DNA from: a virus
DNA length: 64,000 nt
Strand: one strand, 5' to 3'
Virus genome (UHGV): UHGV-2031204
In this document: positions 1 to 64,000 of the stretch, one piece after another
Layout of the letters: the number at the start of each line of letters is the position of its first letter
Position numbering within the stretch: position 1 is the first letter of the stretch
The notes under the pieces: model-generated
Told to the model about the DNA's origin: nothing
The model's input: the letters and a program-made list of their open reading frames with translations, nothing else
Databases searched by the model: none
Program-made: the position numbers and the translations under genes

Positions 1-262
1 GAATGTCTTGACCTGCAGCTTTAACGTTTTGATAGCCTTCGTAGGCTTCTGCCGCAGGTTTAGGCATCCCTTTTAAAATAACCTGATCACGTTTGTTTTC
101 GGGCCAGATAGTCGACAACGCCGACTTACGGGCAGCACGAAATGTGTCCATGACCGGGTTACGCGATTGGTCTTGTTGACGAGGGGGCTCATCAAAATCG
201 TCCCAGTCGTCCATGTTATCAAGATCGATTTCATCGAAATCATCTTTACCTTTTTTAGCCAT
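1..262 (-). CDS. hypothetical acidic protein, 3' end truncated by window start
   Basis: Minus-strand ATG at 262, open to the window edge; translation begins MAKKGKDDFDEIDLDNMDDWDDFDEPP; divergent from the gene at 292. Confidence 0.6.
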   Translation of the reverse strand, partial: MAKKGKDDFDEIDLDNMDDWDDFDEPPRQQDQSRNPVMDTFRAARKSALSTIWPENKRDQVILKGMPKPAAEAYEGYQNVKAAGQDI

Positions 263-291
263 AACGTTTAATCCGTATCAGGAGATTTAGC

Positions 292-1911
292 GTGAATAAA
301 CTTAATTGGGTTGACTTTTATCTGCTCAATGTAAACAAGTCTCTTGTGTCGCGATTACGACCCGTCACGACCACGGATACTTTCCAGGGGTTAACAAAAA
401 ACTTTCACCCCGAAGGTCTTTACTCTACAGAGATTTTTGGACTCACGGGTAGTGAAGCGCGAGACTCTACATTCTCTTATATCGATATTAAGCTCGATAT
501 CATTTCGCCGACAGTGTGTTTGGCGTTATTCCAACTCAAACAACTCTACGAAGAAATTTGTTCTGGAAAACGCTACGCAACGTGGAGCGAAAAAGAAAAA
601 GATTTCGAACCGGCCTTGCCGGGAGACCCAGGCGCAGATACCGGTTTTAACTTCTTCCTCAGTCACTATAACGATTTAAAACCTAAGCGTAACGAGTCTC
701 TACAACGTGACGAAACCGTGGATTTCTTTTTGAAATTCCGTCCCGTTAGTCTTAGTCGATACGTTCTCGTGTTACCCGCGGGTTTACGCGATTTAGTAAT
801 TCGACAAGATGGTAGAGAGCAAGAAGAAGAAATCGGCGGGATGTATCGTCGGTTGGTATCTCTCGCCAGAGCGATCCCTGACCGGGCAACCCGTGTCGAG
901 TTAACTAACCCCGTACGCTGGAAACTTCAACAAACCTTCAATGATATCTGGATGTATTTCTTTAACATCCAGGACGGTAAAGGGGGTTTCCAACGTCGTA
1001 AAGTGACGTCTCGTAAGTTAATGAACGGGACACGTAACGTACTGTCCTCGTTCTCGACGGGGTCTAAATGCATGGGTCGTGAAGACGCTATTCGTCCCAC
1101 CGACACCAAAATTGGTTTATACCAGGGTTTAAAAGCATTACTCCCCGTTGCGCAGTACCAGATACGAGAACGTTACCTCGGTAACATCCGTGCCGGTGAT
1201 GGCAACCTTTACGGCGTAAACACCAAAACCCTTAAACGTGAATTCTTGGAAGTAGGTGGTCGTGTATACGACACCTTTACCACCGACGATGGGATTGAAT
1301 CCTTAATCAACCGAATGGAAGCTCGCGAGCTTCGCCATCAACCGATTATGTTGGACGACACCCACTACGTTGCGTTGGTTTACCAAGACACCAAACATTT
1401 TAAGGTGTTCTACGATATTGAAGAACTTCCTAAAACGTTTGACCGAAAATTCGTCCACGGTATGACGCTCGTCGAATTGCTTTATTTGTCGGGCTACGAA
1501 CTTTGGAACGATTATTTCGGTTTCGTTACACGTTATCCCGTTACAGGCCGAGGCTCGACGTATTCATCGACCATAAGATTGGAGACCACCACGTCATCTT
1601 TATACTTAAAAGAACTGGAAGATGACTGGGAAACTGAAAAACCCCGAGGGGCTATCAGCTACCCTGACCGGTCGGTTCCTACCTTCGTTGAGTCTATGGC
1701 ACCACACCCTTCACGCCTAGGTGGGTTAGGGGGTGACTACGACGGCGATACCGGGTCGTTTAACGCGCCTATGTCCCAGGAAGCGCTCGAGGAAAACCGG
1801 AACTGGATACACTCGAAAAACTACTGGTTCGATTCTGATGGGAACTTTAAAATCAATCCTATCAACAACGTGATTAAACGTGCAACGCAAGCGTTATTAA
1901 AGAACCCATAA
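292..1911 (+). CDS. multisubunit RNA polymerase beta-prime-like subunit, N-terminal module (DYDGD variant of the catalytic motif)
   Basis: GTG start 7 nt after GGAG; PEGLYSTEIFG resembles beta-prime PERDGLFCARIFGP; VLVLPAGLRDLV..DG..YRRLV resembles VLPVLPPDLRPLV..DG..YRRVI; GDYDGDTGSFNAPMSQEA aligns with NADFDGDQMAVHVPLTLEA. Confidence 0.75.
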   Translation: MNKLNWVDFYLLNVNKSLVSRLRPVTTTDTFQGLTKNFHPEGLYSTEIFGLTGSEARDSTFSYIDIKLDIISPTVCLALFQLKQLYEEICSGKRYATWSEKEKDFEPALPGDPGADTGFNFFLSHYNDLKPKRNESLQRDETVDFFLKFRPVSLSRYVLVLPAGLRDLVIRQDGREQEEEIGGMYRRLVSLARAIPDRATRVELTNPVRWKLQQTFNDIWMYFFNIQDGKGGFQRRKVTSRKLMNGTRNVLSSFSTGSKCMGREDAIRPTDTKIGLYQGLKALLPVAQYQIRERYLGNIRAGDGNLYGVNTKTLKREFLEVGGRVYDTFTTDDGIESLINRMEARELRHQPIMLDDTHYVALVYQDTKHFKVFYDIEELPKTFDRKFVHGMTLVELLYLSGYELWNDYFGFVTRYPVTGRGSTYSSTIRLETTTSSLYLKELEDDWETEKPRGAISYPDRSVPTFVESMAPHPSRLGGLGGDYDGDTGSFNAPMSQEALEENRNWIHSKNYWFDSDGNFKINPINNVIKRATQALLKNP

Positions 1912-1920
1912 GGCTAAGCA

Positions 1921-4900
1921 ATGCTGCTCATTAAACAGTTTAACCAACGCTTCTCGGTGCGTAAAACCGATGAGTTTGGTAATCCGAGGATTATCCCGCT
2001 CGAGAAGCTACAGATACCGCGAGGTTCTGTACTCCATGTCATTGATCTCGACCAGGTGGTGTTAGCGCCGCCTGCAACACTCGAGATTATTCAACCGTTA
2101 GAAAAACCTGCACAGGTTCGTCACCACTTTAAATTACCGGAAGACGGTATTAGCGGACATCCGCGCAACAAACCTGTTCAGGGGCAAGAACGTGCTATCT
2201 TTGCCTACCACCGTGCAAACCGCCCGATGCGTCGTCTTACCTCAGACGAACTGGTTCGCAAAGACTTAAAAGTTCTCCTGATCGAGAACTACACGCCGAT
2301 GCTATCGCACTACTACTATCCTGATACCCAGTTAGCCTGGTACGATAGATTGCGTAACATCCAACTGCTGATGATTAACCAGTTCAAATACAACACGCAA
2401 GAATACATGCGTCAGAACTATTTCGTTATTGAACTGGGTTCGGCATTACCTTCGTTCCAGAAGTTTCAAACAACTTATAACGACCGTGTTAAGAGCAAGA
2501 TTGAGAAGTTCCAGGACTTCAACTTGCTGTGGTTATTAGAACTGTTTGCTTGGGCTTATGGAAAACAATCCGATTCCTTATTCGCGGGAATGGATTTAAC
2601 TCAGCTGTCACGAATGAACTTTATCTTCACCCACAACACGGGCTTTACGTCCATGAACATGGGTGTTGTAGAGAAAATGCGTAAGTCCTCCGGCGGTCGT
2701 TTAAGTGACGACCAAATGGCCAGGATGTTCTACCGTACGCTGGTGCGTGTAATGACACAAGCACCGTCTAACGCGTACGAAGCGGAATTCCTAACGCCTG
2801 AAGGTGACGAACGTGTTTTCCTTAAAGACGTCGAAGAAGAAACCGTTGATGTTGTCGATGATGACGACGTTGTTAATGACGCTGTGGTCGAATCCGATAA
2901 CACCTTCGATGAAAAAGAAGACGTCGTTATTGAAGAACCGAAGGAAGACGTCAAACCGACGACAATTGTTGTCGAGAAAGTCATTCCGCACGACGAGATT
3001 ATTAAACAGGAAGCACAACGCTTAGCTGAAGCGGGCCGCTTAAGTTCTAAAGCTTATCAGTTCCTGTCAGAATCGTCTAAACGTTTCGTTCAGCTGCCTA
3101 ACCCGTATAACCCGAAAGAAACCTACGGGGAAGCGCTTACTGTTCACGAGAAAGACGTCGTCGTTAAAGCCGAGCCGAAAAAGGTTCAGCGACTTGTTAC
3201 CGACGAAGGGTGGGCCGAGAACGTCACCGACCAGATGGTGAAACAATACAACCAGACCATGATGACCAAAGACGTGCTGGCGGCGGTCGCCAGTTCACAA
3301 CGTTTGGGTCTGGCGATTCACAATCACACGGTGGAAAAAGAAGTTTCTGTTACAGGGACTATCGAGCACCACACTTTACGTGTTCAACCAGTCGGTGGTG
3401 AGCCGACAACCGTTCGCTTCTCTATCCCAGGCTTGACCGAGGACGGTACTTGGGTAGCTAATGGTGTCGAATACACCATGCGCCGACAACGTGTGGACTT
3501 ACCGATTCGTAAGGTTGCACCGGATACTGTCGCACTGACTACCGCATACGGTAAAAACTTTGTCCGTCGTAGTGATAAGGTCGCAAACGACTACGGTCGT
3601 TGGTTAACCAACGCGATTATCACACGCGCTGTTGACCCGACAAACACCGAAGTCACCGATGCACGTTTAGCAAATGTGTTCGATCCTACGCAACATCTGC
3701 CTCGTCAGTATACGGAGATTGCACGTCGTATTGCCAGCTTTAATGCGAATGGCTATATGTGGAACTTCGACTACAAAGAAGCCGTTAACTTCTTTAATGA
3801 CGAGCAACTCAGAGACGCCGATGCTGCCAAACTTTTGCCAGTGGCGAAACGTCCGCGTAGTGAAACAATCCTGGCAATGGATGACAAATCCATGCTTTAC
3901 GGTGTGAACGGAAACAAAGTTGAGCCGGTGGGAACTATCGCAGAGGTACTGGGCTTTAATAACCAGAAAGTGCCTCGCGAAATGACCGAGCTGTCTTTGA
4001 TGGGTAAATCTTTGTCGCTTGGTTTTATCTTCTCGTTCTACCTTGGACTCCAGGGAATGTTGAAACATTTCGGTATCCAGTACGAGTTGGTTCCCGCAGG
4101 GCAGCGTGTTGATAAGAATGCCTACGACAGTATTATTCGGCTACAAGACTGTAAACTTTTAGTTACATGCGATAACGATCAGCAGAAGATGATTCTGCAT
4201 GGTTTGGATCGCTATCTCAAACACCTGGTTGCTTATACCGAATCAGAAGCAGACCGCGAAGACATTTACCTGAACTTATTACGTGATGCAGATGGCCTAA
4301 CACCACGGTACATCAACGAGCTGAAACAGATGCGGTCCGCGTTTGTTGACGACATGCACGCACGTATCCTCAGGAAAATGGGTGAACCGGAAACCTTTAT
4401 TGGCTTGTTGGAACGTTCTAACGAACTGTTACAAACTGACCACTCTTTACCAGAGATTAACGGCGATGAAATGATGTTCTTAGGCAATCAGAGGATTGCC
4501 TACCACATCTATACTGCGATGGTCAGAGCGATGCGTAACTACAATAACGCACCGGGCAGTAACCGTAAGTTCGAACTGACGCAAGACATGGTTTGGGGTG
4601 CAATTAACTCCGACCCGTCGGTACTTTTGGCACCAGGCGCTAACCCTATCCAGTCAATTAAAGAAAAAGACGTTATTACGATGGGGGGTACAGGTGGCCG
4701 TAATCGTAAAACGATGGTCTACCACACGCGTGAATTCCAACCCAGTGATATCGGGATAGTCTCGGGTAACACCGTAGATAACGGTGACGTAGGTATTACA
4801 GCTTTCGTCACCAATAACCCACGTTTTGACACCGTTGACGGTACTACATTTAAACGTGAAGAGAAACCCCCGAAACCAAGCGATACCCTTTCGTTTATTG

Positions 4901-6087
4901 ACGGGTTAGTACCAGATACGTTAATGGACGACGCAAAGCGTCAAAACTTCGTTGGGATTCAGTTAGGTTCTGCCACCAGTTGTAATGGGGCAACCACAAC
5001 CCCGTATCGTACTGAACAGGAGAAATTCGTCGCACACCGTACGTCGGTGAAACATGCACGCGTTATTGATAAAGCAGGTAAGATTACTGGTCTGTCGAAA
5101 GACCACATTGAAATTACGTACGAAGATGGAAGTAAAGAAGCCTTTCCTCTAGGGCGCTGGTTCGGCCCCCACGAAGGTACCTTCTATCCGCACACCTTGG
5201 TAACACGCTGGAAAGCCGGTGACAAGCTCCCGGCCGGAGCAGTGATTACGTACAACGAGCAACACTTTGAACCTGATATTTACGATCCTACTCAGGTTTC
5301 CTGGAAAAACGGGGTGCTGGCTACCGTTGCTTTATTAGAAGCTGAAGAAGTTATCGAAGACTCCAATGCAATTTCTGAACGGTTCGCGAAGAAAATGGTA
5401 GGGCAGGTAACAAAGCTGAAAGAAGTAACGATTAACAGCAACCAAATGCTTTTGGAAATCGTGAATGAGGGCGACCACGTAGACGTCGATACAATCCTAT
5501 GCACGTTTACTGACGACTTGACAGGCGATATGAGTGCCTTTAGTCAGGAAGCAGCCGCAACGTTGCAAAGTTTAAGTTCGTACGCACCTCGTGCAGGGGT
5601 ACGTGGTATCGTGGATAAAATCGAAGTGGTGTATCACGGTGAAACCGAAGACATGACACCAAGCCTTGCTGAACTGGTGCGTAAATACGACAGAATTCGT
5701 CGTAAAGCCGCACTAGCAGTCGGACGAGGTGATCCGGTTTCAGGCAGTGTAAACGGCGACTACCGTGTCGAAGGTGTACCATTAGCCTTTAACTCACTTT
5801 GTGTTCGATTCTTTATTACACACGACGTTGAGATGGCCGCTGCGGATAAGATGGTTATTGCTAACCAGCTAAAAACCACCGTACAAGAAGTCATGTACGG
5901 CGACAACAAAACAGAGGATGGTGATGACCTGGACGTGTTGTTCGGTCGTGATTCTGTCGATGCGCGTATCGTAGGTTCAATCCAACGTATCGGTACCGCG
6001 AATGCTGTAGGTGAACAAGCCGGGATTCTCATCGGGCGTATACTCGATGGGGAAGCTGTGCCTGATTTACCCGCGACACTTAAATAA
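1921..6087 (+). CDS. RNA polymerase beta-like subunit (N-region homolog), 1388 aa with an acidic insertion
   Basis: [40 protein letters not shown] resembles beta [47 protein letters not shown] resembles HDDANRAL; poly-acidic stretch near 2820..2990; immediately follows the beta-prime-like gene. Confidence 0.5.
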   Translation: [1388 protein letters not shown]

Positions 6088-6093
6088 TCTCGA

Positions 6094-6113
6094 GGGGTGG
6101 GTCGCTCCCACCC
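6094..6113 (+). terminator. GC-rich hairpin after the RNAP gene (possible terminator or RNA structure; no U-tract)
   Basis: GGGGTGGGTCGCTCCCACCC perfect stem, not followed by T-run. Confidence 0.3.
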
Positions 6114-6134
6114 TGATAAACTCCGGAGAAGAGA

Positions 6135-6428
6135 ATGTCTATTCTAGATAAAATCAAACAGCGGCACGGTATTCCGACTGGGAAAAATATTACCCAGCAA
6201 AACGTGGAGGGATACAGTCCCATTCAACGTACCAACTACGTGTCTTTAGGTAATACCGTTGAATTAGCAACGGAGATTGTACATGGACTGATTCGCGGTA
6301 ACTCAGGAATGTCTGACCGTATCGGTGATCAGAAACTGCTGAAACGTGATATCGCAGATCTGGTGGGCGCGCGTTTGTACGCGATGCTTCGGGCGAACAT
6401 CAGCACGAATAAAGAGGTTAAACAATGA
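6135..6428 (+). CDS. hypothetical protein
   Basis: 97-aa ORF with GGAG-type RBS; stop overlaps next start (ATGA). Confidence 0.6.
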   Translation: MSILDKIKQRHGIPTGKNITQQNVEGYSPIQRTNYVSLGNTVELATEIVHGLIRGNSGMSDRIGDQKLLKRDIADLVGARLYAMLRANISTNKEVKQ

Positions 6429-7885
6429 TCAGTTTATACTCGCTGAATGCGGTTACTAACGCCATGAAACTGTGCAAGCAGCATAATGTTCAGCTTGGCA
6501 CAGACGTTGACTCTCCGGTTGATTTACTCAACCGTGCGGTCGACCCTACGCGCGTTTTCGATACCACAATCACCGACGAACAGTTCTTCCAGGAACTGCC
6601 TGCGATTACGCAGCTTAAACGTCCTGTAGACGGTACGGCGGAAGCTTCGATTATTCGTGACGGCGCTGTTGAAGTTGAAGCACTGCGTGTTGACGATCAC
6701 GAAACCACGCTATTCGAACTGAAGAACATGGCCATTCAGCGTTGTAACGGGATGCTGGACTTTGCCCGTAACGTTGTTCAACCATTTGTGCAGCTGGTTA
6801 TCCAAAATAACACGATTGAAGATGTCAAACCGTTGGTCGAAGACTGGAACCTGATTCCGGTAGGTATCGATCCGTGTGTGGATTCCCCAGTTGTCCAGGC
6901 GCTGATTCAAGAAATCGCCAACCCGATGGGTAACGGTACGACTTACGACCCAATCAAGTTCGATGTACCGACCGACATCGAGATTCCGGAAACAGGTGTA
7001 AAAGCGTACGATGAGATGGTGCGTAAATTACTGAACGACCTGAACCTCAGCATGTACGATGCAGCAAAACTGCTGCTGGCAGGTAACTACACCGTACCTG
7101 TTGCAGATAAAGCACCGGAGATGGTAAAAGAACGTGTTCTGGTGCTGCTGTTGTCTTCGTTCTTCATTGAACGTCCGTGGCCTGACTCAGGTGTTGACGC
7201 CCTGAAATGGAAAGCGGAAATGGGTCGTGCCTATTACACGTCTATCGGTTGGGTATACGGCTTTGAAAAAGCGGTGGCTAACCGTGTCGCCACAGGTAAC
7301 ATCGTTTACTCTTACGATACCAACGAGAAAAACGTCTATATCTGTCAGGAAACGATGGATGACTACCTGGAAAAAGGTGGTATCGTTGAAGCCCTGTTGG
7401 GTGCCATTTACCTGATGGACGAAGGCGACTATAACGTTTCCGCACGCGTGGCGTCTCTGCTGGAAAACCAGAAAGCCTACGTTGAAGCTTACAATCGTCG
7501 TGCGATTATCGTTCAGAAACGAAATGAACTCGATTGGGTAAGTCGTAACCGTCAGGCGTTGAAAACAGCGTTCTCGATTGCAATCGACCAACTCGACCAG
7601 GGCTACCTGACTGTTGGCGAACTGACGCGTACTCGCGAAGAAGTCAAGCAGGTTGTTATGGGTATTTGTGATGATTTCTTTGTCAACGCAGACGAAGACA
7701 TTACGTTGTTTATCATCCGGACTGCATGTAACTCCGTATTCTGCGCCTACGAAATTGATCCGCTGATGCGTACGATTCATACAGCAATGATTGAGAACAC
7801 CGACCCGGCAGAAGCCGCAACCAGTTGGATGATTGACTATGTACTGAACTGGATCGCAGGTTCAGTATTTGTCGATAAACTTTAA
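6425..7885 (+). CDS. hypothetical protein
   Basis: 486-aa ORF translationally coupled to the upstream gene. Confidence 0.7.
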   Translation: MISLYSLNAVTNAMKLCKQHNVQLGTDVDSPVDLLNRAVDPTRVFDTTITDEQFFQELPAITQLKRPVDGTAEASIIRDGAVEVEALRVDDHETTLFELKNMAIQRCNGMLDFARNVVQPFVQLVIQNNTIEDVKPLVEDWNLIPVGIDPCVDSPVVQALIQEIANPMGNGTTYDPIKFDVPTDIEIPETGVKAYDEMVRKLLNDLNLSMYDAAKLLLAGNYTVPVADKAPEMVKERVLVLLLSSFFIERPWPDSGVDALKWKAEMGRAYYTSIGWVYGFEKAVANRVATGNIVYSYDTNEKNVYICQETMDDYLEKGGIVEALLGAIYLMDEGDYNVSARVASLLENQKAYVEAYNRRAIIVQKRNELDWVSRNRQALKTAFSIAIDQLDQGYLTVGELTRTREEVKQVVMGICDDFFVNADEDITLFIIRTACNSVFCAYEIDPLMRTIHTAMIENTDPAEAATSWMIDYVLNWIAGSVFVDKL

Positions 7886-7903
7886 CGCGCTTAGGAGGTG
7901 ATC

Positions 7904-8632
7904 GTGAGTGCGATTGAAACAGCCCGTCGTGACCCTACTAAGGTTCATGCGGACTTGGTAAATAACGGCACGGTCACCACTACCAAAGGGGGATGTTACA
8001 TTTACATCCCCGTTGGGTTTGTGGCGAAAGAGTTGGCGGTTATTTCTTCTACGGTAACAATTGTAGGTATCTTTGCGATTTCTACCGACCGTAAAACATA
8101 TGGGGTGTCCAGCGTTACAACGCTTATGGAAATTACCCCAACGGCGTTTGAAGAGATCGACGTCTTTGGTGTTCCTTACTACGAATTTCGTTTTGATCCC
8201 GGTACAGTGGTTTTCCCCAACCGCAATTTACAGGTGTTGTCTCACCCTATTTACAACATTGCGTCGTATATTTACGACTTTGGTAATCGTCCTTTCTGGT
8301 TTACTGCGGCGGATGATGCTGAACTCTTGGCACCTGATAAAGTCAAGAAATGGAACGGTTTTACTGTATTTGCCGATCAGATTACCGCTGACGTTTACGC
8401 AGCACACACGCAGCGTAAAGTAGGTGATCCGAGAACGTTCTTCCGTTATACGCTGAAGAAAGATAGCGATCTTAACAACCCTGTGCAGTTTATTCCGTTG
8501 CGCAGTGGTTCACTTAACAAAACGTCGAGACTGGCGAAACTTGCGGACGTAGAACTTAAACGTGGTATTCGTTCTGCGTTACAGGTTGACCCGGTGCGTG
8601 CCGAACCGCTCGAAGATTTGTTTATGAGGTAA
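7904..8632 (+). CDS. hypothetical protein
   Basis: ORF with AGGAGG RBS at 7893-7898; start taken as GTG 7904 (ORF track begins at 7898). Confidence 0.65.
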   Translation: MSAIETARRDPTKVHADLVNNGTVTTTKGGCYIYIPVGFVAKELAVISSTVTIVGIFAISTDRKTYGVSSVTTLMEITPTAFEEIDVFGVPYYEFRFDPGTVVFPNRNLQVLSHPIYNIASYIYDFGNRPFWFTAADDAELLAPDKVKKWNGFTVFADQITADVYAAHTQRKVGDPRTFFRYTLKKDSDLNNPVQFIPLRSGSLNKTSRLAKLADVELKRGIRSALQVDPVRAEPLEDLFMR

Positions 8633-8663
8633 TCCTACCTTTTACTTTTACTCGGGGAAAACA

Positions 8664-9467
8664 ATGGATAATTTAACACTGCGTTACAACTGTGTAGCGT
8701 TAGCCGGTGTTAACGCTCCAGCCACACTGGAGAAAGACGCGGATGGTTATTACCGCGTACTATTGGGCGCTTTGAATATCTTTAACTCGGAAGGGATTTT
8801 TTACGCCTATAACGAGTCCAAACACGTATTCGAACGCTCGAACATTTTTATGCGTAAAGTGAAAGCAGGGAATCTGTTCGGGGAAGAAGATCACCCAGCA
8901 CCAGAACCCGGTATGACCGAAGCGCAATGGATTGATCGCAACGAATGGATTGAGACGAAAAACGTCTGTATGCACATTCGCGAAGTTGAAGTGATTCCAA
9001 CCGACCAAACCTGTAACGGCTTGCCGGTCATGGAAATCTGGGGCTGGGTTAAGCCGAACCGTGAACGTGGTCCGTACTTAGCAGAAGCGCTCGAAAACCC
9101 ACACCAGAATGTGTGTTTCTCTCTGCGCGCAATCGTACGTGAAGGCTATGTGGGCGGTGTGAAAACACGTCGCTTAGATCGCCTGGTGACGTTCGACTGG
9201 GTTATCGAAGACGGGTTGCAGATTTGTAACAAATACTCTGCAATTCAACGCGGTAGTAAAGTGGCGCAAGAATCCACTCGTGTACTGCTGGACCGTCGTG
9301 TTTCTCTCCAGGCGCTGGAGGACATTCTGCGAAATCCTAACACTACGTCTGCCATCGCGACAGAATCTCGTCGTGGTGAAGTTCGTGCGTTAGCGCAGGA
9401 GTACCTGGCCATCGCTAATAAGAAAACTAACCTACGTGTTATGGGTTTAGGTAACGGGAAGTGGTAA
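8664..9467 (+). CDS. hypothetical protein
   Basis: 267-aa ORF; stop adjacent to next start. Confidence 0.7.
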   Translation: MDNLTLRYNCVALAGVNAPATLEKDADGYYRVLLGALNIFNSEGIFYAYNESKHVFERSNIFMRKVKAGNLFGEEDHPAPEPGMTEAQWIDRNEWIETKNVCMHIREVEVIPTDQTCNGLPVMEIWGWVKPNRERGPYLAEALENPHQNVCFSLRAIVREGYVGGVKTRRLDRLVTFDWVIEDGLQICNKYSAIQRGSKVAQESTRVLLDRRVSLQALEDILRNPNTTSAIATESRRGEVRALAQEYLAIANKKTNLRVMGLGNGKW

Positions 9468-10106
9468 ATGGCTGATACTGTTGAACCTTCGTTGGTGAAG
9501 TGGTTAGAGCAACAACTGCCACGCACCGCAAAGAAAGTTTCTTTGAAAAAGTTAGATAGCGCCCCGTTACATATCAGCGATCGAAAGATTTCGGTTTTCA
9601 CGCCTCGGATTCCTTATAGCGTTTACAGAGACGAAGACAAAACGGTACCCCGTATTTGTTGTTCTGTCGATTTAGAACGTTGCCTGCGTGGTGTCCGTCG
9701 TTACTTTACACCTGCGGAAACCGCAAACGTTGTGCCACGTTTTTATCTGTATGGGTTCGACGAACGTGATGTCGTGCAACCCTCGATAGAACTGTCTGCT
9801 GAACCCTACCGCGCTAATGAAGTGTGGATTGTTCCTCACCGCTTATCAAACTGGGAAATTAAACCTAGTATGATTGGTGAACTGCGTTTAGTTCGACTGG
9901 CAAATAACGGATACACTCACACGTTAGCAGTAGCGCTTAACCAAGACGTTCGTTTGAATGCTAACCAGTTATTAAAGAGTGGTTCATTCTACGAACTTAC
10001 TGTAACGTGTAGTGAACGGGAACCTCAGATTACGATTTCTGATGCAAAGGAAATCTCTCGGGGTATTTTTGACGCTGCGTTAAACGAATACACTGTAACT
10101 CCATAA
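9468..10106 (+). CDS. hypothetical protein
   Basis: 212-aa ORF directly abutting the upstream gene. Confidence 0.7.
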   Translation: MADTVEPSLVKWLEQQLPRTAKKVSLKKLDSAPLHISDRKISVFTPRIPYSVYRDEDKTVPRICCSVDLERCLRGVRRYFTPAETANVVPRFYLYGFDERDVVQPSIELSAEPYRANEVWIVPHRLSNWEIKPSMIGELRLVRLANNGYTHTLAVALNQDVRLNANQLLKSGSFYELTVTCSEREPQITISDAKEISRGIFDAALNEYTVTP

Positions 10107-10155
10107 TCGCCCAGTTCATGGTCTGCAACCCGAATTTGTCGATTGTGAGGGAAGC

Positions 10156-10455
10156 ATGAAAGTGGTTAACATTGCCATACCTCCGACTTTGCAAACTTTA
10201 ACGCCTGAGGAATTGAAAGCACTAACAATCTATGCCGTTCAAGAACGTGCTGGAAAGGAAGTGCTTTCTTCGATACTCGCTGAACGTTTTGACACCAAAC
10301 GTAAAGTCAACAACATTGTCGCAGGTATTTCACAACAAGATATCGCGAAATTTTATTGCGATGTACGTCAAGCAGGTACCGAAATCGATTTTACACGTAC
10401 TTACCTCTTGTTAACTGAACCGTTTCGGTTCATTCTTTCGATTAAGCAGTCCTAA
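10156..10455 (+). CDS. hypothetical protein
   Basis: 99-aa ORF, GAGGGAAG upstream of ATG, T-rich tract downstream. Confidence 0.6.
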   Translation: MKVVNIAIPPTLQTLTPEELKALTIYAVQERAGKEVLSSILAERFDTKRKVNNIVAGISQQDIAKFYCDVRQAGTEIDFTRTYLLLTEPFRFILSIKQS

Positions 10456-10522
10456 TTTTTTATTTTTACGATTTCTACCGTTATTGTGTCGGAGGAACCT
10501 CTACAAAAAAGGATAATCAAAA

Positions 10523-11074
10523 ATGTTCAATTTAGATAGTGACGGCGTGTTCGCGAGTTGGCGTAAATACGTTCTGACTCACCACTTCCAAGGAATGTCC
10601 ATACAAGAATTTCATGGAATGCCGGAATTGCACCGCCGTGCACTGGTCCGGGAAATGTATTTAAAGGACCCGGATCTTTTTTATAAACTGGACCCTATAC
10701 CCGAGGCTGCAAAAATCCTCGAAACGGTAGAAAGTCTGGGGGAATGTTGGGCGATATTAACGTCGGGTTCGGAAGACCATTTCGATCACGACCGTGTTGT
10801 TGAGTGTAAAAAATTATTCTTCGAGAAACACTTTGGTGTGCCTGGTCACAAAGTTATCGTGACTACAAACTCTGCGGAAAAAGCGACTTACGCTGATAAA
10901 GGGAGATTGTTAGTGGATGACTATGGCCGGAATTGCCGTGAGTGGGTGTTAAAGAACGGGACCGCGATTTATACGCGAACGGATGAACCTGACGTCGATG
11001 TGGTTTGTCGACAACTCAGAACATTCGCAGAAAATCCCTTCGAATACTCAGGTCAAATTTTGTGCGTGCAGTAA
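10523..11074 (+). CDS. HAD-superfamily phosphatase, 5'(3')-deoxyribonucleotidase-like
   Basis: N-terminal MFNLDSDGVFASW matches HAD motif I (DxDGV) as seen in NT5C-type phage nucleotidases; AAAAGGA RBS. Confidence 0.55.
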   Translation: MFNLDSDGVFASWRKYVLTHHFQGMSIQEFHGMPELHRRALVREMYLKDPDLFYKLDPIPEAAKILETVESLGECWAILTSGSEDHFDHDRVVECKKLFFEKHFGVPGHKVIVTTNSAEKATYADKGRLLVDDYGRNCREWVLKNGTAIYTRTDEPDVDVVCRQLRTFAENPFEYSGQILCVQ

Positions 11075-11083
11075 AACCTTTTC

Positions 11084-11124
11084 GGCTAGTCTATTCGATG
11101 AATAGACTAGCCCACTTATATTTT
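11084..11124 (+). terminator. intrinsic terminator candidate
   Basis: Long hairpin GGCTAGTCTATTCGATGAATAGACTAGCC followed by T-rich sequence. Confidence 0.55.
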
Positions 11125-11131
11125 AACCCTA

Positions 11132-11166
11132 TTGAAAATTATCTTAGATATATTTTACTTAGGTGA
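11132..11166 (+). promoter_or_regulatory. conserved promoter-like element, variant copy
   Basis: TTGAAAATTATCTTAGATATATTTTACTTAGGTGA, 52 nt upstream of ATG 11219. Confidence 0.45.
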
Positions 11167-11218
11167 GCGTTGTAGAATTACACGCTATTCGACTGTTTAA
11201 CCTAAAGGAGTATTAAAA

Positions 11219-11608
11219 ATGAAAAACGAATTATTTAAAGACCCGTTTGTTGTATTAATGATTTCTACTCGTGCTATCACGCGTCAAGATGACCTGGAAC
11301 GATTAATTACAGATGAAACTTATCTGTGCGAGCAACGTGACAAACTACTGAACAAAGAATGTCCTTATGAAGATATCGGTCCTCTAGTGACTATCGTCCG
11401 TAACCCAGAGTGGCGTAGAAACAACGAATTGTCTGATATCTTGAGTGTTTCGCTTGCAAAACTGGCAATGTTGTTCTCTCTCGATAAAGACCTTAAACAA
11501 TGTCTTACTACGCCAGACCGCATCAAAATGTTTGAAGGCATTCGGGAATCAGTTAAACAGATTAATGCTATCAAAAGCAATTGGATGCTCTCTAGCGTAG
11601 GTAGCTAA
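11219..11608 (+). CDS. hypothetical protein (early-promoter-motif gene)
   Basis: 129-aa ORF preceded by conserved CCTAAAGGAG leader and the promoter-like motif. Confidence 0.65.
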   Translation: MKNELFKDPFVVLMISTRAITRQDDLERLITDETYLCEQRDKLLNKECPYEDIGPLVTIVRNPEWRRNNELSDILSVSLAKLAMLFSLDKDLKQCLTTPDRIKMFEGIRESVKQINAIKSNWMLSSVGS

Positions 11609-11609
11609 G

Positions 11610-11999
11610 ATGAAATGGTCAAAAGAACTTATCAATGCCTGTCGTGATCCCTTTACATTATGGATTCTGTGTAGCTTACGTCGCGATGACAGATTCTATA
11701 CTTTCGTAACAGACCCTCAAGCGCTCGAACTCCACGTAAAACGCGTTGAGGCGCATTTAGAGACGTTAAAAGAGGAAAGCAATACCATCGTACCTAAAGA
11801 TGCGTTTCTGTGCCGTATGGCGTCTCCTAAGTGGCGTGAAGCGCATCGGCTAAAAGCACCTACTCTCCCGGATATGGTGCAAGAGCTTGCAAGGGTAGTA
11901 AGCGCTGACCATATCCTCTATCGAAACATCATCCAAGAACCTGACGATTGGAAAAACCATCGTATTCTGTTGGCACGCTGTCAGTTCACATTCTCTTAA
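11610..11999 (+). CDS. hypothetical protein
   Basis: 129-aa ORF starting 2 nt after the upstream stop. Confidence 0.65.
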   Translation: MKWSKELINACRDPFTLWILCSLRRDDRFYTFVTDPQALELHVKRVEAHLETLKEESNTIVPKDAFLCRMASPKWREAHRLKAPTLPDMVQELARVVSADHILYRNIIQEPDDWKNHRILLARCQFTFS

Positions 12000-12020
12000 T
12001 CGACTTGTAAGGTATTATCA

Positions 12021-12692
12021 ATGGAAGCTACTGAAATTAATAAATTCTGGGAACGTGTACTTAGCCACTTCCGCGATTTCTATCGCTATACCGATAGCGC
12101 GCACCGACTAGACCACATTCTTTCTGTGAAGTCGAACGCTGTTCGTATCGCTTACCTGTTGAATGAAACGCAGCACTTAAAGAATGTTCTGGTTGCCGTG
12201 GCAGCGCACGATATTTTCTCCACACCTGCTGACCGTGCTTCACACCACATCAAGGCATTCAATTACGTGCTTGATTCTGCACCTATACTCAAGCGTCGTT
12301 TTAAACTTAGTTCCGACGATGTGACCGAGGTAGCGTATGCAGTATTAGAACATCGGAGTTCCCACAAAGGTGGTTATAATTCCATTGTTTCTGAAATTGT
12401 CGCTGCCGCCGATCGCGGCATCCCTACCGTCGAGGAAGTTAAAAATTACATGCACCGCTCTTACTTATACGCACGTGACCATGGAAAATCTGTTACTGAT
12501 TCAAAATTCCATGCAATCAGTCACGTGCAAAATAAGTTCGGTCGTAATGGTAAATCTCGTGTTCCTGATTGGTATAACGCATTGTTTGCGAAAGAAATCT
12601 TGGAACGCCAAGAGTACGTTGAAATGCTCGACTTAGCGTATTTCACCGACGAAATCATCACTGGCTTAGAAAGCCGTCTTCAACAACAGTAA
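12021..12692 (+). CDS. HD-domain phosphohydrolase-like protein
   Basis: H..H then VAVAAHDI (HD dyad) and downstream His/Asp residues typical of HD metal sites; motif-level only. Confidence 0.45.
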   Translation: MEATEINKFWERVLSHFRDFYRYTDSAHRLDHILSVKSNAVRIAYLLNETQHLKNVLVAVAAHDIFSTPADRASHHIKAFNYVLDSAPILKRRFKLSSDDVTEVAYAVLEHRSSHKGGYNSIVSEIVAAADRGIPTVEEVKNYMHRSYLYARDHGKSVTDSKFHAISHVQNKFGRNGKSRVPDWYNALFAKEILERQEYVEMLDLAYFTDEIITGLESRLQQQ

Positions 12693-12711
12693 ACCTTAAG
12701 GAATAAATCAA

Positions 12712-13194
12712 ATGGCACAAGTAATGTCTACTAAAGAACTGGCTGCAATGATCGATGCGCTGGAAACTCCGGCAATGACTATGGACGAAAGCGCGGTACT
12801 TAACGCAGACCCGTTAATCAAAATCTACGAAGAATCACTTCCGGTCATCAAAGTGAACGACACCGATTATCGTCTGACGCTACAGGATGCGGATGCGGTT
12901 CGCCAACACGATGCAAACTTCCTGGAAGTCTACGGTAAGGTTGCATCAGAACTTATCGTTGAGAAAGCGAAAGCAGACGACGAATTGGTCGCACTGGACC
13001 TTACCACGAATATTGGTAACGCGTCGTTCTCTACGGTGTTCTCACGTCCAACTGGGGAAACAGTAGGGGCGTCTGAATGGGCAGCTTCTATCGGCTTTGG
13101 TTACGGTGTACCTAAGTCAAAAGAGCTGGAAGGGAAAATGCGCAAAGTGTTTGCCGATGCGATGATGGCGGGCGATGACGAAGACGACGAATAA
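12712..13194 (+). CDS. hypothetical protein with acidic C-terminus
   Basis: 160-aa ORF, AAGGAA RBS, C-terminal GDDEDDE; followed by two intrinsic terminators. Confidence 0.65.
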   Translation: MAQVMSTKELAAMIDALETPAMTMDESAVLNADPLIKIYEESLPVIKVNDTDYRLTLQDADAVRQHDANFLEVYGKVASELIVEKAKADDELVALDLTTNIGNASFSTVFSRPTGETVGASEWAASIGFGYGVPKSKELEGKMRKVFADAMMAGDDEDDE

Positions 13195-13212
13195 GATCGG
13201 TATTATTTCAGG

Positions 13213-13235
13213 AGCCCGACTATATCGGGCTTTTG
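13213..13235 (+). terminator. intrinsic terminator
   Basis: AGCCCGACTATATCGGGCT hairpin followed by TTTTG. Confidence 0.6.
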
Positions 13236-13353
13236 TTCCTGAAGAGAAAATCAATCCTACGAAATGGCAACAACCTCTTTCTCGGAAGCCAGGGCCACCT
13301 AGACCGATTGATGGTCTGGTTTACCTGAGCCACCGACGGAGAAAATAAAATCT

Positions 13354-13384
13354 AGGGCGGTCTTATGACCGCCCTATTTTTTTT
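13354..13384 (+). terminator. intrinsic terminator
   Basis: AGGGCGGTCTTATGACCGCCCT hairpin followed by T8. Confidence 0.75.
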
Positions 13385-13403
13385 GATTTCAGGAGATAAA
13401 ACA

Positions 13404-13961
13404 ATGCAAAACTTATTCGATGGTTATCCCATGGCTCAAGAAAAGCCGAATACAGAACGGCCCGTACCGCTTCCTAACGTCATGAACCGTACAGAAGTCA
13501 TTAGTCATCTTAACCAGATCGGTGAAATCTTTACGTTGTCTATGCAAGCCACTTTAGGTGATGCGTTTCCACACATCGCGGGCTGGCCTGCTGAAACGAT
13601 CCCACACACTATCAACGGCTACCAGCGTTTCTTAACCGAAATACGTAGCAGTTCTGTCGGTAATGTCGTCGCCGGTTACGTTATCCGTTTCAAACAACTC
13701 TTACGGATTGAGTTCGGTGAAGATGTATTAGAAGCGTTAGAATCTGAATTGGTTAGCTTGCACAACAACGAAATTATACGTAACGAAAAAGGAAATGGCG
13801 ACACAGAACTAACACTGTGGCGTGTTGCTTATCCCAGCGACACCACCAACACACCACCCACCACGTTCGATTTACTCTCTACGTTCCTGCTGCTAATGCA
13901 GATGAAAAACTTAATTATTCGTTCTTCTGCCCGTAAACAACTGGCGCAAGAAGAAAAATAA
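13404..13961 (+). CDS. hypothetical protein
   Basis: Start chosen at ATG 13404 after AGGAGA RBS (ORF track begins at 13365 inside the terminator). Confidence 0.65.
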   Translation: MQNLFDGYPMAQEKPNTERPVPLPNVMNRTEVISHLNQIGEIFTLSMQATLGDAFPHIAGWPAETIPHTINGYQRFLTEIRSSSVGNVVAGYVIRFKQLLRIEFGEDVLEALESELVSLHNNEIIRNEKGNGDTELTLWRVAYPSDTTNTPPTTFDLLSTFLLLMQMKNLIIRSSARKQLAQEEK

Positions 13962-13967
13962 AAGCTA

Positions 13968-14008
13968 CCTACCTCCATGACGGAGGTAGGTAAACTTATT
14001 TTTTTTTG
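13968..14008. terminator. bidirectional intrinsic terminator between convergent genes
   Basis: CCTACCTCCATGACGGAGGTAGG hairpin flanked by A-run upstream and T9 downstream. Confidence 0.75.
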
Positions 14009-14009
14009 C

Positions 14010-14885
14010 TTAACGAAGCTGATTTGCCATCTGCTCGTCGGACACAGAACGATAACCGCCAGCCGTAGCATCGACGTCTGGGTTGATGCCGTTGGTCTGT
14101 TGAGACGGAGTAAGCCACAGTTTGCGTTCGTAAGGACGCAGGCCGTAAAGCTTCATGCGCTCCAGTTCTTTCTGAGCTGCCTGCATCGGACCCCAACCTG
14201 TCCATTGCTGGGAGGTGAAGGTGATAGACAGTTCGTTGGTCTGAGGACCGGTGTTCGGGTCACGTTCACCGATATCCTGACCGTTAGACTCAGGAGCCAT
14301 GTTCGTCAGCCACCAAGCGTTCTGCGGTTTACGCTGATACGCATCCGGTTCGAAATACAGCACGGTCATGCTGTACATATCCGGCAGGTGGTCAGGAACG
14401 TTCGGGTTGATTGCCGCCAGACCAGGGTGGCCTGTGTGCGGGTCACAAACACCGTATACCAGCCACGCCCAGAGCATGTTCTGATACACTTTACCCAGTT
14501 TATCCGGGGTCGTGTGCGTAACCGAAGACAGTGCTTCGGTTACCAGACCAGCTTCGTACTGAACGCGGTTGTTACGTCCCTGCTGAGTCTGTACGTACTC
14601 AGCACTCAGGGATTTGTCCAGGCCGGTAATCGTGGTGTGAACCTCGATGAACGATTTGATTGCCTGACGCCACAGTTGTGGGTTCGGCATGTAATCAACC
14701 CAACGAGGGAACTCCATCACACGTGCGATTACGTTACGACGCAGACGGTGGGCGTTGGTAACGAACTTACCAACCTGACCGACCGGACCGTTTTGACCAG
14801 ACGAGAAGGGGTTAACCATATCGTACTGGCCGCCGTCGACGTGGAGGCCCTGGTCAGGTAAAATCATGCGTTCTTTGATAGACAT
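14010..14885 (-). CDS. hypothetical protein, probable abundant virion structural component
   Basis: 291-aa minus-strand ORF; GGAGG RBS and TAATAGATG stop-start coupling with the upstream 685-aa gene; opposite-strand ORF 13977..14861 is Arg-rich antisense-like. Confidence 0.7.
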   Translation of the reverse strand: MSIKERMILPDQGLHVDGGQYDMVNPFSSGQNGPVGQVGKFVTNAHRLRRNVIARVMEFPRWVDYMPNPQLWRQAIKSFIEVHTTITGLDKSLSAEYVQTQQGRNNRVQYEAGLVTEALSSVTHTTPDKLGKVYQNMLWAWLVYGVCDPHTGHPGLAAINPNVPDHLPDMYSMTVLYFEPDAYQRKPQNAWWLTNMAPESNGQDIGERDPNTGPQTNELSITFTSQQWTGWGPMQAAQKELERMKLYGLRPYERKLWLTPSQQTNGINPDVDATAGGYRSVSDEQMANQLR

Positions 14886-14888
14886 CTA

Positions 14889-16946
14889 TTAGACCTCCGT
14901 ACTGTTGCGACGATAAACTTTGATCGTCGTGTTGAACTGCGACAACAGTACACCGCCTTCAGCTTTAATGTCCAGCGTGATAGAGTAGCCATTGGCTTTA
15001 TCGTCCGCTGTCATATACGCACTCGGGGTAATGTCGGCAATATTATCCAGGCGACCTTCCAAACGCTCGGTGATTTTGTTTTCAATCATTTTCGCGCGTT
15101 CGTCGTCCGTCATACGGCTTTCACCGGACATATCTGCCCAAACCTGATCACTGACACGATAAACGTAAGTCAGGATAAAGTTAAACAGTGCATTGTTCAG
15201 CACTGAACGTTCTTCGCTATAGATGGACTGGATAGCTGGGATGAACAAACGATAGTAGTCGCGGGAACGTGCGGTAACCAGAGACACATCCCAGTCGGAT
15301 GCGTAAATCTCGTTACCTTTCCACGGCATACTCAAATCGTACAGATCTTCGATGATCGTCTCTTCACCACGGCTGAAACGATACGCCGGTTTTGCACGTC
15401 CTTCACCGGAACCGAGATACTTCGAGAAGAAGTTCGCAATGCTATAACACATCGGAACCGGTTTCTTGTAGCTCGAGTTACGGATGAATGCAGACTGGCC
15501 AGTAATCATCCCACGGCACGCCGGGGTACCGTAATAGGACGACTCAGGCACGGACGTAATCATTTCGATCAGCGCTGTCTTCACGTTCTCTTCGGTTTGT
15601 AAGTCATTACGACCTTCGTTATAAACGTGAGTACAGAGTGTCAAGAACGTGTTACGAGAACGGCCAATGAAATTGGTCAGCACTTTCTTGGTATCCATGC
15701 TAAAACCGGAGTCCCAGAAGCAGCCTAACGAATATTTCAGTTCGTTATCGTAACGGACTTTACCGCCGTCCGGGAACAGGCTCATCTCACGACGCACGAG
15801 TTTGTCGTAAGCATCGTTACCCATCGTCCCGTCACTACCGCCCTGCAGATAGTGAATATTAGAAGCAGAAAAGACAACTTTACCCACTTCATCAGATGGG
15901 CTAACTTGCAGACCATCGTACATTTGACCGGTTAAATCCAGACCGCCGAAGATATCGACCATATACGGATCGGTAATCGCTGGTTTCGCATTCTGAATTT
16001 TAGACTGTGCCAGTTTCAGAACAGTTTCCAGGTTTTCACGGTAAATGTAGAACTCTTCGAAAGGACCGTAGTCCGGCAGACCGCCGATGTCTGGCATCGT
16101 CTGACGATAGGCATCTGGAACAACGACTTCGAAGTCCAGTTGAGTAGCCATCGGCTGATAGTATGCATCGGGCTTGAAGCTAACATTGATGCTGCTAAGA
16201 CCTTTAATGGTCTTCCAAATTACCGGCGATGTAACCCCTGCTAAGGTTTCAAACCATTGCAGTGCGTACATACGTCCACCTACGTTGGTCTGATAAGCAG
16301 ACGCGATAGATGGGCTGGATTTTTCGTTCAGCGGAACCAGTTTAAAACCGAAACCGTTGACATCAGCACCCGCATACGGGCCTTTAATGTCGAAGATCGG
16401 ATAAAGCTTTGATTTCGCGCTGGTGGTTTCGTCGGTCATTGTCCCTTCAGTAACCACACCTTTTTTCAGGGTGCTTACATCTTCGACAACTTGCAGACGG
16501 AAAACCACTTTCAAGCCATCAACGTCTTCTTTCTTCTTCGGCTTACCGTTAGTTTCATACTGGATAATGCCGTTCACACGCTCGTATGAAGGAACTTTGG
16601 TTTCGAGGACGTCAGCCACCAGACGGACAGCTGCGACTTTCGCATCGTCCGGCACCAGACGCTGATACATACACTCGTTACCATTGGCATTAAACATCGC
16701 CTGGAAGGGTGTGTTGAACGTCGCGTAATCGCCACGCAGGTCGAACAAATCACGACCAAGCAGAGACAATGCATTATCCCCGGATAACGGGAACGCCTCG
16801 TCGTCTACCCCGCGTGATGCAAAGGTGAAGATCAGCGGCTTATGAATCGGATCACCCGTGGGGGTCCGGACAAGCTCAGGGACAGAGTTATCCTGCCACC
16901 CTTGCTTGTTATTCAATGGCGCGCCGTTTCGTGGAATAAAACTCAT
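14889..16946 (-). CDS. hypothetical large protein, probable virion structural component (sheath or capsid class; unresolved)
   Basis: 685-aa minus-strand ORF co-oriented and coupled with 14010..14885; size fits myovirus sheath or major capsid proteins; no diagnostic motif seen. Confidence 0.65.
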   Translation of the reverse strand: MSFIPRNGAPLNNKQGWQDNSVPELVRTPTGDPIHKPLIFTFASRGVDDEAFPLSGDNALSLLGRDLFDLRGDYATFNTPFQAMFNANGNECMYQRLVPDDAKVAAVRLVADVLETKVPSYERVNGIIQYETNGKPKKKEDVDGLKVVFRLQVVEDVSTLKKGVVTEGTMTDETTSAKSKLYPIFDIKGPYAGADVNGFGFKLVPLNEKSSPSIASAYQTNVGGRMYALQWFETLAGVTSPVIWKTIKGLSSINVSFKPDAYYQPMATQLDFEVVVPDAYRQTMPDIGGLPDYGPFEEFYIYRENLETVLKLAQSKIQNAKPAITDPYMVDIFGGLDLTGQMYDGLQVSPSDEVGKVVFSASNIHYLQGGSDGTMGNDAYDKLVRREMSLFPDGGKVRYDNELKYSLGCFWDSGFSMDTKKVLTNFIGRSRNTFLTLCTHVYNEGRNDLQTEENVKTALIEMITSVPESSYYGTPACRGMITGQSAFIRNSSYKKPVPMCYSIANFFSKYLGSGEGRAKPAYRFSRGEETIIEDLYDLSMPWKGNEIYASDWDVSLVTARSRDYYRLFIPAIQSIYSEERSVLNNALFNFILTYVYRVSDQVWADMSGESRMTDDERAKMIENKITERLEGRLDNIADITPSAYMTADDKANGYSITLDIKAEGGVLLSQFNTTIKVYRRNSTEV

Positions 16947-17008
16947 GGAACGTCTCCATATTCAGTCTTTAAGACCTTGAAAAAGGGTCATACTAAGGTA
17001 TCATACTC

Positions 17009-17917
17009 ATGGCACTCAAAAACGCTTACAACGGTACTCCGTTTAATACCATAGACCTTACCCGCTTACATGCGGATTTGGAACTGGCGCGTAAAGTCAA
17101 TCAGACTGTTGCACAGTCTGACGAAGTACATTACGTTATCGAAACCGCCGATGTAAAACCGTTCCCGTTACCGATCGTCATCGGTGATGACGTGTACGTT
17201 GACGCACGAACTTTCACTACGCTCGATAAAAACGGCGTACTGAAAATCCGTAACCCCATTGAGCACCAATTACGTCTCGACGAAGCACGTTGGGAATTAG
17301 TGTGGAAACGGAACAATGATAAGCTCGGTACATTAATGTCACGTATGTCTTATCACCATGAGATCTTCAGCAGGTGGATTAGCGATGCAATTGAACACAC
17401 CTACGCACTTGCTCCATATCAAAGTGGTCAAGTCAAGGCACTCGCTGCCCTGTTCTCCGTAGGACAGTTCTACAACAACTTCGAAGATGAAGTTAAAATG
17501 TTAAGAATGCAGCAGCAGTTAGAACGTGAACTTCGCCTCGGACCACAGATTTTTGAAACTGTTACCGGAAACACAGAGTTCCTGTTCCCACGCAATATCG
17601 GTGAATTTGTCGAGATGGTAAAAGCTGCAGACATTACCGCACGCTTAAAAGATCTCAGCGTAGTAAGTTTGCAAGGTATGCTGGCAACGAGCTTGGGTAG
17701 CTTTATTAGCTACGATCGTCAACTTGTTACCAGCGCCATCGAATATCCGCCGTCTCTCTTTGTTATTACCCGCACTTGCTTAGAGAACGTGATATTTAAC
17801 CGCTCCCGTTTAGGTGGACTAATTAAGAAATGTGACGTGGCAAAACGTAAAGACGCTTTTATCATGGCATACGACACATTACTTAACCAAAACACCAAAC
17901 CGATAAACAACCAGTAA
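17009..17917 (+). CDS. hypothetical protein
   Basis: 302-aa ORF divergent from the 14889..16946 gene. Confidence 0.7.
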   Translation: MALKNAYNGTPFNTIDLTRLHADLELARKVNQTVAQSDEVHYVIETADVKPFPLPIVIGDDVYVDARTFTTLDKNGVLKIRNPIEHQLRLDEARWELVWKRNNDKLGTLMSRMSYHHEIFSRWISDAIEHTYALAPYQSGQVKALAALFSVGQFYNNFEDEVKMLRMQQQLERELRLGPQIFETVTGNTEFLFPRNIGEFVEMVKAADITARLKDLSVVSLQGMLATSLGSFISYDRQLVTSAIEYPPSLFVITRTCLENVIFNRSRLGGLIKKCDVAKRKDAFIMAYDTLLNQNTKPINNQ

Positions 17918-17927
17918 GAGGTCCACT

Positions 17928-20444
17928 ATGGAGAACTGGCTGGTCGCCCACGCCATCCAAAAAGCGTGGCAGCGTCCATATCTTGACGGGGTGCTCAACA
18001 TCGCACCCTTCCGTCTTTCACCCAAGACCGGGGCGATCGGCTTTTTCAAACACGGTCGGATTCCGGTCGCTTTACCGAAAGAGAATTCGTGGTGGCACGC
18101 CTATGCGGTGGACAAACTTCACGTAAACTGGGGGAATCTTGCTATCCCCCTAAACCGTTGGAAGAAACTGTCCACTTGCGTAAACGGCTTTAGCACCTGG
18201 ATTCAGGTCTACAACGAAAACGGAACGACGATTCCTTCCGAATACGTTTATTTCTACCGTAACAGTGCGGGAATGGTTTACATGGCTATTCCGCAATCCG
18301 ATCGGTATGCCTGGTTGGACAACGATCCTTGTTACCTGCGAATTTATCCTGGTTACAACGGGGGTGAAAACGCGCCGTACATCAACCCGACGACCGTCGA
18401 GTTTTATTCACCGCCGAATCGTGAACAGGTCCAAAGGGTCATCGATCGGTTTAATTACCTGAAACAACAAAACAAAGGGTACGTTGAGTTCTGGTTAAAC
18501 GGTGAACTTATCGACTCCCCGAAACCTGCGGATATTAAAACGTGGGATGATATCGACATCCGCGTCGACGGTCGTGTTCGTCGTGTTGTAGAGTTTCGCT
18601 GTGGCGACTTACAAACGTTTATGTCCAAACTGGATAGCAAACGAAAATACTTACTCCATATCCCGAAAAAAGATGGCATCTGGATTTTTAACAACGATGC
18701 GGAGATCCAGCTTTATTGGAAAGGTCGGGGACGTTATTACCATCGTCACCGCCACCAGGCGTTACGCCAGCTAACATGGAACGACTTATCAATCCCGACT
18801 GAACGCATTGCAAAATATCGCAACGTTTTTACCGGTTCAATCACCGACCTAGACGATCTGGTCATCAGGCTGATTATTCGCGATGACTATCTGGATATTG
18901 CGCCGTTGTTTAACTCATCGCACATACACGATTTATACCGATTATCAGATGACCTGATTATCGACGCGATGATCGGTGCGAATGCGAACGTAACAGAGTG
19001 GCAGGCTGCTAATCTGGAACAAGCTGCTTTTAACCGACTGGCAGCGGCTAAGCTTGAGAATATTACGCGCGATTTGTGTACTGATGCCTACGGTTACAAC
19101 GCTGTAAGTCGTTATGCTGCAGATACCCCTCAGCGTCTTACGTTAACGGAAGGAGGGTACCGCGCCACCTTACCTGCGTTATTGGCAACCAACTCGACTG
19201 TGTACGAGTACGACGGCGATGGTTTGCTGTTAGAGGCGCATCAAAACCGTGGTTACGACGTATACCAAGCACGCAACCCCAACACCAGAATTATCGAGGC
19301 GATTGAAGGCGACAAAGCCGAGACAGTAACTATCGTTGATAACGCCGACGATTTCGAGATTCAGGAAGGTCAAAACGTTAACTTGTGGCTGCGTAAGGTT
19401 ATTGATGATATTCCACGAGACGAATATCTGAAGGCAGTGGAAGGGACGGATTACACCCGTGAAGGTAATAGCATTACCTGGACTGTGGACCGTACTCGTC
19501 GTCACCCTACGGTGATTTACGACGATCGCCATCTGTATTTCGAAATCGATGTGGCAGTCAGAGAAGGGGAGATTCGTATTCCTATTCTGGCCCGAAACCA
19601 AGAAGGTAAACAACGCACACTCTGGATTCCGATGGAAACCGTCGAAGTGTGGTTAAACGGGCACCCTCTGGTACACGGTATCGATTATCATGTCATTTGG
19701 CCAGAAATCGTTGTAGTCTGTAAAGCGTGGATGAGTGATTCCGATGAAAACCGCATCGCAGTGCGTTGTCGTGGGGTCACTGGTGAACTTCGTATTCCGA
19801 AACACGGTTTCGTCTCGAGTGGCCTGTTATCAAATAACAACCAATTTGATTGTCGCGACGACAAAGTTATTCGTGTCGTTGCTGGCGGTTCCTTGCTATT
19901 GCGCGACGAGGTAGTGTTCCGCGAGGACAACACGGTAGGTGTCAAAATTGTTGATGATGGTTATCCCTACTCTGTCGACGACCCTACAATACCGTTGCGT
20001 ACACTGGTAACGGGGAACACGTATGCGCTCAGGGACGTAGCTCGTGACCTGGATAGCCGTGTAGAAAATTACATGACTAACTGGTTCCCGACACCGCCTC
20101 CACAGAACCCGGTGCCTTTACCGCACTTGTATCACCTTTATTCACCTACGTTGAATAAAATCCTGTGGGACTACTTACAGGGTGTTCTCACCCTCGTGGA
20201 AGACGATCCAGATTATCGTATTTCAACAACACAGTTGGATGAGATTATGGAGCGGTATAAAGACCTGCTTCCGTTCGACCCCGCGTACATCGGTTACGAT
20301 AAAGCGTTTGTCAAGCTCCATCCGCATGTGAAATACCAAACCGTGGAAGTTAACGAACTCGGGTTCGCGTTTTTGGATCGCGTTAACGAGCGGTATCTGA
20401 ATGGTGAAGTTCAGCTGAACCAGTATCTGAAAATCAAGGGTTAA
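17928..20444 (+). CDS. hypothetical large protein (morphogenesis module upstream of terminase)
   Basis: 838-aa ORF with GAGG RBS, tightly packed with neighbours. Confidence 0.7.
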   Translation: MENWLVAHAIQKAWQRPYLDGVLNIAPFRLSPKTGAIGFFKHGRIPVALPKENSWWHAYAVDKLHVNWGNLAIPLNRWKKLSTCVNGFSTWIQVYNENGTTIPSEYVYFYRNSAGMVYMAIPQSDRYAWLDNDPCYLRIYPGYNGGENAPYINPTTVEFYSPPNREQVQRVIDRFNYLKQQNKGYVEFWLNGELIDSPKPADIKTWDDIDIRVDGRVRRVVEFRCGDLQTFMSKLDSKRKYLLHIPKKDGIWIFNNDAEIQLYWKGRGRYYHRHRHQALRQLTWNDLSIPTERIAKYRNVFTGSITDLDDLVIRLIIRDDYLDIAPLFNSSHIHDLYRLSDDLIIDAMIGANANVTEWQAANLEQAAFNRLAAAKLENITRDLCTDAYGYNAVSRYAADTPQRLTLTEGGYRATLPALLATNSTVYEYDGDGLLLEAHQNRGYDVYQARNPNTRIIEAIEGDKAETVTIVDNADDFEIQEGQNVNLWLRKVIDDIPRDEYLKAVEGTDYTREGNSITWTVDRTRRHPTVIYDDRHLYFEIDVAVREGEIRIPILARNQEGKQRTLWIPMETVEVWLNGHPLVHGIDYHVIWPEIVVVCKAWMSDSDENRIAVRCRGVTGELRIPKHGFVSSGLLSNNNQFDCRDDKVIRVVAGGSLLLRDEVVFREDNTVGVKIVDDGYPYSVDDPTIPLRTLVTGNTYALRDVARDLDSRVENYMTNWFPTPPPQNPVPLPHLYHLYSPTLNKILWDYLQGVLTLVEDDPDYRISTTQLDEIMERYKDLLPFDPAYIGYDKAFVKLHPHVKYQTVEVNELGFAFLDRVNERYLNGEVQLNQYLKIKG

Positions 20445-20446
20445 TC

Positions 20447-22087
20447 ATGGCCTTAACAACCGACATTATTAATAAGGATCGCGGGTTCCGTGTATGGCGT
20501 CCTGAAGAACTCTATGCGCCGGAACGCCCAACCGGATACGTACCGAACCCGAAAGATCTGATCGTTAACGATATCACCTCCGGTTTCGATATCGTCATAA
20601 GCGTTAACTACGCCAAACCATCGTGGGAAACCGAACCGTGGGGCGGTGTAGGGGTGGCTAATCAAGACGGTCGTCTGAACGGGCACTACCCACTGCGTAG
20701 CGATAAATATCGCGTCTACGTGGATTCTACGAAGCTCCCGGCAACGATGGTGTTAGATAACGCCCTCACCTTTGAAGGACCGGATGTGGACGGGGTGCGC
20801 ATTTTCCGAGGCAGTAAAGTTGACGACAGTGCGGAAATACTCTCCGGCTACTACAAAGACGGTAAATTGAAATACACTTACTTACCGGTCCAGACGATTT
20901 CTGTCGAAGGTGCAGAGCGTGTCGTTAAACAAACGTTACCTGGCGCTTGCTTAGCTGAGGTCGAGAACGGTGAAGAATGTATGTTCGCTGTTTACTCCGA
21001 CGTCGGTAACGTGGTACAAATCGGTCACGCGCACATTATCAAAACGAACCTGGTAATGCCGCAAGAAACACCAGCTCGTACTGTGTTGGGTATTAAGTTA
21101 GTGTCGCCGTTCTTGGTAGACAACGACGGCACCACACTGACGCTGCCGATCAACATGCCAATCGAATCTATACCGCTTTGGTGTGATGTTGTTTACAGCG
21201 ATGGCACAAAACGTCTACCTATCGACCAAGCTCGTGTGAAATTCAACGGATTACGTAACGCAGGTTCACACGACACGTTCTACATCGCTTCTAACTCAGG
21301 CAACACGCTGCCATGCGTACTGAGCTATAAGTTATCCAGAGGTGAAACTTACGGGGGTACCGATGTCGTAGGTGACACCATTGTGAAAAACTATACGGCG
21401 GTAACAGAGCAGGTCGACGGTGCCTACAGCATGAAACTTTTCGTTGTGCCGAGATGGCTGGATGCCACACGCGGTTATCGTCTGGACTTCTTGCTGTATA
21501 ACCTGACACGCGGTAAAGTTTACGATGCAACCGCGCACGTTAACTACACCACGGGCACGACCTTCGATCCGTTACTGATGGGTGTTAAACAACGCCTTAA
21601 CGTTCAGGTCGATATCAGTAAAGTAGACAGTAAATTCCGTGCGTTTATTCAGTCTCAGTCATTCGCTATTACGCTTGTGAACCCAGGTAACGAACTGAAC
21701 TCGAACTTCATTCTGGAATACCTCCCAGACGGTATGAAGTATGGGGAAAACGTGTGGGCGGAATTTAAATACTCCAACGTCAATTATTCTGAAATCGACG
21801 TCAGTAACAAAGTGGCCTCTAAGGCAGAATGGTTGAAGCTGTTGTACGAACCGATTTATCCGTTGTACGACCGCCGTAATGAATCAGAGCCACCTGAACC
21901 AACACACTTCGAAATCCACGTCGGGGGTAAAGTTTACACCTATAGCGTAGATGAGTGGTTGGATAAAAAGGTTATCGACTACCGCGTACCGCTGGACGCT
22001 CCGCTAGTGATTCGTTGGATACGTCGCACACCAACAGATACGTTAAACTTAGCCGCGTCGCCAATGTTGGCGCACCACATCGAATAA
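20447..22087 (+). CDS. hypothetical protein
   Basis: 546-aa ORF starting 3 nt after the upstream stop. Confidence 0.7.
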   Translation: MALTTDIINKDRGFRVWRPEELYAPERPTGYVPNPKDLIVNDITSGFDIVISVNYAKPSWETEPWGGVGVANQDGRLNGHYPLRSDKYRVYVDSTKLPATMVLDNALTFEGPDVDGVRIFRGSKVDDSAEILSGYYKDGKLKYTYLPVQTISVEGAERVVKQTLPGACLAEVENGEECMFAVYSDVGNVVQIGHAHIIKTNLVMPQETPARTVLGIKLVSPFLVDNDGTTLTLPINMPIESIPLWCDVVYSDGTKRLPIDQARVKFNGLRNAGSHDTFYIASNSGNTLPCVLSYKLSRGETYGGTDVVGDTIVKNYTAVTEQVDGAYSMKLFVVPRWLDATRGYRLDFLLYNLTRGKVYDATAHVNYTTGTTFDPLLMGVKQRLNVQVDISKVDSKFRAFIQSQSFAITLVNPGNELNSNFILEYLPDGMKYGENVWAEFKYSNVNYSEIDVSNKVASKAEWLKLLYEPIYPLYDRRNESEPPEPTHFEIHVGGKVYTYSVDEWLDKKVIDYRVPLDAPLVIRWIRRTPTDTLNLAASPMLAHHIE

Positions 22088-22097
22088 ATATAACAAG

Positions 22098-22121
22098 CCT
22101 CCTACCCGAAAGGGTAGGAGG
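22098..22121 (+). terminator. hairpin upstream of terminase gene (weak terminator or attenuator)
   Basis: CCTCCTACCCGAAAGGGTAGGAGG hairpin, no U-tract, overlaps terminase RBS. Confidence 0.3.
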
Positions 22122-22133
22122 TGAGGAGTCTGT

Positions 22134-24242
22134 ATGATACTACGTGAATCGGACTGGCGTTATTATCCAGGCGCTATTGTTGACGATAAAACCACAAACA
22201 AATCGTTTATCAAGTTTGCAAATATCCTAAAAAAGCTGGGTGTAAAGCACTATTATATTCATCTCGCCTTACATAACCCTTTACTGCAAGGGGTCGATCC
22301 TTTTGACGAAAACCTAACGGACGAACAGAAAGCGTACATCGCCATCGAGTGTGCTGAAAACCCTTGGTACTGGTTTCGAGAGTGCGTCAGGGTACCTGCG
22401 GACGGTATGAAATACGGGTCGCCGTTCCGTATCGACCGTGGTAACTTTTCGATGTATTGGATTTTCTTCAACAACATCGACGCCGCCGTCGAATTCCTCC
22501 GTCAGCACGGTAAAACCGTCGGGATGAGCGGATTACTGCTGTGGTTAATTCGGTTTCTGGAAAACTCTCGTACGATTCTTATCACAAAAGGACCGGCACT
22601 GCGTGAAGAAACCATTAACAAACTTAAGCAACTACGTAACGGTCTACCGTCGTACTTGTGGCCAGCACATCCAGACGATCCAGATAACCGCGAAACTTTT
22701 GCGTGTTTAGCCCAGGGTAACAAACTGATTACGGGCATCGGCCAAAACGACCCAGAATCAGCTAACGGTATCGGTCGTGGACTCACCGCTGGTCGTCTGT
22801 TCTCGGACGAAGGACCCTTTACCAAAAACGTACACCACATTCTACCGGCAGCGCTGGCATCCGGTACAGCTGCACGTCGTATTAACGAAGCGGAAGGTGT
22901 TCCTTACGGCAACGTATTCGCAACAACCCCGGGTGACTTAGCGACGGAAGAAGGCAAGTACATGTACGAGCTGATGACGTCAGGGATTATGTGGGATGAG
23001 CGCTATATCGACATTCCAACCCGTAAACAGCTCATTGACATCATCCGTTCTAACTCCACGGCAGAAGTCCCACGTATCATGTTCTACGTGAAGTACAACC
23101 ACCGCCAGCTCGGTACCAGCGATGAGCAATTAGCGGCAATGATTGCGAACGCCAAAGGTACTCCTGACCAGATCCGTCGTGACTTCGGGGGTGAATGGAC
23201 GACCGGTGGCTTGAACAAGCCGTTCTCAGCGGAAGATGCAGATCGTATGAATGCTTCCCGTATGCGTGCTGTGTTTAAAGATATTTCACCACAAAACTAC
23301 GTTACCGACTGGTACTACACCGAAGAGGAGATGATGACGAAGCTCAAAGACCGACACGTCATCGGGTTGGATACCTCTGAGGCTGTGGGTCGAGACGCGA
23401 TCGCCATGTCTATTGTTAACTCTGTGACCGCAGAGTACGCAGGTAAATTAACCGTTAACGAATCTAACGTTATCTCTTTCGCGATTCATTTAGCGGATTT
23501 TATGGTGCGATATCCTAACACGGTACTAATCCTGGAACGGCGGTCTACTGGCTCGTCTGTGGCTGATGCGATTATCCTGCAGTTACAGTCTCGTGTCACG
23601 GACTTACATCGTCGTTTATTTGTGAGAATCACTCAGGACTACTCACGTACGGACGATCTCTACAAAGAGTATCACCGTGGGCCTATTGGTAACGCTGAGA
23701 AGTTCTGGAATAAATTCCGTAAATATATCGGTTTCTCAACCGACCAGGAAAAACGTCGTAAACTGTACGGTGAGGTATTCACCACGGCGTTGCGCTTATC
23801 CGCGGATAAACTCCGTTGCGGAGAACTCATCGACCAGATACTTAACCTCGTGGAGAAAAATGGTCGTATTGACCACAAAGCTTCAGGTCATGACGACCTC
23901 GTGATTTCTTGGTTACTTGCGATGTGGTTATTGCTGCTTGGGAATAACCTGGGGCATTATGAAATCAACAACAGTCGATTGATGATGCGCAATCGTAATT
24001 TAGTCGAAAATCGTGAAGGGGTGGATGAGGAATTACAACTCGAGGAGGAGGCGCGACAGCAGGAACTGATGGGGGAAATTGAGCGTCTTGTGCGAACCAC
24101 AAACGGGTTATTAGACCCGGTTCAAGCAATGGCTGCTCGTAACCGTCTCCAGTCCCTCATTGCTCAACTTAACACTGATACACAAAACGTGGCGTCAATG
24201 GAAAGCTTGAGAGAGCTTATCCAACGCCAGAGGATGAAGTGA
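22134..24242 (+). CDS. terminase large subunit (ATPase plus RNase-H-like nuclease)
   Basis: LRQHGKTVGMSG resembles the T4 gp17-type Walker A (RQLGKT); HVIGLDTSEAVG and GHDDLVISWLLAMW resemble terminase nuclease acidic motifs; GGAGGTGAGGAG RBS. Confidence 0.7.
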   Translation: MILRESDWRYYPGAIVDDKTTNKSFIKFANILKKLGVKHYYIHLALHNPLLQGVDPFDENLTDEQKAYIAIECAENPWYWFRECVRVPADGMKYGSPFRIDRGNFSMYWIFFNNIDAAVEFLRQHGKTVGMSGLLLWLIRFLENSRTILITKGPALREETINKLKQLRNGLPSYLWPAHPDDPDNRETFACLAQGNKLITGIGQNDPESANGIGRGLTAGRLFSDEGPFTKNVHHILPAALASGTAARRINEAEGVPYGNVFATTPGDLATEEGKYMYELMTSGIMWDERYIDIPTRKQLIDIIRSNSTAEVPRIMFYVKYNHRQLGTSDEQLAAMIANAKGTPDQIRRDFGGEWTTGGLNKPFSAEDADRMNASRMRAVFKDISPQNYVTDWYYTEEEMMTKLKDRHVIGLDTSEAVGRDAIAMSIVNSVTAEYAGKLTVNESNVISFAIHLADFMVRYPNTVLILERRSTGSSVADAIILQLQSRVTDLHRRLFVRITQDYSRTDDLYKEYHRGPIGNAEKFWNKFRKYIGFSTDQEKRRKLYGEVFTTALRLSADKLRCGELIDQILNLVEKNGRIDHKASGHDDLVISWLLAMWLLLLGNNLGHYEINNSRLMMRNRNLVENREGVDEELQLEEEARQQELMGEIERLVRTTNGLLDPVQAMAARNRLQSLIAQLNTDTQNVASMESLRELIQRQRMK

Positions 24243-24478
24243 TGGCTCCAATTTACTATTTACTTGTGTTCTTTTCGTGGATAGCGACGTATAAAATGAT
24301 CCGCGAGAGTTACCAAGCGATAAAACAATACGGACGTTCGCAAGGTTTCCCACTACGAAAAACACGGTATGTACAGGCATTTGCAGTATTTGGCCTGATG
24401 GTAGCAGGTTCGTCAGCTACCTATGCGCTAAATATGGTCTACTCTATACACCTCGTGGTAATGTCAGGGCCCCATTGA
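24242..24478 (+). CDS. small membrane protein (two predicted hydrophobic helices)
   Basis: ATG overlaps the terminase stop (TGATG); hydrophobic segments IYYLLVFFSWIATY and AFAVFGLMVAGSSATYAL. Confidence 0.5.
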   Translation: MAPIYYLLVFFSWIATYKMIRESYQAIKQYGRSQGFPLRKTRYVQAFAVFGLMVAGSSATYALNMVYSIHLVVMSGPH

Positions 24479-24496
24479 ACCCAGCTAAAATAAACT

Positions 24497-24537
24497 AGCC
24501 AGTAACCCTAACGGGTTACTGGCTAACTCTTTTTTAT
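24497..24537. terminator. bidirectional intrinsic terminator
   Basis: AGCCAGTAACCCTAACGGGTTACTGGCT hairpin followed by T-run; lies between convergent genes. Confidence 0.75.
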
Positions 24538-25910
24538 TTCTGTAACGACCGGATTAAGAAATATAACAGCAACGCATTACGCAAAGCTGCTAACGCGGAT
24601 TCGTGACGGATGTGTGTTTCCTTCGCCGCCAGTTTCTCAATTCTCGACCGCAAGGATAACACGTACGGGTTCGGTGATTTCGATGCCTGATACAACGCAC
24701 GCATACGCTGCAACACCGTCACCGCATCGTTGAAGTTGATACGGTTGGTAACAATCTCATCAAAAGCGTGTGAGAGTGTATCCTCCATAATGCTATTGAT
24801 TTCATCACGCTTCTTACCGATTGGTAAACTGGCGATATAGGTCAGTAACGTTTTCAGCGCAGCAGGAGATGCTTTGGGCACCATTTCTAGCACCACACGA
24901 GCCAACTCTTCCTTGTACAGATTGTTAATGTCGTAAGACGCATCAAACAGATTCTGTTTTGCAATCTCTAGTGCACCGACTTTATCACGAATCACAGACT
25001 GCCCATCTAACTCGATGCGTGCAGACTGACTAACCACGCGAGTATTCTCACGACGTACACGATCGAGCACCGCGTAGTAGTCTTTCACGGTTTGTTTCGT
25101 ACGTGTATTTAAATCGGTGATATAACGCAGTACCAAGTCGGGAGTATCGAAACGTTTTACGGCGTCGTAGTTCGGGTATTCGGGCGAGCAGAAATACGTT
25201 GCACGTTCTGCCATGTGCAGCCCCCAGTTACCCAAACGACGAATATCGAATTTCATTGAGAGCATCGAATACGCCGCTTCTGCTGCGGGAAGATCAACCG
25301 GTTTCGGAAAGAAGTGATAGTAAATACTCGAGTAGAATTTAAACTGGAGTATCGTCACCAGATCGATGGCTGCAGCGAGGATTTCTTTGTCGCCAAACTT
25401 TGGAATCATCAGGTGCAGCAAATACACGATGGTCAGGTTATACGTATCACCCGCGACCTGCCAATCGGTATTAATCGACTGAGACTCTTTAATCAGTTCC
25501 GACAGATAATCTTCGTCAACGTTAATAACTTCATCGAACAGACGATTACGGTCTGAATCGAAAAAACGGATGCTGTGAACACCGAGGAGGTTCGACCCTA
25601 ACCACTCCACGTTACCTTCACGAGAGAGTATTCCGCTTACGTAGTGGCGCAACTTAGACGCCAATTTGCGATCAATCACGAGTTTATTAAACACGCCGTC
25701 AAACGCTTTACGTAAACGGTCGTCGCGACGGGCTTCGTGTGCAACAGAGAATCCCATCGGGACGTAGCCACCAAAACCGTAGTCGTAGTACAAACCCGAT
25801 GAGGTTTCCGCGCCATCGAAGAACGGATCACGGCCGAACGATTCCTGAGCGACGCGAGTTCCAGCTTTCTGGTAGCAGCCGGATGTAAAATCATAAACCA
25901 GTTCAGCCAT
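24534..25910 (-). CDS. hypothetical protein
   Basis: 458-aa minus-strand ORF, convergent with terminase operon, divergent from the 25984 gene. Confidence 0.7.
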   Translation of the reverse strand: MAELVYDFTSGCYQKAGTRVAQESFGRDPFFDGAETSSGLYYDYGFGGYVPMGFSVAHEARRDDRLRKAFDGVFNKLVIDRKLASKLRHYVSGILSREGNVEWLGSNLLGVHSIRFFDSDRNRLFDEVINVDEDYLSELIKESQSINTDWQVAGDTYNLTIVYLLHLMIPKFGDKEILAAAIDLVTILQFKFYSSIYYHFFPKPVDLPAAEAAYSMLSMKFDIRRLGNWGLHMAERATYFCSPEYPNYDAVKRFDTPDLVLRYITDLNTRTKQTVKDYYAVLDRVRRENTRVVSQSARIELDGQSVIRDKVGALEIAKQNLFDASYDINNLYKEELARVVLEMVPKASPAALKTLLTYIASLPIGKKRDEINSIMEDTLSHAFDEIVTNRINFNDAVTVLQRMRALYQASKSPNPYVLSLRSRIEKLAAKETHIRHESALAALRNALLLYFLIRSLQK

Positions 25911-25930
25911 TAGTGAACCTCGAAATAATT

Positions 25931-25953
25931 ACGGATAGATATTATCCTAGTGA
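25931..25953 (+). promoter_or_regulatory. conserved promoter-like element (GATA/TATC inverted-repeat core)
   Basis: ACGGATAGATATTATCCTAGTGA in divergent intergenic region, 30 nt upstream of ATG 25984. Confidence 0.55.
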
Positions 25954-25983
25954 GAGTCTTATTCTACCTAAAGGAGTTTTAAA

Positions 25984-27108
25984 ATGAGAAATTACTTACG
26001 TAAACCCGTTTGGCACAGAATGCTGCGCGAAGGTACCATCGACCGAAATCAAAACGTCAAAATGTGGGTTCTTCCACACGGCGTAATTTGTGATTTAGTT
26101 CGTGTCGGTGGTATGGACATTTTGCGCAACGGTACCTACGATGCGGTCAACTCGTTTCTTGCACGCGAATTGGCAGAGGCAGGTTTACATGGCGAAATTC
26201 TGTTTTACACCACACGCGTTATTCCACAAACCCTGTCGAAATGGTTAACGTACTGGTTGTCTGGTGATCCTGACGCATCGGACCCAGAACTCAACTCAGT
26301 AACAATTACAACGTTGGGACAATACCCAACGAAACCGCTACCATTTCAGGTAAACGTAGTAGAGCCGTTAATTGTAAAAGCAGGTGACGTCTTCGACACG
26401 ATTAAAGCTAAATCCAGAAACCAAGCGGTTTCACAGTTCCTCGTAGAAACTGAAAATGAGGTGTTTCGCCTGGAACCCGTCCGTAAAACGGATGCCACGT
26501 TACTGGCAGTCACCGACTACGGTGTGGTGTGCCGTTCTACAGAAGGTCACACTTTCCTGTGTACAATTTTGTCTCGTCGTATACAAGCCCAGTTAGCGCA
26601 CTACAAACTGAGTTTGAACGACATCATCGGTACTACGTTACGCATCGAATACACGATGTACACCGATGGCAACAGGTTGTGTAACTACAAGTCACCTATC
26701 GCGTATCGAGCACTGGCGTTAGACAGTCTCGGTGATTGGGTTTCAACGACATACGATGGGCCTTCACCGTTTAAAACAATCCCGACACAACGGCCTGCGT
26801 TGCTGACGGTTACACGCTGCAATCGTGCTGAAATCTACGAGGAAAATGGGGTGATTTATGGCTTAGAACGTGAGACAGGATTAACGCTGTTTCGTTTCCG
26901 CCGAGGCCCAGAATACGGGCGTTACGCTGCCGTTTTCGAACGGGAAGGGGAACAAGAAACCTGGCTATTCGATTCCGATTTCTCGGTTGACGTTATCGAC
27001 CCTGAAGGGTTTATTGCTTCGGTCGGAAATCAGGTGTTCTACGCCACCGGTTACAGTTTGGTCGATGTGAAACTGTACTATCCGTCAAAAGAACTGACGA
27101 CTCTGTAA
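25984..27108 (+). CDS. hypothetical protein (early-promoter-motif gene)
   Basis: 374-aa ORF with CCTAAAGGAG leader and upstream promoter-like motif; strong terminator follows. Confidence 0.7.
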   Translation: MRNYLRKPVWHRMLREGTIDRNQNVKMWVLPHGVICDLVRVGGMDILRNGTYDAVNSFLARELAEAGLHGEILFYTTRVIPQTLSKWLTYWLSGDPDASDPELNSVTITTLGQYPTKPLPFQVNVVEPLIVKAGDVFDTIKAKSRNQAVSQFLVETENEVFRLEPVRKTDATLLAVTDYGVVCRSTEGHTFLCTILSRRIQAQLAHYKLSLNDIIGTTLRIEYTMYTDGNRLCNYKSPIAYRALALDSLGDWVSTTYDGPSPFKTIPTQRPALLTVTRCNRAEIYEENGVIYGLERETGLTLFRFRRGPEYGRYAAVFEREGEQETWLFDSDFSVDVIDPEGFIASVGNQVFYATGYSLVDVKLYYPSKELTTL

Positions 27109-27118
27109 AAAATATTCT

Positions 27119-27156
27119 GGGGAGACTTCGGTCTCCCCCGTTTTTATTTTTTTTTG
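27119..27156 (+). terminator. intrinsic terminator
   Basis: GGGGAGACTTCGGTCTCCCC hairpin with TTCG loop followed by long T-run. Confidence 0.8.
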
Positions 27157-27659
27157 CCCAAAATCAAAAAACGCGATGAGAGCGATTCTAACGCATTTTT
27201 CTTCCAGGTGGTACGTTCGTACCCCTTACCCACGTTTATCTCTCCAGAGAGCTTCCTACGAAGAATTTGAGGGTGTTTTGGTTGTGGGTTTTGAATTTAT
27301 TTTCACTCAACGCCATGAAACCGCGATTTTGTCGTTCGTGCTGTCACGCCAACCCCTATCCCTGGGTGGGACGAAAACCCACCCCATCGTAAAACGCTCT
27401 AAAACGCTTTTTGACGCAAAAATCTTCTCAAGGGGTACACTTGGGTACCCGAACCCCGTTTAATTCGTTACAGCTCGATTGAGAGCGTCTGAGGGGCATT
27501 CCCCTCGACCAGTTCCACCCCACCCTCGGGTCGGCGAACCGGCCGCCGCGACGATCAAAAAAACATTCACGCTTCGCGTACTAGCGGATCAGCTGGATTG
27601 ATCAACTTACTGAATCTTCACACACTGAAGATTCAGGTTGAGTAGTTCTCTAGCTTTGG

Positions 27660-27940
27660 TTTTTTGATCTTTTAAAATTTTTAATACTCTTCGAGAGACT
27701 TAGTGTCTCTCGAATCGATCTTAAATTTTTAACTCTTTCAAAAATCTGATCTCAAGATCTCTTCCTTATACGCGTGTGCGCACGCACACGTATAGTATAA
27801 TATATTTATTTATAAATATATTATTCCTTTAGGATCAAAATAATAATACCTTTAGGTATTATTTAATTATATATTTTAATATATATTATATATAAATATA
27901 TATAAAACGCGCGCGATCCTTATTATGAGATCTGATCTCG
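27660..27940. other. candidate replication origin or DNA-unwinding element: AT-rich core with palindromes, flanked by a GATC cluster
   Basis: Eight GATC sites between 27666 and 27937; ~115-bp almost pure A/T core with palindrome AATAATACCTTTAGGTATTATT; no credible ORF. Confidence 0.3.
27767..27794. repeat. alternating pyrimidine-purine tract (Z-DNA-prone)
   Basis: TATACGCGTGTGCGCACGCACACGTATA at the edge of the AT-rich core; a second CGCGCGCG tract at 27908..27915. Confidence 0.8.
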
Positions 27941-28802
27941 CTATGACCCCCCTGAGGGGGTAGGGATCGGTGAGCGGTATTTTCCAGAAAAAACCGAAAA
28001 TCGTACCCGGGGTAATTCGCCAGGGTAAAATCCCCACCTGGGGGATCGGGTAGGGGTCTACCCCGAACACCTGACCGAGGGGTGTAAAACCCATTCCCCT
28101 TTTTCGAACGTTAAAACCCTATGGTATGTTCGGAGGATTTGCGTGGGATGATTTACAAATCCAACCACGAAGATTTTTCGGAGTTCAGGAGTTTACTGCT
28201 CACAGCTCAAACACGATTTCTGTCTGCGAAGATTCAGCAGAGCTCGAAGCCCCCTGACCGGATGTTGGTTTGGGGGTTGTTTTTTCGAGTGCATGGAATT
28301 TATTTCGCCGTGTACTGGGAAAAACAAAACGTTCAGCCTAACACTGGAGTTTGTTTTACTATGGGGTTTGAAAATCGATTTGCCAATCGAACTTACCCCG
28401 AGGGATTTTTGGAATCCCCAGAGTTCAGGTGCTCGGTACCGTTTCCCCGACTTACGAGTGTTGGGGAGCCCGCGCTATCAGTGACGCGTGGACCACATGA
28501 GAAAATCCGAGGGAACCGTGGCAGCCTCTGGGAGCGACGTTGGCGAAAGGTCCGTAGAACTTACCTGCGGGCAGCCGACGGTGGGATACGCTCCCAGAGG
28601 TGCGGCCAGAATGCGAATTACGACGTTGCGTCGAATGACCCTGCTCCAGGTAGCGCTGGCAGTGTGATGTCCTCTAGCTTGACGGCTCGCAAAGACGAGA
28701 GGGGTGCGTACTCCCGTTGAGAAACGCCGGTACGCAGCTGAATTATTTTTTTTTACAGCGTTTCCTGTTGGTGTGACACAAACCACGGCAGGAGATTTTA
28801 AT
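27940..28802 (+). other. hairpin-dense non-coding segment (candidate structured RNA or array of protein-binding palindromes)
   Basis: Stacked inverted repeats: CCCCCTGAGGGGG, AAAACAAA/TTTGTTTT, GGGATTTTTGGAATCCC, and a perfect 12-bp repeat CCTCTGGGAGCG/CGCTCCCAGAGG (28525..28536 and 28589..28600); only SD-less, Arg-rich ORFs. Confidence 0.3.
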
Positions 28803-29165
28803 ATGGATTCCAAAAACACCACTAACGTGGAATTGGATGTTCAGTACAGGCTCGATGAGTTGGCAGCTCTGTTAAAAGCCCCGGAGGACTGGGGATGCAC
28901 GGAGCCAGCGTTACTTGATTTGATCAAGAGCGTGCGGATTTACCAACCCGTCGAGATTTACATCACGGTAGTTGTGGAAGTTCACGATGGTTATTGCGTG
29001 GAACACATCCCTAGCCCTATTGCGCATTATCCGAGCTATCGAGAGTGTCTCCTGGTAGCCGTTCGTGAAGGCTTGGCTCGTGCGATTCGTGAACATGTTA
29101 CGCGATGCACGAACCCGATGGCAGCTGTTGATCAGGTGGACAGCAATGAGTTAGGAATTCTGTGA
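28803..29165 (+). CDS. hypothetical protein
   Basis: ATG 28803 after GGAG at 28791; stop overlaps the HslV-like start; ORF track 5' extension lacks an RBS. Confidence 0.6.
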   Translation: MDSKNTTNVELDVQYRLDELAALLKAPEDWGCTEPALLDLIKSVRIYQPVEIYITVVVEVHDGYCVEHIPSPIAHYPSYRECLLVAVREGLARAIREHVTRCTNPMAAVDQVDSNELGIL

Positions 29166-29665
29166 TGACCACGATTGTTTTTGACGGAAAGACGTTAGCT
29201 TGCGACGGTCAAGTCACCGTGGAAGAGCGTAGTGCTGCCACGCAATACCGTAAGATCCACACGCCGCCCGAGGGTACGACGTGGAATCTTTTGGGTGAAG
29301 ACGTAAAAGCGTTTGGTTTGGCAGGCGATGTCGCCGCATTGCAATCTGTGCGTCAAGAACTCACGCTTGAACGTTTCGGTGGTATCGAACGGGGTGGGGT
29401 TCGTTTTGAAACGACGTATCCCGAACAGATTGATTTTATCGTACTTGCTGTTTTGACAGACGGGCGCGTTATCGACGCCTCGAAATGCAAAGACAACAAA
29501 TACGCCAGTTACGTGTTTGTAGAGCCACCGTATGCGATAGGCTCAGGTGCACACTATGCCCTGGGTGCGTTAGGCGCAGGCGTTGACGCCCCCACTGCGG
29601 TGGAAGTGGCGAAACGTTACGACCTGTACAGCGGTGGACAAACGCAATCACTTAAGCTGTTTTGA
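29165..29665 (+). CDS. hslV: HslV-like Ntn-hydrolase peptidase (proteasome beta-type)
   Basis: MTTIVFDGKTLACDGQVT matches HslV [22 protein letters not shown] including the Thr nucleophile after Met; AFGLAGDVAA resembles AGFAGGTADA; YAIGSGAHYALGALGAG resembles IAIGSGGPYAQAAARAL; ~166 aa. Confidence 0.75.
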   Translation: MTTIVFDGKTLACDGQVTVEERSAATQYRKIHTPPEGTTWNLLGEDVKAFGLAGDVAALQSVRQELTLERFGGIERGGVRFETTYPEQIDFIVLAVLTDGRVIDASKCKDNKYASYVFVEPPYAIGSGAHYALGALGAGVDAPTAVEVAKRYDLYSGGQTQSLKLF

Positions 29666-29672
29666 TGTATTA

Positions 29673-29748
29673 GGGGGTGTAGCACAATTGGTAGTGCAGC
29701 GGTCTCCAAAACCGAAGGTTGGGAGTTCGAAACTTCCCGCCCCCGCCA
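29673..29748 (+). tRNA. tRNA-Trp (anticodon CCA)
   Basis: 76-nt cloverleaf read by hand: acceptor GGGGGTG/CGCCCCC, D-arm GCAC-AATTGGTA-GTGC, anticodon loop CTCCAAA, T-arm GGGAG-TTCGAAA-CTTCC, discriminator G, encoded CCA; very similar to E. coli tRNA-Trp. Confidence 0.85.
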
Positions 29749-29812
29749 GATTTTAGCCACTAAGTTCATTCTCAACACAGAAAACGATATGTGTTATCTG
29801 TGGGAGAAAATT

Positions 29813-30049
29813 ATGAACTTGTATCTAGTAGAAAGAACCGACAGCGTTGGTTGGGATGAATGTTCCGCAATGATTGTTGCAGCCCCTACGGAAGAAGCTG
29901 CATGTGCAATTCTTCCTTGCGAGTCTGGCTGGACTGGTGAGTTGTTATTGGATGGAGATGTGGAAGAGGTTACCCTCAAAGCCACACTCCTCGGTACGAC
30001 ACACTACCCAGAGGGGGAGGTTCTTTACACTGATTACCTATACGGCTAA
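29813..30049 (+). CDS. hypothetical small protein
   Basis: ATG 29813 after GGGAG; 78 aa; followed by hairpin GTGGGCTTCGGCCCAC. Confidence 0.5.
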   Translation: MNLYLVERTDSVGWDECSAMIVAAPTEEAACAILPCESGWTGELLLDGDVEEVTLKATLLGTTHYPEGEVLYTDYLYG

Positions 30050-30219
30050 AACAGTGGGCTTCGGCCCACTAACCTAATTAGAACAATCGAACAAGAGTCA
30101 CAAACTCGTCAGCCTTCAACTGAGGGTCGGTTGTTCTGATAACTTCTGCTCTTGCTCACGGGTAGAAAGCTCCTTAAAAACGTGTAAACACCTACCGATT
30201 AAGTTCGGACTTACGTTAG

Positions 30220-30285
30220 GGTCGTGAGACCCTGGTGGTTAGACCACCTAAACGGTTGTACGGTGGGAGGATAAAACCTCCCACC
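30220..30285 (+). other. three consecutive perfect hairpins in a non-coding leader
   Basis: GGGTCGTGAGACCC, GGTGGTTAGACCACC and GGTGGGAGGATAAAACCTCCCACC in tandem. Confidence 0.4.
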
Positions 30286-30588
30286 TGCACCCACCAAGAA
30301 TTTAATTATTGGGTATTTCCCCTAAGTGTAACGTGAATACCCTGTAATGTGAATTGAGAGTTACGTGTTAACTCGACGGTACTGGTCGATGATCACCTGT
30401 AAACCTTCATCGTCCCATGTCATGCTGTGTTTGACCAGTACCGAACTTTGTCGCTATGCCTGGTGACGTGGCTACACACCGAGGCTGGGGCTCGACACCC
30501 GTTAGCGACACCCTTTTTGCGTTATTGTCAGTATTCTGAAGCTGTGTTCAGTGACAGTAGCGTTTTTTATTCGCGTTGGCGTTTGTAC

Positions 30589-30630
30589 CATTGCTGCCCT
30601 TGCTGTCATTGCTGCCACTGCCTGCTGCGC
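30589..30630 (+). repeat. short tandem repeat of a TTGCTGYCM nonamer (about four units)
   Basis: CATTGCTGCCCTTGCTGTCATTGCTGCCACTGCCTGCTGCGCC. Confidence 0.7.
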
Positions 30631-30724
30631 CTCAACAGACGTTCAACGCGTCCCATTAACCCACACGTCGGGGTATAGCGACGTACAACAGAACGAGTAG
30701 TAGTAACAGAACGAGGTAACAGAA

Positions 30725-31372
30725 ATGCTTACAGTAAAACGCATTATTAACGGTGACCGTGTCATCACTGTGCACGAACGTGTACGTTTAGGTGACAAAA
30801 TGTCCCGTGTTTACAAAGAAGCACTTAAAGTCGCCAATGGCGAAGATAATGAATTGTGTTTTGATAACGCGATTGATTTGCCGAGAAAACCGAAATCGGT
30901 GGGTTATACAGCTTTAACTGATATGTCCGTAGAGGAACAGAAAAGCACCTTAGCCAACCTGCATCCGTTTTTGCACAATGTGTCAGATTGGACCGTTGTC
31001 ATTGGTGGTCGACCTATTCCAGAGGATGTACCACGTGTGGTGATCGTTAACCCGCGTATGCCGTCCTTCGAAGAAAAGAATTCGCCAGTCGACGAAATTT
31101 ATATCCCTGGCAATAATTTCTATTGCCGGTTTTGTGGCTTTACACAGCGTGAAATGACGTATGTGATGCCACCTCAAGAAATCCAATTAGTCCGCGAGTT
31201 GATTAACGAAGATGGTGATACCTTCTATCAGAATCAGCTCCGTAGCGGTAAGCACTCAGTTGACGAGGCTATCGGCGTTTTACTCGTCGATGATGCTTAC
31301 GAATTTTTCTATCCAGGGGATGTGGTTTACATCATGAACAATGAAGGTAAAACCATTGATACCCTGCGATAA
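30725..31372 (+). CDS. hypothetical protein
   Basis: 215-aa ORF; terminator at 31478..31516. Confidence 0.65.
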   Translation: MLTVKRIINGDRVITVHERVRLGDKMSRVYKEALKVANGEDNELCFDNAIDLPRKPKSVGYTALTDMSVEEQKSTLANLHPFLHNVSDWTVVIGGRPIPEDVPRVVIVNPRMPSFEEKNSPVDEIYIPGNNFYCRFCGFTQREMTYVMPPQEIQLVRELINEDGDTFYQNQLRSGKHSVDEAIGVLLVDDAYEFFYPGDVVYIMNNEGKTIDTLR

Positions 31373-31477
31373 CCAGTTTAGCTCCGCCGAAAGCTAAAAG
31401 CCCACCCTTCGAGAACGCCCATTCTCATGCCCTGAAGGGTTTTAATCCTGTAGTTTCATTGCCGATGACAGGGAACG

Positions 31478-31516
31478 TACCTACCTCCGAAAGGGGGTAG
31501 GTATATTCTTTTTTAT
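31478..31516 (+). terminator. intrinsic terminator
   Basis: TACCTACCTCCGAAAGGGGGTAGGTA hairpin followed by T-run. Confidence 0.75.
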
Positions 31517-31520
31517 CGCA

Positions 31521-31550
31521 AATTTTTAGAGATAGATGTTACCTGTATGA
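31521..31550 (+). promoter_or_regulatory. conserved promoter-like element, variant copy
   Basis: AAATTTTTAGAGATAGATGTTACCTGTATGA upstream of 31597. Confidence 0.4.
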
Positions 31551-31596
31551 ACGTTGGTACTAAGCGTTTTAATTCGACTTTTTAGGAGCAGGTAAA

Positions 31597-32037
31597 ATGA
31601 AAATAGATGCCATTGAAGGTTTGATGTGTTTGGGGTATACGTTTGATGAAGCGGCTGTTATTCGACCGTTTTTGTCACGCCGTTTCTCAGTGTGGCAAGC
31701 ACTACCCAAAGATGGACCGACTGGTAAGTTAGTAGAACGATTTGTTGAGCGGGTGCTGAATCGTAATCGGAATGAATTTAGTTTACGGTGGGCGGATGGG
31801 AAAGAACGCAAACACTTAAACCCAAGCCCGTGGTGTATGTTGGTGTTTCGTTGTGATGGCGAAGAATTTACGTTCCCAGCTATTGAATTTGTAAGGCGGT
31901 ACGGGTTAGCAATTTACACAGAGTTAGGAACAAACGGCGCAGGTCGAGTATTAGTTTACGACCGGGGCGAGTTACGGATTAAAACGAAACAGTTGGCGGA
32001 GCTTTACCACGAGCGTCACGCCGTAGAATTAGTATAA
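31597..32037 (+). CDS. hypothetical protein
   Basis: 146-aa ORF with AGGAGCAGG RBS and a variant promoter-like motif upstream. Confidence 0.65.
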   Translation: MKIDAIEGLMCLGYTFDEAAVIRPFLSRRFSVWQALPKDGPTGKLVERFVERVLNRNRNEFSLRWADGKERKHLNPSPWCMLVFRCDGEEFTFPAIEFVRRYGLAIYTELGTNGAGRVLVYDRGELRIKTKQLAELYHERHAVELV

Positions 32038-32053
32038 CTATAGAGGGTGATTA

Positions 32054-32078
32054 GGGGACTATACGTCCCCTTTTTTTT
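32054..32078 (+). terminator. intrinsic terminator
   Basis: GGGGACTATACGTCCCC hairpin followed by T8. Confidence 0.8.
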
Positions 32079-32119
32079 GATTTTTACGGTACTGGTATGT
32101 ATTTATAGGAGGTGGTACC

Positions 32120-32524
32120 GTGAACGTCGAAGAACCACATTACGATTTTTATAGTTTGTTAGAGAACAACATCTTTCCAGAACGGATTTTAGTTCGCAGT
32201 CGTTTAGACGATTTGATTCTGTATACGCTCTTGCCTATATTGGCAAATCACCCTGAGTTTAAAGCATGGCTTAGTGAAATGAAATCCATTGACGAACCTG
32301 CTTTGCTACTAAACGATGAGGTTCCGGTAATACGCACGAATTACCACCTTACGAGAACGGAGGTCCATGCGATTACCCCGAAACTAGTTAATTCGTTTAT
32401 GTGTGAATTAGCCAACGGGATAAAACGTCAACAGATACCGTTAGTTGAAGCTTTCTCTGTGTTATTGGATGCGGTATATAGTTTCCAGTACCAGGCAACC
32501 AATAAGCTGTCAAATATCCATTGA
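32120..32524 (+). CDS. hypothetical protein
   Basis: GTG start after AGGAGGTGG RBS; 134 aa. Confidence 0.6.
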   Translation: MNVEEPHYDFYSLLENNIFPERILVRSRLDDLILYTLLPILANHPEFKAWLSEMKSIDEPALLLNDEVPVIRTNYHLTRTEVHAITPKLVNSFMCELANGIKRQQIPLVEAFSVLLDAVYSFQYQATNKLSNIH

Positions 32525-32543
32525 GTTATAGTGGGAGAGAAAA

Positions 32544-32924
32544 ATGAATACTACACTGCGTCCACTGGACGTGATTTTGGTGCATCCGGACGCATTGAGT
32601 AAAATTAAGATTCGGAGCCAGCTCGACGAGAAGCTGCTTTCGTCTCTGGAATGGGGTTTTGTGATGCACCCCGGTGAGTATAAAAACACACGATACAATG
32701 ATGTTCCAGAAGGTAGTGTGATTGATTGGTCTGTGCCGGAAGGGTTTGAAGATGTCGTTCAGTACATGGCTGAAATGACGGTGCCCTACACGTTACCGAT
32801 TGCGGGACCTGCGGAGAATATCATTAGCCTACGCAGATTGGTGAATGCACAACCTGAAAACATCCGTAATGGGGTGGCGTGGACGACAGGAACGGCATGT
32901 CATTTGAAGAATATGTTGCAGTGA
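32544..32924 (+). CDS. hypothetical protein
   Basis: 126-aa ORF with GGGAGAGAAAA RBS; terminator follows. Confidence 0.65.
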   Translation: MNTTLRPLDVILVHPDALSKIKIRSQLDEKLLSSLEWGFVMHPGEYKNTRYNDVPEGSVIDWSVPEGFEDVVQYMAEMTVPYTLPIAGPAENIISLRRLVNAQPENIRNGVAWTTGTACHLKNMLQ

Positions 32925-32934
32925 AAGAATAGTA

Positions 32935-32978
32935 CCCACTACTCGTTTCTGAGTAGTGGGTAGGTTTTCTTTTTTTTG
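32935..32978 (+). terminator. intrinsic terminator
   Basis: CCCACTACTCGTTTCTGAGTAGTGGG hairpin followed by T-rich run. Confidence 0.7.
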
Positions 32979-33791
32979 TTACGATTTGAAACGACCGCCT
33001 GACATGTAGTTGTAACGGTTGCCCGAGTCGTCGTTGTGCACCATCGCGCGTTGTAGACGTGGTAAATTGTCGTTGAACATTTCACCCGCATCGGAATAGC
33101 CTTCGATGACATTTTTAAACGCACCGAACTCCATACCGTTTTCGAGACGACCAGAATCCATATCGAAAATCATTTTGTTGTAGATATACTGTTTTGTGGC
33201 GTAAAGTGCCATATCTGCAACAACCGGATAGAAGGCCGGTTTGATTTCGTTTAAGTCTTCAGACATTTCGAATTTAACCTGGAGTTTGGTCGCATAAACG
33301 AACATGCCAGGGTCTTTGATTTTAATCGTGTTAGGTCCAAGCTTTTTCACCTCAGGTGAAGAAATGCGTGGCATTGCAGATTGACTATCCACAACAAATT
33401 GGGTAGAGGCTAGTACACCGGACGTTGCACCATCTAAATAAGACCCAGCAGGCGGTAAAGTATAGGCTTGCCCTGCTACGGGTGTGACGGCCATATGGAC
33501 ATCAAGTATTGGACGTCCACCAGTTTTCATGTCGTCCAGGTAATAGATGCGTGAGTAGTAATCCTGGGTGTCGTTTTCAAAAGGGAGACCCTGTAAATCG
33601 ATCTCTGTGTACTGACCTAAACGAGAGACTTCAGGAATTAAGTATTCCCGAAAAACCTTTTGAGTGATTTCATTGTCCAGCGAACTGGCAACACCAAAGT
33701 TGCGAAGATTTTGAGGTACAAAAGCCGCACGAAGAATCGGTTCGGGAATTTCGCGACGTATTCTCCGTAGACAGTAGTCGATGACGCTCAT
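32979..33791 (-). CDS. hypothetical protein
   Basis: 270-aa minus-strand ORF, divergent from the 33958 gene. Confidence 0.65.
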   Translation of the reverse strand: MSVIDYCLRRIRREIPEPILRAAFVPQNLRNFGVASSLDNEITQKVFREYLIPEVSRLGQYTEIDLQGLPFENDTQDYYSRIYYLDDMKTGGRPILDVHMAVTPVAGQAYTLPPAGSYLDGATSGVLASTQFVVDSQSAMPRISSPEVKKLGPNTIKIKDPGMFVYATKLQVKFEMSEDLNEIKPAFYPVVADMALYATKQYIYNKMIFDMDSGRLENGMEFGAFKNVIEGYSDAGEMFNDNLPRLQRAMVHNDDSGNRYNYMSGGRFKS

Positions 33792-33910
33792 TGCGTGCTC
33801 CTAATAGGCTCTGTAAAACGGTTCATAGGATCGGGTAATAGTCCAACCCTGCCTTACTAAAAAATACACTCTGTGCCCTTCCTGTGCGCACTATACTCGA
33901 ATAATTTTTG

Positions 33911-33930
33911 TATAGATATTATCTTAATGA
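33911..33930 (+). promoter_or_regulatory. conserved promoter-like element
   Basis: TATAGATATTATCTTAATGA in divergent intergenic region, 27 nt upstream of ATG 33958. Confidence 0.55.
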
Positions 33931-33957
33931 TGTTCCCTTAAAGGAGTATTAACGTTA

Positions 33958-34281
33958 ATGACGCGCGTGCTATTTGGTTTTCTGCTAGACTCTAGCCATT
34001 CAGTTCGCTATCGTCCTGAGGAGATTTTAGAAGCGATACAAGAACTGATTTTTCCGGGTGTTCACAATTTACCTGGAGATCGGTTGAAGGTGGCAGAAAG
34101 ATATTTTGGTTCGGATGCGTGGTTTATGATCAGTGCGTTGGGTCGTGACCACAGTAGTCCTTTCTCTTATAAAAATGGAGTTGTGCAAACGTGGTCAAAA
34201 TACACTTCAATCCAGCTACAGTTTATCATAACTTCTGGGCAGCGATGGAAAAAACATCCTACGCTTCCGCTTTGCGGATGA
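33958..34281 (+). CDS. hypothetical small protein, first gene of a small-gene cluster
   Basis: CTTAAAGGAG leader plus promoter-like motif; 107 aa. Confidence 0.55.
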   Translation: MTRVLFGFLLDSSHSVRYRPEEILEAIQELIFPGVHNLPGDRLKVAERYFGSDAWFMISALGRDHSSPFSYKNGVVQTWSKYTSIQLQFIITSGQRWKKHPTLPLCG

Positions 34282-34817
34282 CAGTAAAAGAAAAACAGGC
34301 CGTTACTGTACAACTGATACACACAGCATTAGAGGATATTTTTCACTCAATCCCCAGAATGCCGAATAGTCGGCTGCCGGATTTTTTAGACCAGTTCACG
34401 GATGCTTACACCCTAACGAATTTACTGGTTGCAGATGGTCGTGTAAAACCACCTAAAACCATGAAGTGTCGTCAGGTTCTTGTCCATCGTTCAGCGTTTG
34501 GTGAAGTTGCAACAGAACAAGAACGTGAGGTTTGTGTCCTACGTTCGAAGACATATCTCCTGGGGTTGGCGTTTGATGACTGTTACGACGGTTTGTTGTG
34601 TGATGTCGAATCTTTAGTTAGGGAAGGGTTTGAGGCTGTCGGGGAAGTTTTCAATCCTTATTTAACGGTTGAGATTGAACCACACCTTACACCGAGAGGT
34701 CAAATTGCGATGATGGAGCTTCGTCTTGGAGAAGATATCCGATTTATCCACTACCGGAACTGTTTCCCGGATAAAAGATACGATCCGGATTACCTTACTC
34801 GATCACGTGACGTATAA
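34278..34817 (+). CDS. hypothetical protein
   Basis: Start taken at the ATGA overlap with the upstream stop (ORF track starts at 34191). Confidence 0.5.
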   Translation: MTVKEKQAVTVQLIHTALEDIFHSIPRMPNSRLPDFLDQFTDAYTLTNLLVADGRVKPPKTMKCRQVLVHRSAFGEVATEQEREVCVLRSKTYLLGLAFDDCYDGLLCDVESLVREGFEAVGEVFNPYLTVEIEPHLTPRGQIAMMELRLGEDIRFIHYRNCFPDKRYDPDYLTRSRDV

Positions 34818-35157
34818 GGCGTACCAGCGTATACTCGCGGACGAAAGGTTGTCATCGTATTCAGGGACAGATGCTGAACAGTTAAAATATGTCATACTGT
34901 CCCTACTGGAGTATCTCATTCCTAATTTTACGGAATCGGGAATGTGGGATGCTAACTGTGCTGCAACGATAGTACGGTCTTATCGACCTCGGTCTACAGA
35001 GGAAGATGTTCGTCTGATAACATCTTACGTCCGTGGTGCACTATGTGAGGAAATGGGCATTCCTCCCAAAGGGTGGCGTTTTTATTATCGGATAGACGGA
35101 CATTTTCTTCGTTTTATTCCAAAGAAGGTAACGGATGTTTATGACGATCTTTATTGA
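34726..35157 (+). CDS. hypothetical protein (start uncertain)
   Basis: ORF overlaps the previous gene by 92 nt in another frame; in-frame GTG at 34807 is an alternative start. Confidence 0.4.
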   Translation: MEKISDLSTTGTVSRIKDTIRITLLDHVTYKAYQRILADERLSSYSGTDAEQLKYVILSLLEYLIPNFTESGMWDANCAATIVRSYRPRSTEEDVRLITSYVRGALCEEMGIPPKGWRFYYRIDGHFLRFIPKKVTDVYDDLY

Positions 35158-35542
35158 GTTTCCGTGGACAACTGCAGAAATTCTGAAGGTAATAAAACGC
35201 GCCGCGTATCTTCAATACCTGGATGTTTCGGATACAGTAGATTATTACGTAGAACAGCTCGTTAGGCTGGAGGTATTACGTCGAAAGTATTGCATCGACG
35301 AACTTACAGTACGTGAGCTGTTTGCGGACATTATTCGGCGGTATCCGATTGTAGAATCGGAGAGTCCGAACAGTTACTGTATTAATCATGTTATTGAAGT
35401 TGAGCTTCTGAATTCAGTGTCGTTATGGGCGCGACTTGAAGAAGAAGTGGTGGTTTTACCGAATGAAGGTTTTCTTCTGTTCCACACAGGTTCTGGCGTT
35501 TGGCGAATGTTTACAACAGGAGGGGTAGCGTATGGTGCGTGA
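35135..35542 (+). CDS. hypothetical protein
   Basis: 135-aa ORF, 23-nt overlap with upstream gene. Confidence 0.5.
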   Translation: MFMTIFIEFPWTTAEILKVIKRAAYLQYLDVSDTVDYYVEQLVRLEVLRRKYCIDELTVRELFADIIRRYPIVESESPNSYCINHVIEVELLNSVSLWARLEEEVVVLPNEGFLLFHTGSGVWRMFTTGGVAYGA

Positions 35543-36041
35543 GAGTTATTTTATCATACCTGACTATCAATTTATTTGCGGACCGCTGACGGAGTTTGAT
35601 CCGAACGCGATATTGCGCGAAGTCTGTACCGATTTAAATACGGTACTGAATTATGTTTGGGAGTATGCGTTAACGGGGCACTTCCCGAAGTTAAATCGTT
35701 ACGCGTTACAAGGAACGTTTGATTTTATTGGACGGGAACTTAACAGCCACGGCGTCTTGTTGGAGGGTGAGCGTGCGTTAGAGTATGTAAGAGCGACGCA
35801 GGAGGTAGCGAAGGCTTTTGTGACAGCGGTGTCGACAGAGCCGTACTGGTTTACACGATACGGCCAGTGGATAGGTGCACGTTATTGTGCACAAAAGCCT
35901 GGCGCGGTAGAGTTCCTTGTAAGGTACGAAGAGGTGAAGTATCCTGAATACGAGGAACCCGCTTTGTTACAACAACTCACCCCAAAAATACAAACGCTTA
36001 CAGAAATGTTGCTGGGTAATCTGGCTGGGAAGGTCTTATAA
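35532..36041 (+). CDS. hypothetical protein
   Basis: 169-aa ORF with GGAGGGG RBS, 11-nt overlap. Confidence 0.55.
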   Translation: MVRESYFIIPDYQFICGPLTEFDPNAILREVCTDLNTVLNYVWEYALTGHFPKLNRYALQGTFDFIGRELNSHGVLLEGERALEYVRATQEVAKAFVTAVSTEPYWFTRYGQWIGARYCAQKPGAVEFLVRYEEVKYPEYEEPALLQQLTPKIQTLTEMLLGNLAGKVL

Positions 36042-36547
36042 TGCAGTATGTTTATTACGTCGCGCAAGAGGTACAAAGTTACGGTAGAACCCGTTTTTAC
36101 GAAGCAGTACGTGATGTGTTGGTGGACGTTTTAGAAACGAATCGTTTAGACGTTTTCGAACACGATATTCGTCGACTCTATGAAGACTTCGGTACCGCAT
36201 ACATTATCGCGGCGAAGTCCCATAATCCCGAGTTGTTAAAAGAACTGCTTACTGTTACTGCATACGACGAAAATGCTATTCCTGGCGAAACCGTAGAAAG
36301 TATCACCTTCCTTTCTACGATAGGTGATGAAGACAGTCATCTTGCGGCAATTTGTCACGCGGCGGATATTCTACAGCGTGAGCTCCAGTCGCAGACAGGA
36401 TTGGCTGCGTTAATTAATTCTATGTTTCCTGGTTCATTGACGCGTTGGATTGGGGAAACATTCAGCGATCTGGTGTTGGTCTGCTATGAAACTGTTTATG
36501 GAAATTTCGGAAGTGTATCTCCCGGAACGCCTACATTCGCGGGTTGA
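36041..36547 (+). CDS. hypothetical protein
   Basis: 168-aa ORF, TAATG stop-start overlap. Confidence 0.5.
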   Translation: MQYVYYVAQEVQSYGRTRFYEAVRDVLVDVLETNRLDVFEHDIRRLYEDFGTAYIIAAKSHNPELLKELLTVTAYDENAIPGETVESITFLSTIGDEDSHLAAICHAADILQRELQSQTGLAALINSMFPGSLTRWIGETFSDLVLVCYETVYGNFGSVSPGTPTFAG

Positions 36548-36917
36548 GAATGCGGATATTGGTTCGGTAGCACCGTATATGGCGTACTGGTTCCTGGCGA
36601 AGTATGCAGAAGAATCTGTACGTTCAGTGGTACGTCGTTTGGGTGAGGGTGAAACGTTTCTGACGTTCATCCCACCCAACCATCAATTTATTTTCACACA
36701 ACTAGCACAACTGTTCTCAGTCGATGAAGTGCGTATATTCTCCCATTCTTTGTTGCAGTTTGAAATAGAAAAGGATGTGGACTATTTTCGTATCCGTAAT
36801 TTGGTGGAAACACTCTGGCGACAGTCTGGGTTAACGCCGGAAGAAGGATCGAAGAAAACCAAAGTATCTTTGTTTATGAATGAGATTGGGAGTGGTTTTA
36901 TTTGCATAGAGGTTTGA
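36450..36917 (+). CDS. hypothetical protein (start uncertain)
   Basis: ORF overlaps the previous gene by 98 nt; a later in-frame ATG near 36579 is possible. Confidence 0.4.
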   Translation: MGKHSAIWCWSAMKLFMEISEVYLPERLHSRVENADIGSVAPYMAYWFLAKYAEESVRSVVRRLGEGETFLTFIPPNHQFIFTQLAQLFSVDEVRIFSHSLLQFEIEKDVDYFRIRNLVETLWRQSGLTPEEGSKKTKVSLFMNEIGSGFICIEV

Positions 36918-37532
36918 ATGTACAAAGTACGGGGTGATCATTTCATCCGTCCGAACTTAGGGTTACTGGAATACGCCACAGGTGGCGATTTCTATAAAGA
37001 TAAGTTAGTAAGAACCCTAATGCGCTTTCGCTGTATGCGAGTGTCTTTTCCTGCAACGATAGAGACGACGGATGAAGCAACGCGATATATCAATACCGCG
37101 ATTAGCGAGTTATCGAAAGCGTGTAACTTTCCTGGCAATAAAAGGGAACTGAAAGAGTTAGACAGTTACCTGAAACGGTTAAACGATGAATACCGGCAGT
37201 GGGAATTTAACTCAATGATGGAAACCAGTTATACGGAAGACATGATTGAGGATATGCGACCCCTCCTGGAAATCTATGAGTTATGTAAAATACAAGGCGG
37301 GTCTTCTTGGGATGTGTTGCGTGAACACGCGATAGAAATTCTTCGCGATAATATTCTCCAGATTTACGAGAATGATTGCGAACCCGTTATCCAGCTCTTT
37401 CGTACCGCACACAAATGTGGTATTGAGGGCCTGTGTTTAAACTTATCGTTACACGATGACTTAGGTACCGTTTCAGGTGTTTACGCTACGTTCCATCTGG
37501 ACATCACAATGTTGAGGAGTGATAATGTTTGA
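36918..37532 (+). CDS. hypothetical protein
   Basis: 204-aa ORF, TGAATG junction with upstream gene. Confidence 0.55.
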   Translation: MYKVRGDHFIRPNLGLLEYATGGDFYKDKLVRTLMRFRCMRVSFPATIETTDEATRYINTAISELSKACNFPGNKRELKELDSYLKRLNDEYRQWEFNSMMETSYTEDMIEDMRPLLEIYELCKIQGGSSWDVLREHAIEILRDNILQIYENDCEPVIQLFRTAHKCGIEGLCLNLSLHDDLGTVSGVYATFHLDITMLRSDNV

Positions 37533-37938
37533 TTTTAGTAACATTGAACCAGGGTCTATCGTAAATATTGTTTACGATACCCCGTTAAAAGGTAATGAAA
37601 CGCGAGTGCGTGTACTCGCGTCTAAAGTCGGCTATGAGTTTGCAAAAACCGCAGGCGAAGATCTGGCTGCTATCCAGAAGAACATTTATTCGTCGTTAGT
37701 AGCACAACCTTCAAATGACCTCACTGCGTATAACTATATGCTGTTCCGCGATTCTACAGGTAAAGTAGGCGTTGCGGCAGATGCATGGGTACGCGAAGTA
37801 AGGGTAATTACCAGTTTGACAGCACGTTTTGTTGTACAGCTCGATAACAAGCAGGAGAAAGAAGACCTGGAAGCTGCGTTGGCAGCACGTGGGTTTAATG
37901 ATGTGGAAATCGAGATCATTGAAAACGCGGCAGGTTAA
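37519..37938 (+). CDS. hypothetical protein
   Basis: 139-aa ORF with GAGGAG RBS; strong terminator follows. Confidence 0.6.
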   Translation: MIMFDFSNIEPGSIVNIVYDTPLKGNETRVRVLASKVGYEFAKTAGEDLAAIQKNIYSSLVAQPSNDLTAYNYMLFRDSTGKVGVAADAWVREVRVITSLTARFVVQLDNKQEKEDLEAALAARGFNDVEIEIIENAAG

Positions 37939-37943
37939 TCGAA

Positions 37944-37985
37944 AATGTCCTCTCTTCGGAGAGGACATTCTTCTTTCTTTTTTTT
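37944..37985 (+). terminator. intrinsic terminator
   Basis: AATGTCCTCTCTTCGGAGAGGACATT hairpin followed by T-rich run. Confidence 0.75.
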
Positions 37986-38039
37986 CACGTTACCCACCCT
38001 CCTTATAGCCGAGTTAAACTGCCTTTTTAGAGGACAGCC

Positions 38040-40352
38040 GTGGAATACATTTCTCCTTTTCGTTTAACGGTAGATGAATACCATCGTGATATCGATGTCA
38101 ACGATGCCTACCGCGAACAAGTCGCGTTATACATTCATAACGTGACAGCACAAAAATACCCTTTAGAGTTTTGTCGTCAGGAAGTTGATGCTCTTATTGC
38201 ACCTGGCGGTGAGTTAGCAACTGAATCTCCTGTGTGTAAGATGTGGGTGCGTAATCAGAAAACGGGCGATCGTGAGGAAAAATACACAACCGTCGATAAG
38301 TTATTTAAAACCGTCATTGACAAACAGATTATCTCCGCACCTTCGTTAACTTTTTATTTGCCCGAACACGTCAAACGTTCTAAGTTATCTGAATTCACAG
38401 CAGCTAACGTAGCGAAACGTGCCGCGGTAAAAAAGGAAATGTTTGCTGCTGCAGCAGCAGGCAATGAAGTATTAAAGATCAACAAAAAGAACGAACAGAA
38501 CGCGGTCAAGACGCTGAATAACGGAATGTCGGGTGCATTTTCCTCTCCGTACACGATTATTTTCAACCAGTCTTCACACTCCGTACTAACGTCCACTTGT
38601 CGTACTGCAACTTCGTTCGGCAATGCTGGTAATGAACGTTTATTAGGCGGTAATCGGCATTACGATACCCCGTCGCGTATTATCGATCATTTCTTATCTA
38701 TCGGTACCTTAACCGATTGGAATAGCTTTAAGAAATGTATGGAGACGTATGAGCTTCATTACCCGTCGGTAGAAGAGGTGATGGAAGTTATTCATTATTC
38801 TGCCGATTTCTACTTTAAGAGCGAAGCGGGGATGGAGTTCGTTGAGCATTACGTTAGTAATGTATCGCCGTTGACGCGTGCCGCGTTTGTTTACATGGGT
38901 GATTTTTTCCACCTGGCGAAATACAACGATAAGTTCATGCGCGACTTTATTGGCGCATTGATTACCCCTGATGTGCGTGTTGATACTGAGGGCTGGACTG
39001 ATACGGACTGGGTTGCTGCTGAGAAGACCATCGATGGTGATATGCAGATTATTATCTCACAGTTCCGTACCGACGTAGTACCGATGGGTAAGGCGTTCAG
39101 TGACGTTAAGAAATTTGACGGTAATAAAAAACCCTTGCCGTGGGATCAGCAGGACGGTTATAAAGAACTAATTCGTTCCGCGTTGTTCTTACAGAAAACG
39201 ATCGGTAAATACGCACTACTGATTCGCAATATTCTTACCACGAAAAATTTACCGATCAATATTGCCCGAATGCCGGATGTGGTTCGTCGTGTAGGTGTAG
39301 TGTCTGATACTGACTCTACAATGATGACTGCGCAATGGTGGGCAATCTGGTACACCGGTAAACATTACGGTGAAGTAGCGACCCGTGTTTCCAATGCGAT
39401 GATCTATATTGCGACACAGCACTTACGACATTTGATGGCGAGCATGTCAGCAAACATCGGTGTGGCGAAGGAGCGTTTGTTCCTGTATGCAATGAAGAAC
39501 GAATTTAAGTTTGATTCGTTTGCACTGACTACCAAAGCAAAACATTACTTCTCGTTGATTACCGGACAGGAAGGCCAGCTGAAAAAAGATCCCGAGCTGG
39601 AAGTAAAAGGTGTGTCTTTACGTACATCTAACATTCCTCCGATTATCATGAAGGAGTTTAAGAACACCATCAAAGGGTTATGTGAAGTTGTTGCCCGTGG
39701 TGATCAGATCGAAATCATTCCGTTGCTGGAAAAGGTTGCCCAAATCGAACACACGATTATGGATTCTATTCGTTCTGGGAATCCAGGGTATTTGAAAACG
39801 ACTAACATTAAGGAACGTAGCGCTTATAACGAGAAGGATGAAAAGAACTACCATTACCACCGAATGTATAATGCTATCTTTGGTCCGAAGTTTGGTTATT
39901 TGGAAGAACCGCCCTACGATGCTGTGAAACTTCCGGTAACGTTGGAAAACAAAACGAAGATTAAAGAATGGATTGACAGTATCGAAGATCCGATTATCAA
40001 GAACGGTGCATCGGCGTGGTTTGAGGAGACAAATTTCCGTAAATATAAAACGTTGATTCTACCAGAGCATTTGGTGGAAAACTACGGTATTCCTAAAGAA
40101 CTGATCGATATCGCAGATATCCGTCGTACTGCTTTCTCTACGGTTGAACCGTATTATCACATTCTTGAATGCTTAGGTGTGTTCATGATGGATAAGAATA
40201 GGATGAGACTGTTATCAGATTTCTACGATAGAGTCGAGGAAGAAGACGAGCTGTACAAGGAATTAGCAGAAGTACAATACGTTAAGAAATCGGAGAGGGC
40301 AGGAGATGACGAAGAAGATGAAGACGAAGAAGAGGTTTTTGACGACGAGTGA
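38040..40352 (+). CDS. hypothetical large protein with poly-acidic C-terminal tail
   Basis: GTG start after GAGGA; 770 aa; VGVVSDTDSTMM segment; C-terminus AGDDEEDEDEEEVFDDE. Confidence 0.7.
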   Translation: MEYISPFRLTVDEYHRDIDVNDAYREQVALYIHNVTAQKYPLEFCRQEVDALIAPGGELATESPVCKMWVRNQKTGDREEKYTTVDKLFKTVIDKQIISAPSLTFYLPEHVKRSKLSEFTAANVAKRAAVKKEMFAAAAAGNEVLKINKKNEQNAVKTLNNGMSGAFSSPYTIIFNQSSHSVLTSTCRTATSFGNAGNERLLGGNRHYDTPSRIIDHFLSIGTLTDWNSFKKCMETYELHYPSVEEVMEVIHYSADFYFKSEAGMEFVEHYVSNVSPLTRAAFVYMGDFFHLAKYNDKFMRDFIGALITPDVRVDTEGWTDTDWVAAEKTIDGDMQIIISQFRTDVVPMGKAFSDVKKFDGNKKPLPWDQQDGYKELIRSALFLQKTIGKYALLIRNILTTKNLPINIARMPDVVRRVGVVSDTDSTMMTAQWWAIWYTGKHYGEVATRVSNAMIYIATQHLRHLMASMSANIGVAKERLFLYAMKNEFKFDSFALTTKAKHYFSLITGQEGQLKKDPELEVKGVSLRTSNIPPIIMKEFKNTIKGLCEVVARGDQIEIIPLLEKVAQIEHTIMDSIRSGNPGYLKTTNIKERSAYNEKDEKNYHYHRMYNAIFGPKFGYLEEPPYDAVKLPVTLENKTKIKEWIDSIEDPIIKNGASAWFEETNFRKYKTLILPEHLVENYGIPKELIDIADIRRTAFSTVEPYYHILECLGVFMMDKNRMRLLSDFYDRVEEEDELYKELAEVQYVKKSERAGDDEEDEDEEEVFDDE

Positions 40353-40507
40353 GATTAATTCGATCCCGTGTAACGAACGTTGGTTCCGACTAAAGCCTGT
40401 TGTCAGTTTCGAAATCTACTACGACGATCCGTTAAACGGGTGGTTAGCACACGTAACCGGGCAGAATGTTTTTGTCATGGGATACGGATTACGGTAAAAA
40501 GAAAGTA

Positions 40508-40534
40508 AACGTTGCACCAAAGTGCAACGTTTTA
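40508..40534. terminator. hairpin terminator between convergent genes
   Basis: AACGTTGCACCAAAGTGCAACGTT hairpin followed by TTT. Confidence 0.5.
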
Positions 40535-40584
40535 ACTCTATTATATGGGGATTCGAAAGAATCCTCAGCGGGGGAGAGTAAGTC

Positions 40585-41646
40585 TTAATTTTCTAATGCC
40601 TGATATAATGGTAAAATTAACTCGTGTCGATAGTAATTTCTAGCCGACCGTGTAAGTTTTTCCAATATCTTCGCATCTTCGAATCTGGCTATACGCACCA
40701 TTAAATTGGATTTGTATTTGCTCATACTCGAGTTGTCGAACTGTAAGCAGAACAACGCCCAATACCAGTTCACGATGTTTCGATGCCAACTACCCTGAAT
40801 GGTTGAGCCTGGGTCTTTAAAAAGGATGCGGTCTACCGCAGTGGTAGGGTGTGCCGGATCATCAAAGAACTGTGGAATGTGTGCCATGACCACACCAGGT
40901 AAAGGTTTACCTGCACGAAGTGCTTTACACACTTGCGTTGCGTGTTTAATTGAAAGTTCACGTAAAGGCGGTGTAGGGACAACACGAAGTGGTGTTTCGG
41001 GTTCGACTTCTTTACCTGTTGCGACAGCGCGATGAATATTTAAAAATGCGATATTCATGTAGCTGGGTAGCATACGGTAAATGATGTGTCGCTGCGCGTA
41101 AACTACACGGTTAATCGGTTCGGATTGCGTTCGGTAATATTGTTCTGCAAGAACGTATTGCCATAGCAGTGCAACCAGATTAATTTCAATAATACTGATG
41201 CCACGGGGTTTGCCGTTCCCGAGACTCCAGTTAAGATTCGTGTACTCGTGATAAAGATAAACTGCAGGTGTGTAGTCACGAAAAGACAGTTCAGGATCAA
41301 TAGGACGTGCGACGAGTGAAATAATCTCATCTTGCCCTTCGATAAAGATCCCATTGAAAACTTGACCATACTCCCCCACAGAAGTTAGGTGTAGTGCATT
41401 ACCGATATCGGAAAGTTTGCGTCGACATGCCCACTCGATCTCTTCGTAGCTGGGTTCACCCGCATATCCGATAGCCGCTAAGATTTTGAGTACCAGATGG
41501 CCTGAAACAACACGGGTTTGAATGGACTCTAAATAGTTGCGAATGCGCTGATTATTATTTTTTACGGCACTGACCAATTGTATAGCGGAAGGGTCTTCGA
41601 ATTTACCCTTTATGGCTGCTTGGTTTAACTCGGCTTGACTGAACAT
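40585..41646 (-). CDS. hypothetical protein
   Basis: 353-aa minus-strand ORF, divergent from the 41855 gene across a region holding two promoter-like motifs. Confidence 0.7.
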   Translation of the reverse strand: MFSQAELNQAAIKGKFEDPSAIQLVSAVKNNNQRIRNYLESIQTRVVSGHLVLKILAAIGYAGEPSYEEIEWACRRKLSDIGNALHLTSVGEYGQVFNGIFIEGQDEIISLVARPIDPELSFRDYTPAVYLYHEYTNLNWSLGNGKPRGISIIEINLVALLWQYVLAEQYYRTQSEPINRVVYAQRHIIYRMLPSYMNIAFLNIHRAVATGKEVEPETPLRVVPTPPLRELSIKHATQVCKALRAGKPLPGVVMAHIPQFFDDPAHPTTAVDRILFKDPGSTIQGSWHRNIVNWYWALFCLQFDNSSMSKYKSNLMVRIARFEDAKILEKLTRSARNYYRHELILPLYQALEN

Positions 41647-41696
41647 GACTTACTCCTTGGGGTTACACATAGGAAACGGTCACAGTCTCACTCACA

Positions 41697-41731
41697 TTGA
41701 AAAATATCTGAGAAAGATATTATCTATGTGA
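41697..41731 (+). promoter_or_regulatory. conserved promoter-like element, extended copy 1 of 2
   Basis: TTGAAAAATATCTGAGAAAGATATTATCTATGTGA in divergent intergenic region. Confidence 0.55.
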
Positions 41732-41776
41732 TGGTTCGGTAGTTAATCATTTTAAGCTATGTGTGTTTTACGTGTA

Positions 41777-41811
41777 TTCTAAAATATCTTAGCTAGATAT
41801 TATCTACGTGA
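41777..41811 (+). promoter_or_regulatory. conserved promoter-like element, extended copy 2 of 2
   Basis: TTCTAAAATATCTTAGCTAGATATTATCTACGTGA, 43 nt upstream of ATG 41855. Confidence 0.55.
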
Positions 41812-41854
41812 ACCAACACTACAATTGTATTAAACCTTATAAGGATTAAGTAAA

Positions 41855-43702
41855 ATGGCTAAAGAGTTTATTGACAATCAAAACGACGTTGTGACTGGTG
41901 CTGCTGGTTCCGCTGCAGATCCAATTCCGTCTTTCGGTGGCGCGGGAGCTGCTACTGTGGATAATACCAATGCGGCCAACGCTTTTGGTGGGATGTCTAA
42001 AAACATCTCTACTTTCGATAAAGCTTTCGGATACATGTCTTTCGTGTCCACTGCTTCTCAGTTCACCAGCCTGATTGAGAAGATGGCGGAGAAGAATACA
42101 TACCTGCGTAACTTCCGTTGGGGTGTTATTGACGGCATCAACTCTGAAATGGGTTCTGCTGCATACGTGGCTGGTCCGTCTGGCGATAACCATAACGAAT
42201 GGCTCTACGGCATCCTGTTCTTTGAACATGGCCAGTCCATCCGTTTCTACGAAATCAACGGTAAAGAAAACTACTACACCCTGGCGCAGCTGTTCAGCCA
42301 AGAAGGTGTGATGAACAACATCACTAACCAGATTGCAACTCAGCACAACCTGCCAAGCGTACAGTTCATGGTAATGAACTGCGTACCGGAACTGGGTAAA
42401 ACCATGAACGAAGAATGGGCTAACCAGCTCATGGGCCAGATTGCACTGGGTATCTTCGGTCGTCATTCCGGCTACCTGGGCTACCTGAAAATGACCCGTT
42501 CTGATCGCTTCACCGCGCAAGTCAGCGTAGTTGAAGAAGGTTCTGTAACTGATGTTAACGGTTCTGCACAACGTGCTGACCTGATGGTTGTGGTTGACCA
42601 TACTCGCACCGGCAACAACGATAATAACCCGACGCTGTTCTCTTCTGAACGCCTCCAGAATTATCCGAGCGTTGCAGGTGTTGGTTACATCAACCTCCGC
42701 CATAAAGGTAAACCTCAGACCCTGACTAACGGTACTCAGGACCTGCGTCAGCTGGAAGCCGAAGTGGTTGTTTCCCTGATGGATTCTCAGTCCTCTGGGG
42801 CAATGGCACCTATCGAGCGTCAGCTGATTGAACTGGCCGCGTTCGCACAAATCGCCACTATCGGTGGCTGGCGTGAACGTTTCATGCAGTCGCTGAACAA
42901 AACCGATCGCCGCTTCTCCCGCGTTCTGGAGTATGTAGAATGGGGCAGCGAAAAACCTGACCTGAGCAAAATCGACGGTAACCGTGAAGTTATCGAGAAA
43001 TGCCTGGACACCTTCGCTAACCCGACTGCGGCCCTGGTGGTGAACCATCGTGCAGGTAACGGTATCGGTGGTCTGTCTACTCTCCTGAGCGAAATCGGGA
43101 TGGGTAACACCAACGCACTGTACACCCTGTTCAATATCCTGGATAACATGGCCAGCAACGGCGCGACTAAGTTCAGCACTCGCTTCAAAGCACTGCTGGG
43201 CAATGTCACCAACTTCGAGTGCAAACACGTTGTTATTGCCGGTTGCCCGACCATCTCTGGCCAGTATTTCAGCAACAGCCAGAAACGCAGCTTCCAGGAT
43301 ATGGACTTGGTTTCCGCTCTGACTAAAGTGGGTGATAACCAACGCGATGCGATCGACTACATCAGTGCACAGTCCTACTCTCACCGCTATCTGAATGCGC
43401 GTGACCAGCGTCTGTACCTGCTGAAAATGGCTGCGTCCATGTTCGGTAGCAAACAGCCGCAGGTAACGGGTGAAGCGTCTGACCTGGCGATCAATCCGCT
43501 GTTTGGTAAAGCACTGGTGGAATACATTACTGAAAACTGCAACTTCCAGGTGAATGGTGTTACCGCAGCGAACAGCCTCACTCACTCTGTGTTTGTTAAC
43601 ACGGGTAATGAGAACTTCGCGCTGTCTGGTAGCGGTCCTAACGCATTTGGTAGCGATTTCGGTATGTCCTTCGCTGCAACTGACTGGCGTCCGACTTTCT
43701 AA
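41855..43702 (+). CDS. highly expressed protein; candidate chimallin-like phage-nucleus shell protein (alternative: another abundant major protein)
   Basis: 615 aa; markedly host-optimal codon usage (CTG, CGT, GGT, AAC, TTC, ATC) unlike neighbours; two promoter-like motifs upstream; strongest terminator in window downstream; Gly/Ala-rich flexible N- and C-termini; no alignment possible. Confidence 0.35.
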   Translation: MAKEFIDNQNDVVTGAAGSAADPIPSFGGAGAATVDNTNAANAFGGMSKNISTFDKAFGYMSFVSTASQFTSLIEKMAEKNTYLRNFRWGVIDGINSEMGSAAYVAGPSGDNHNEWLYGILFFEHGQSIRFYEINGKENYYTLAQLFSQEGVMNNITNQIATQHNLPSVQFMVMNCVPELGKTMNEEWANQLMGQIALGIFGRHSGYLGYLKMTRSDRFTAQVSVVEEGSVTDVNGSAQRADLMVVVDHTRTGNNDNNPTLFSSERLQNYPSVAGVGYINLRHKGKPQTLTNGTQDLRQLEAEVVVSLMDSQSSGAMAPIERQLIELAAFAQIATIGGWRERFMQSLNKTDRRFSRVLEYVEWGSEKPDLSKIDGNREVIEKCLDTFANPTAALVVNHRAGNGIGGLSTLLSEIGMGNTNALYTLFNILDNMASNGATKFSTRFKALLGNVTNFECKHVVIAGCPTISGQYFSNSQKRSFQDMDLVSALTKVGDNQRDAIDYISAQSYSHRYLNARDQRLYLLKMAASMFGSKQPQVTGEASDLAINPLFGKALVEYITENCNFQVNGVTAANSLTHSVFVNTGNENFALSGSGPNAFGSDFGMSFAATDWRPTF

Positions 43703-43731
43703 TAAGTTGGTAAGTAGTAAGCAGTAGTTGA

Positions 43732-43774
43732 GGGACAGGGGAAAACCCCCTGTCCCTTCCCTCTCTTTTTTTGT
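43732..43774 (+). terminator. strong intrinsic terminator after the codon-optimised 615-aa gene
   Basis: GGGACAGGGGGAAAACCCCCTGTCCC hairpin followed by TTCCCTCTCTTTTTTTG. Confidence 0.85.
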
Positions 43775-43786
43775 TGAGGATTCGGC

Positions 43787-45394
43787 GTGGAACATAAACT
43801 AGAATATTACGGGATTTCGGGGCGACTAATTAGTCACGACAAGATGTTACGTGACTGTATACAAGAAGCGGAGGAAAAAGGCTACAAACCACCGATTATT
43901 ATCAATGACGTTGCTGCAACGATGGATACCATCGAAGCGTCGGAGATGATTAACCAAATACTCCAAAACCGAATCGTTGATGAAACACTCAACTCGGCTC
44001 CTATTTGCAGTCTGACCTGCGAATCACCTATTACCCATCGTTATAATCTTGGGCTACGTTGCCCACATTGCGGACATGTTGTTTCTGAACATCGGATTAC
44101 GTCCGATGTCTGGTTACGCGCCCCCGATGAGATGGGTAACTTTATCAATCCACGTTTTTGGTCTCTCTTTAATGCCTTCTTTGGCTCTAAGCTGAAAAAA
44201 TTTAATCGTAACAAAGTGACGGTAGAGCGCGGGTCTGATTTACTGCTGTGGCTAATCGATCCGTACTACCATCCAGAAAAGGACGAAGGAACACGTGCTC
44301 GCGTGGTGAAAAGAATACTCGGCGAACATGGCTTCGAACGGGGAATTCGAAACTTTATCGACCACCATCGAACCGTCTTTAATATCCTTACGTCCCCGGA
44401 AGCTTGGAAGGAGATTTATCCGCCAACGAAAAATAACCGTTATGAGAGTGAGCGCGTACGCTTAGAATGGCGTGAGTTCTTTCAGGAACAATCGTTCTCA
44501 TTCTTTCCAAGACACCTTCCGATTATTTCATCAAAACTGATCGTTACGGAGGAACGTCGACAAGGTATTTTTATCGATCCGGTTTATACCAGCGCTATCG
44601 ACGCAGTAAAAAATGTGGCGTTGTTGTACACGAATGCACGTCGTATCGAACCACGATTTATTATTCGTCGCGCAATCAAAGCGAATCGACAGCTTGCGTA
44701 TTTCTATATTGACCATCGTCAGGAAGTGATGGAAGGTAAACCTGGGTTCTATCGGGCAAAACTCGGGTCAACACACGTACCGTGGGGCGGACGTGTGACT
44801 ATCTCTCCTATCTCTGAACCTCACGATGCGTTGAAAGTTATTGCGCCTTGGCGTTGGTTGGTTCCGTTGGCGAGTGTTCACATCGAGAACAAGTTAGGTC
44901 GTCGTGATTATACACCTCGACAATGTGAGCGCATTATTGCATTTGCGGCAATGCAGTATGTACCGCTGGTACATGAAATTATTAATGAGTTGATTAAAGA
45001 ATCCCCCGGCGGATTCGGCTTAATGTTGGAAGTTCTGCGTAACCCAACATTGGTTCAACTTTCTATTCAGACATTGTTCATCTCAGCGGTACTGACAGAT
45101 GTAACACAATGTTCTCTGCGTATTTCTGATCGTGTCATCAAAGCGCCTAACGCTGATTTCGATGGCGACCAGTTACAATGCAGATTGGCAATCGACCAGA
45201 TTGAAATGGAACTGGGCATGGCTTATCGCCCAGACAACGGGTTTATGTCAAGCACGAATGTGGACGAGGTTTCGAGTTGTATGATTCTCCATAACGAGAA
45301 TATCAGCAACATAAACAGTTTCTTCCAGGATACTGAAGAGGACTTGGAAGCCGGTATCGCGCTTGACTCTGAATTATTAAAATTGGCGGGGTAA
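43787..45394 (+). CDS. multisubunit RNA polymerase beta-prime subunit, N-terminal module
   Basis: Canonical APNADFDGDQLQ catalytic motif near the C-terminus; Cys cluster CSLTCE...CPHCGH (zinc-binding-like); GTG start. Confidence 0.85.
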   Translation: MEHKLEYYGISGRLISHDKMLRDCIQEAEEKGYKPPIIINDVAATMDTIEASEMINQILQNRIVDETLNSAPICSLTCESPITHRYNLGLRCPHCGHVVSEHRITSDVWLRAPDEMGNFINPRFWSLFNAFFGSKLKKFNRNKVTVERGSDLLLWLIDPYYHPEKDEGTRARVVKRILGEHGFERGIRNFIDHHRTVFNILTSPEAWKEIYPPTKNNRYESERVRLEWREFFQEQSFSFFPRHLPIISSKLIVTEERRQGIFIDPVYTSAIDAVKNVALLYTNARRIEPRFIIRRAIKANRQLAYFYIDHRQEVMEGKPGFYRAKLGSTHVPWGGRVTISPISEPHDALKVIAPWRWLVPLASVHIENKLGRRDYTPRQCERIIAFAAMQYVPLVHEIINELIKESPGGFGLMLEVLRNPTLVQLSIQTLFISAVLTDVTQCSLRISDRVIKAPNADFDGDQLQCRLAIDQIEMELGMAYRPDNGFMSSTNVDEVSSCMILHNENISNINSFFQDTEEDLEAGIALDSELLKLAG

Positions 45395-45400
45395 TGAAAC

Positions 45401-45988
45401 ATGGGCATGTGGAACTTAGGCGGAACCATCTGGACGCGACAAACTGAAAATAGCGGGATGTATCGCTATTTCAGAGACAATTTCGATATTAACGCCTTTG
45501 CTCCCGACATGATCGAAAGCGTTAAACGAAAATGTAATGAGTTAATTTCATTAGAGCGTTTCCGTGAGATGTATGCAGCCGCACGCAAAGTACAGCACAG
45601 CGATGCGACTGACGTTGTACGACAATTGGAGAAGATAGGACAATTCCAGTTTGCAAACGCAACTTTACAGCCGTTGCTGATGGCATTGCCAGAATATCGA
45701 CAATTGTACAATAACAACATGGCGACCGGTTACGAGAACGGGTATTCGAAAATCGATAACTTCCGTGGTTCGGCGTATATGCATACGGACGATAACTTCC
45801 GCGAAGTAACGTCGGGTATGTCCAACGAGTACGATGAAGATCGTATTTGGAACTGGGTATCCAACGAAGATCGATCCAACAAACTCACGCGTGTAGAGCA
45901 AGTTGACATGCAAATCAACTGGGCACGTATGCGGAGTTTTGATTGGGAAGACGAAGATCCGTGTTCTGAACTCGGCGCTTCGTGTTAA
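45401..45988 (+). CDS. hypothetical protein
   Basis: 195-aa ORF starting 6 nt after the RNAP gene; terminator follows. Confidence 0.65.
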   Translation: MGMWNLGGTIWTRQTENSGMYRYFRDNFDINAFAPDMIESVKRKCNELISLERFREMYAAARKVQHSDATDVVRQLEKIGQFQFANATLQPLLMALPEYRQLYNNNMATGYENGYSKIDNFRGSAYMHTDDNFREVTSGMSNEYDEDRIWNWVSNEDRSNKLTRVEQVDMQINWARMRSFDWEDEDPCSELGASC

Positions 45989-45995
45989 TCGAAAA

Positions 45996-46026
45996 GAAGG
46001 GGATTGGGCACCCCCTTCTTTTTTCT
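45996..46026 (+). terminator. intrinsic terminator
   Basis: GAAGGGGATTGGGCACCCCCTTC hairpin followed by T-run. Confidence 0.8.
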
Positions 46027-46065
46027 TATTTACAGCAGCAGCTATCAATGTGATAGGAGTAGAGA

Positions 46066-46449
46066 ATGGCGATTGCAGTAGGCACGGTTTCTACACGCGG
46101 CTGGGCAAAAACTCCCCGTGAACGTATTCGTGAGATGATGAATCATTACACGGAAGCGGGGTATAGCCAATCGCAAATTTATCAAGGCAATGTCCGGTCA
46201 CTTGCGAAAGCAAAGCAAATGTTTGCTCAAGATCCCGACGGCTTAGCCAATCGGGTGAAAACAGACTTAACCACGCTTTACGAACATATTTTTCCTGAGG
46301 GGGTTGAAGTAGAGACAACCTGGGAATATTTGCCGGATACCGATGTACGCTACCGTATCATCATTCAAGCTCGCGTTATGTCGGGTGGGGTGTGGTATGA
46401 TGTGGAACGTTACGTTGAAACTGAATCATCAGTCATTGAGGATGAGTAA
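46066..46449 (+). CDS. hypothetical protein
   Basis: 127-aa ORF with AGGAGTAGAG RBS. Confidence 0.65.
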   Translation: MAIAVGTVSTRGWAKTPRERIREMMNHYTEAGYSQSQIYQGNVRSLAKAKQMFAQDPDGLANRVKTDLTTLYEHIFPEGVEVETTWEYLPDTDVRYRIIIQARVMSGGVWYDVERYVETESSVIEDE

Positions 46450-46451
46450 GG

Positions 46452-47120
46452 ATGGATCAAGAACCGGGAAAATTTAATGGTGTACCCATTGAAGAACTTT
46501 CTGGCCGTGCTAAGTTTGAGTTTGAGAAACTTCTTGAAATGGAAGAGATGCTTAAACAGGGCCAGGGTGTGTGCAGCGTGTTTACTGAATCGATGTTCCG
46601 TCGACAAGGTTTGCCGTTGTTGTCGGGGATGTTGGACGGTACGTTTAACGAAGATACCTGGACGGATTATGTAGGTAGTGCTTTCGTTCCGTTACAGATT
46701 GTTTCGGATTCGGATAATTCAAAACTACTCTTTACGATCCCGCCTCTGCTTAATACTGGTCGGTCACTCCAACACGTCGATGGCCAACCGTCGCTCACTG
46801 AAGAAACAGAGATGATTCGGCAACAAGCCGATATCATTTCCGAGGTCGGTGAACGGCAGATGTATCAGATGATCGACTATACGTTGGACGGTATCGAACA
46901 GTTGTCGTACGAAGAAAATGCACTTCGTGCGAAACAGACTATCGATCTGTTAAACTGGATCTTCCGTCGTTATAACGTGTCAGGACAATTACCTTATCCT
47001 GAAGGACTTGAAGAATTGTGCAATCGTATCCAGGGACAAAAGAAACCTATAACGGCGGCACAACCTGAACAGTCCTCCCCTGCTAAGGGAAGAAGAATCA
47101 TCGATGAAGAGGATTACTAA
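46452..47120 (+). CDS. hypothetical protein
   Basis: 222-aa ORF with AGGATGAGTAAGG upstream. Confidence 0.65.
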   Translation: MDQEPGKFNGVPIEELSGRAKFEFEKLLEMEEMLKQGQGVCSVFTESMFRRQGLPLLSGMLDGTFNEDTWTDYVGSAFVPLQIVSDSDNSKLLFTIPPLLNTGRSLQHVDGQPSLTEETEMIRQQADIISEVGERQMYQMIDYTLDGIEQLSYEENALRAKQTIDLLNWIFRRYNVSGQLPYPEGLEELCNRIQGQKKPITAAQPEQSSPAKGRRIIDEEDY

Positions 47121-48252
47121 TCCGCCACCGAAACCAGTTGGCGTTAAGCGCATTTTCTCAACGGGCGATGTACATTTATTGCACCGTCGTGTACCGACGT
47201 GGCATATTGTTAACGTGCTCAAGGAAACCTTAGAACGGTTCGATAATACGATTGACGCTATTTATATAGCTGGTGATTTATTTGATGATTCCCGGCATTT
47301 GCGGCAAGAAGATTCTCAGGAAGCCATAGGGTTTTTAACTTGGTTATTGCTCTGGGCCAAACAGACGAATACTGCTATTCGTGTCTTGGAAGGAACACCC
47401 TCCCACGATCACAAACAATCGAAAATCGTCGAAGAGTTAAATCAGGCGGTGGGTGCAGATTGTTTGTATCTGGATAAGATTGGCGTGTTTTACGACGAGG
47501 CGTTAGAAGCGACAGTCGGTTGGGTCCAGGACGAGTATAAAGCCCTGGGTTCCGAATCCATTGATGCTGCCGCAACAGAACAGGAAATGGCTGAATTATT
47601 AGCCACGCGTGGTATACAGCAGATGGATTTCTGCTTTATGCATGGCTGCTTTCAGTTCCAAGTTCCCGTTGAGTCTACCCGCTTTTTCCATACGGATTTT
47701 TGGGAACCGTTAGTCAAGCATTTGATTATCATCCATCACGATCATCGTAGGAAACAATTGGGTAAGATTCGTGTACCAGGCAGCCCTGATCGCCTGGCAA
47801 TGGGTGAAGAAGAGGACAAAGGCTTTGCTATTGTCGATTTCACTCCTGATTTAGCCAGAGATTATTTCTTGGTTAATGAACGCGCTTGCCCGCAGATTAA
47901 AATTGCTGCGGAGGAGGACTATGAATCGCAGTACGCGAAATGTCTCTCTGCGCTTGAGTACATCGATACTCATCCGTCCTCAGTGATAGGACGATTGGAA
48001 ATTGAATATTACCCTGATTCTCCATTGGCGGAAGCCATCACTCGTTGGAAATCACAATATTCATTCCATATTTCAGGTACGCGTATACGTACGCCTGAAG
48101 AGGAGCAAATTCTCGCAGCCGGTTTTGCCATCGACGCAGAGGTCGAGGAAACCATCTCTGAAGAGAATGTTGAAGCGATTTTGTTAGAAGCATTAGTGCC
48201 GTTTAAATACGATGCACAAATTGTCACTGACATTATCAGGAGCATCAAATGA
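47104..48252 (+). CDS. calcineurin-like metallophosphoesterase, Mre11/SbcD-type nuclease candidate
   Basis: Ordered phosphoesterase motifs: STGDVHL (D-x-H), YIAGDLFDD (GDxxD), GTPSHDH (GNHD-like), FMHGCF (His motif). Confidence 0.6.
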   Translation: MKRITNPPPKPVGVKRIFSTGDVHLLHRRVPTWHIVNVLKETLERFDNTIDAIYIAGDLFDDSRHLRQEDSQEAIGFLTWLLLWAKQTNTAIRVLEGTPSHDHKQSKIVEELNQAVGADCLYLDKIGVFYDEALEATVGWVQDEYKALGSESIDAAATEQEMAELLATRGIQQMDFCFMHGCFQFQVPVESTRFFHTDFWEPLVKHLIIIHHDHRRKQLGKIRVPGSPDRLAMGEEEDKGFAIVDFTPDLARDYFLVNERACPQIKIAAEEDYESQYAKCLSALEYIDTHPSSVIGRLEIEYYPDSPLAEAITRWKSQYSFHISGTRIRTPEEEQILAAGFAIDAEVEETISEENVEAILLEALVPFKYDAQIVTDIIRSIK

Positions 48253-49085
48253 CCCCAATCAGTGTTGATCGCACGTTTGGGTTTTATCAAATGTCAATTG
48301 CTACATCGTTGGCTTTTGAAGGGCTTCTCCATGAAGGAGAATATGCCGATTGGAAGGGTCCAGTCCCTATCCACAAGTATCAGGATATTTACCTGAATCT
48401 ACGGACGTTGTTCCGTAACGCGTTTTACGCGTTTGAAACGAATCGTGAACGATTAACACCTGAAGTGTTGCTGGCATCGATTGAAGAAGATATTGCTTCT
48501 ATTAACGCTACCGCGAAAGCGGTAGCGCCTTCGGTGCTATGTGTCCCCTATATCTGTACGTATAAAAGTGCGAACAGAATCTTCCCCGAAGCAGCGTTCC
48601 GTACGATTGCGGGAGGGCAGGAAAAGATGACACCTAACCAGCACCACTTTAATGCGTTAGAACATGATACGTTAAAGTTATACGGTGAAAAATACCCTGA
48701 GCAATTCAAAAGCTTTGATGTGTTTCCGAAAGGGCAGCATGACACATTGATTTTAACCCATTACCCCGCCGATCTGTTGGCCTACAAAGATTTCCCGCTG
48801 TTGAATCTGTTAGAATCACACACGGGCAAGATTAAAGGTCGGTTAGAATGGTACACGAAGCTTTACGGTAAACCCGAACAGATCCCGTTTAACAAGGCGT
48901 TTCTAACGCTATTTGGCGATGGGTATATGTTCTCCCCACTTGACAGAAAGGTTCGTAAGGTGGTGTTGAATACCGCCGAGAAATACCACTGGCGACAAGA
49001 TACGACCATGGATCGTATTTACAGTTGCTTGAAGTTGGTTAACGAGCCCTTTGTCATTGAGTTCCTTCGTAGATTGTCTCGCTAA
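48249..49085 (+). CDS. hypothetical protein
   Basis: 278-aa ORF, ATGA overlap with the upstream gene. Confidence 0.65.
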   Translation: MTPISVDRTFGFYQMSIATSLAFEGLLHEGEYADWKGPVPIHKYQDIYLNLRTLFRNAFYAFETNRERLTPEVLLASIEEDIASINATAKAVAPSVLCVPYICTYKSANRIFPEAAFRTIAGGQEKMTPNQHHFNALEHDTLKLYGEKYPEQFKSFDVFPKGQHDTLILTHYPADLLAYKDFPLLNLLESHTGKIKGRLEWYTKLYGKPEQIPFNKAFLTLFGDGYMFSPLDRKVRKVVLNTAEKYHWRQDTTMDRIYSCLKLVNEPFVIEFLRRLSR

Positions 49086-49143
49086 TTTTACAGATCGTTT
49101 TGTTAGTTTGAGCACTCCGAAAATGTAAAAATAGGATAAGTAA

Positions 49144-49788
49144 ATGGTCAATAAAAACTTCCTTAAAGAGAAATGGCTTTACCCGCAGACTGAGCCGGAT
49201 CAACAGGGCCGTACTCGTAAACTGGGCATTGAATTGAACGAGTTCAATGGTGATGTGGAACTGATGAAATTCCACTATTCCTTTGGTAAAGGCGAAGGTC
49301 TTTATTTCACCGCAGGCTATACTGTCTGTGTTGATATCTTTGAAACCCTGCGTACGGTGATGCAGAAACCCGAAAAAGTTGTTTTCAAATGGGAAGATAC
49401 AAAAGGTAAGAAGGCACCGGTTAGCTTACACGTAGGTCGTGATGAAAATCTGACACCGTTCTTTGCACTGAGCGGTGAGATCCCAGGGGTTGGTGCGCGT
49501 CAGAAGAAATTCTATTTCACCTATCCGAAAGGTTATCGTGTTTTCCGTAATGGACAACTGGTCTCCGATCTGGAACTGGCAGAGCGTCAGCTACGCGCGT
49601 TCCTGAAAAATGCAGATGTATTCCTGGAAGATTTCCGTGACAACTACAAACCGCGTGAGTTTAATAATGCGGCTGGTGGTAGTTACGGTCGCGGCGGTTA
49701 CAATAACGGCGGCAACGGCGGCGGTTATAACAACCAATCTGCCGCAAAAGCCCCAACACCAACTAACGATTTTGACGATATTATCTAA
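49144..49788 (+). CDS. single-stranded-DNA-binding-protein-like protein (Gly/Tyr/Asn-rich linker plus acidic tip)
   Basis: C-terminus GGSYGRGGYNNGGNGGGYNNQ...PTNDFDDII resembles the SSB glycine-rich linker and acidic DFDDDIPF tip; host-optimal codon usage; N-terminal fold not assessable. Confidence 0.45.
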   Translation: MVNKNFLKEKWLYPQTEPDQQGRTRKLGIELNEFNGDVELMKFHYSFGKGEGLYFTAGYTVCVDIFETLRTVMQKPEKVVFKWEDTKGKKAPVSLHVGRDENLTPFFALSGEIPGVGARQKKFYFTYPKGYRVFRNGQLVSDLELAERQLRAFLKNADVFLEDFRDNYKPREFNNAAGGSYGRGGYNNGGNGGGYNNQSAAKAPTPTNDFDDII

Positions 49789-49808
49789 ATAATGTAAAAC
49801 TATAACAT

Positions 49809-49837
49809 AGCCCCAGGATATCCTGGGGCTCTTTATC
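49809..49837 (+). terminator. intrinsic terminator candidate after the SSB-like gene
   Basis: AGCCCCAGGATATCCTGGGGCT hairpin followed by CTTTATC. Confidence 0.6.
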
Positions 49838-49860
49838 GTGTATGTGTGTAGAATACAGTC

Positions 49861-49893
49861 GAAGTTATCTGAGATAGATTTTATCTTAGTGGA
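49861..49893 (+). promoter_or_regulatory. conserved promoter-like element
   Basis: GAAGTTATCTGAGATAGATTTTATCTTAGTGGA, 28 nt upstream of ATG 49922. Confidence 0.5.
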
Positions 49894-49921
49894 CGACTAT
49901 GTTATTCCTGGAGATTTTAAA

Positions 49922-51550
49922 ATGCGCATTGAAAAGAATCGTGACCGTTTAGTGATAAAGTACGGCGAAAAAGAGGTCGCGTTTAATGGTTTCCGAAATG
50001 GACGTAAAGACGTGAATGTGCCAGACGTACGCGATAGTTTCGGACAGATCGTAACGCACGATAAAATTATGTTCATGGAAATCGAGCGTTATTGGTCAAC
50101 TTTAACACCCGAAGAGAAAAGCGAACTGTTTTCAGTTTACGAAGAATTAGAGTTGTTAGCTAATGAACCCCCAGAAGTTATTCGTGAACACGTCCCCACG
50201 CTCGTCGCGAGAATTGCTAAATTTCATCACGCAGATAGATTCCGCCAGCTTTATCCACACGGTTCGGTGTGGATTCCTCAAAACGTCCACGAAACGTACG
50301 AAGAGATGTCGTCGAATTATCCAAAAGAGATGACGTATATCGTACAAGATTATTACGAATTGGTGATTTTGTCTTTGATGACAAAACCGTTTATTCCCGT
50401 ATTCTTGATTTTGGACGCTTTTCCTGCAACACGTGCTTCTGTTGAGTCGAAGCGCAAAAGTGTTTATAACCTGACCTACTGCATGGAACTGTTGTCCGAT
50501 ACCGAGATTGCTACACTGCCAGCCATTACAAAGTTGCGTGAGTTTTTAGTGTCGGTGATTTCGAAAGTTCAGGACGGGGGGAGTAAAGGACCCAATACTG
50601 CAAACCTTACCGTCCTGGCATCTATCTGTGGCTACGGTACGGATATGGTAGAGGAATACATCATAGCGTTCGCTGTTATCCGATTAATTGCGATGAAGTT
50701 AATCGGTGCCGAACTACCACCAGGTACGATGGTTGAAAACAACATCGTGGCGGGGATGTATTTCAATATTCGACAAGAAATTGAAACGGGCTTCGCGGGA
50801 AAAATTTCCGGTCAAAACGTGATGCTAAAAGCGAATCCTGAGAAAATCATGTTCAACGGCGAGAAGGGGAAAACTTCGTCGATTGACCTGGTTCAAGCTC
50901 GGACTAAAGCACCAATGAAGGAATTCGTTCGTACTCAAGAATTCTTTAATGACTATCGTCGTGCGGTGCGTGCTTTGAATCTCGATATTGCTCCCGCTGA
51001 TGTGAAAGTGTTGATAGATTCCATCAACATTAACCATCAATATCCTTTCTACGAACTCTACGAATGGTTGGTGGCGGCAGTGATGCACCGATTTGCAGAT
51101 CGTCGTACATACAAGGAAATCGACGCAGAAGCGTTTAAGAATGCGATGGGTATATCCCAAGCCGTTTACATCTATTACGGAATGGCTGAGATTGCACAGT
51201 TGTTAAGTTGTGAAATGATCCGGGCACCGCTAAATGGCGGGTATCCCATCGAGCCAATCGATAATGAGATTAAAATAAAAACGGATAGATATTATCCACA
51301 AGCATACCGTAAGCATCGTAATACTTACGAACAATCAACATTGAAGGATTCTCTCAGCTTGTTGGTTCGTGAACATATCGCGCCGTTCAACTTCAATCTC
51401 AGGGCAACACCGGAAGCAGCCAGAATGTTACGGTGTGGGACAGTGATGTTGGACTATTCACCTCATCCGCGACTTCAGAACATGTTAGCAGAATTTCTGT
51501 TAATTCAAAACAGAAAGAAATGCGAAGAAGTAGCATGGTTTAATCAATAA
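49922..51550 (+). CDS. hypothetical protein (early-promoter-motif gene)
   Basis: Start taken at ATG 49922 after GGAG (ORF track starts at 49838 inside the terminator/promoter region); 542 aa. Confidence 0.65.
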   Translation: MRIEKNRDRLVIKYGEKEVAFNGFRNGRKDVNVPDVRDSFGQIVTHDKIMFMEIERYWSTLTPEEKSELFSVYEELELLANEPPEVIREHVPTLVARIAKFHHADRFRQLYPHGSVWIPQNVHETYEEMSSNYPKEMTYIVQDYYELVILSLMTKPFIPVFLILDAFPATRASVESKRKSVYNLTYCMELLSDTEIATLPAITKLREFLVSVISKVQDGGSKGPNTANLTVLASICGYGTDMVEEYIIAFAVIRLIAMKLIGAELPPGTMVENNIVAGMYFNIRQEIETGFAGKISGQNVMLKANPEKIMFNGEKGKTSSIDLVQARTKAPMKEFVRTQEFFNDYRRAVRALNLDIAPADVKVLIDSININHQYPFYELYEWLVAAVMHRFADRRTYKEIDAEAFKNAMGISQAVYIYYGMAEIAQLLSCEMIRAPLNGGYPIEPIDNEIKIKTDRYYPQAYRKHRNTYEQSTLKDSLSLLVREHIAPFNFNLRATPEAARMLRCGTVMLDYSPHPRLQNMLAEFLLIQNRKKCEEVAWFNQ

Positions 51551-51580
51551 TTTTCGGCTTGACCTAAAGGAGCATTTACA

Positions 51581-53287
51581 ATGGCAATGAAACTTTTGAA
51601 ACTACAAATGTATCCAGTGTACGAAATCCCAGAGCAGATTCGTCGTCGCATTGGGTTCTTTGAATCGCAGCACGCTTTGGATGAGTTAGTGGATGTGGTT
51701 GCAGAACACGGTGATAAAGCAACAGGTTCTCGGGCTTATCAAGAAGCCTTGGGGCAGATTGTGGGTTTCGACAACACCCCAACTGGCATTGAACGTCCAT
51801 TCATTAACGTGAGTGATAACGAATCGCAACCAATCCATTTTGCGTATAATTCTCGCGATACTGGTGTGTATAACTTCGTGGCGATTATTGTTTCGAACTC
51901 GTTAAATGACACACGGACTCAAGAAACACGTTATGTTGTTTCCGGGTATACGTCCCAGGCAGAACGATCCATGTTTAATCACCTGCCGGATGACATGGTT
52001 CTGTATATCAACGAAATATACGGGTTACAATGTACGTATATCACCGATGCGTTTGGTGGACGTCGTATCAACCCGGATTCCTTCCGTTTGATAGACAACT
52101 ATGTGTTGTCCAAGACATTAACCGCAGACAGTTATGTAGAGCACACCATTGACGTTATTTCTACCGCGAAAGCAGCTGATATGGTGCGTAAAGTGGTGAA
52201 AGCTGGTGAGCAGATTGAGCTGGATAACAACACTGTTATCTCTGCTAATTGCCAGCGTGCACCACAGTTGATGTCTAGTCAATTAACACGACCAGAATCT
52301 TTCGTGACAGCTATCTCCAATTCCTTCATTAATACCATGGGGATTGAAACGGAGTTGAGTGCAGTGGACAGTTTCTTCGCAGGAGATCATTCTCTTGGGG
52401 TAGAATCTGAACTTAGCCAGATCGGGGTGATGCGTAATTTCAATAGTTACGAATTGGTGAAGGCTTTTAGAACCGCCATATCCAACGCCACGTCCGATAT
52501 GACTAGCGGTTGGAACGTTGCGAACCGTGCAGCATTCAAACTGTGCGACCTGCGTAACGCGGTGATTAATCCCGAAGACGTAGATGCTGCAATTGCGCAC
52601 TCACTGGCTGTCGCAGCCCGTCGCGGTTTTGGTGAAATTGAACGCACCGATGATTGGGTAGGACGTAACAACTATTCTACTCAGGGTTCGTTGGTGGCAT
52701 TTGATTTAGCCATGTTACTGGGGCCTGTGGTCACTCGTAACCTTATCGGCGAAGTGACTTTCTTCTACGATAACCGTATGGCGGATATTGCAACACCTCC
52801 TCTGCTGCAAGTGTCAAAACACAACGTTGGGGCATTAACTGAAGACGGATTACCGGATGTGTTAGCACGTCGCTTCTTAAGTGACTTACAAGGCGTATTC
52901 TTGCAAGTGACTAAACACAACCGTATTCGTTGTAAGATGACCGTAACGTGTATCGTTGGGGTGGTTTCACGTATTGAAATCGAAATCGATGGTGAGCTGC
53001 CTGAGTATTATACTCATGCGTCGTTCATGAAAGCACGTCTGCATTGTGGTACAACGACTGACCTTCAGTACACGAACCAGTTAGCTGCAGAAACAGCGCA
53101 GCTGATGAACAAAGTGGAAGAAGGGTACCAAGAATTCAACCGTGGTCAGAACCGTTCGAATATCCTGTCGAATATTCCAACTGCCCCTGTGTCTGCACCT
53201 ACGAGCCTGGGTAGCTTCGGTAGCTTTGGTGGTGGCGATATGTCAACCTCTGCGCCAGTGTCTGGCTTTGGTGCATTCGGCGAGTAA
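51581..53287 (+). CDS. hypothetical protein with Gly/Phe/Ser-rich C-terminal tail
   Basis: CCTAAAGGAG leader; 568 aa; C-terminus SLGSFGSFGGGDMSTSAPVSGFGAFGE. Confidence 0.7.
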   Translation: MAMKLLKLQMYPVYEIPEQIRRRIGFFESQHALDELVDVVAEHGDKATGSRAYQEALGQIVGFDNTPTGIERPFINVSDNESQPIHFAYNSRDTGVYNFVAIIVSNSLNDTRTQETRYVVSGYTSQAERSMFNHLPDDMVLYINEIYGLQCTYITDAFGGRRINPDSFRLIDNYVLSKTLTADSYVEHTIDVISTAKAADMVRKVVKAGEQIELDNNTVISANCQRAPQLMSSQLTRPESFVTAISNSFINTMGIETELSAVDSFFAGDHSLGVESELSQIGVMRNFNSYELVKAFRTAISNATSDMTSGWNVANRAAFKLCDLRNAVINPEDVDAAIAHSLAVAARRGFGEIERTDDWVGRNNYSTQGSLVAFDLAMLLGPVVTRNLIGEVTFFYDNRMADIATPPLLQVSKHNVGALTEDGLPDVLARRFLSDLQGVFLQVTKHNRIRCKMTVTCIVGVVSRIEIEIDGELPEYYTHASFMKARLHCGTTTDLQYTNQLAAETAQLMNKVEEGYQEFNRGQNRSNILSNIPTAPVSAPTSLGSFGSFGGGDMSTSAPVSGFGAFGE

Positions 53288-53309
53288 AAGATTAATCAAG
53301 GACTCTTAA

Positions 53310-54689
53310 ATGAAAATTATTGAATTCTACAAATCGTTTCTTAAATCACAAGGATTCGATTTTGAAAACGATTTACTCACTCGTGACGGTGGTGAACCGG
53401 CAGAGTTTACGTATAACAAAGTGAAGCGCCGTTTGGCGCTTCCTACCCCAGCGATGATTAAGCGTGGCATGGAAGACGACGATGGTCGTGAATGTCAAGC
53501 ATTTCATCCACTGTGTGAATCGGTACTGGCAGGTGAATCAGGGACAATTCGTTTCCTGAAGAAATCCATTAATGCGAACCTGTTCATTCGTTCCTTTGCA
53601 TTAATCGACGCGATTCTGGAAACGGGGGCAAGTGGTAAAGCAGTACGTTCAGCTTCCTACAAGAAGTTCTTAACAGAACAGATTTGCGAAGGGATGAAAG
53701 ATCCGACGTTCGATGAGCGTTTGGTAAAATCCTGGGAAGCGGTTAAGGCGTTCGTTTACGCACAATTGGAAAAAGATAAAAAGCACAAGATCACCCAGCT
53801 TTTTATCGCATCTGATTTAGTTATCGATGGTGTGAAGTTTAACCGCGTAGCTAATTATCGGAATATGTTCGAAGAAGAATCGTTAGATGGTACCGCAATG
53901 TACTTCTCTGCGAAGCTTCAACGTAAACAAGACAAAATCATTATCCACCGTTTACTGACCACCGTGTTCGGTTGGTATCCGAGCGTAACGGGGTCTAATG
54001 ATTCGCGTCCGTATTTCGGTTGCTTAGCGCGTGGTTGGGCGCAGTACGTTGTGAATTATAACAACGTCGTTAAGGGATTGCGCGACCACACTTCTTTACG
54101 TCCGTTGGAAGATGAATGGATTTCTCAGCTGGACAATATGGATATTTACGATAACGTCATTCAGACCTTACCGTATAACACCGGCCCACGTTCTGACAGC
54201 CCTGAACGTGATACCACGGCGCATGACTTCCGTATTGATCGTGCACAGGCACCGCAGCAGATCCCACAAAAACGTGCATCGGATGCAGATAAAGCAGATA
54301 AGTCCGATCCGATGGAATTCTTCCGCGCTCGTGAACGTAACATGGCCGCGCATAGTCCTTATGGGAATTTGACGCCAGCGATGCAACGTTACGCTGAGCA
54401 GCACGGAACAACTAACCCCGCCAACGGTATGGTAAGTCGAATTTCTGTTGTGGATGCGTTTGGTGGTGAGCGCAAGGTTTCACCTTTCGGTGGTCAGAGT
54501 AACTTCGGTGTAGGGAATACTGGAGGTTCTTTGGCAAGCACCTTTGGCGGAGGGAATAATTCTTTCGGCGGGAATGTAGGGGGGACTAGCGCATTTAGCA
54601 CAAGTTCAGCATTTGCATCGAATAGCAGTTTTGGCGGGCAGCCGCAAAGCAGCTTCGGCGGATTTGCAACTTCGGCATTTACGCGTTAA
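53310..54689 (+). CDS. hypothetical protein with FG/SFGG-repeat C-terminal low-complexity domain
   Basis: 459 aa; last ~90 residues hold about nine xFGG/xFxS repeats (AFGG, PFGG, NFGV, TFGG, SFGG, SFGG, SFGG, GFAT); terminator follows. Confidence 0.7.
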   Translation: MKIIEFYKSFLKSQGFDFENDLLTRDGGEPAEFTYNKVKRRLALPTPAMIKRGMEDDDGRECQAFHPLCESVLAGESGTIRFLKKSINANLFIRSFALIDAILETGASGKAVRSASYKKFLTEQICEGMKDPTFDERLVKSWEAVKAFVYAQLEKDKKHKITQLFIASDLVIDGVKFNRVANYRNMFEEESLDGTAMYFSAKLQRKQDKIIIHRLLTTVFGWYPSVTGSNDSRPYFGCLARGWAQYVVNYNNVVKGLRDHTSLRPLEDEWISQLDNMDIYDNVIQTLPYNTGPRSDSPERDTTAHDFRIDRAQAPQQIPQKRASDADKADKSDPMEFFRARERNMAAHSPYGNLTPAMQRYAEQHGTTNPANGMVSRISVVDAFGGERKVSPFGGQSNFGVGNTGGSLASTFGGGNNSFGGNVGGTSAFSTSSAFASNSSFGGQPQSSFGGFATSAFTR

Positions 54690-54702
54690 GTGAAGTATAA
54701 AA

Positions 54703-54728
54703 GAAGGGACCGTGTCCCTTCTTTTTTT
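54703..54728. terminator. bidirectional intrinsic terminator
   Basis: GAAGGGACCGTGTCCCTTC hairpin followed by T7; between convergent genes. Confidence 0.75.
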
Positions 54729-55050
54729 AATCATTACCGATGGTGCTAATAATCTCACTGACCGTTCCGACGTCGGGTACGATTAGTTGCGTGATTTCAG
54801 GGGTGAAATTCATGGGGTCTTCTAGCCCGTTTAATAGCATCATCGGATAGATAATGATATCGGCGTAACCTTTGAGTTTACAGTAGGCGTAGAAATTGTG
54901 GACCTCAGGCCAACTGTAGCGTGGGTCAACATTTTCTATTTTAGTTTTCGGGTGTTTACGCAGATAGTCTGTGTAATCGTGCATCACTTTCCATGTCGTG
55001 GTGTAAGGCGCAGGTATGAATTCTTCTAGGGTAATAAAATTGTCTAACAT
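54727..55050 (-). CDS. hypothetical protein
   Basis: 107-aa minus-strand ORF between a terminator and a divergent promoter-like motif. Confidence 0.55.
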   Translation of the reverse strand: MLDNFITLEEFIPAPYTTTWKVMHDYTDYLRKHPKTKIENVDPRYSWPEVHNFYAYCKLKGYADIIIYPMMLLNGLEDPMNFTPEITQLIVPDVGTVSEIISTIGND

Positions 55051-55051
55051 A

Positions 55052-55082
55052 ATCGTTCCTAAAATAAGTGAGATAGATATTA
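55052..55082 (+). promoter_or_regulatory. conserved promoter-like element
   Basis: AAAATAAGTGAGATAGATATTATCCTACTGA in divergent intergenic region, 31 nt upstream of ATG 55114. Confidence 0.55.
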
Positions 55083-55113
55083 TCCTACTGAATCAACCTA
55101 AAGGAGCATTAAA

Positions 55114-57351
55114 ATGAAAACGCCAGTAGAGCTAATGAGCAGTGTGGCTGACCGTGAGATTAATATCACCGAAGTATCAGGTGCAAGGGCATCGATGGTA
55201 GGCAACCATATGAAGTCTGCGGTCCCTATCGACAATCCTGAACCATCGCCACATTTTACAGGGGCAGATATAAACTACCACGATTTTCTGTTCAATGACG
55301 TTGTAGAAGATCCCGGTAGCATCTGCCACTATATGACCAAAGACGGTCGTCAGCGCCGCGCGACGTTTACACGTTATGGTCGTCGTGGGGATTCTAAAGC
55401 GTTGGAACATGCTATCTTCTTCCGCCGTGCAGAAATGAAGGGCGGTAAAACCATGATAGATGTGCTGGAGATTAACTTCTATACTAACCACGACAACATC
55501 TTCTCATCTGAGAAACGTGAGTCGATGAAACTGCGTAGTATTTTACGTGGCGAAACCGATCAGTTGGAAAAGGATGAAATCCTTACAACGATGTCGTGTA
55601 TGGTGGAAGGCGAGTACGCCGATAGCGTCGTGTTACCAACCGTTACGATTTCGCATCCTGATATCATCGAGGATTCTTACACCATCTCTGAGTACGCCGC
55701 CCAAAAACTCCACGGTTATGGTTTGAAAATCGTTGAAAAGACGCTACGTGAAGACGAGTTTTTACTGGATACTTACGGTTATATCGATCCGAACGGTAAT
55801 CGCGTCCCACGGTATTTCCCGGATGTGGGGGAGGCTATTCGTGACGATGGGTTGGTCATTGCATCGCGTCGTTTCGATGAGCTTTACGGTGCAATTGATG
55901 CGTCGCTTGGGGAAACCCAACACGTCTCTCCGTTCTTTGATAGTTGCGAATATGTGGATGCCGATCCCGTCCATTATAAAGCACGTCTTGCAGGCGACAA
56001 AGAACTGATGGAACGTAGCGGTACACGTATCGTCGATATCCAGGTGTGGCGTGATGAAACGTCTTGCGCGAATGGTGCTAACAATATTTCTTGTACCGAA
56101 GAGAACAAACGAGAACTGGATAAATACGCATTAGCATTGAAAGACTATTACAATGCCATCGTACGATTCTATTTCTCAATGTCCCGTGACAAAAATATTA
56201 TCTGGTCGCCGAAAGCGTGCGTGTTGTTGGAAAAAGCGTTCGCTTCTGAAACATACGAGGTCTATCACGAGTTTCGTGAAGAGATACGCGTGGTGATTGA
56301 TGAAGCAATTCGTCGTGGTGAATACGGTAAAGAAAATGTCAGTCAGCAGATTCTTTCTAAGTTGACCTCGCCAGTACAACGTGGACTCAGCGATCCCATC
56401 AACACGTATACCATTCGTATTGCTGTTCGTTATCCGATCCCGGTAACGGTGTCGTCTAAGATTACCGACCGCTCGGGTACGAAAGGGATTGTTGGGCGTG
56501 TATTGCCCGTTGAGCAGATGCCGATTAACGAATTCGGTGAACGTGTTCACGTTTTACGTTCGATGAACGCTGTAATTCGTCGCTCGACTTATGCAGCATT
56601 ATTCCACATGTATTGGTCAGCTGCGTCTGAACAGTTGAAAATGCGTCTTAAACCATTGCTGGATGAAGGACGTATCAGCGAGAGCTGGGAAATCCTGATG
56701 GATTATCTATCACGCTATAATCCAGAATGGGCCAATACACTACAGGCAACGCATCCTACGGAGGATTTACAACGCGAACTTTTCAAAGAGATTTACGATT
56801 TTACAATCCGTATTTACTTACCACATGAACTTGACGACACGCCAGTCGATATCAGTGAACGGTTGGGTGAATTTAAACCGCGTAAATCCAAACTCCTGAT
56901 TACTAATTTCGATGGTAAACAGGAATGGACAAAAAATGAGTTTTACGTAGGTGGTGTGGAAACATTACGTCTGGATAAAACAGGTCGTGAGTTTTCCAGC
57001 ATCTCGTCAATGTATCTGAATTATCTGGGTACGATAGATGCGTCTAACCAAGGCCGTGGTTCGTATCCGATAAACTATAAAACGCTAAAATGGGCTGGTC
57101 CTTCGGAAGAACGACTGTTAGCGGGTTATGGTCCAGGTAACTACGAAGAAGTTCACGACAGGGCAAATAACCCTGCGGTGCATCGTGAGATTTTAGTAGG
57201 GCTTTATCGATCTCAAACCCCGTCTAATCCGGGTCCACTGGTAGACCGGAATAAATTCCCGTTAGGGGATTCACAGATTGACAGGATGATGAAAAACATC
57301 CACAGCTGTGAAGGGTTTGAATTGGTGAAAATGAAAAGGGGCGATGAATAA
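55114..57351 (+). CDS. multisubunit RNA polymerase beta subunit, C-terminal module
   Basis: DRSGTKGIVGRVLPVEQMPINEFGERVHVLRSMNAV aligns with beta [41 protein letters not shown]; downstream GRGSY...LLAGYGPG resembles RSTGSYS...EAYGAA; CCTAAAGGAG leader and promoter-like motif. Confidence 0.8.
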   Translation: MKTPVELMSSVADREINITEVSGARASMVGNHMKSAVPIDNPEPSPHFTGADINYHDFLFNDVVEDPGSICHYMTKDGRQRRATFTRYGRRGDSKALEHAIFFRRAEMKGGKTMIDVLEINFYTNHDNIFSSEKRESMKLRSILRGETDQLEKDEILTTMSCMVEGEYADSVVLPTVTISHPDIIEDSYTISEYAAQKLHGYGLKIVEKTLREDEFLLDTYGYIDPNGNRVPRYFPDVGEAIRDDGLVIASRRFDELYGAIDASLGETQHVSPFFDSCEYVDADPVHYKARLAGDKELMERSGTRIVDIQVWRDETSCANGANNISCTEENKRELDKYALALKDYYNAIVRFYFSMSRDKNIIWSPKACVLLEKAFASETYEVYHEFREEIRVVIDEAIRRGEYGKENVSQQILSKLTSPVQRGLSDPINTYTIRIAVRYPIPVTVSSKITDRSGTKGIVGRVLPVEQMPINEFGERVHVLRSMNAVIRRSTYAALFHMYWSAASEQLKMRLKPLLDEGRISESWEILMDYLSRYNPEWANTLQATHPTEDLQRELFKEIYDFTIRIYLPHELDDTPVDISERLGEFKPRKSKLLITNFDGKQEWTKNEFYVGGVETLRLDKTGREFSSISSMYLNYLGTIDASNQGRGSYPINYKTLKWAGPSEERLLAGYGPGNYEEVHDRANNPAVHREILVGLYRSQTPSNPGPLVDRNKFPLGDSQIDRMMKNIHSCEGFELVKMKRGDE

Positions 57352-59450
57352 TGAAGGGCACTCCAGTTCACGTGCGTGATCTGTGTAAACTGAACTCGGA
57401 TCAGGTGTGGCTATTGCGCGGCAGATATGAAGTGACGTTCGATGACGGGATAACCTTAAACATGTCAGGACGCCACATTAAAATCAGTTGGCCTTATTGG
57501 GGGCTAACACGATTTTATCCGCAGATCCCAATCAGTTCGCAAATGGCGTATAAACATGGCGACACCGCTACAGATGACGCACATCTGAAGTTTATGTCAT
57601 TGGCAGCTGTGGCAGCACGTAAAGCGGGTGTGGATTTAGCAGATACCCGCTATTTATTGCAGCAGCACGTCTATGCGGATGCGTTTAACTTATCGGTGAA
57701 AAATCTGTTGTCGTATTGTGTCACGATTGACTACGATACGATGATGGAAATTTACCAACACCGAAATTTTACGCAGATTCATCAGTGGGCACAAATGTAT
57801 CCTACTGGGTACGACGAAGAAGGTCGGGATATGATCGAAGAAGCGTATCTTCTTATCGAAGATATCTTCAAAGACCCACAACTTCGTTTAAACCCTGTGG
57901 TGATGTCGGTCTTGGATAAAACCATCAAAATGAACCAGGTTCTCCAGGCGTATATACGCGGGAAAACGTCAGAGATTGATTCTCGCGTTTATTCTAACCA
58001 GGTATGGGAAGGTTTCTTTACGGGCCTACATTCTGTAATTAGCCGTCTGAAAGAAGCGGGAGCGACGTCACGTTCTCACCTGTATAATACCGATAAAATC
58101 GCCGATGCGGAATATGCGTCACGTAAGCTACAGTTAGCAGCCAACGTGTTAATGTATTTCGAATACGACGATTGCGGTACGCATCATGTTCACCGCCACA
58201 CGTTTACAGAAAGTAAACTGGAGCGTAAGAAGTACGATGCGATGGTAGGGATGCGTTATCGTTTTGAAGGCGTGGGAGGCCCGTGGCTACGATTCGAGAA
58301 AGGGGAGTTTGAGAAAGTCTTAGGTAAACCTATTGAGTTTCGTACCGCGATGTGCTGTAAGGGGATGGCACGTCAAAGCATTTGTGCAACGTGCATGGGT
58401 GATTTGATTTATAACCTTTCGCCGGGAACGTCCCCAGGTCACTTGGCTTCAACCTCGATATCTGAAAAGGGTACGCAGGGGATTCTCTCAACGAAGCACT
58501 TGGACTTCTTACGTTATCTGCTGAATCTGGTACTGACTCCGAGAATGCGGGATTATCTTGGGGAGTATAAACACAACTCCGTAAAAGGGTTGAGTTTACG
58601 GGAGAAACCGCAGTACGGTAATTGGGATGAATACCAACTCGTTATTTCTGATGAAGTCTATTCTGAAATCAGCCAAATCGCGTATCATGACGATTTGGAA
58701 GTGATCGACGAAACGGCATTGCCGGAGATTAACGAACTGACCTTTTTGCGGTTGGATGAAGCTGGGAATGTGTTGGCTGAAGATCCCATTGACGTCCGTA
58801 TGGGGGTTTGTGGTAACTTCTCGAAAGCCTTCTTGCATTTCTTCCTGAAACAGCGCGATAACATTACCTTCCCGTCGAAGAAGCTGGTACGGATTCCCCT
58901 GAAAGGATGGAAACCGAGTTGGCCGATACTAATTTATACGAATCGGTCTGAATCTATGGCGGAGTTTGTAGCAGGGTTAGAATTGAAACTTCGTTCGGTT
59001 GCGTCTGATAAATCGGATACTTTCGAACAGTTCTCTGATGACTCAATGCGTTTGAGCAAGAAGTCGGGTAAGGTAAAACCAACGACTCTGGTTCAGATGC
59101 GCGGTGCTACGGAGAAACAATGTACGCACGCGTTATTTGATGTGTTTAAATATATCCAACGTAAGCTCGGTGGTATTCCGATGACACACATCGCGATTAT
59201 GCTGGCGATATCACGCGTTGAATCACCGACCAATCCTTTCCCGGCGGTTGGGTTTGATAGTGAAGATGCTGATGTGATGGATGGCAAACGTTTCGAGGAT
59301 CACAATACGTTGATTGCGATGCGTTCAGCTGTACCGATGTTGTTATTCGAAGGCCAACAGAAAAACCTGGACAACGTGCGTTTCTACACGTCGCGTAAAC
59401 GTCCGGCGTCGTTATACGACAATACGGTGGCCGCGACTATCATTGAGTAA
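57351..59450 (+). CDS. multisubunit RNA polymerase beta-prime subunit, C-terminal module
   Basis: CATCMGDLIYN...SISEKGTQGILSTKHL aligns with beta-prime CAHCYGRDLARG...SIGEPGTQLTMRTFH (trigger-loop region G); start overlaps upstream stop (ATAATG). Confidence 0.8.
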   Translation: MKGTPVHVRDLCKLNSDQVWLLRGRYEVTFDDGITLNMSGRHIKISWPYWGLTRFYPQIPISSQMAYKHGDTATDDAHLKFMSLAAVAARKAGVDLADTRYLLQQHVYADAFNLSVKNLLSYCVTIDYDTMMEIYQHRNFTQIHQWAQMYPTGYDEEGRDMIEEAYLLIEDIFKDPQLRLNPVVMSVLDKTIKMNQVLQAYIRGKTSEIDSRVYSNQVWEGFFTGLHSVISRLKEAGATSRSHLYNTDKIADAEYASRKLQLAANVLMYFEYDDCGTHHVHRHTFTESKLERKKYDAMVGMRYRFEGVGGPWLRFEKGEFEKVLGKPIEFRTAMCCKGMARQSICATCMGDLIYNLSPGTSPGHLASTSISEKGTQGILSTKHLDFLRYLLNLVLTPRMRDYLGEYKHNSVKGLSLREKPQYGNWDEYQLVISDEVYSEISQIAYHDDLEVIDETALPEINELTFLRLDEAGNVLAEDPIDVRMGVCGNFSKAFLHFFLKQRDNITFPSKKLVRIPLKGWKPSWPILIYTNRSESMAEFVAGLELKLRSVASDKSDTFEQFSDDSMRLSKKSGKVKPTTLVQMRGATEKQCTHALFDVFKYIQRKLGGIPMTHIAIMLAISRVESPTNPFPAVGFDSEDADVMDGKRFEDHNTLIAMRSAVPMLLFEGQQKNLDNVRFYTSRKRPASLYDNTVAATIIE

Positions 59451-59452
59451 AC

Positions 59453-59480
59453 GAGAGGGGCCTGCGCCCCTCTTTTTTTG
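59453..59480 (+). terminator. intrinsic terminator after the RNAP beta / beta-prime pair
   Basis: GAGGGGCCTGCGCCCCTC hairpin followed by T7. Confidence 0.8.
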
Positions 59481-59492
59481 TAAGAGGGGAGC

Positions 59493-61202
59493 ATGTACGA
59501 ATTCCACATGACCTTTACGAGTATGGGCGTGAGGGTCGAAGTCCCTTGTCGACCTATAGAGTCGGCGATCCTAAAGTGGGCAGAAGAGAATATGCACGCC
59601 CCGAAAATGGGTAAACAATACGGAAGAATCATCACCGAACGTGGCGATCCGTATTACGCGCATATACCTTCTATCCGTACCTTTATATTCCACCGGAATT
59701 TTTCCGAACGTTTACGAATCATTATTAACCGAACTGCCGCTGAGTTTGCGATTGACTTTAAACTCTACGAGCATCACTTAACCCAGGGAACACCTTACCG
59801 CTGTACGTTTGAAAACTACGGCTTTAACATGATAGAAGAAGATGAGTCGTCACGCTTCTTTTATCAGAATGGCGTTGTAGAAACAGCGTGCCAGCCTAAC
59901 CGCTTACAAACCATCTTTGAGATTGGTACAGGGATGGGTAAGTCGAAGACGAACATGAAAGTGATGGTTCGTAAAGGGGTAAGAACGTTATTGATTCATC
60001 GACCCACGTACATCTCTAAATGGTTATTCGACTTAACGGAAGACCCTACTGGACTTCGTGAATCGAAAGAGGACGTCTTGGTTATACAGGGCGTACAAGC
60101 GGTCTACGAAGCGCTAGAAATGGGTGAAAGTGGTGAGTTGGATAAACGTGGCATCAAAGTTATTATCGTCTCTACAGTGACGTTACAGCGGTTTTTGAAA
60201 GAATATATCAACACCGCTGCGACTAACCCGGTGAACATCGATGATTTCTATAACACGCTAGGTGTTGGGTTTTTATCGATGGATGAAGTGCACGAACATT
60301 TCCACTTGGTGTACATGGCTGGAATTATGTTGAATCCGCCGCCCTCTGTTGAAATGTCAGCCACACTCCAACCGGGTGAATCGAAAGCGTTCTTGGCAGA
60401 ACGGTATAAAGAACGTTTCCCACAAGAGGCACGCATCACCATTCCGATTATTCCTGCGGTACACGTGAAAGCGTTGTATTACCGAATTGAGAATAAACGG
60501 TTTGCGTGGTGGGCAACGAAGATGACCCCGTATAACCACAAACTGTTTGAAGGGAAGCTGATTAGCGAAAACCTTCATCAGTCGTACGCGGATATGGTCT
60601 GGGATGTAATAGAACGGACGTATCTGGCAGGTTATCAACCTGGTCAGAAAGTGTTGGTGTTGTTTGCAACCGTCGCAATGTGTGAGTTCTTTACGGATTA
60701 TGTGCGAGAGAAGCTTGCACAATCTGATAAGTTCCACGCTTTGATGGTTGCGAAATATAACGCAGGAGATTCGTATGACGACTTCATTCAAGCGGATTTC
60801 TCTATTTCAACACCAGGGAAAGCGGGTACTGCGGTTGACAAACCGGGGTTGGTTCACATGTACATTACCACCCCTGTGGAAGACCAGCAGTTAAACCGTC
60901 AGATGGCCGGACGCCCACGTAAGATCCTCCACAACGACTGGGGTGAACTCGATCCCGTTGTGTGGTTATTCCATTCTTATTCGATACCGAAGCATTGCAA
61001 TTACTTGAATGCGCGTCAAAAATCACTGAGTGATTCTGTGTTGTCGTTTAAGATAGCCACCTCACCGTATATTGTAAGGAAAGCTGATGTTACTACCGCC
61101 GCAGCCAACAGAGCCAACCGCGCCGTATGCCGGTCTGAACTTAGCAAGTTTTCTCGAAAAAGTTTTAAAGGCGTATCCCGACGTTTTAGACGTCGTAAAT
61201 AA
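59493..61202 (+). CDS. superfamily-2 helicase (DEVH box)
   Basis: Walker A GTGMGKSKT and Walker B/DExH LSMDEVHEHF in correct order and spacing; GAGGGGAGC upstream of ATG. Confidence 0.7.
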   Translation: MYEFHMTFTSMGVRVEVPCRPIESAILKWAEENMHAPKMGKQYGRIITERGDPYYAHIPSIRTFIFHRNFSERLRIIINRTAAEFAIDFKLYEHHLTQGTPYRCTFENYGFNMIEEDESSRFFYQNGVVETACQPNRLQTIFEIGTGMGKSKTNMKVMVRKGVRTLLIHRPTYISKWLFDLTEDPTGLRESKEDVLVIQGVQAVYEALEMGESGELDKRGIKVIIVSTVTLQRFLKEYINTAATNPVNIDDFYNTLGVGFLSMDEVHEHFHLVYMAGIMLNPPPSVEMSATLQPGESKAFLAERYKERFPQEARITIPIIPAVHVKALYYRIENKRFAWWATKMTPYNHKLFEGKLISENLHQSYADMVWDVIERTYLAGYQPGQKVLVLFATVAMCEFFTDYVREKLAQSDKFHALMVAKYNAGDSYDDFIQADFSISTPGKAGTAVDKPGLVHMYITTPVEDQQLNRQMAGRPRKILHNDWGELDPVVWLFHSYSIPKHCNYLNARQKSLSDSVLSFKIATSPYIVRKADVTTAAANRANRAVCRSELSKFSRKSFKGVSRRFRRRK

Positions 61203-61470
61203 ACTCTGTACCGATCCTGTGATGGGCGTTGCATTTCACTATTACATGGTGAATGAACACTATGCAGGAATGCAGATTTTCCAACGTGGTAAATGCTATT
61301 ATATCACACGTAACTCCAGTATTCGTAATACTTCGTCTTATGAATTGTACAGTTGGGTTCTGTGGTCTGAAAACCCCGCAGGTAATGTAGACCAAAACCC
61401 GAAAGTGGCCTATCGGTTATACTCCGAGAAATGGCACAGTTGGGTAACCGTTCCTCATGATAACGGTTAA
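61087..61470 (+). CDS. hypothetical protein (start uncertain, overlaps helicase 3' end)
   Basis: AGGAAAG RBS 4 nt upstream of ATG 61087; overlaps helicase ORF by 116 nt in another frame; alternative start ATG 61222. Confidence 0.45.
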   Translation: MLLPPQPTEPTAPYAGLNLASFLEKVLKAYPDVLDVVNKLCTDPVMGVAFHYYMVNEHYAGMQIFQRGKCYYITRNSSIRNTSSYELYSWVLWSENPAGNVDQNPKVAYRLYSEKWHSWVTVPHDNG

Positions 61471-61482
61471 AAAGAACAGAAC

Positions 61483-61515
61483 GGGTGTATATTGTGTACA
61501 CCCTTTCTTTTTTTG
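61483..61515 (+). terminator. intrinsic terminator
   Basis: GGGTGTATATTGTGTACACCC hairpin followed by TTTCTTTTTTTG. Confidence 0.8.
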
Positions 61516-61531
61516 CTAAAGGAATATAAAA

Positions 61532-62104
61532 ATGTCACGTCGTAAAAAGAAACCCGCTTATAATCCACGTGCTCTGGCGAAGAAAACCCTTCGTGATAGC
61601 GTGAAGAACGTGTATAAACTGGTCATTCTGTTCGAAGACCAAATGAAGATTTTGGCTGAGCGTATCGACAAAGAACGCGAGATTCTGGACGCGCTGCAAG
61701 AACCAGAATACAAAGAGTTTGCCATTAACGCGTTAGACGAAGCGAAAGCGGCTTTCGTGGGACTGATGGCAGAGGGGAAAGAAAAGCTGGGTGCTAAATT
61801 GATTGCGATCGATGAAGTGGCAACCAAAACCAAAACGATGTTGGAAAGCACAAATTGGGCCAATGTCAAAGAGCAATACGAGCTGGATACTCTGCTGGTG
61901 ACTAACCTGGAAACCGATGCGATCTTCCTGGGCAAAGATATTCAGGGTGCCGCGATTGAAATCTTGTCATTGTACAATAGTCGCGCGGATTTTGTAAAAC
62001 GTGCAATGCAGCAAGGCAGCACGTTCGCCGAAGCGTACGAACTTCTACAGCAGGCTGAGCAGGCTGTAAAACAACCAGACACCGTCGTTGAAGCAGAGGG
62101 TTAA
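61532..62104 (+). CDS. hypothetical protein with basic N-terminus and helical Glu/Lys/Ala-rich body
   Basis: 190-aa ORF, AAAGGAATATAAAAATG leader, N-terminal MSRRKKKP. Confidence 0.65.
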   Translation: MSRRKKKPAYNPRALAKKTLRDSVKNVYKLVILFEDQMKILAERIDKEREILDALQEPEYKEFAINALDEAKAAFVGLMAEGKEKLGAKLIAIDEVATKTKTMLESTNWANVKEQYELDTLLVTNLETDAIFLGKDIQGAAIEILSLYNSRADFVKRAMQQGSTFAEAYELLQQAEQAVKQPDTVVEAEG

Positions 62105-62107
62105 TTA

Positions 62108-64000
62108 ATGTCAGATACTTTAGACCAACGCCCAGGCAATGGGCGTCGTCGGGTTCAGGAAGACACACCTCATGTCGTCGTGCCTGAGGCTGACTTGTCT
62201 ACGATGTCCGCCGACGATGGGATTATGGCAATCAAACGCAGTAATCCCCATTTTTCATTTGCTCAAGCAGAAGAGATGTATCACAACCTCGTAAAAGCGA
62301 AACCTGCTGAAGAACCCGTTTTACCTAAACCGGTTTATGAGGAAGAACCTGCTCCGGTAGTAACGATTGCTGAGCCAGAACCCGTTGTCGTTGAGCCGGT
62401 TATTCAGCAACCTGATCCTGCCCCTGTCGCAGACAAACCTGCGCCGGTGGTAGAGAAGAAAGCCGAAGAACCTTACGTTCCTCAAGCGATCGAAGGTTCA
62501 CAGATTGCCGCTGATCATGAACCTGAAGCATCCCCGGCAGTGAAAGAACAACCAGCTGAGCACCATGTGAATTTTGGTACGCAAGCACCACATGAGGAAA
62601 TCAGCGAATTGCCCGAAGACGATCCAGGTCGAGTTCTGACGGAGTTCAACACACTGATTGGTTTACGTGAAGACCCGAACCTCATTGGTAGCGAACTGAA
62701 GAAATTCTTTTCCAGTGTTCCGCGCGGTAGTGACGGTCGGCTCCTGTTTAAATCGGAAGAACAGCGTGACCTGTACGAGCGTTTGTATCGTGCCCTGAAC
62801 ATGATGCCACCGCGTTTACAAAACCAGCAGCAAGCATTCGATGGTGCATTGTCTCGTGAAGATACCGCCTGGGAACAGCGTGTACAGTTGCCGGGAATGT
62901 CTAAGCCGGTTGGCTTCATTACACCACGTAACAGTCAGCACACCGGTGCTATTGCGGCACTTCGTCGTCGCCGTAAGTCAGGTATCCCTAACTGGGTATG
63001 GTTACCCGCAACGGGTATCTTTGTAGGCTTCCGTGCACCGTTAGAACGCGAAATCTGTGATTTTGATATTCAGCTGACCCTGGAAACTGCAAAAATCGGT
63101 ATGCAGACCTACGGTCTGATGTTATCCGCATCTTCGGGTATCTATTTAAGCCATATGGTTGAATTTGCGTTACGCTTCGTTACTGACTGCACGTTGGATT
63201 GCGAAGGGAACGACATGAAGACCGTGCTGTTGGATACTATCGATCTTGCGGATTATTGGCTGTTGCTGATTGGTGTGATGCAAGCGAAATATCCCGGCGG
63301 TTTGCCGTGGACGTTAATCTGTGGCCATGAGGGATGTGGTTATCAAGAAGATATTCGTCTGAACCTGGCCCGTTGTATCCGTATGGGGACGTCACTTTAC
63401 ACCGATATGCAGCGTAGCCTGTGGGCTCAGCAGCGTGGTAAAGAAGACGTTACGATCAGTCGTTTGGAACAACGTAAGTTTGTTGAAGAACACCTGAAAG
63501 ATCCGTCTGCGACATTCGTAAGCGACGGGATTACCGTTAAATTCGGTCGTTCGACGTTAGGTAAGTTCTTTGATAATACAGAACGTTGGGTGGAAGAGAA
63601 CAACACCGCGTCTACATCTGCGTTGGCTGAGAAAGGCACCGAGCGGGAGCGTGAAGATCACCTTCGTCTCATTACCGAAGCACGTCGCTTAACACGTTAT
63701 GCGTATATGGTGGAATCCATTACGGTAACTGAAGAAGTTATGCAGGACGATGAAATTCGTGAGGTAAGCACCACAGAAACGGATACCGATAAGATTATCC
63801 AGATTCTGGAGGAGCTGTCTTCCGATCGTCACTATGTGTACGAGTTTGAGGCGGCTGCGGCGAACTATAACGAACGTAGTCGTTTGGCGGTGTTCGGATA
63901 TATGGGTCAGAAATGTCCGTCTTGCGGTAAAACCCATGAGGGCGAAAAAGAAGGTACTTACCGTGGTATCGTGACGATCTCACCGGACCGCGTTTTTTTC
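62108..64000 (+). CDS. hypothetical protein, 3' end truncated by window end
   Basis: ATG 62108 four nt after the upstream stop; no in-frame stop read through to 64000 (at least 631 codons); Pro/Glu-rich linker near the N-terminus; not in the ORF track because it has no stop in the window. Confidence 0.65.
   Translation, partial: MSDTLDQRPGNGRRRVQEDTPHVVVPEADLSTMSADDGIMAIKRSNPHFSFAQAEEMYHNLVKAKPAEEPVLPKPVYEEEPAPVVTIAEPEPVVVEPVIQQPDPAPVADKPAPVVEKKAEEPYVPQAIEGSQIAADHEPEASPAVKEQPAEHHVNFGTQAPHEEISELPEDDPGRVLTEFNTLIGLREDPNLIGSELKKFFSSVPRGSDGRLLFKSEEQRDLYERLYRALNMMPPRLQNQQQAFDGALSREDTAWEQRVQLPGMSKPVGFITPRNSQHTGAIAALRRRRKSGIPNWVWLPATGIFVGFRAPLEREICDFDIQLTLETAKIGMQTYGLMLSASSGIYLSHMVEFALRFVTDCTLDCEGNDMKTVLLDTIDLADYWLLLIGVMQAKYPGGLPWTLICGHEGCGYQEDIRLNLARCIRMGTSLYTDMQRSLWAQQRGKEDVTISRLEQRKFVEEHLKDPSATFVSDGITVKFGRSTLGKFFDNTERWVEENNTASTSALAEKGTEREREDHLRLITEARRLTRYAYMVESITVTEEVMQDDEIREVSTTETDTDKIIQILEELSSDRHYVYEFEAAAANYNERSRLAVFGYMGQKCPSCGKTHEGEKEGTYRGIVTISPDRVFF

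Follow-up and report, generated by a model that had tools for sequence, protein, structure and literature searches.

A probable PPH-family peptidase gene in a jumbo phage lineage without a detected HslU-like ATPase

Within the proteasome family, PPH is regarded as the first branch that is truly viral. Its members are proteins of ~140 residues without a propeptide and without the S12/H5 elements, and WP_042125023.1 has been published as a representative (Fuchs et al. 2021, PMC8665760). Among the proteasome homologs, helix H2 is missing only in PPH and RPC, and these two are separated by a C-terminal extension, which PPH does not have (PMC8665760). The closest relative that stands alone, BPH, showed no activity in standard assays, and an HslU-independent function was concluded for it (PMC5777263); a conserved active site is thus no guarantee of measurable proteolysis. 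In HslV, the basic cluster Arg86/Arg89/Lys90 is required for activity and is remodelled on HslU binding (PMC5777263). Phages with HslV-like genes but no HslU were remarked upon in the paper on pSal-SNUABM-04 (2020; PMC7823757), and the RefSeq label 'peptidase HslV family' is already attached to the gene in SPN3US (gp001), EL (ORF015) and Erwinia jumbo phages (Asesino gp1). Our literature search for an experimental study of any member of this very large family (536 clusters) found none.

Here, we describe a probable member of this family, a putative HslV/proteasome-beta-like N-terminal-threonine peptidase gene at 29165..29665 on the + strand (166 aa, TGA stop) of the window, which is the whole analysed stretch of 64,000 nucleotides from the virus genome UHGV-2031204. 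An earlier note on this DNA had presented the gene as an orphan HslV-like peptidase gene in a phage. Given the existing RefSeq annotations and the remark in PMC7823757, its novelty could not be upheld, and the window gene is the correct recognition of an already annotated phage gene family, not a discovery. The main additions of the present analysis are the distribution pattern of three genes, among which the ATPase was repeatedly lost, and a structured RNA motif located upstream.

Homology, active site and family assignment

The window protein matched PHROG 1040 ('peptidase HslV family') with E=2.3e-35 over residues 1-165. This value and a dN/dS of 0.09-0.20 among four lineage members, which indicates purifying selection, place the signal far beyond chance. 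Searches with single sequences were empty: Pfam returned no match for the window protein alone even at E<=10, phmmer with the same protein found nothing in the PDB, and phmmer with E. coli HslV did not find the window protein. The homology therefore emerges only with family profiles. When compared with structures, the family profile matched HslV chains over the full length (E=1e-10 to 1e-7), followed by 20S beta subunits and BPH; hhalign supported the homology with 97% probability (E=1.3e-10), and PF00227 (Pfam) was matched by 9 of 14 family members. HslV was the top match both by sequence and by structure, and the predicted structure of the window protein is a confident Ntn sandwich (alpha-beta-beta-alpha). 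The proteasome beta-type homology claimed in the earlier note was thus supported by remote but significant profile matches to HslV and then 20S beta subunits, and the Ntn fold by a confident structure model with a complete set of catalytic residues.

The catalytic candidates are Thr2 (Thr1 once Met is removed), Asp14, Lys30, Gly51, Ser127 and Asp153, with equivalences to HslV taken from the hhalign mapping and conservation counted in 116 aligned family sequences. Thr2 and Asp14 are each present in 115 of the 116 sequences, and Lys30, Gly54, Gly126-Ser127-Gly128, Asp153 and Ser/Thr156 in all of them. The proteasome residues Asp17, Lys33, the Gly47 oxyanion hole and the second triad Ser129/Asp166 have their counterparts in D14, K30, G51/G54, S127 and D153, which are invariant or nearly so across the family. 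The C-terminal motif D-x-x-S-G-G is closer to Asp166/Ser169/Gly170 of the 20S beta subunits than to the sequence C-I-Y-T-N found at this place in E. coli HslV (ClpQ). Two of the motifs read earlier, AGDVAA and AIGSGAHYA, are present in the protein, whereas the claimed GDGQ segment was a misreading of CDGQ (LACDGQ). Judged by its residues and profile matches, the window protein is a homolog of the proteasome-beta/HslV-type Ntn peptidases and apparently active.

The window protein is not HslV proper, because its scores lie far below the cut-offs, helix H2 is missing and the residues with which HslV responds to HslU have not been kept. The NCBIfam HslV models TIGR03692 and PRK05456 gave 12.6 bits, far below their curated cut-offs of 157.75 and 137. 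In the structure model, a short H1 (58-66) is followed by a beta-hairpin (67-77) where helix H2 would be. Moreover, in the hhalign mapping R86 of HslV falls in a gap, R89 corresponds to Ile and K90 to Asp. Lys28 of HslV, which is reportedly important for binding the C-terminus of HslU, aligns to Ala25, and a Lys occupies that column in 40 of the 116 family members. A further difference from HslV is that no hslU lies adjacent to the window gene and none was found anywhere in its phage lineage. The fold had been assigned correctly, but 'PPH family' is a more precise name for the gene than HslV.

The assignment to PPH follows the published description of the family (PMC8665760). Like PPH, the window protein is compact, lacks H2, a propeptide and the C-terminal S12/H5 elements, and ends two residues past the last strand. 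The residues Thr1/Asp17/Lys33/Gly47 of PPH are likewise retained, both proteins are carried by tailed phages or prophages, and BPH and HslV are the nearest cellular relatives of both. BPH differs in that helix H2 is present and the acidic pore loop is long; it is a cellular protein that assembles into tetradecamers. Connectase, a monomeric proteasome homolog with ligase activity, has neither H1 nor H2, a combination that the window protein does not show.

In the assembled family, which comprises 536 clusters at 50% identity (E<=1e-30), lengths range from 129 to 176 aa around a median of 142 aa. Two inserted beta-hairpins (about residues 34-47 and 67-90), which are common to the jumbo-phage subgroup, make the window protein longer than the norm of ~140 aa. 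Family members were found in 70 phage records, from jumbo phages down to phages of 40-50 kb, and they occupy variable, moron-like positions in the latter. PHROG 1040 corresponds to the PPH family. We consider it reasonably probable, though by no means settled, that the window gene encodes an HslU-independent accessory peptidase of the PPH family, a compact viral group derived from the HslV/BPH branch of the proteasome family (MEROPS T1).

The phage lineage and the cassette around the gene

The large open reading frames of the window carry hallmarks of phiKZ-like nucleus-forming jumbo phages, including the split beta/beta' subunits of both the virion and the non-virion RNA polymerase, a tail sheath, a terminase and a divergent DNA polymerase. 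The window phage is assigned to the Seoul-like chimalliviruses, a group of nucleus-forming jumbo phages. A megablast of the locus against phage records gave no match, so the window phage is not a sequenced isolate. Its nearest isolates are the Erwinia phages Stratton, phiEaH2 and Asesino, Salmonella phage SPAsTU and the SPN3US group (~73-75% in the terminase region). The same lineage occurs as complete circular 'plasmids' of ~222 kb in E. coli 98232 (NZ_CP173450.1) and Enterobacter ludwigii and as a contig of 222,841 bp in an E. coli TPA assembly. Among protein clusters, P0001 is the closest one; it is named from a Salmonella assembly and contains 400 member sequences. 'Seoul-like persistent jumbo phages' have been reported in bacterial assemblies (bioRxiv 10.1101/2024.12.31.630880), and the occurrence of the window lineage as 'plasmids' and in assemblies fits this description. 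The 221,873-bp sequence NZ_CP173450.1 served as the complete lineage genome for comparisons; the window is colinear with it at 82.5% identity.

Compared with this value for the whole window, the peptidase gene has 94% nucleotide identity to the complete relative and is the best-conserved segment between the two, while its immediate flanks cannot be aligned. As read from the sequence, a Shine-Dalgarno element AGGA (29153..29156, + strand) lies 8 nt 5' of the ATG at 29165, and this ATG overlaps the stop codon of the upstream open reading frame in the string TGATG, which suggests that translation of the peptidase gene may be coupled to that frame. The only other possible start is a GTG at 29162, which would add an extra Met. 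It is disfavoured since the relatives begin with MTT (109 of 116 aligned sequences; 133 of 143 representative clusters) and, for nearly every one of the 150 representatives listed, the profile match opens at residue 1. Accordingly, the earlier reading of a Thr directly after the initiator Met was borne out. The 148-aa relative P0002 was considered as an N-terminally truncated variant and rejected as a gene-calling artefact, given that its DNA still encodes the complete MTTIV start; the 191-aa form of P0001 looks like an over-extended gene call. In the relative P0005, a rearranged copy of the peptidase gene is without the N-terminal catalytic half.

Downstream of the gene, a tRNA-Trp (anticodon CCA) was identified at 29673..29748 on the + strand (ARAGORN; Rfam tRNA, 62.1 bits). 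It is followed by a small conserved open reading frame of PHROG 5444 on the same strand, which opens at 29789 with a likely start at the ATG 29813 and ends at 30049; the PHROG match (E=8e-22) begins at residue 9. Its product is about 50% identical to SPN3US gp264, Asesino gp4 and the frame at 4690-4932 of pEa_SNUABM_29, and all three homologs are located directly after a tRNA-Trp that itself lies directly 3' of the peptidase gene. The order peptidase, tRNA-Trp and PHROG-5444 frame is thus kept in these three phages. The close relative CP173450 carries another tRNA, annotated as tRNA-Ile, at the position of the tRNA-Trp.

Upstream, a frame of 120 aa (28803..29165, + strand) is lineage-specific. 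A homolog was detected only in one Logan contig (L009; 92.5% identity), there is no counterpart at the equivalent position in the E. coli TPA contig, SPAsTU, Machina or pEa_SNUABM_29, and no match was obtained in PHROGs, NCBIfam or PADLOC; the segment could not be aligned to the complete relative genome. The idea that this coupled frame encodes a conserved partner or inhibitor of the peptidase was rejected due to its restriction to the lineage. Together with the tRNA-Trp (29673-29748), the two small frames (28803-29165 and 29789/29813-30049) make up the compact cassette that had been noticed before. The cassette is preceded by 1.7 kb (27109-28800) in which no convincing open reading frame was found.

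A conserved and apparently structured RNA motif of 70 nt is located in this region at 28675..28744 on the + strand, at the head of the transcription unit leading into the peptidase gene. The block is conserved in 52 jumbo-phage records, whereas its flanks diverge, and it is predicted to fold into an invariant hairpin and a long helix, within which sits a hairpin with a GNRA cap. RNAalifold found compensatory double changes in 7 of the 18 pairs, 98.6% of cells were paired as compared to 34-45% in slid controls, and G-U pairs put the motif on the + strand. The case for a structured RNA is built on this covariation only, as the thermodynamic stability is not unusual (z = -0.6). An Rfam search of the motif gave no match at E<=1. 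With a covariance model, exactly one copy per genome was found, scoring 87-89 bits. The motif lies 40-120 nt before the first frame of the peptidase unit, and 55 nt before gp001 in SPN3US. Wellingtonvirus phages possess the motif and gave no match to the peptidase of the window type (type 1), which indicates that the motif marks the locus and not the gene.

Distribution of the HslU-like ATPase and of a second paralog

Nucleus-forming jumbo phages of this group also encode an HslU-like AAA+ protein (PHROG 4339; RAY gp116, Machina gp129 and the 'hslU' MET_P1_082_240), which would be the obvious candidate for the motor of a phage HslV-like peptidase. In related chimalliviruses, this protein of 570-590 aa is encoded ~100 kb from the peptidase gene. 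The earlier note had stated that no HslU-type ATPase is visible in the 64 kb, and this holds: phmmer with two phage HslU-like proteins, a profile of 26 HslU-like sequences, a Walker A scan and Pfam searches of the large frames revealed no HslU-like or other AAA+ frame in the window. A gene hidden just outside the window can be dismissed for the lineage, since all six frames of the complete 221,873-bp relative, searched with the two HslU-like proteins and the 26-sequence profile, contain no HslU-like gene either (best profile E 0.4). The term orphan is consequently appropriate for the window's lineage, but not for the wider group, in which many relatives encode the ATPase. RAY gp116 had been considered as an ortholog of the window peptidase and is in fact a 569-aa HslU-like ATPase; its GFP fusion localises together with the phage's DNA inside the phage nucleus (Prichard et al.).

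The complete relative also encodes another HslV-like paralog (type 2), which is divergent, 163 aa long and starts with MTTVLV; it retains the Asp, Lys, GSG and Asp positions and lies at CP173450 58451-58939, outside the window. The type-2 gene of Machina, Phobos, CR5, pEa_SNUABM_6 and others is located ~2 kb upstream of the HslU-like gene; elsewhere, the HslU-like gene stands alone. The synteny shows that the window's lineage retains the block from Dam via type 2 to gp127 without gp128-gp130, which include the ATPase. In the SPN3US group, a full-length HslU-like gene is present in only three records and a 73-residue N-terminal remnant in four; no HslU-like match at E<=1e-20 was obtained for SPN3US, the SPFM phages and the EL group. 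The type-1 peptidase gene is kept in the SPN3US group, the SPFM phages and the EL group throughout. According to these genome comparisons, the HslU-like gene has been lost or truncated repeatedly in related phages, while the type-1 peptidase gene was kept. This retention and the presence of type 1 in phages of 40-50 kb indicate that the peptidase is not tied to a phage-encoded HslU.

Conversely, RAY-type phages carry the HslU-like gene, and a type-1 PPH match was not detected in them. By tblastn, SPN3US-type, EL and small phages matched type 1 only and Phobos/CR5-type phages type 2 only, so that the two paralogs are separable. The differing combinations of type-1, type-2 and HslU-like genes among close relatives represent a natural experiment provided by the jumbo phages.

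Possible function of the peptidase

From the sequence evidence, an HslU-independent accessory peptidase seems the most likely function of the gene product. Methionine aminopeptidase accepts Thr at position 2, and removal of Met1 by the host enzyme would expose the Thr, which would act as both nucleophile and general base. The pairs Asp14-Lys30 and Ser127-Asp153 would tune this residue as in the 20S beta subunits, with the oxyanion hole provided by the backbone of Gly51. The peptidase would probably self-assemble via the retained H3/H4 side and would act without an HslU-type activator, as concluded for BPH; this independence is proposed because H2, Arg86/Arg89/Lys90 and Lys28 are missing. Expressed from a conserved unit that also holds tRNA genes, it would serve as an accessory, non-core enzyme whose substrates in the infected cell may be peptides, proteins in an unfolded state or particular targets. 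The chimallivirus core does not include this accessory gene. PADLOC gave no match for the peptidase, the type-2 paralog or either of the flanking frames and hence no link to known defence systems.

As an alternative, the peptidase might dock on the hexamer of the host HslU or on another AAA+ unfoldase such as ClpX, so that both together form a hybrid ATP-dependent protease and turn the proteolysis of the host to the benefit of the phage; phages with their own HslU-like gene would then simply bring the motor along. HslV as top match by sequence and structure, the frequency of HslU-like genes in related jumbo phages and the Lys at the Lys28 column in 40 of 116 family members are in line with this possibility, as is the RAY version of the ATPase, which is expressed and enters the phage nucleus. 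Salmonella, E. coli, Erwinia and Pseudomonas are the recorded hosts of the phage group and encode HslUV. However, the window protein lacks helix H2 and the Arg86/Arg89/Lys90 cluster and has Ala at the position of Lys28, and judging from the structure model, this remodelled ATPase-docking face argues mildly against a classical pairing with HslU. Furthermore, the HslU-like gene of the Machina type is located ~2 kb from the type-2 paralog and not beside the type-1 gene, the latter was retained through repeated loss of the phage ATPase, and RAY-type phages possess the HslU-like gene with no detectable type-1 match. We therefore rate docking on a host unfoldase as unlikely, although a partnership with an ATPase may exist via a non-canonical interface.

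A sequence-specific processing enzyme or transpeptidase comparable to connectase, and not a bulk protease, is quite improbable in our view. Such an enzyme would cut or ligate a single phage or host protein, for instance a defence factor, and could work as a monomer or small oligomer.

The boldest proposal, to which we give little credence, is that PPH constitutes a self-sufficient viral 'mini-proteasome', i.e. a host-takeover or counter-defence protease of the nucleus-forming jumbo phages that works alone, with its paralog or via the host HslU. If this were true, its retention despite the repeated loss of the HslU-like motor would reflect a function in the persistent, carrier-state lifestyle of the Seoul-like phages, and the upstream structured RNA could be a dedicated cis-regulator of the peptidase.

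It is very doubtful that a hetero-oligomer of the window peptidase and the type-2 paralog (CP173450 58451-58939) is the functional protease. Both paralogs coexist in the window's lineage and in Machina-type phages, and both still begin with MTT and preserve the positions of Asp, Lys, GSG and Asp. Their genes lie ~90 kb apart, however, and by tblastn type 1 alone was matched in SPN3US-type, EL and small phages, and type 2 alone in Phobos/CR5-type phages. Despite the accessory nature of the gene and the rearranged P0005 copy without its N-terminal catalytic half, a catalytically dead or decaying relic is hardly credible in view of the catalytic residues conserved across 116 sequences, a dN/dS of 0.09-0.20 for the segment best conserved between window and relative, and 536 family clusters at E<=1e-30.

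Finally, a role as prohead maturation protease was rejected because PPH genes occupy moron-like positions in small phages and an S80-family morphogenetic protease is encoded by a separate gene, which was located at 8664-9467 of the window by colinearity with CP173450 171118-171921.

A second peptidase paralog and the decay of the HslU-like ATPase

Outside the window, the complete genome of its lineage (NZ_CP173450.1, E. coli 98232) carries a second, divergent HslV/PPH-like paralog of 163 aa beginning MTTVLV on the minus strand (58451-58939; L011:8451-8939 in the piece analyzed). In Machina-type, Phobos and CR5 phages, a homolog of this paralog is found about 2 kb upstream of the HslU-like AAA+ gene, an arrangement that looks like a phage HslVU-like cassette. 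The lineage of the window has kept the second paralog but is missing the HslU-like ATPase together with its neighbour genes. In the SPN3US-group phages EC001, JN03, SPLA1a and Lh1B, the HslU-like gene is reduced to its first about 73 residues (92-94% identity), and three relatives keep the full 586-aa gene, which indicates that the phage ATPase decayed recently. According to matches in BFVD, numerous further jumbo phages are predicted to encode proteasome-like Ntn folds (Noxifer, PhiPA3 gp331, Psa21, Special G, Bosolaphorus, Moabite, CcrBL9 and CcrColossus). Given these predictions, RAY-type phages, which carry an HslU-like gene, may also possess a peptidase partner so divergent that it would be invisible to sequence searches.

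Variation around the peptidase gene

The segments flanking the peptidase gene (29165-29665, plus strand) on either side did not align between the window and NZ_CP173450.1, and the adjacent tRNA varies among close relatives, being Trp-CCA in the window (29673-29748) and annotated as Ile, with the anticodon loop reading AAT, in NZ_CP173450.1 (L013:822-896). The non-aligning flanks suggest cassette exchange around a conserved peptidase gene. The gene itself is rearranged in P0005, a relative from a Logan contig of 105,912 bp. Over its final 68 residues, P0005 matches residues 99-166 of the window protein at 98.5% identity, but it begins with 91 residues of unrelated sequence and therefore lacks the catalytic N-terminal half.

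An ORF-poor stretch and its structured RNA candidate

Although the rest of the phage is gene-dense, no convincing ORF was identified in about 1.7 kb of the window (27109-28800), and the counterpart in NZ_CP173450.1 (151405-153492) was likewise left unannotated by PGAP. The G+C content of this stretch is 0.51, above that of its surroundings (about 0.45), and a strong bidirectional terminator-like hairpin is located at 27119-27138. The stretch holds a single-copy structured RNA candidate of 70 nt (28675-28744) with covariation in 7 of 18 pairs, assigned to the plus strand because of its G-U pairs, in which an invariant CUCG/CGAG hairpin is combined with a long helix around a GNRA-capped hairpin. 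The candidate is shared by 52 jumbo-phage records of Seoulvirus, Erskinevirus, Machinavirus and Wellingtonvirus and had no match in Rfam 15. A second patch (about 27754-27937) shares 70% identity with SPN3US 56-258. Elsewhere in the window, the large terminase ORF of 702 aa (22134-24242, plus strand) matched PHROG 2 in two separate stretches, the best of which spans residues 1-329 only, a pattern that may come from divergence or from an insertion.

Occurrence in bacterial assemblies

The phage lineage of the window has been deposited as complete circular "plasmids" of ~222 kb from E. coli and Enterobacter ludwigii isolates (NZ_CP173450.1, analyzed as L010-L014, and NZ_CP134650.1), and it also occurs in an E. 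coli TPA assembly (GCA_026204915.1, contig L008). The nearest protein cluster comprises 400 member sequences and takes its name from a Salmonella assembly. Both observations fit the Seoul-like jumbo phages described as persistent and non-temperate (bioRxiv 10.1101/2024.12.31.630880).

Follow-up and report, generated by a model that had tools for sequence, protein, structure and literature searches.

The tRNA-Trp gene and its phage

What would a large phage gain from carrying its own copy of a host-type tRNA-Trp, and does the copy at this locus have the features of a working gene? The stretch of DNA analysed here (the window, 64,000 nucleotides long) contains a single tRNA according to ARAGORN, a tRNA-Trp(cca) on the + strand:

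29673-29748, + strand: tRNA-Trp(CCA), 76 nt, encoded CCA, discriminator G73 (ARAGORN, Rfam, covariation, identical copies in metagenomes)

The sequence-only reading had described a complete, phage-encoded 76-nt tRNA-Trp(CCA) with an encoded CCA end and a canonical T-loop, and ARAGORN recovered exactly its coordinates. Rfam agreed, with family RF00005 matching 29673-29745 along the full model (1-71) at 62.1 bits (gathering threshold 29; E-value over the full 64 kb, 4.8e-11). Both methods thus detected the tRNA. The full sequence, GGGGGTGTAGCACAATTGGTAGTGCAGCGGTCTCCAAAACCGAAGGTTGGGAGTTCGAAACTTCCCGCCCCCGCCA, folds in the ARAGORN structure into a cloverleaf with stems of 7, 4, 5 and 5 pairs, in which G27.A43 is the sole non-standard pair. 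The variable loop is 5 nt long, the T-loop reads UUCGAAA and G73 precedes the encoded CCA end. The tertiary nucleotides U8, A14, G18, G19, A21, U33, G53, T54, T55, C56, A58 and C61 are all in place, together with anticodon CCA and A37.

Nine jumbo-phage tRNA-Trp orthologues were aligned with E. coli trpT (alignment A3). The cloverleaf pairs in 98.6% of the cells of this alignment and compensatory (double) changes occur in 15 of its 21 pairs; none of 500 shuffles reached the observed covariation, and slid controls paired at 38-51%. The tertiary nucleotides are invariant, as are C34, C35, A36, G73 and the CCA end, across the nine phage orthologues and E. coli. The anticodon C34 C35 A36 and the discriminator G73 are the major identity elements for E. 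coli TrpRS, and the window tRNA has all of them. The fixed anticodon, G73, CCA end and tertiary nucleotides, combined with compensatory stem changes across genera, argue for selection for a working, chargeable tRNA-Trp. A pseudogene reading was rejected on the score of 62 bits, the covarying cloverleaf and the invariant identity nucleotides. Taken together, these results indicate, as far as sequence can, that 29673-29748 is a bona fide, functional-looking elongator tRNA-Trp gene, whose product is predicted to be charged and used by the ribosome.

The largest ORFs in the window match the families of split RNA polymerase beta, DNA polymerase, large terminase, tail sheath and helicase, which together make up the gene set of phiKZ-like jumbo phages. 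The phage is one of this type, comes from human-gut metagenomes and is a distant relative of Salmonella phage SPN3US. Searching the locus against 50,697 phage records with megablast returned no match, and blastn found patches at 70-73% identity to SPN3US (Seoulvirus) and to Erwinia jumbo phages. The phage itself is recorded solely as human-gut metagenome contigs. Window positions 26165-32665 are 100% identical to contigs of two human-gut assemblies (ENA ERZ28664859 and ERZ914886) and 28638-32665 match the beginning of a 171-kb contig (JGI 3300045988), likewise at 100%, such that the same tRNA-Trp is found, letter for letter, in all three independent metagenome assemblies. From its relatives, we infer an enterobacterial host.

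Comparison with host tRNA-Trp

The phage gene had also been said to resemble a host-type tRNA. This proved correct for E. coli, taken as a representative of the host inferred from the relatives: across all 76 positions, 62 are identical to E. coli trpT, and the anticodon arm is the same. All 5426 complete E. coli genomes match the phage tRNA at 82.7-84% identity, at loci annotated as tRNA-Trp; the median copy number is one. The two tRNAs share the length of 76 nt, anticodon CCA, G73 and the anticodon arm (28-42), and further the D-loop, the 5′ T-stem strand GGGAG and A15-U48. Substitutions affect the remaining 14 positions (1, 6, 11, 12, 23, 27, 43, 44, 45, 59, 60, 63, 64 and 72). At the acceptor end, the phage tRNA has G1-C72 where E. 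coli trpT has A1-U72, and in the anticodon stem it has G27.A43 in place of a C-G pair; other changes affect the D-stem pairs 11-24 and 12-23, positions 44-45, T-loop positions 59-60 and T-stem positions 63-64. The genomic settings are also distinct, with E. coli trpT located in an rRNA operon beside tRNA-Asp and the window copy located in a phage operon.

Locus architecture

The tRNA-Trp gene lies within a compact series of features on the + strand:

28803-29165, + strand: 120-aa ORF, first gene of the putative operon (ORF list; called as a gene in metagenome contigs)
29165-29665, + strand: HslV-like peptidase gene (phrog_1040, E 2.3e-35), with its TGA stop 7 nt before the tRNA
29749-29760, + strand: 3′ trailer of the tRNA, GATTTTAGCCAC (flank comparison of orthologues, alignment A2)
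29813-30049, + strand: 78-aa ORF, phrog_5444 (E 5.7e-22)
30054-30069, + strand: UUCG-capped hairpin GTGGGC-TTCG-GCCCAC after the 78-aa ORF (read from the sequence)

The gene upstream of the tRNA had been called HslV-like, and its match to phrog_1040 ('peptidase HslV family') bears this out, as does an N-terminus that starts MTTI like HslV. The protein shares 36-37% amino acid identity with its homologues in SPN3US and pEa9, and has no match in Pfam or NCBIfam. The stated distance of 8 nt needs a small correction: the TGA ends at 29665 and the tRNA starts 8 nt past this last stop base, which leaves a spacer of 7 nt. The 120-aa ORF has no family match in PHROGs, Pfam or NCBIfam, and an equivalent ORF sits upstream of HslV in SPAsTU. 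Directly after the CCA, most orthologues carry the motif ATTTAGCCA(A/G)C. The 78-aa ORF has syntenic counterparts in SPN3US, pEa9, pEa8 and SPAsTU, and matches nothing in Pfam or NCBIfam and no PDB sequence.

A terminator scan found no terminator-like site from the 120-aa ORF through the HslV-like gene and the tRNA to the 78-aa ORF; since none separates the HslV-like gene from the tRNA, co-transcription is likely. The hairpin at 30054-30069, which is conserved in SPN3US (91% identity to positions 2152-2185), is the probable end of the transcription unit. The combined scan for sigma-70 promoters and terminators gave site counts not above those of shuffles, and is uninformative both for this reason and because the phage has its own RNA polymerases. 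Among the neighbouring ORFs, no integrase was found in PHROGs, Pfam or NCBIfam, and all five neighbours are without a Pfam or NCBIfam match. The possibility that the tRNA marks an integration site (an attP/attB remnant) was rejected, given that a complete tRNA sits inside a conserved operon of lytic-type jumbo phages with no integrase.

Orthologues and the decay of a tRNA array

The order HslV-like gene, tRNA-Trp, small ORF (phrog_5444) and hairpin is found in SPN3US, SPLA3, SPAsTU, Proteus phage 7 and the Machinavirus phages pEa_SNUABM_9 and _8. tRNA-Trp also follows the HslV-like gene in five IMG/VR jumbo contigs (L009, L017, L019, L020 and L022), of which L019 is phiEaH2. Collinear blastn aligns window 29673-30082 with SPN3US 1771-2185 at 71% identity. 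Across the SPN3US group (Seoulvirus, Machinavirus, Erskinevirus and Wellingtonvirus; for example NC_027402.1 ACQ60_gt001), the tRNA has the same anticodon and the same position as the window copy, and it is already annotated as tRNA-Trp in those records. The phage paper on SPFM counts tRNA-Trp as the single tRNA of those genomes (PMC6614189).

The window and SPN3US genes are identical at 65 of 76 positions and differ at 11, so that the window tRNA is slightly closer to SPN3US than to E. coli trpT (65/76 versus 62/76); the phage orthologues among themselves share 49-74 of 76 positions. The tRNA is separated from the HslV-like gene by 7 nt in the window and by ~93 nt in SPN3US. As the position after the HslV-like gene is common to SPN3US, SPAsTU, phiEaH2 and Machinavirus, tRNA-Trp appears to be ancestral to the clade. 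By this comparison, the window gene is a further orthologue of a gene already annotated in cultured relatives, real but ordinary.

Exact searches gave zero matches both for the tRNA 3′ 32-mer in 185,579 species genomes and for the central tRNA 37-mer in IMG/VR, and thus no sign of recent capture. A shorter 20-mer, GGTCTCCAAAACCGAAGGTT, which is common to the tRNAs of the window, SPN3US and pEa9, matches 62 IMG/VR contigs, mostly unrelated. Recent capture of tRNA-Trp from a host was rejected, because there is no donor match and the position of the locus is common to the whole clade.

Relatives carry from zero to ~12 further tRNAs downstream of the tRNA-Trp locus. In Machinavirus the array reads Trp, Cys, Tyr, Gln, Phe, Ile, Leu, Ile2, Glu, Asp, Ser, Met and Asn, and the window gene corresponds to its first tRNA; such arrays can be likened to the phage tRNA arrays of T4 and T5. 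In SPN3US, tRNA-Trp is followed by two decayed relics, one lacking an anticodon loop (37 bits) and one with a CAU anticodon (30.6 bits). Unlike Machinavirus, the window keeps the Trp gene alone: the rest of the array is absent, and blastn detects no array relic downstream of the gene. The full array in Machinavirus, the relics in SPN3US and the lone gene in the window suggest that the latter is the last member of an ancestral array. Judged by this distribution, the window tRNA-Trp stands at the head of an ancestral tRNA array that decayed in several lineages, and it is the member that has been kept most persistently.

A natural deletion in sibling phages

The closest relatives of the window (siblings) are three IMG/VR contigs from sample 3300045988 (L003-L005) and an independent 13.7-kb contig in a metagenome-assembled genome (MAG). 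The HslV-like protein of the three nearest IMG/VR contigs is 96-98% identical to that of the window, and the flanking DNA is 95.3% identical over 29165-29671 and 97.5-99.5% identical from 30077 on. Between these flanks, a segment is absent from the siblings:

29672-30076, no strand assigned: 405-bp segment comprising tRNA-Trp, the 78-aa ORF and the hairpin (blastn junctions; ARAGORN on L003-L005 and L174)

The blastn junctions equate window 29165-29671 with L003 4004-4510 and window 30077-30891 with L003 4593-5407. In the siblings, 82 bp replace the 405-bp segment and hold a tRNA-like gene of 77 nt, which has the anticodon AAU, is called 'Ile' by ARAGORN and scores 40.1 bits in Rfam. This gene is 87-92% identical to the CAU relic located ~1.2 kb downstream of tRNA-Trp in SPN3US and relatives. 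The most economical reading would start from an ancestor with both genes and involve two alternative deletions. The 20-mer shared by the phage tRNA-Trp genes is absent elsewhere from the three sibling contigs, as judged by exact matching, which is blind to a more diverged second copy.

The Trp-less allele is found in four independent contigs, among them IMGVR 3300045988_078609, _095954 and _113438, and copies of the Trp-bearing allele, which is carried by contig Ga0495776_119698, are 100% identical across three assemblies. The lineage without the gene has diversified, and it shares a combined metagenome with the Trp-bearing lineage. Because siblings with flanks 95-99% identical have lost it, the tRNA-Trp cassette is accessory. 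The 78-aa ORF is a conserved partner of tRNA-Trp and is deleted along with it in the siblings. The 82-bp swap in the siblings and the variable number of downstream tRNAs in relatives identify the tRNA-Trp locus as a rearrangement hot spot. The earlier suggestion that the tRNA marks a site of gene acquisition therefore holds for the rearrangement of the locus and fails for the tRNA-Trp itself, which is ancestral to the clade and shows no recent pick-up. Near-identical gut phages with and without the tRNA-Trp/78-aa-ORF cassette constitute a natural experiment on the contribution of one phage tRNA, and the allele pair could separate supply insurance from counter-defence and from no contribution at all.

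Proposed function of the phage tRNA-Trp

We favour a model in which the gene encodes a working elongator tRNA-Trp, orthologous to that of SPN3US, that insures or boosts the supply of the host's single-copy tRNA-Trp; we give this reading, in which the benefit is inferred, a probability of about 0.55. A polycistronic transcript reaching to the hairpin at 30054-30069 would carry the tRNA along with the 120-aa ORF, the HslV-like gene and the 78-aa ORF. The tRNA would probably be released from this transcript, with its 5′ end cut by host RNase P and its 3′ end trimmed by host exonucleases. CCA addition would be unnecessary because the CCA is encoded. Charging by host TrpRS is expected from the intact anticodon CCA and G73, and the phage tRNA-Trp would then read UGG on host ribosomes. 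The benefit would be an insured or boosted capacity to decode Trp, as the host has a single tRNA-Trp gene and host gene expression collapses during infection. The single trpT copy of E. coli also makes the premise of the sequence-only reading, that UGG is rarely limiting, doubtful. Such a benefit would be accessory rather than essential, since siblings in the same kind of samples have deleted the gene. A literature search found no expression, processing, charging or functional results on the SPN3US-group tRNA, and no SPN3US transcriptome.

Several points weigh against supply insurance. TGG makes up 1.22% of 18,348 codons in the window (57 greedy ORFs in 64 kb of a ~170-240-kb genome), and 1.61% in a 50-kb sample of E. 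coli, the assumed host, counted by the same procedure; the lower value in the window argues against an elevated phage demand. tRNAs are also long-lived, and shut-off of the host does not by itself have to exhaust tRNA-Trp. The deletion variants are themselves an indication that the benefit can be nil in some settings. Replenishment of tRNA-Trp after damage is a close rival to supply insurance.

Alternative functions

Damage to the host tRNA is the basis of an anti-defence role, in which the phage gene would replace or outnumber host tRNA-Trp destroyed by a tRNase of the host or of a rival element, acting as a cleavage-resistant variant or by replenishing the pool. We consider this possible, if doubtful. 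Phage tRNAs are known to restore infection in the face of PARIS, retron and PrrC-type nucleases (PMC11464382, PMC11555353, PMC10264068), and accessory counter-defence genes typically show this kind of presence/absence variation among near-identical phages. T5 tRNA-Lys acting against PARIS, T5 tRNA-Tyr acting against retron PtuAB and the mycobacteriophage tRNAs with altered anticodon loops resemble the window tRNA-Trp in being phage-encoded copies of host tRNA species, and in being accessory and variably present among relatives. However, counter-defence tRNAs have an altered anticodon stem-loop and a known cognate nuclease (PMC10264068, PMC11464382, PMC11555353), and the escape tRNAs documented in phages depart from the host sequence within the anticodon loop (PMC10264068), whereas the arm of the window tRNA (28-42, loop CUCCAAA) is that of the host. 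Escape from an anticodon-loop nuclease is thus unsupported, and a literature search gave no Trp-specific phage-defence nuclease in enterobacteria; the counter-defence proposed by the sequence-only reading is not supported in its known, anticodon-nuclease form. The acceptor end offers a different route, since it is here that the phage tRNA (G1-C72) departs from E. coli (A1-U72). The only toxins acting on tRNA-Trp found in the literature searched are mycobacterial VapC toxins and the contact-dependent inhibition (CDI) toxin CdiA-CT(EC869), which cleaves E. coli tRNA-Trp between 71 and 72, an activity that its authors attribute to the weak A1-U72 pair and G73 (PMC9071432). Against this route, CDI toxins act between bacteria and not on phage, and the 1-72 pair varies in alignment A3: four rows have GC, while GU and AU occur in three rows each, with E. 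coli among the AU rows.

The remaining proposals are less probable still. A structural or relic role, in which the last survivor of the array persists by inertia, or acts as a signal for RNase P processing or for stability between the messages of the HslV-like gene and the 78-aa ORF, and brings no gain in translation, would accord with the decay of the array in SPN3US (two relics at 30-37 bits), with loss of the gene in siblings and with a tRNA embedded in an operon 7 nt past a stop codon. We nonetheless think it improbable, given that the anticodon, G73, CCA end and tertiary nucleotides are strictly kept, that stem changes are compensated across genera, and that tRNA-Trp scores 62 bits against the 30-37 bits of the neighbouring relics. 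Classical codon compensation, the general textbook hypothesis for phage tRNAs, holds that the phage uses UGG more than its host and brings the matching tRNA. A few window ORFs are Trp-rich (2.6-3.5%), but the codon-usage comparison with the E. coli sample revealed no TGG enrichment, and Trp has one codon, hence no synonymous bias to correct; we therefore judge this explanation very unlikely. The G27.A43 mismatch raises a further idea, that a weakened 27-43 pair increases near-cognate reading of UGA and extends some phage proteins. The Hirsh suppressor is a tRNA-Trp that raises near-cognate UGA reading, and 27-43 mutations enhance first-position wobble in a tRNA-Trp background. In the window, TGA is the stop of 14 of the 59 ORFs and TAG of none, and 127 in-frame sense codons follow the HslV TGA, running through the tRNA gene into the 78-aa ORF. 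The 27-43 mismatch is, however, present in just three of the nine phage orthologues, the frames differ in SPN3US and SPAsTU so that the in-frame arrangement is not kept, and the remaining TGA extensions are short. Of all the proposals, UGA read-through has the slightest chance of being correct.

A candidate structured RNA and an origin-like region upstream

Upstream of the operon, 1.7 kb (27109-28800) are without a conserved ORF. Siblings with 87-96% DNA identity have a disrupted version of the 199-aa ORF at 28121-28720, and the records of related phages carry no annotation over this stretch beyond a few short 'hypothetical protein' calls. The ORF-free stretch aligns collinearly across genera, and two candidate features were recognised within it:

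28280-28745, + strand: candidate structured RNA, ~470 nt (covariation in alignments A5, A4 and A7; z-score; no Rfam match)
~27500-27960, no strand assigned: GATC-rich, AT-rich origin-like or control region (GATC cluster, AT-rich core, conserved blocks)

The surroundings of the tRNA-Trp may matter more than the tRNA itself.

The candidate RNA consists of invariant motifs with covarying helices between them. Compensatory changes were found in 25 of 57 consensus pairs in alignment A5 and in 8 of 31 in alignment A7, and the folding energy has a z-score of -3.76. The 3′ module comprises CGGCTCGCAAAGACGAGAGGGG followed by a GNRA-capped hairpin at 28705-28742. In this terminal hairpin (alignment A4), 100% of cells are paired and 8 of 18 pairs show compensatory changes, a result reached by 0 of 500 shuffles. 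Conserved G-U pairs fix the candidate RNA to the + strand. Rfam 15, searched with permissive E-values over 26900-30300, matched the tRNA alone and nothing on the upstream RNA.

An invariant motif of the candidate RNA, CGGCTCGnnA(n)AGACGAGAGGGG, occurs once in the window. IMG/VR has it in only 15 contigs, of which eleven measure 150-250 kb and four 12-58 kb. A scan of bacterial genomes for this motif gave three matches, two of which are attributable to chance (~2 expected). The third is a phage contig binned in a 'Bacillota' MAG and consequently gives no reliable clue to the host.

The giant phage-associated RNAs GOLLD and ROOL typically adjoin tRNA genes (PMC5737381). The candidate RNA is alike in its adjacency to a tRNA gene, although no similarity to GOLLD or ROOL was detected and the comparison is one of analogy only. 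By this analogy, the clade-specific ~470-nt RNA (28280-28745) and the tRNA or tRNA array could be co-transcribed and functionally coupled in an RNA-centred locus, with the RNA representing a new class of large phage RNA. We regard this as unlikely; if true, it would add a new large RNA class to jumbo phages of the nucleus-forming type.

A literature search found no description of the replication origin or regulatory RNAs of these jumbo phages. The second candidate feature is marked by the densest GATC cluster of the window, with 8 sites per 300 nt compared to a mean of 0.93. Thirteen GATC sites fall within 27553-28044 (~490 nt), eleven of them inside 27500-27960. The region contains an AT-rich core (27782-27905), GATC-bearing blocks that are conserved across genera and covarying hairpins, and it coincides with the point at which the GC skew turns positive. 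From its sequence, 27500-27960 resembles an origin of replication or a control region that responds to Dam.

A structured RNA candidate upstream of the tRNA-Trp operon

The putative operon comprising the 120-aa ORF, HslV and tRNA-Trp lies downstream of an unannotated candidate structured RNA whose helices covary.

28280-28745, + strand: candidate structured RNA, ~470 nt

Compensating changes were found at 25 of 57 helix pairs in one alignment of this region across related phages (A5) and at 8 of 31 in another (A7), and the folding z-score was -3.76. The element was assigned to the plus strand because its G-U pairs are conserved. Its 3′ module consists of CGGCTCGCAAAGACGAGAGGGG and a GNRA-capped hairpin (28705-28742). 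A search of Rfam with the candidate RNA returned no match, and no conserved ORF was detected across 28280-28745. The motif was found only in 15 IMG/VR contigs, 11 of them 150-250 kb in length and four shorter.

In Wellingtonvirus a putative HNH endonuclease gene is located directly 5′ of the conserved 3′ RNA module (Erwinia phage Kwan, L150, 1960-2469). Because this gene occupies the slot that holds the upstream RNA domain in other phages, the arrangement suggests a homing-endonuclease insertion in the Wellingtonvirus noncoding region.

A GATC-dense, AT-rich region

GATC density, an AT-rich core and GC skew together mark out an origin-like region.

about 27476-28126 (core 27500-27960): GATC-dense, origin-like region

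Thirteen GATC sites at 27553-28044 form the densest cluster of the 64-kb window, reaching 8 per 300 nt compared to a window mean of 0.93. The AT-rich core spans 27782-27905, alternating CG/CA tracts lie on the flanks, and the GC skew turns positive here. The region also contains covarying hairpins and shares GATC-bearing blocks across genera. In these features it resembles a replication origin or a region controlled by Dam/SeqA.

Surroundings of the tRNA-Trp gene and its replacement in sibling phages

The CCA end of tRNA-Trp is immediately followed by the motif ATTTAGCCA(A/G)C (window 29749-29760), which is present in most orthologues across genera and could act as a signal for processing or as a promoter element. 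Past the TGA of the HslV-like gene, 127 in-frame sense codons (window 29663-30049) run through the tRNA gene and enter the 78/86-aa ORF, whose frame is shared. This run is probably due to chance, since it is not kept in either SPN3US or SPAsTU.

In sibling phages the tRNA-Trp slot is filled by a tRNA-like gene with the anticodon AAU, which is not known as a normal bacterial anticodon.

L003 4513-4589; L004 1810-1886; L005 1675-1751; L174 4791-4867: tRNA-like gene, anticodon AAU

The gene lacks an encoded CCA, contains a U.U mismatch and varies at the discriminator (G, A or T), while its body is 87-92% conserved relative to the relics of SPN3US-group phages. Its appearance suggests descent from a CAU (Ile2/Met-like) tRNA through a C34-to-A change. 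Sibling L174 (JAEWFE010000254.1) is a 13.7-kb contig, near-identical to the window phage, from a MAG labelled 'Bacillota bacterium'; this binning is probably an artefact and no clue to the host.

tRNA relics and the stretch downstream of the cassette

SPN3US (L001) 2929-2998 and 3001-3072: tandem pair of decayed tRNA genes
window 30077-30724: second ORF-free stretch, 650 nt

One SPN3US relic has no anticodon loop (37.1 bits) and is labelled 'tRNA-OTHER' in RefSeq (2933-3002). The other retains a CAU anticodon (30.6 bits) and overlaps a minus-strand gene annotated as 'hypothetical protein', probably a spurious call. At the place of the ORF-free stretch, which is 99.5% identical between the window and sibling L003, SPN3US has 1.27 kb with the two relics, whereas Machinavirus carries genes and then a tRNA array. 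In window 30077-30724 blastn detected no tRNA relic.

Coding features elsewhere in the window

41846-43795, - strand: 649-aa ORF where the local GC content is higher (0.50)

Alone among the ten largest ORFs, this one had no PHROG match at E 1e-10. The 59 greedy ORFs of the whole window terminate in TAA (45) or TGA (14) and never in TAG; by the same method, TAG closes 6 of 44 ORFs in a 50-kb E. coli sample.

Follow-up and report, generated by a model that had tools for sequence, protein, structure and literature searches.

In the analysed DNA, a 64,000-nucleotide stretch of virus genome UHGV-2031204 (the window) from a nucleus-forming jumbo phage that is SPN3US-like but divergent, positions 33912-37986 form a single conserved transcription unit composed of an AT-rich phage-specific promoter motif, nine genes and an intrinsic terminator. 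The reading considered fairly probable as a whole is that of a conserved early SPN3US-like unit with a dual-coding overlap, in which genes 1-8 encode intracellular replication or nucleus factors and no anti-defence cargo. According to this proposal the injected virion RNA polymerase would read ATAGATATTATCT as an early promoter, and downstream initiation sites embedded in upstream genes would couple translation and set the ratio in which the products of genes 1, 2 and 3 are made. Genes 1-8 would be clade-specific non-virion factors for replication or the nucleus compartment, would correspond in position to phiKZ gp43-gp48, which include Imp2 and Imp4, and would not be dispensable.

Table 1. 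Features of the nine-gene transcription unit (window coordinates).
Feature	Position	Strand	Counterpart or basis
Promoter motif ATAGATATTATCT, predicted early virion-RNAP promoter	33912..33924	+	34 nt 5' of gene 1 ATG
Gene 1, 107 aa	33958..34281	+	SPN3US gp9 ortholog (RefSeq tag gp257); phrog_9874
Gene 2, 208 aa, GTG start	34191..34817	+	SPN3US gp10 ortholog; phrog_8359
Gene 3, likely 143 aa from TTG	34726..35157	+	SPN3US gp11 ortholog; phrog_8134
Gene 4, 133 aa	35141..35542	+	SPN3US gp12 ortholog; phrog_9510
Gene 5, 169 aa	35532..36041	+	SPN3US gp13 ortholog; phrog_8024; 11-nt overlap with gene 4
Gene 6, 168 aa	36041..36547	+	SPN3US gp14 ortholog; phrog_8126; TAATG junction with gene 5
Gene 7, 143 aa, ATG start	36486..36917	+	SPN3US gp15 ortholog; phrog_9694
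Gene 8, 204 aa	36918..37532	+	SPN3US gp16 ortholog; phrog_8007
Gene 9, 137 aa, SH3DP	37525..37938	+	SPN3US gp17 and phiKZ gp49 ortholog
Intrinsic terminator, stem AATGTCCTCTC / GAGAGGACATT, UUCG loop, then T-rich run	37944..37986	+	Terminator scan

Nine plus-strand open reading frames fill positions 33958-37938, flanked by a divergently transcribed DUF7484 virion gene and, downstream, by a DNA polymerase gene; the same nine occur on four IMG/VR contigs. The block is 1:1 orthologous to SPN3US gp9-gp17 with the order kept, and collinear with nine further reference phages as well. Its concatenated proteins match 63 phage records (48 of them with at least 80% coverage) in five named genera, from phages infecting Salmonella, Escherichia, Proteus, Erwinia and Cronobacter. 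SPN3US, Erskinevirus, Machinavirus, Wellingtonvirus, Derbicusvirus and other Seoulvirus members have 1:1 orthologs ordered as in the window, and such relatives share with it the DUF7484 gene on the opposite strand, the DNA polymerase gene downstream, the promoter motif, the terminator position and the embedded start of gene 2. All nine genes are real, protein-coding and under purifying selection: comparison of their cores outside the overlaps with a 97%-identical relative gives dN/dS values of 0.00-0.37. Identity to SPN3US amounts to 28-58% for the block proteins versus 77-80% for the flanking proteins; the best GenBank phage is Asesino, with an overall identity of at most 48%, and a nucleotide-level match to the window was not found in INPHARED. 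The block is an ordinary conserved module rather than an accessory island.

The preliminary description had placed nine small genes between a promoter-like motif near 33911 and a strong terminator at 37944, and the reading frames, the motif and the hairpin could each be confirmed. The sequence ATAGATATTATCT has 13 matches in the window (up to two mismatches) versus 1.16 expected, a number reached in none of 100 shuffles. Other copies sit 40-60 nt 5' of further operon starts, two copies precede the gene of chimallin (ChmA, nuclear shell), and the motif 5' of the gene 1 ortholog is kept in 14 of 14 genomes compared. In RNAP-encoding jumbo phages, early virion-RNAP operons are marked by such a promoter class (review PMC7598289). 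The motif fits this description, and by analogy it is regarded as a putative early promoter used by the injected virion RNA polymerase. At the other end, the terminator hairpin (37944-37969) has an 11-bp stem closed by the UUCG loop and followed by a T-run; hairpin and T-run directly 3' of the gene 9 stop recur in all 14 genomes, with stems that differ in sequence and are GC-rich and tetraloop-closed throughout. Within the unit, the junction overlaps are 0, 1, 8, 11 and 17 nt, in addition to three long ones; the TAATG at 36041 and the TGAATG at 36918 are as first described.

The preliminary description saw in such small early genes candidates for host takeover or anti-defence; as accessory factors of this kind, each would act on a host target. 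Such a role would be in keeping with transcription that appears early-promoter driven, with small non-virion proteins without Pfam domains, with the fast evolution of genes 4, 6, 7 and 8, as in an arms race, and with families restricted to one phage clade even among 5.8 billion proteins. On the other hand, anti-defence loci are usually mosaic and host-specific, and there was no presence/absence variation here: the nine genes stand in constant order in the 63 records and five named genera, which does not support variable cargo. Furthermore, gene 9 is a family-wide core gene, and the dN/dS range given above, reaching from zero to 0.37, yields no sign of positive selection. Host takeover or anti-defence is accordingly judged an unlikely function of the block.

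A different context is provided by the order DUF7484 (minus strand), small-gene array, SH3DP, DNA polymerase, minus-strand gene, ChmA and nvRNAP, which recurs in other jumbo phages and is shared wholly or partly by phiKZ, phiPA3, 201phi2-1, Noxifer, D6, RAY, Eowyn and pAEv1810. In phiKZ, gp43-gp49 occupy the same genomic address, from the gp42 (DUF7484) homolog to the DNA polymerase. Like the block in the window, this array has the genes of ChmA and of the nvRNAP beta' subunit a short distance away (a few genes), belongs to a layout of 7-9 small plus-strand genes with SH3DP last, contains long annotated overlaps (128 and 59 nt) and has members of narrow phylogenetic range. Two of them, orf47 (Imp2) and orf48 (Imp4), are cargo-specific nuclear import factors of narrow distribution (bioRxiv 10.1101/2024.03.27.586873), and disruptive transposon insertions are tolerated in neither (PMC12676376). 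The block proteins diverge fast relative to their flanks, in agreement with the limited range that Imp2 and Imp4 are reported to have. Demonstrable homology between the two arrays, however, is confined to gene 9 and gp49: comparison of genes 1-8 with phiKZ gp43-gp48 and with the arrays of other clades gave hhalign probabilities of at most 7% and no phmmer match, genes 5 and 8 show no fold similarity to the phiKZ proteins, and the gene sizes of gp43-gp48 do not match. Genes 1-8 are clade-restricted and fast-evolving by sequence comparison, have no known fold and are taken to be non-virion; position alone is weak evidence for their function.

The label of unknown function, given to all nine genes at first, still applies to genes 1-8 but not to gene 9. 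The product of the latter matches Pfam PF20287 (E-value 1e-30, 106 bits, cut-off 25) and the phiKZ gp49 family (hhalign probability 97.8%), which identifies it at the profile level as the widely conserved SH3DP, which has an SH3 fold and is a partner of phage DNA polymerases. Knock-down of phiKZ gp49 caused a strong plaque-formation phenotype (PMC12571901). In SPN3US, SH3DP (gp17) is present in virions and apparently absent from tail-less particles (PMC5105663 Table S4), and this virion presence fits awkwardly with a purely replicative role.

It might be supposed from such data that the entire block is a virion or assembly module like DUF7484 and SH3DP, with genes 1-8 encoding chaperones or low-copy structural proteins. 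SPN3US gp8 and gp17 were found in purified virions, phiKZ gp42 and gp49 carry a structural label, and mass spectrometry detected gp73 and gp81 of 201phi2-1. None of gp9-gp16, however, is among the 83 proteins of the SPN3US virion proteome, in which gp8 and gp17 do appear (PMC5105663 Table S4), the promoter, which the block has in common with the chimallin gene, speaks for early and not for late expression, and those phiKZ proteins of the corresponding location that have been characterised serve in import, not in assembly. A virion or assembly role is regarded as improbable, and intracellular factors remain the preferred reading of genes 1-8.

For the long overlaps, three explanations had been put forward, of which overprinting is retained for gene 1/gene 2 and probably for gene 2/gene 3, a mis-called start for the site at 36450, and frameshifting for none. 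The view that the overlaps at large are artefacts, that is, mis-called starts or sequencing frameshifts splitting longer genes, seems very improbable, although it holds for the start at 36450 and could draw on the RefSeq entry of SPN3US, with its short non-overlapping gp10 and gp11, and on the ATGA at 34278, which has the look of a classic coupling site and occurs in the majority of lineages. All frames and stops are retained in the 97%-identical contig and in three 72%-identical contigs, and none of the relatives compared has the fewer, longer genes that would betray sequencing errors; sequencing frameshifts are therefore excluded. Two of the long-overlap junctions had been wrongly assigned: the one at 34278 is in fact an overlap of 91 nt, and the one at 36450 shrinks to 62 nt.

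Gene 1 (Shine-Dalgarno AAGGAG at 33941-33946) is 54% identical to its SPN3US counterpart and 91% to that of the IMG/VR relative L003, with a PHROG E-value of 6e-42 and a dN/dS of 0.13-0.29. Within its 3' end a GGAG (34177-34180) precedes the GTG of gene 2 at 34191 with a spacer of 10 nt, and with this start the junction, originally described as ATGA coupling, becomes the 91-nt overlap, with gene 2 in the -1 frame. In every genome checked (13 and CR5) the gene 2 start column holds GTG or ATG with GGAG or GGGG 10 nt 5', whereas the ATGA start is wholly missing in three genera (Caitlin, ChrisDB, Kwan). With the 29-aa extension, the PHROG score of gene 2 rises from 201 to 245 bits and the profile is covered from position 1. 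Codon-position divergence across the overlap was compared in five sister pairs: third positions of gene 1 diverge by 0.348 outside the overlap versus 0.072 inside (Fisher p = 3e-12), the values by gene 2 codon position 1/2/3 are 0.072/0.034/0.189, and in the Derbicus/CR5 pair nine of nine substitutions fall on gene 2 third positions. Gene 1 is frozen at its synonymous sites, and what varies upstream of the ATGA does so according to the gene 2 frame, which refutes an artefact for this pair and rules out a gene 2 start at 34278. Start codon, Shine-Dalgarno sequence and open frame of gene 2 are present in 11 of 11 genomes tested; a synonymous-recoding null gives this a probability of 0.05-0.18 per genome, or 9e-7 when multiplied across six clades. 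RNA structure as the cause of conservation is not indicated in the overlap (folding z-score ~0). Judged from these substitution patterns, both frames are translated, i.e. the overlap is genuine dual coding. Annotations of gene 2 orthologs are inconsistent, the SPN3US form being short and those of ChrisDB, Derbicus and CR5 long. The size range given in the preliminary description (up to 208 aa) already presupposes the long form.

In the case of gene 3, the best candidate and most likely start is TTG 34726, which follows a GGAG (34715-34718) with a 7-nt spacer and would give a 92-nt overlap with gene 2. Substitutions fit the gene 3 frame from ~34786 to the gene 2 stop and 45 nt past it, and the PHROG profile begins at residue 22 (34789); the first ~20 codons past the TTG evolve, at the amino-acid level, as if the gene 2 frame alone counts. 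ATG, GTG and TTG are absent between 34726 and 34807, the TTG at 34726 being the sole canonical candidate there. Of 14 genomes, 12 have ATG in the consensus column of gene 3 or else TTG/GTG after GGAG, and start plus Shine-Dalgarno sequence was found in 8 of 12 (null 0.05-0.09 for most). In the window, the consensus start column of the family has lost its ATG; the consensus N-terminal codon is ATT here and CTG in SPN3US. Since several relatives carry an ATG at this later column, a shorter gene 3 from the near-cognate ATT 34789, or from GTG 34807, is possible. A start at 34849 was excluded, and an artefact is opposed, by selection on the gene 3 frame on both sides of the gene 2 stop. Of the overlap reported at 34726, coding of the gene 3 frame before the gene 2 stop thus stands on comparative grounds and the TTG start itself is plausible; the overlap is probably true overprinting.

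Gene 4 (PHROG E-value 4e-39) overlaps gene 3 by 17 nt; an alternative start at ATG 35135 was rejected, as it is absent in the close relative L002 and the SPN3US alignment begins at the second Met. The TTG at 36450, formerly taken as the start of gene 7, was discarded as well: the 72%-identical relative L003 has an in-frame TGA before the conserved ATG 36486, the PHROG profile begins at residue 13 of the 36450 form (36486), and the ATG column is kept in 11 of 11 genomes with the gene recovered. The 62-nt overlap with gene 6 persists because the latter ends in a lineage-specific tail, its last 20 codons. In SPN3US the gene 6 homolog stops one residue past the conserved ...VVLIC, which makes an ATGA junction with a 4-nt overlap; this type of stop was lost in the window's clade through a 1-nt register difference, and the tail measures between 1 and 21 aa, depending on the genus. 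The overlap can thus be attributed, from these alignments, to a drifting gene 6 stop codon. Gene 8 is the fastest-evolving member, with 52% identity to L003 versus 93-95% for the flanking genes and only eight homologous clusters in 5.8 billion proteins. In a Foldseek search of BFVD, its AlphaFold model (pLDDT 85) matched its own family only, and the gene 5 model had two remote matches beyond its own family in BFVD and generic helical matches only in the PDB.

Programmed frameshifting, by which gene 1-gene 2 (-1) and gene 2-gene 3 (+1) fusions would arise with downstream frames devoid of their own initiation, would suit the relative frames, the onset of the downstream conserved regions within the overlaps and the non-canonical consensus codon of gene 3, but is barely credible, because in most or all lineages each downstream gene is equipped with a start codon and a Shine-Dalgarno sequence of its own, and a conserved slippery heptamer (X XXY YYZ) was not found in the overlaps inspected; the sole A-run (TGG AAA AAA CAT, 34244-34255) does not lie in register and is not conserved in L003, and folding z-scores of ~0 revealed no stimulatory RNA structure.

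Overprinted or coupled genes are classical in phages, e.g. the phiX174 overlaps, lambda Rz/Rz1, the MS2 lysis gene and the ATGA coupling of T4 and T7. In common with these, two frames of the same DNA are translated in gene 1/gene 2, the downstream initiation site lies inside the upstream gene and variation at synonymous sites is suppressed where the two genes coincide. Unlike the classical cases, the genes overlap by their ends alone (85-115 nt, depending on the genome) and neither gene is nested whole; the shared stretch encodes the first 29 aa of one protein and the last 30 aa of the other, and, set against those cases, it is kept in every clade compared.

The DNA polymerase ORF (770 aa) shares 80% identity with its SPN3US counterpart and has homologs in 299 jumbo-phage records; the gene order around it is that of SPN3US and phiKZ. 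A megablast search of INPHARED with the region returned no nucleotide-level match, in IMG/VR one contig reaches 97% nucleotide identity and three others about 72%, and a Salmonella enterica assembly has among its annotated proteins a copy of one block protein at 94% identity. On account of these matches, the phage is, by its sequence, a new and divergent SPN3US-like nucleus-forming jumbo phage, and its host is probably Salmonella. The features of the region, including chimallin (ChmA), the protein of the nuclear shell, and the phage RNA polymerase (nvRNAP), are compiled in the table.

Features of the nine-gene block and its surroundings (window coordinates)
Feature	Coordinates	Strand	Remarks
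tRNA-Trp (CCA)	29673-29748		sole RNA gene detected in the window
DUF7484 gene	32979-33791	-	first in the shared gene order, before the nine-gene block
Motif ATAGATATTATCT before gene 1	33912-33924		candidate early promoter
Nine-gene block	33958-37938	+	after the DUF7484 gene, before DNA polymerase
Gene 1/gene 2 junction	predicted gene 2 start GTG 34191	+	91-nt overlap
Gene 2/gene 3 junction	most likely gene 3 start TTG 34726	+	92-nt overlap
Gene 3/gene 4 junction	gene 4 start 35141	+	17-nt overlap
Gene 4/gene 5 junction		+	11-nt overlap
Gene 5/gene 6 junction		+	TAATG, 1-nt overlap
Gene 6/gene 7 junction	predicted gene 7 start ATG 36486	+	62-nt overlap
Gene 7/gene 8 junction		+	TGAATG, 0 nt
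Gene 8/gene 9 junction	gene 9 start 37525	+	8-nt overlap
Hairpin, then T-run	hairpin 37944-37969		predicted intrinsic terminator
Element TTCACGT-N13-CTTATAGCCGAG	37984-38013		possible promoter or regulatory site
DNA polymerase	38040-40352		GTG start
353-aa gene		-	between DNA polymerase and chimallin
Tandem motif copies before chimallin	41713-41725, 41793-41805
Antisense ORF over chimallin gene	41846-43795	-	649 aa, codon-aligned
Chimallin (ChmA)	41855-43702	+	before nvRNAP beta' subunit
nvRNAP beta' subunit			last in the shared gene order, after chimallin
Motif copy within called ORF	49874-49886

Each of the nine ORFs has a syntenic SPN3US ortholog, gp9 to gp17 in the original numbering (Table S1, PMC5105663), at identities of 28-58%. 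A tblastn search with the concatenated block proteins found the entire block collinear in 63 phage records spanning Seoulvirus, Erskinevirus, Machinavirus, Wellingtonvirus and Derbicusvirus, in most of which it is annotated as nine hypothetical proteins, and the gene order of the block is identical in 10 reference phages. Genes 1-8 match phrog_9874, 8359, 8134, 9510, 8024, 8126, 9694 and 8007 over their full length and in syntenic order (E-values 1e-34 to 1e-73), and purifying selection acts on each of the nine genes (dN/dS 0.00-0.37 in the non-overlapping cores). The preliminary description had placed nine small genes between a promoter-like motif and a terminator, and this anatomy holds: the ORFs fill the interval, and both motif and hairpin are real. 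Fewer, longer genes in homologous phages, which it had named as the sign that would refute it, were looked for and are absent from every relative. The block is very probably an early operon whose genes are tightly coupled. The feature, though real, is ordinary: it adds a divergent new member to a block that had already been annotated, and taken alone it amounts to a conserved module of hypothetical proteins; the useful yield of the analysis lies in corrected gene models, in a conserved dual-coding overlap, with probably another, and in a testable positional link to the import factors of the phage nucleus.

The junctions of the block were compared in 14 genomes, including five sister pairs with 73-82% nucleotide identity. 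Between genes 1 and 2, an ATGA at 34278 had been proposed as the coupling junction, but its ATG is absent from Caitlin, ChrisDB and Kwan, and every genome checked has a gene 2 start codon 87 nt upstream of it (GTG in eleven genomes, ATG in Machina, Derbicus and CR5), each preceded by GGAG or GGGG 10 nt to the 5' side. In the sister pairs, divergence at gene 1 third positions is 0.348 outside the overlap and 0.072 inside (p = 3e-12), and within the overlap it amounts to 0.072, 0.034 and 0.189 at the first, second and third codon positions of gene 2, respectively; in the Derbicus/CR5 pair, all nine of the nine substitutions in the overlap fall on gene 2 third positions. The 29-residue N-terminal extension raises the PHROG score of gene 2 by 45 bits. 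The combination of start codon, Shine-Dalgarno sequence and open gene 2 frame was present in 11 of 11 genomes tested, for which a null of synonymous recoding of gene 1 gives 0.05-0.18 per genome and, multiplied across six clades, 9e-7. As to a cause at the RNA level for the frozen overlap, there was no Rfam match in the region, and folding z-scores were about 0. Because of the conserved start and Shine-Dalgarno sequence, the divergence pattern of the second frame, the gain in PHROG score and the recoding null, the assignment of the gene 2 start to GTG 34191, with a predicted product of 208 aa, can be regarded as settled, and the overlap with gene 1 is, on the comparative evidence, true dual coding, kept in every clade compared.

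A related pattern is found at the other end of gene 2, whose last 36-60 nt evolve with the periodicity of gene 3: divergence in this tail is 0.23, 0.12 and 0.03 at gene 3 codon positions 3, 1 and 2, and only 2 of 69 gene 2 third positions have diverged there vs 100 of 200 elsewhere (p = 1e-14). As judged by these substitutions, the start of gene 3 must lie upstream of the gene 2 stop. TTG 34726, which has a GGAG at a 7-nt spacing, is the sole canonical upstream start for gene 3 in the window; a comparable start with Shine-Dalgarno sequence occurs in 8 of 12 genomes (null 0.05-0.09 for most), and synonymous sites of gene 2 are suppressed over the stretch from 34726 (0.18 vs 0.50, p = 2e-6). It is the most likely start of gene 3 on these grounds. 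Residue 22 of the long ORF, at 34789, is where the PHROG profile of gene 3 sets in; this column reads ATT in the window, CTG in SPN3US and ATG in Asesino, phiEaH2 and SNUABM29, and either this ATT or GTG 34807 is a possible alternative start. A short gene 3 from TTG 34849, as the SPN3US annotation would suggest, was rejected, since the 31 nt before that codon evolve as coding sequence in the gene 3 frame. Of the overlap first described for 34726, coding in the gene 3 frame ahead of the gene 2 stop is borne out, but the amino acids encoded in that frame between 34726 and about 34785 are without conservation. The gene 2/gene 3 overlap is probably a second conserved dual-coding overlap.

At the gene 6/gene 7 junction, the start previously called at TTG 36450 is a mis-call, since an approximately 72%-identical IMG/VR relative carries an in-frame TGA just 5' of the conserved ATG 36486. 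Gene 7 begins at this methionine in the PHROG profile and in every genome with the gene recovered, so that its predicted start can be taken as fixed; an overlap with gene 6 remains. In the clade of the window phage, gene 6 reads 20 codons beyond a conserved end in ...VVC, whereas SPN3US stops at ATGA; across genera the tail is anywhere from 1 to 21 aa long, and it looks like the product of a drifting stop. The TAATG and TGAATG junctions (gene 5/gene 6 and gene 7/gene 8) are as first described. Programmed frameshifting, which had been raised for the long overlaps, is rejected because the downstream frames possess initiation signals of their own, and the overlaps inspected contain neither a conserved slippery heptamer nor a stimulatory structure (folding z-scores about 0).

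Public annotations disagree on the gene starts of the block, with short forms in the SPN3US RefSeq entry and long forms in other phages. In the former, gp256 and gp255 (original gp10 and gp11; 3230 and 3795) appear to be called too short, and the annotation of phiEaH2 omits the orthologs of genes 1 and 2 (1501-2387) although the ORFs are intact.

The motif ATAGATATTATCT ahead of gene 1 occurs in 13 copies in the window, at up to 2 mismatches, vs 1.16 expected. Its + strand copies precede, by 40-60 nt, operon starts that have a strong Shine-Dalgarno/ATG pair, the chimallin gene is preceded by two copies in tandem, and the copy upstream of the gene 1 ortholog is kept in 14 of 14 genomes. In jumbo phages that encode RNA polymerases, early promoters of the virion RNAP are described as phage-specific, AT-rich motifs some 10 nt long that precede early operons (PMC7598289). 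In agreement with this published description, the motif is conserved, AT-rich and recurs before operons, and by analogy we infer that it may act as an early virion-RNAP promoter. Both copies before chimallin are partly palindromic and thus also match on the - strand. A further copy, together with a GGAG, stands between the GTG at 49838, where an ORF was called, and an ATG near 49921, which is the probable true start of that ORF.

Directly 3' of the gene 9 stop, a terminator scan identified a GC-rich hairpin followed by a T-run; the arrangement recurs in 14 of 14 genomes with different stem sequences, as in a stem maintained by compensatory change, and the hairpin is taken to be a genuine, if predicted, intrinsic terminator. 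The interval from this terminator to the polymerase start codon (GTG) contains the element TTCACGT-N13-CTTATAGCCGAG, conserved in 12 of 14 genomes and present once within the window. It may represent another class of promoter or a site that regulates the polymerase gene; when TTCACGT-N13-CTTATAGC was tried as a second promoter class, no further copy was found in the window.

Gene 9 is the one member of the block with a recognizable family. It matches the Pfam profile PF20287 (SH3DP, an SH3-fold protein associated with phage DNA polymerases) over positions 1-122 of 122 with an E-value of 1.1e-30 and 106.3 bits (cut-off 25), and it matches phiKZ gp49 with an hhalign probability of 97.8%. Its stop at 37938 and the polymerase start at 38040 are adjacent, an arrangement also present in SPN3US, phiKZ, RAY, Eowyn, 2050HW and pAEv1810. 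By these profile matches, gene 9 is a full-length member of the SH3DP family, homologous to phiKZ gp49, which is described as an SH3-domain interactor of DNA polymerase and whose antisense knock-down causes a strong phenotype (PMC12571901). In SPN3US, both gp8 (the DUF7484 ortholog) and gp17 (the SH3DP ortholog) are virion proteins, and no spectra of gp17 were counted in am27 sup- particles, from which many tail proteins are missing as well (PMC5105663 Table S4). The virion location of gp17 is unexpected for a protein named after its association with DNA polymerase.

Genes 1-8, on the other hand, match only PHROG families of unknown function. A Pfam scan returned nothing at threshold (a DUF4719 match to gene 5 was rejected at 13.6 bits vs a cut-off of 27), and neither BLASTP nor hhalign detected paralogy among the nine block proteins. 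In profile searches of 5.8 billion proteins, gene 8 found only 8 clusters and gene 5 only 25, every one of them from this clade. The virion proteome of SPN3US, 83 proteins in all, includes none of the orthologs gp9-gp16 (PMC5105663 Table S4). Genes 1-8 diverge faster than their neighbours, with gene 8 at 52% identity between contigs whose flanking genes are at 93-95%. AlphaFold models are confident for gene 5 (pLDDT 88) and gene 8 (pLDDT 85), and the gene 8 model found no structural relative in BFVD beyond its own family. Matches of gene 5 in BFVD to proteins of 201phi2-1, Noxifer and Phabio had probabilities of at most 0.3 and were not accepted as evidence; a 276-aa protein of 201phi2-1, equal in length to the Imp2 homolog gp79, gave a probability of 0.08 and a TM-score of 0.2, i.e. 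noise.

In every Chimalliviridae genome examined, 6-11 small + strand genes lie directly upstream of SH3DP and DNA polymerase, and such an array was seen in phiKZ, phiPA3, 201phi2-1, D6, Noxifer, RAY, 2050HW, Eowyn and pAEv1810. Wherever it can be identified, the DUF7484 gene is on the - strand upstream of the array; in SPN3US-like and Pseudomonas phages the array begins directly after it, whereas in RAY, 2050HW and Eowyn PhuZ sits between the two. Long annotated overlaps occur in the arrays of phiKZ (15964-16937; gp44.1/gp45 128 nt, gp45/gp46 59 nt), Eowyn (58 nt) and pAEv1810 (44 nt). SH3DP is the only detectable homolog between the arrays of the different clades: genes 1-8 have no homology to the block families of phiKZ, phiPA3, 201phi2-1, D6 and Noxifer by BLASTP and hhalign, nor to the arrays of RAY, 2050HW, Eowyn and pAEv1810 by phmmer and hhalign.

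The two genes before SH3DP in phiKZ, Imp2 (orf47) and Imp4 (orf48), encode cargo-specific nuclear import factors, whose conservation was reported only among related Pseudomonas phages (bioRxiv 10.1101/2024.03.27.586873), and neither tolerated disruptive transposon insertions (PMC12676376). Like Imp2 and Imp4, genes 1-8 stand in an array just 5' of SH3DP and DNA polymerase. The favoured reading of their function, held with low confidence, is that their products are clade-specific, non-virion factors that would serve the nucleus or replication compartment, as positional counterparts of phiKZ gp43-gp48. Because the array position is shared and two phiKZ array genes are insertion-intolerant import factors, SPN3US gp9-gp16 form a well-delimited group of candidates, amenable to genetics, for functions related to the nucleus in a phage of enterobacteria. 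The narrower proposal, that genes 1-8 are the SPN3US-clade equivalents of the import adaptors Imp2 and Imp4 and that the overlaps fix a subunit ratio, is distinctly improbable; comparison of the Imp2 and Imp4 families with genes 1-8 gave hhalign probabilities of at most 1.1% and nothing by BLASTP. If it were true, each lineage of nucleus-forming phages would keep a fast-evolving, lineage-specific adaptor or licensing array in this one position beside SH3DP and DNA polymerase, and the conserved start-in-gene overlaps would set the production ratio of cooperating subunits (genes 1, 2 and 3). The suggestion of host-takeover or anti-defence factors, made when the cluster was first described, fits poorly with a block in which neither content nor order varies among the relatives examined, across five named genera, and which lacks the variable gene content expected of an accessory island; the family libraries scanned with the block proteins were Pfam and PHROGs.

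A last observation concerns the chimallin gene downstream, the whole of which is spanned by the long antisense ORF listed in the table. Corresponding ORFs over ChmA extend over 657 codons in SPN3US, 661 in Klebsiella phage Eowyn and 643 in Aeromonas phage pAEv1810, and are short in phiKZ (81) and RAY (283). In the window, the codons TTA, CTA and TCA are wholly absent from ChmA, where 22 would be expected (P about 6e-12); of the 46 leucine codons of the gene, 39 are CTG. The absence of these three codons accounts for the length of the antisense ORF, which is a by-product of extreme codon optimisation of ChmA and not a gene.

Follow-up and report, generated by a model that had tools for sequence, protein, structure and literature searches.

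The solved chimallins (ChmA), the main shell proteins of the phage nucleus, comprise 201phi2-1 gp105 (7SQQ-7SQS and 8IGG), Goslar gp189 (7SQT-7SQV), phiPA3 gp53/PhuN (8FNE) and phiKZ gp54 (PF25677). In the 201phi2-1 protein the N-tail (residues 1-47) is dispensable, the NTS occupies residues 48-61, and the C-tail contains the CTS1 and CTS2 segments (PMC9365700). A second group of Chimalliviridae jumbo phages, which includes Asesino and SPN3US, differs from the phiKZ types in that, according to the literature on this clade, recognisable ChmB and PhuZ are lacking. In Asesino, GFP-gp039 forms a ring around the phage DNA in vivo (PMC11724907). SPN3US gp22 occurs in large amounts in infected cells but is missing from purified wild-type virions (PMC7411985), and SPN3US lysates contain large tetragonal protein sheets. 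A scaffold role was formerly proposed for this protein; the original gp22 (SPN3US_0022) and RefSeq gp244 (YP_009153316.1) are one CDS, and YP_009153316.1 is given as ChmA in two papers.

Here, a window of 64,000 nucleotides (UHGV virus genome UHGV-2031204) was analysed, in which one gene encodes a protein of 615 aa (67 kDa, pI 5.5), exactly as delimited in an earlier sequence-only reading of this DNA. That reading had put the product forward as a candidate chimallin-like nucleus-shell protein. Based on its fold, transitive profile homology, the gp54-gp55 synteny with phiKZ, and orthology to the validated ChmA of Asesino and SPN3US, we consider with high confidence that the gene encodes ChmA of a Chimalliviridae jumbo phage belonging to the PhuZ-less SPN3US/Asesino clade. 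It is a divergent new ChmA of an already described family, and its source is an uncultured chimallivirus of that clade. The features of the locus are listed in Table 1.

Table 1. Features of the chmA locus (window coordinates; residues are numbered on the 615-aa protein)
Feature	Position	Strand	Basis or remark
Conserved gene, phrog_3938, divergent from chmA	40585..41646	-	conserved 5' neighbour of chmA in the clade
Distal promoter-like element (AAAATATCTGAGAAAGATATTATCTATGTGA)	41701..41731	+	exact match to the 31-nt element
Proximal promoter-like element (AAAATATCTTAGCTAGATATTATCTACGTGA)	41781..41811	+	80 nt 3' of the distal copy
Shine-Dalgarno AAGGA	41841..41845	+	9 nt 5' of the chmA ATG; read directly from the sequence
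Coding sequence, very probably ChmA (chimallin)	41855..43702	+	fold, profile homology, orthology, codon usage
Residues 1-47: variable, Gly/Ala/Asn-rich disordered N-tail	41855..41995	+	pLDDT <50
Residues 48-64: candidate NTS, FDxAFG(W/Y) motif and short helix 49-57	41996..42046	+	conservation
Residues ~65-230: alpha/beta N-terminal domain, boundary approximate	42047..42544	+	
Residues ~231-572: GNAT-like C-terminal domain	42545..43570	+	
Residues 573-615: disordered C-tail, candidate CTS1 and CTS2 motifs	43571..43699	+	pLDDT <50 for 573-601
Intrinsic terminator: hairpin GGGACAGGGG-AAAAC-CCCCTGTCCC, then CCCTCTC and T7	43730..43772	+	fold energy, conservation
nvRNAP beta-prime N-terminal subunit, orthologue of phiKZ gp55 and Asesino gp040	43787..45394	+	homology
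Antisense 'shadow' ORF, 649 aa; not a gene	41846..43795	-	CAI 0.308

Fold and profile relationships to the chimallins

The structure model shows a globular alpha/beta protein of two domains, which can be superimposed on the solved chimallins. In a Foldseek comparison with the PDB, the top nine matches were all chimallin/PhuN (E-value = 1e-16 to 8e-20; TM 0.55-0.68), the first match after these having an E-value of 0.17, and the structure matches in BFVD were all full-length proteins from known chimalliviruses. Identity to the solved chimallins in the structural alignments is 13-16%. The proteins are of similar length and share the order of disordered N-tail, NTS, core and C-tail with two conserved segments, a G-x-x-R-(A/S)-D motif, and a gene position immediately 5' of a gp55-type nvRNAP gene. 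The sequence-only reading had kept open a major virion structural protein, an HK97-fold capsid or tail sheath; all that agrees with it is the protein's size, the high codon bias and the strength of the expression signals. No capsid or sheath structure occurs among the PDB and BFVD matches, the tail sheath gene of the window lies elsewhere (14889-16946, minus strand), and the SPN3US orthologue was undetected in purified wild-type virions (PMC7411985). The fold comparison refutes this alternative, to which we give virtually no probability.

Sequence homology to the characterised chimallins was detected only transitively, through broadened profiles. Among the PDB sequences, no chimallin was matched by a phmmer search with the protein or by hmmsearch with a profile of the 14-sequence clade (A1), and neither BLASTP of ChmA (E-value = 1.3) nor hhalign of the A1 profile (E-value = 0.11) gave a significant match to phiKZ gp54. 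When the family profile was widened with distant relatives recruited by an exhaustive HMMER search, the resulting A3 profile reached phiPA3 PhuN (8fne; E-value = 3.3e-15) and 201phi2-1 chimallin (7sqq; E-value = 2.7e-6), and in hhalign it was matched to phiKZ gp54 at 97.5% (E-value = 9e-12). After removal of the three weakest recruits the bridge stayed (E-value = 5e-11; hhalign 96% over residues 75-563). With P0032 and P0037, two distant relatives recruited in this way, phmmer found no match in the PDB. A Pfam scan of the protein and its close homologues returned nothing meaningful, and the protein had no match to PF25677 (Chimallin_Phikzvirus) even at E-values up to 10; this model is built around Phikzvirus sequences, and scored 1122 bits with phiKZ gp54 and 35 bits with the distant bridge protein P0038. 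A precomputed PF25677.3 match is present on three close homologues. Both the broadened-profile search and the structure comparison against ChmA, which had been proposed as checks, point to a chimallin.

The C-terminal domain is GNAT-like, with an invariant NG..RAD motif (R240 and D242) and a Gly-rich loop, HRAGNGxGGLS (398-408); R240, G285, R322, G469, D484 and G539 are invariant across 27 diverse sequences. That the protein is not a structural shell component but an active enzyme, either a GNAT-family acetyltransferase or toxin-like, is extremely unlikely, as no GNAT Pfam family was found at E-values up to 10, the published chimallin structures are without acetyltransferase active-site residues (PMC9365700), and the protein has 615 aa, an additional domain and lattice-type tails.

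Orthologues and gene neighbourhood

The named proteins nearest to the window protein are Asesino gp039 (ANZ48052.1; 52.7% identity) and SPN3US gp244 (51% identity), the identities to these ChmA proteins being 51-53% over about 91% of the length. Both proteins have 617-618 aa, and their genes are likewise flanked by a divergent phrog_3938 gene 5' and an nvRNAP beta-prime gene 3', with the twin upstream elements, the terminator, and the conserved N- and C-tail motifs. They differ from the window protein in about half of the residues, and their N-tails (1-47) are unrelated to it in sequence. At >60% protein identity the window phage has no counterpart in the phage collection; it is known from metagenome contigs only, and the nearest isolate shows about 69% nucleotide identity.

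The window carries genes for subunits of vRNAP and nvRNAP, for the sheath, the terminase and the prohead protease, and its gene order is collinear with that of phiKZ gp54-gp75. As in chimalliviruses, chmA is placed directly 5' of a gp55-type nvRNAP gene; the product of the latter matches phrog_2987 (E-value = 2e-163) and, in BLASTP, phiKZ gp55 (E-value = 2e-40), in line with the earlier statement that an RNAP subunit gene follows immediately. The corresponding Asesino gp040 has been named nvRNAP beta-prime 1 (PMC11724907).

The position and the orthologues also bear on a further alternative, a protein of the prohead scaffold or core, with which procapsids would be filled until its removal at maturation. 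In gradient-purified prohead preparations of protease mutants, SPN3US gp22 equalled the major capsid protein in abundance, and it was missing from mature heads (PMC7411985); phiKZ PHIKZ054 has been labelled a 'predicted scaffold protein' (PMC8244752). However, the tetragonal sheets in the same SPN3US lysates could co-sediment with proheads, and preparations of mottled capsids held little or no gp22. The Asesino orthologue rings DNA in vivo (PMC11724907), the model has the chimallin-like globular fold and is not elongated and helical, and chmA sits in the replication/transcription block beside nvRNAP, away from the head genes. We therefore regard a scaffold as very unlikely. The chimallin assignment, in turn, accords with the orthologue's absence from wild-type virions and with the nucleus-like compartment shown for the nearest relatives; presence only in virions, or lack of such a compartment, had been named beforehand as evidence that would speak against it.

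In the public records of the close relatives, every chmA homologue is labelled 'hypothetical protein', and the assignment gives a function to this gene and marks the source of the window as a nucleus-forming chimallivirus. It leaves what is currently understood about the phage nucleus unchanged, and provides one more sequence from the chimallin clade that is the most divergent and has no experimental structure. A divergent ChmA of this kind helps to define the residues and tail motifs that are truly needed for shell assembly.

Disordered tails and candidate docking segments

Both ends of the protein are predicted to be disordered (pLDDT <50 at residues 1-63 and 573-601). The sequence-only reading had described Gly/Ala-rich flexible termini, and this holds for the N-terminal end, where Gly and Ala make up 31% of the first 64 residues versus 16% of the core. 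The last 43 residues are disordered as well, but they are enriched in Gly, Ser, Asn and Phe, not in Gly and Ala.

The alignment divides the N-terminal region in two. The mean frequency of the top residue is 0.40 in residues 1-47 as against 0.63-0.71 in the core, whereas D55, A57 and F58 of the FDxAFG motif (54-59) are nearly invariant; residues 1-47 and 48-64 correspond to the N-tail (1-47) and the NTS (48-61) of 201phi2-1 chimallin. In the C-tail two motifs were recognized, (N)SLFxNNGGExFxLSGxG at about 576-594 and GSDFG(L/M) at about 599-604, and residues 573-596 are conserved at core level (0.73-0.75) despite their low pLDDT. From this combination of conservation and disorder we infer that residues 48-64 may be a docking segment (candidate NTS), and that the two C-tail motifs may be lattice-docking segments (candidate CTS1 and CTS2). 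The sequences of the tail motifs are unlike those of the solved chimallins.

By analogy to the cleavage of phiKZ gp54, G584-N-E586 could be read as a site for the prohead protease within the C-tail, but this reading was rejected because the sequence is unlike the A-X-E motif reported for cleavage by the SPN3US prohead protease; no conserved A-X-E was seen in the C-tail when the alignment was inspected by eye.

Predicted expression signals and codon usage of chmA

With a codon adaptation index (CAI) of 0.613, chmA ranks first among about 56 genes in the window, followed by 0.477 for the runner-up and a median of about 0.28; the weights are Sharp-Li values for highly expressed E. coli genes, used as a proxy for the host, whose own preferences may differ. 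CTG accounts for 85% of the Leu codons, and TTA, CTA, TCA, ATA, AGA and AGG do not occur. The most host-optimal codon usage in the window, as claimed previously, was thus found again with these weights. The Shine-Dalgarno sequence of chmA is kept in the aligned relatives, and an M-[AV]-K N-terminus is common to all ChmA homologues in the alignment.

The two tandem promoter-like copies reported upstream of the gene are real repeats: a 31-nt element, AAAATATCTkAGnnAGATATTATCTAyGTGA, matches exactly at these two sites and nowhere else in the window, where shuffled sequences lead one to expect none. In the distal copy the upstream part is A-rich and the core is AGATATTATC, which has six sites in the window (0.11 expected), all six on the plus strand. 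These lie 5' of chmA, of an nvRNAP beta gene (55114) and of other genes, and none is found in the virion-gene block at 0-25.9 kb; no gene of the window other than chmA has the element twice. The 31-nt element recurs in L002, L003, SPN3US, Asesino and ChrisDB, spanning three genera, its second copy being more degenerate in SPN3US and the Erwinia phages than in the window. On the strand of the divergent phrog_3938 gene, an invariant TTCCTATGTG is located at 41666-41675, 21 nt 5' of its ATG.

Early vRNAP promoters of jumbo phages have been described as an over-represented, strand-specific, AT-rich core of about 10 nt located 5' of early operons (PMC7598289). The window element shows the same properties (AT-rich core, over-representation, one strand, 5' location), as do the vRNAP early promoters of the AR9 and phiKZ types, which lie just 5' of early-function genes. 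ATATTAT-N6-G agrees with the early consensus of AR9, AAATATATATTAT-N6-G (PMC5312081), in its 3' half, and by this consensus transcription would start at G41730 from the distal element and at G41810, 45 nt 5' of the chmA ATG, from the proximal one. The flanks differ from those of AR9, the window element having the form AAAATAw-N9-AGATATTATC, and AR9 is not a chimallivirus and has uracil in its DNA. A function as promoters, early timing and recognition by vRNAP are thus proposed for the twin elements by analogy only. In phiKZ, PHIKZ054 has two mapped TSSs with different motifs, one early and one middle (PMC8244752). The window locus likewise has two promoter-like sites 5' of the shell gene and a hairpin with a T-tract ahead of the RNAP gene, but here a single motif is present in two nearly identical copies, which are predicted from sequence.

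Three further readings of such elements were dropped. The inverted repeat AATATCT/AGATATT is unsupported as an operator or hairpin: it is not kept in the Erwinia phages, and most of its left arm belongs to the A-rich upstream half common to the motif (AAAATAw). TATG in the distal element, as an overlapping late promoter, is not kept in Asesino or ChrisDB. As a second tandem pair, 49778/49878 was rejected because the site at 49778 overlaps the stop codon of the preceding gene and has a terminator hairpin behind it; the downstream gene is thus served by only one variant element.

Downstream of chmA, the terminator has a G+C-rich stem of 12 bp (43730-43758; -25.5 kcal/mol). It was said to be the strongest in the window and does rank first, by a small margin (others: -24.7, -23.8 and -22.4 kcal/mol). 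The hairpin is kept in five relatives, in which the stem sequences vary and the pairing is preserved. Conservation of the twin elements and of the terminator in three genera suggests a high-dosage early expression module, and these elements offer testable parts for the study of vRNAP promoter recognition in enterobacterial chimalliviruses.

In the mechanism that we propose, the virion RNAP would transcribe chmA soon after injection from two tandem early-type promoters (ATATTAT core; TSS at about 41730 and 41810), the extreme codon optimisation would lead to very high translation on host ribosomes, and the strong, presumably leaky terminator would keep the nvRNAP subunit gene far lower. ChmA protomers would form tetramers through the N-terminal segment, and C-terminal segments inserted into neighbouring protomers would link these into a flexible square lattice, which would surround the replicating phage DNA and keep out host nucleases and CRISPR effectors. 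A more specific proposal, which we hold only tentatively and consider rather improbable, combines a clade-conserved dosage module (tandem vRNAP promoters, codon optimisation and an attenuating terminator that together set a high ChmA:nvRNAP ratio) with clade-specific tail docking. If it is true, the tail motifs SLFxNNGGExFxLSG and GSDFG would dock in a way unlike phiKZ-type chimallins, this different docking could yield the distinct tetragonal lattice of the SPN3US lysates, and capsid docking, with release needing the prohead protease, could account for the massive amounts in which the orthologue co-purifies with unprocessed proheads.

An antisense ORF, longer than chmA and spanning it completely, had escaped the earlier reading. 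It was ruled out as a real gene, in view of its low CAI and of homology that is entirely in the plus-strand frame. Its freedom from stops is a by-product of codon bias, since chmA uses none of the sense codons TTA, CTA and TCA. In the clade relatives, the antisense frame opposite chmA contains 0-4 stops, as compared with 38 in phiKZ.

Identity of the chmA product

The gene predicted by the sequence-only reading, an ORF of 615 aa opening with ATG, was recovered exactly (see the table), and the N-terminus M-[AV]-K, common to all homologues in the alignment, places their start codons at the same position. The exact protein is otherwise known solely from a metagenome scaffold. A Pfam search and a direct sequence search of the PDB gave no match, and PHROGs assigned the protein to phrog_8316, which has no assigned function there. 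Among the 62 phage records returned by tblastn, none reached 60% identity; Asesino gp39 (52.7%) and SPN3US ACQ60_gp244/YP_009153316.1 (51%) came out best, and all are annotated as hypothetical. YP_009153316.1 has been listed as a diverged homologue of chimallin (the phage-nucleus shell protein, ChmA) with 10% identity to 201phi2-1 gp105 (Laughlin et al. 2022), and as ChmA (Enustun et al. 2023).

The first AlphaFold model, based on an alignment of 14 sequences from the PhuZ-less SPN3US/Asesino clade (pTM 0.68), has a chimallin fold: in the structural comparison proposed earlier as a check, Foldseek matched it to nine chimallin structures only (E-value = 1e-16 to 8e-20; next match, 0.17), and the matches in BFVD were full-length proteins from known chimalliviruses. 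A capsid or sheath protein (a major structural protein had been kept as the alternative earlier) is excluded by this fold comparison and by the separate tail sheath gene in the window. Searching exhaustively with HMMER, the clade profile picked up distant relatives, and once broadened by them it reached phiPA3 PhuN (E-value = 3.3e-15), 201phi2-1 chimallin (2.7e-6) and phiKZ gp54 (hhalign, 97.5%). Because one recruit, P0038, itself belongs to PF25677 (Chimallin_Phikzvirus), the test was rerun without the three weakest recruits, and the bridge still held (E-value = 5e-11; hhalign, 96% across residues 75-563).

The layout of the protein parallels that of 201phi2-1 chimallin (N-tail, 1-47; N-terminal interacting segment NTS, 48-61; C-terminal segments CTS1, 590-611, and CTS2, 622-631), and its tail motifs, newly described here, are specific to the clade. 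Only R240, G285, R322, G469, D484 and G539 (plus M1) are invariant in 27 diverse sequences, R240 aligning to the R in PIR(S/A)D of solved chimallins. A Gly-rich loop, HRAGNGxGGLS (residues 398-408; 43046-43078), is invariant in the clade; within the GNAT-like domain it sits between strand 388-399 and helix 407-415, and its R399 and G401 are aligned to R-x-G of the phiPA3 and 201phi2-1 chimallins. The product is a divergent new member of the chimallin family; for this clade, ChmA had been identified and validated before. These clade proteins are still missed by public annotations and Pfam.

Features of the chmA locus, of its product and of the gene with probable start ATG 49923
Feature	Position	Strand	Remarks
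Divergent gene	40585-41646	-	353 aa; phrog_3938; no Pfam; directly upstream of chmA
Twin element (31 nt)	41701-41731 and 41781-41811	+	Exact pattern AAAATATCTkAGnnAGATATTATCTAyGTGA
Ribosome-binding site of chmA	9 nt 5' of ATG		AAGGA
chmA ORF	41855..43702	+	ATG start; 615 aa
Antisense ORF	41846..43795	-	649 aa; overlaps chmA and exceeds it in length
chmA terminator	43730-43758 (hairpin)		Hairpin + T7; -25.5 kcal/mol
Hairpin terminator	49810-49835		Before ATG 49923 gene
Variant promoter-like element	about 49873-49891		GATAGATTTTATCTTAGTG; before ATG 49923 gene
N-tail	residues 1-47		Variable; predicted disordered
Candidate NTS	residues 48-64		Conserved FDxAFG motif and short helix
Two-domain core	residues 65-572		Confidently modelled
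C-tail, candidate CTS1 and CTS2	residues 573-615		Predicted disordered; two motifs with core-level conservation

Synteny and orthologues

Orthology and synteny of chmA are established, together with conservation of its upstream and downstream elements. Window genes at 43.8-61.2 kb are collinear with phiKZ gp55-gp75, and the region has about 69% nucleotide identity to Erskinevirus phages; elsewhere the window encodes virion RNA polymerase (vRNAP) subunits, a prohead protease, the tail sheath, a terminase and a divergent family-B DNA polymerase. The RNA polymerase subunit gene reported immediately downstream is the orthologue of phiKZ gp55, the beta-prime subunit of the non-virion enzyme, nvRNAP (E-value = 2e-40); Asesino gp040 is nvRNAP beta-prime 1. 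In the clade, the phrog_3938 gene is always divergent and immediately 5' of chmA (SPN3US_0021, Asesino gp38 and ChrisDB gp37). In phiKZ, gp54 and its upstream neighbour share a strand. The sequence CACATAGGAA at 41666-41675 is invariant in six of six aligned phages; its minus-strand reading, TTCCTATGTG, contains a TATG whose G precedes the divergent gene's ATG by 21 nt, and resembles the nvRNAP-recognised late-promoter motif of phiKZ, T(-3)ATG(+1).

In Asesino, GFP-gp039 forms a ring enclosing DAPI-bright phage DNA. SPN3US_0022 (gp22), the same CDS as RefSeq gp244, is plentiful in infected cells; neither in purified wild-type virions nor in DNA-full heads was it identified, and it co-purified with proheads from protease mutants. 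These findings led to the proposal that gp22 is a scaffold. For the chmA product, a role as prohead scaffold has some support from the co-purification. The fold, the place of the gene in the genome and the localisation of the orthologue in vivo contradict it. Tetragonal protein sheets in SPN3US lysates were later ascribed to chimallin, and a 2026 review places Asesino and SPN3US among the phages with a demonstrated nucleus. The original assignment as a chimallin-like shell protein is supported by fold, profile bridge, synteny and orthologue data; ChmA would assemble by tail swapping into a shell around phage DNA.

Promoter-like elements and terminator

The 31-nt element occurs twice in the window, in both cases 5' of chmA as had been described (0 expected), and its core, AGATATTATC, six times (0.11 expected), always on the plus strand. 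The core sites lie mostly 37-275 nt 5' of plus-strand genes, including the nvRNAP beta gene at 55114, and none falls in the virion-gene block (0-25.9 kb). A PWM scan of the window added a single variant site, 5' of the gene that probably starts at ATG 49923, and the tandem arrangement remained confined to chmA. SPN3US (Seoulvirus), Asesino (Erskinevirus), ChrisDB (Machinavirus) and a metagenomic relative with 71% identity all keep both copies 5' of their orthologues, although the identity of the proteins is only 45-52%.

The twin elements fit the published description of vRNAP early promoters, in which some 10 nt near -10 form an AT-rich core, and they fit ATATTAT-N6-G, which is the early consensus of AR9 in its 3' half. 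We infer that they are vRNAP early promoters that would drive chmA, with predicted starts, from the fit to the AR9 consensus, at or near 41730 and 41810. Two start sites have also been mapped for PHIKZ054 of phiKZ, although their classes differ, one being early and one middle.

The chmA terminator is, as claimed, the strongest in the window, by a narrow margin; it is kept in all relatives, with differing stem sequences and preserved pairing. The nvRNAP gene that it directly precedes lacks its own promoter element, and the terminator may be an attenuator setting a high ratio of ChmA to polymerase. The conservation of this module of putative twin promoters and terminator across three genera is new.

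For the ORF listed as 49838-51550, the probable start is ATG 49923 (GGAG ribosome-binding site; PHROG match from residue 27); the gene encodes a phiKZ gp68-like nvRNAP subunit. Inside its 3' part, a perfect AGATATTATC core with an A-rich upstream half (51287-51296) may be an internal promoter; it lies 292 nt 5' of the next gene, 51581-53287, positionally equivalent to phiKZ gp69/phiPA3 gp63. The long intergenic region 27464-28120 holds an extremely AT-rich low-complexity tract (e.g. ATATATTATATATAAATATATATAA around 27800-27900) and isolated ATATTAT matches on both strands.

Codon usage and the antisense ORF

With Sharp-Li weights for highly expressed E. coli genes as a host proxy, chmA has the highest CAI of about 56 window genes (0.613), and the claim of the most host-optimal codon usage holds by this proxy; relatives infect Enterobacterales. 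The second-highest CAI (0.477) belongs to 49144-49788 (+), whose product has 64% identity to SPN3US YP_009153323.1, given as a homologue of the nuclear-associated phiPA3 gp61/phiKZ gp67 (PMC10643120). Thus, the two most codon-optimised genes of the window both encode nucleus-associated proteins.

A naive longest-ORF picker chooses the 649-aa antisense ORF over chmA. We rejected it as a real gene: its CAI is ordinary (0.308), all homology at the locus is in the plus frame, and chmA uses no TTA, CTA or TCA codons, the sense codons required for antisense stops, so that the codon-aligned antisense frame has none. SPN3US likewise has this frame open and other clade relatives have it nearly so; in phiKZ it has 38 stops. 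The antisense ORF is a shadow ORF, and it could lead a naive gene caller to the wrong strand.
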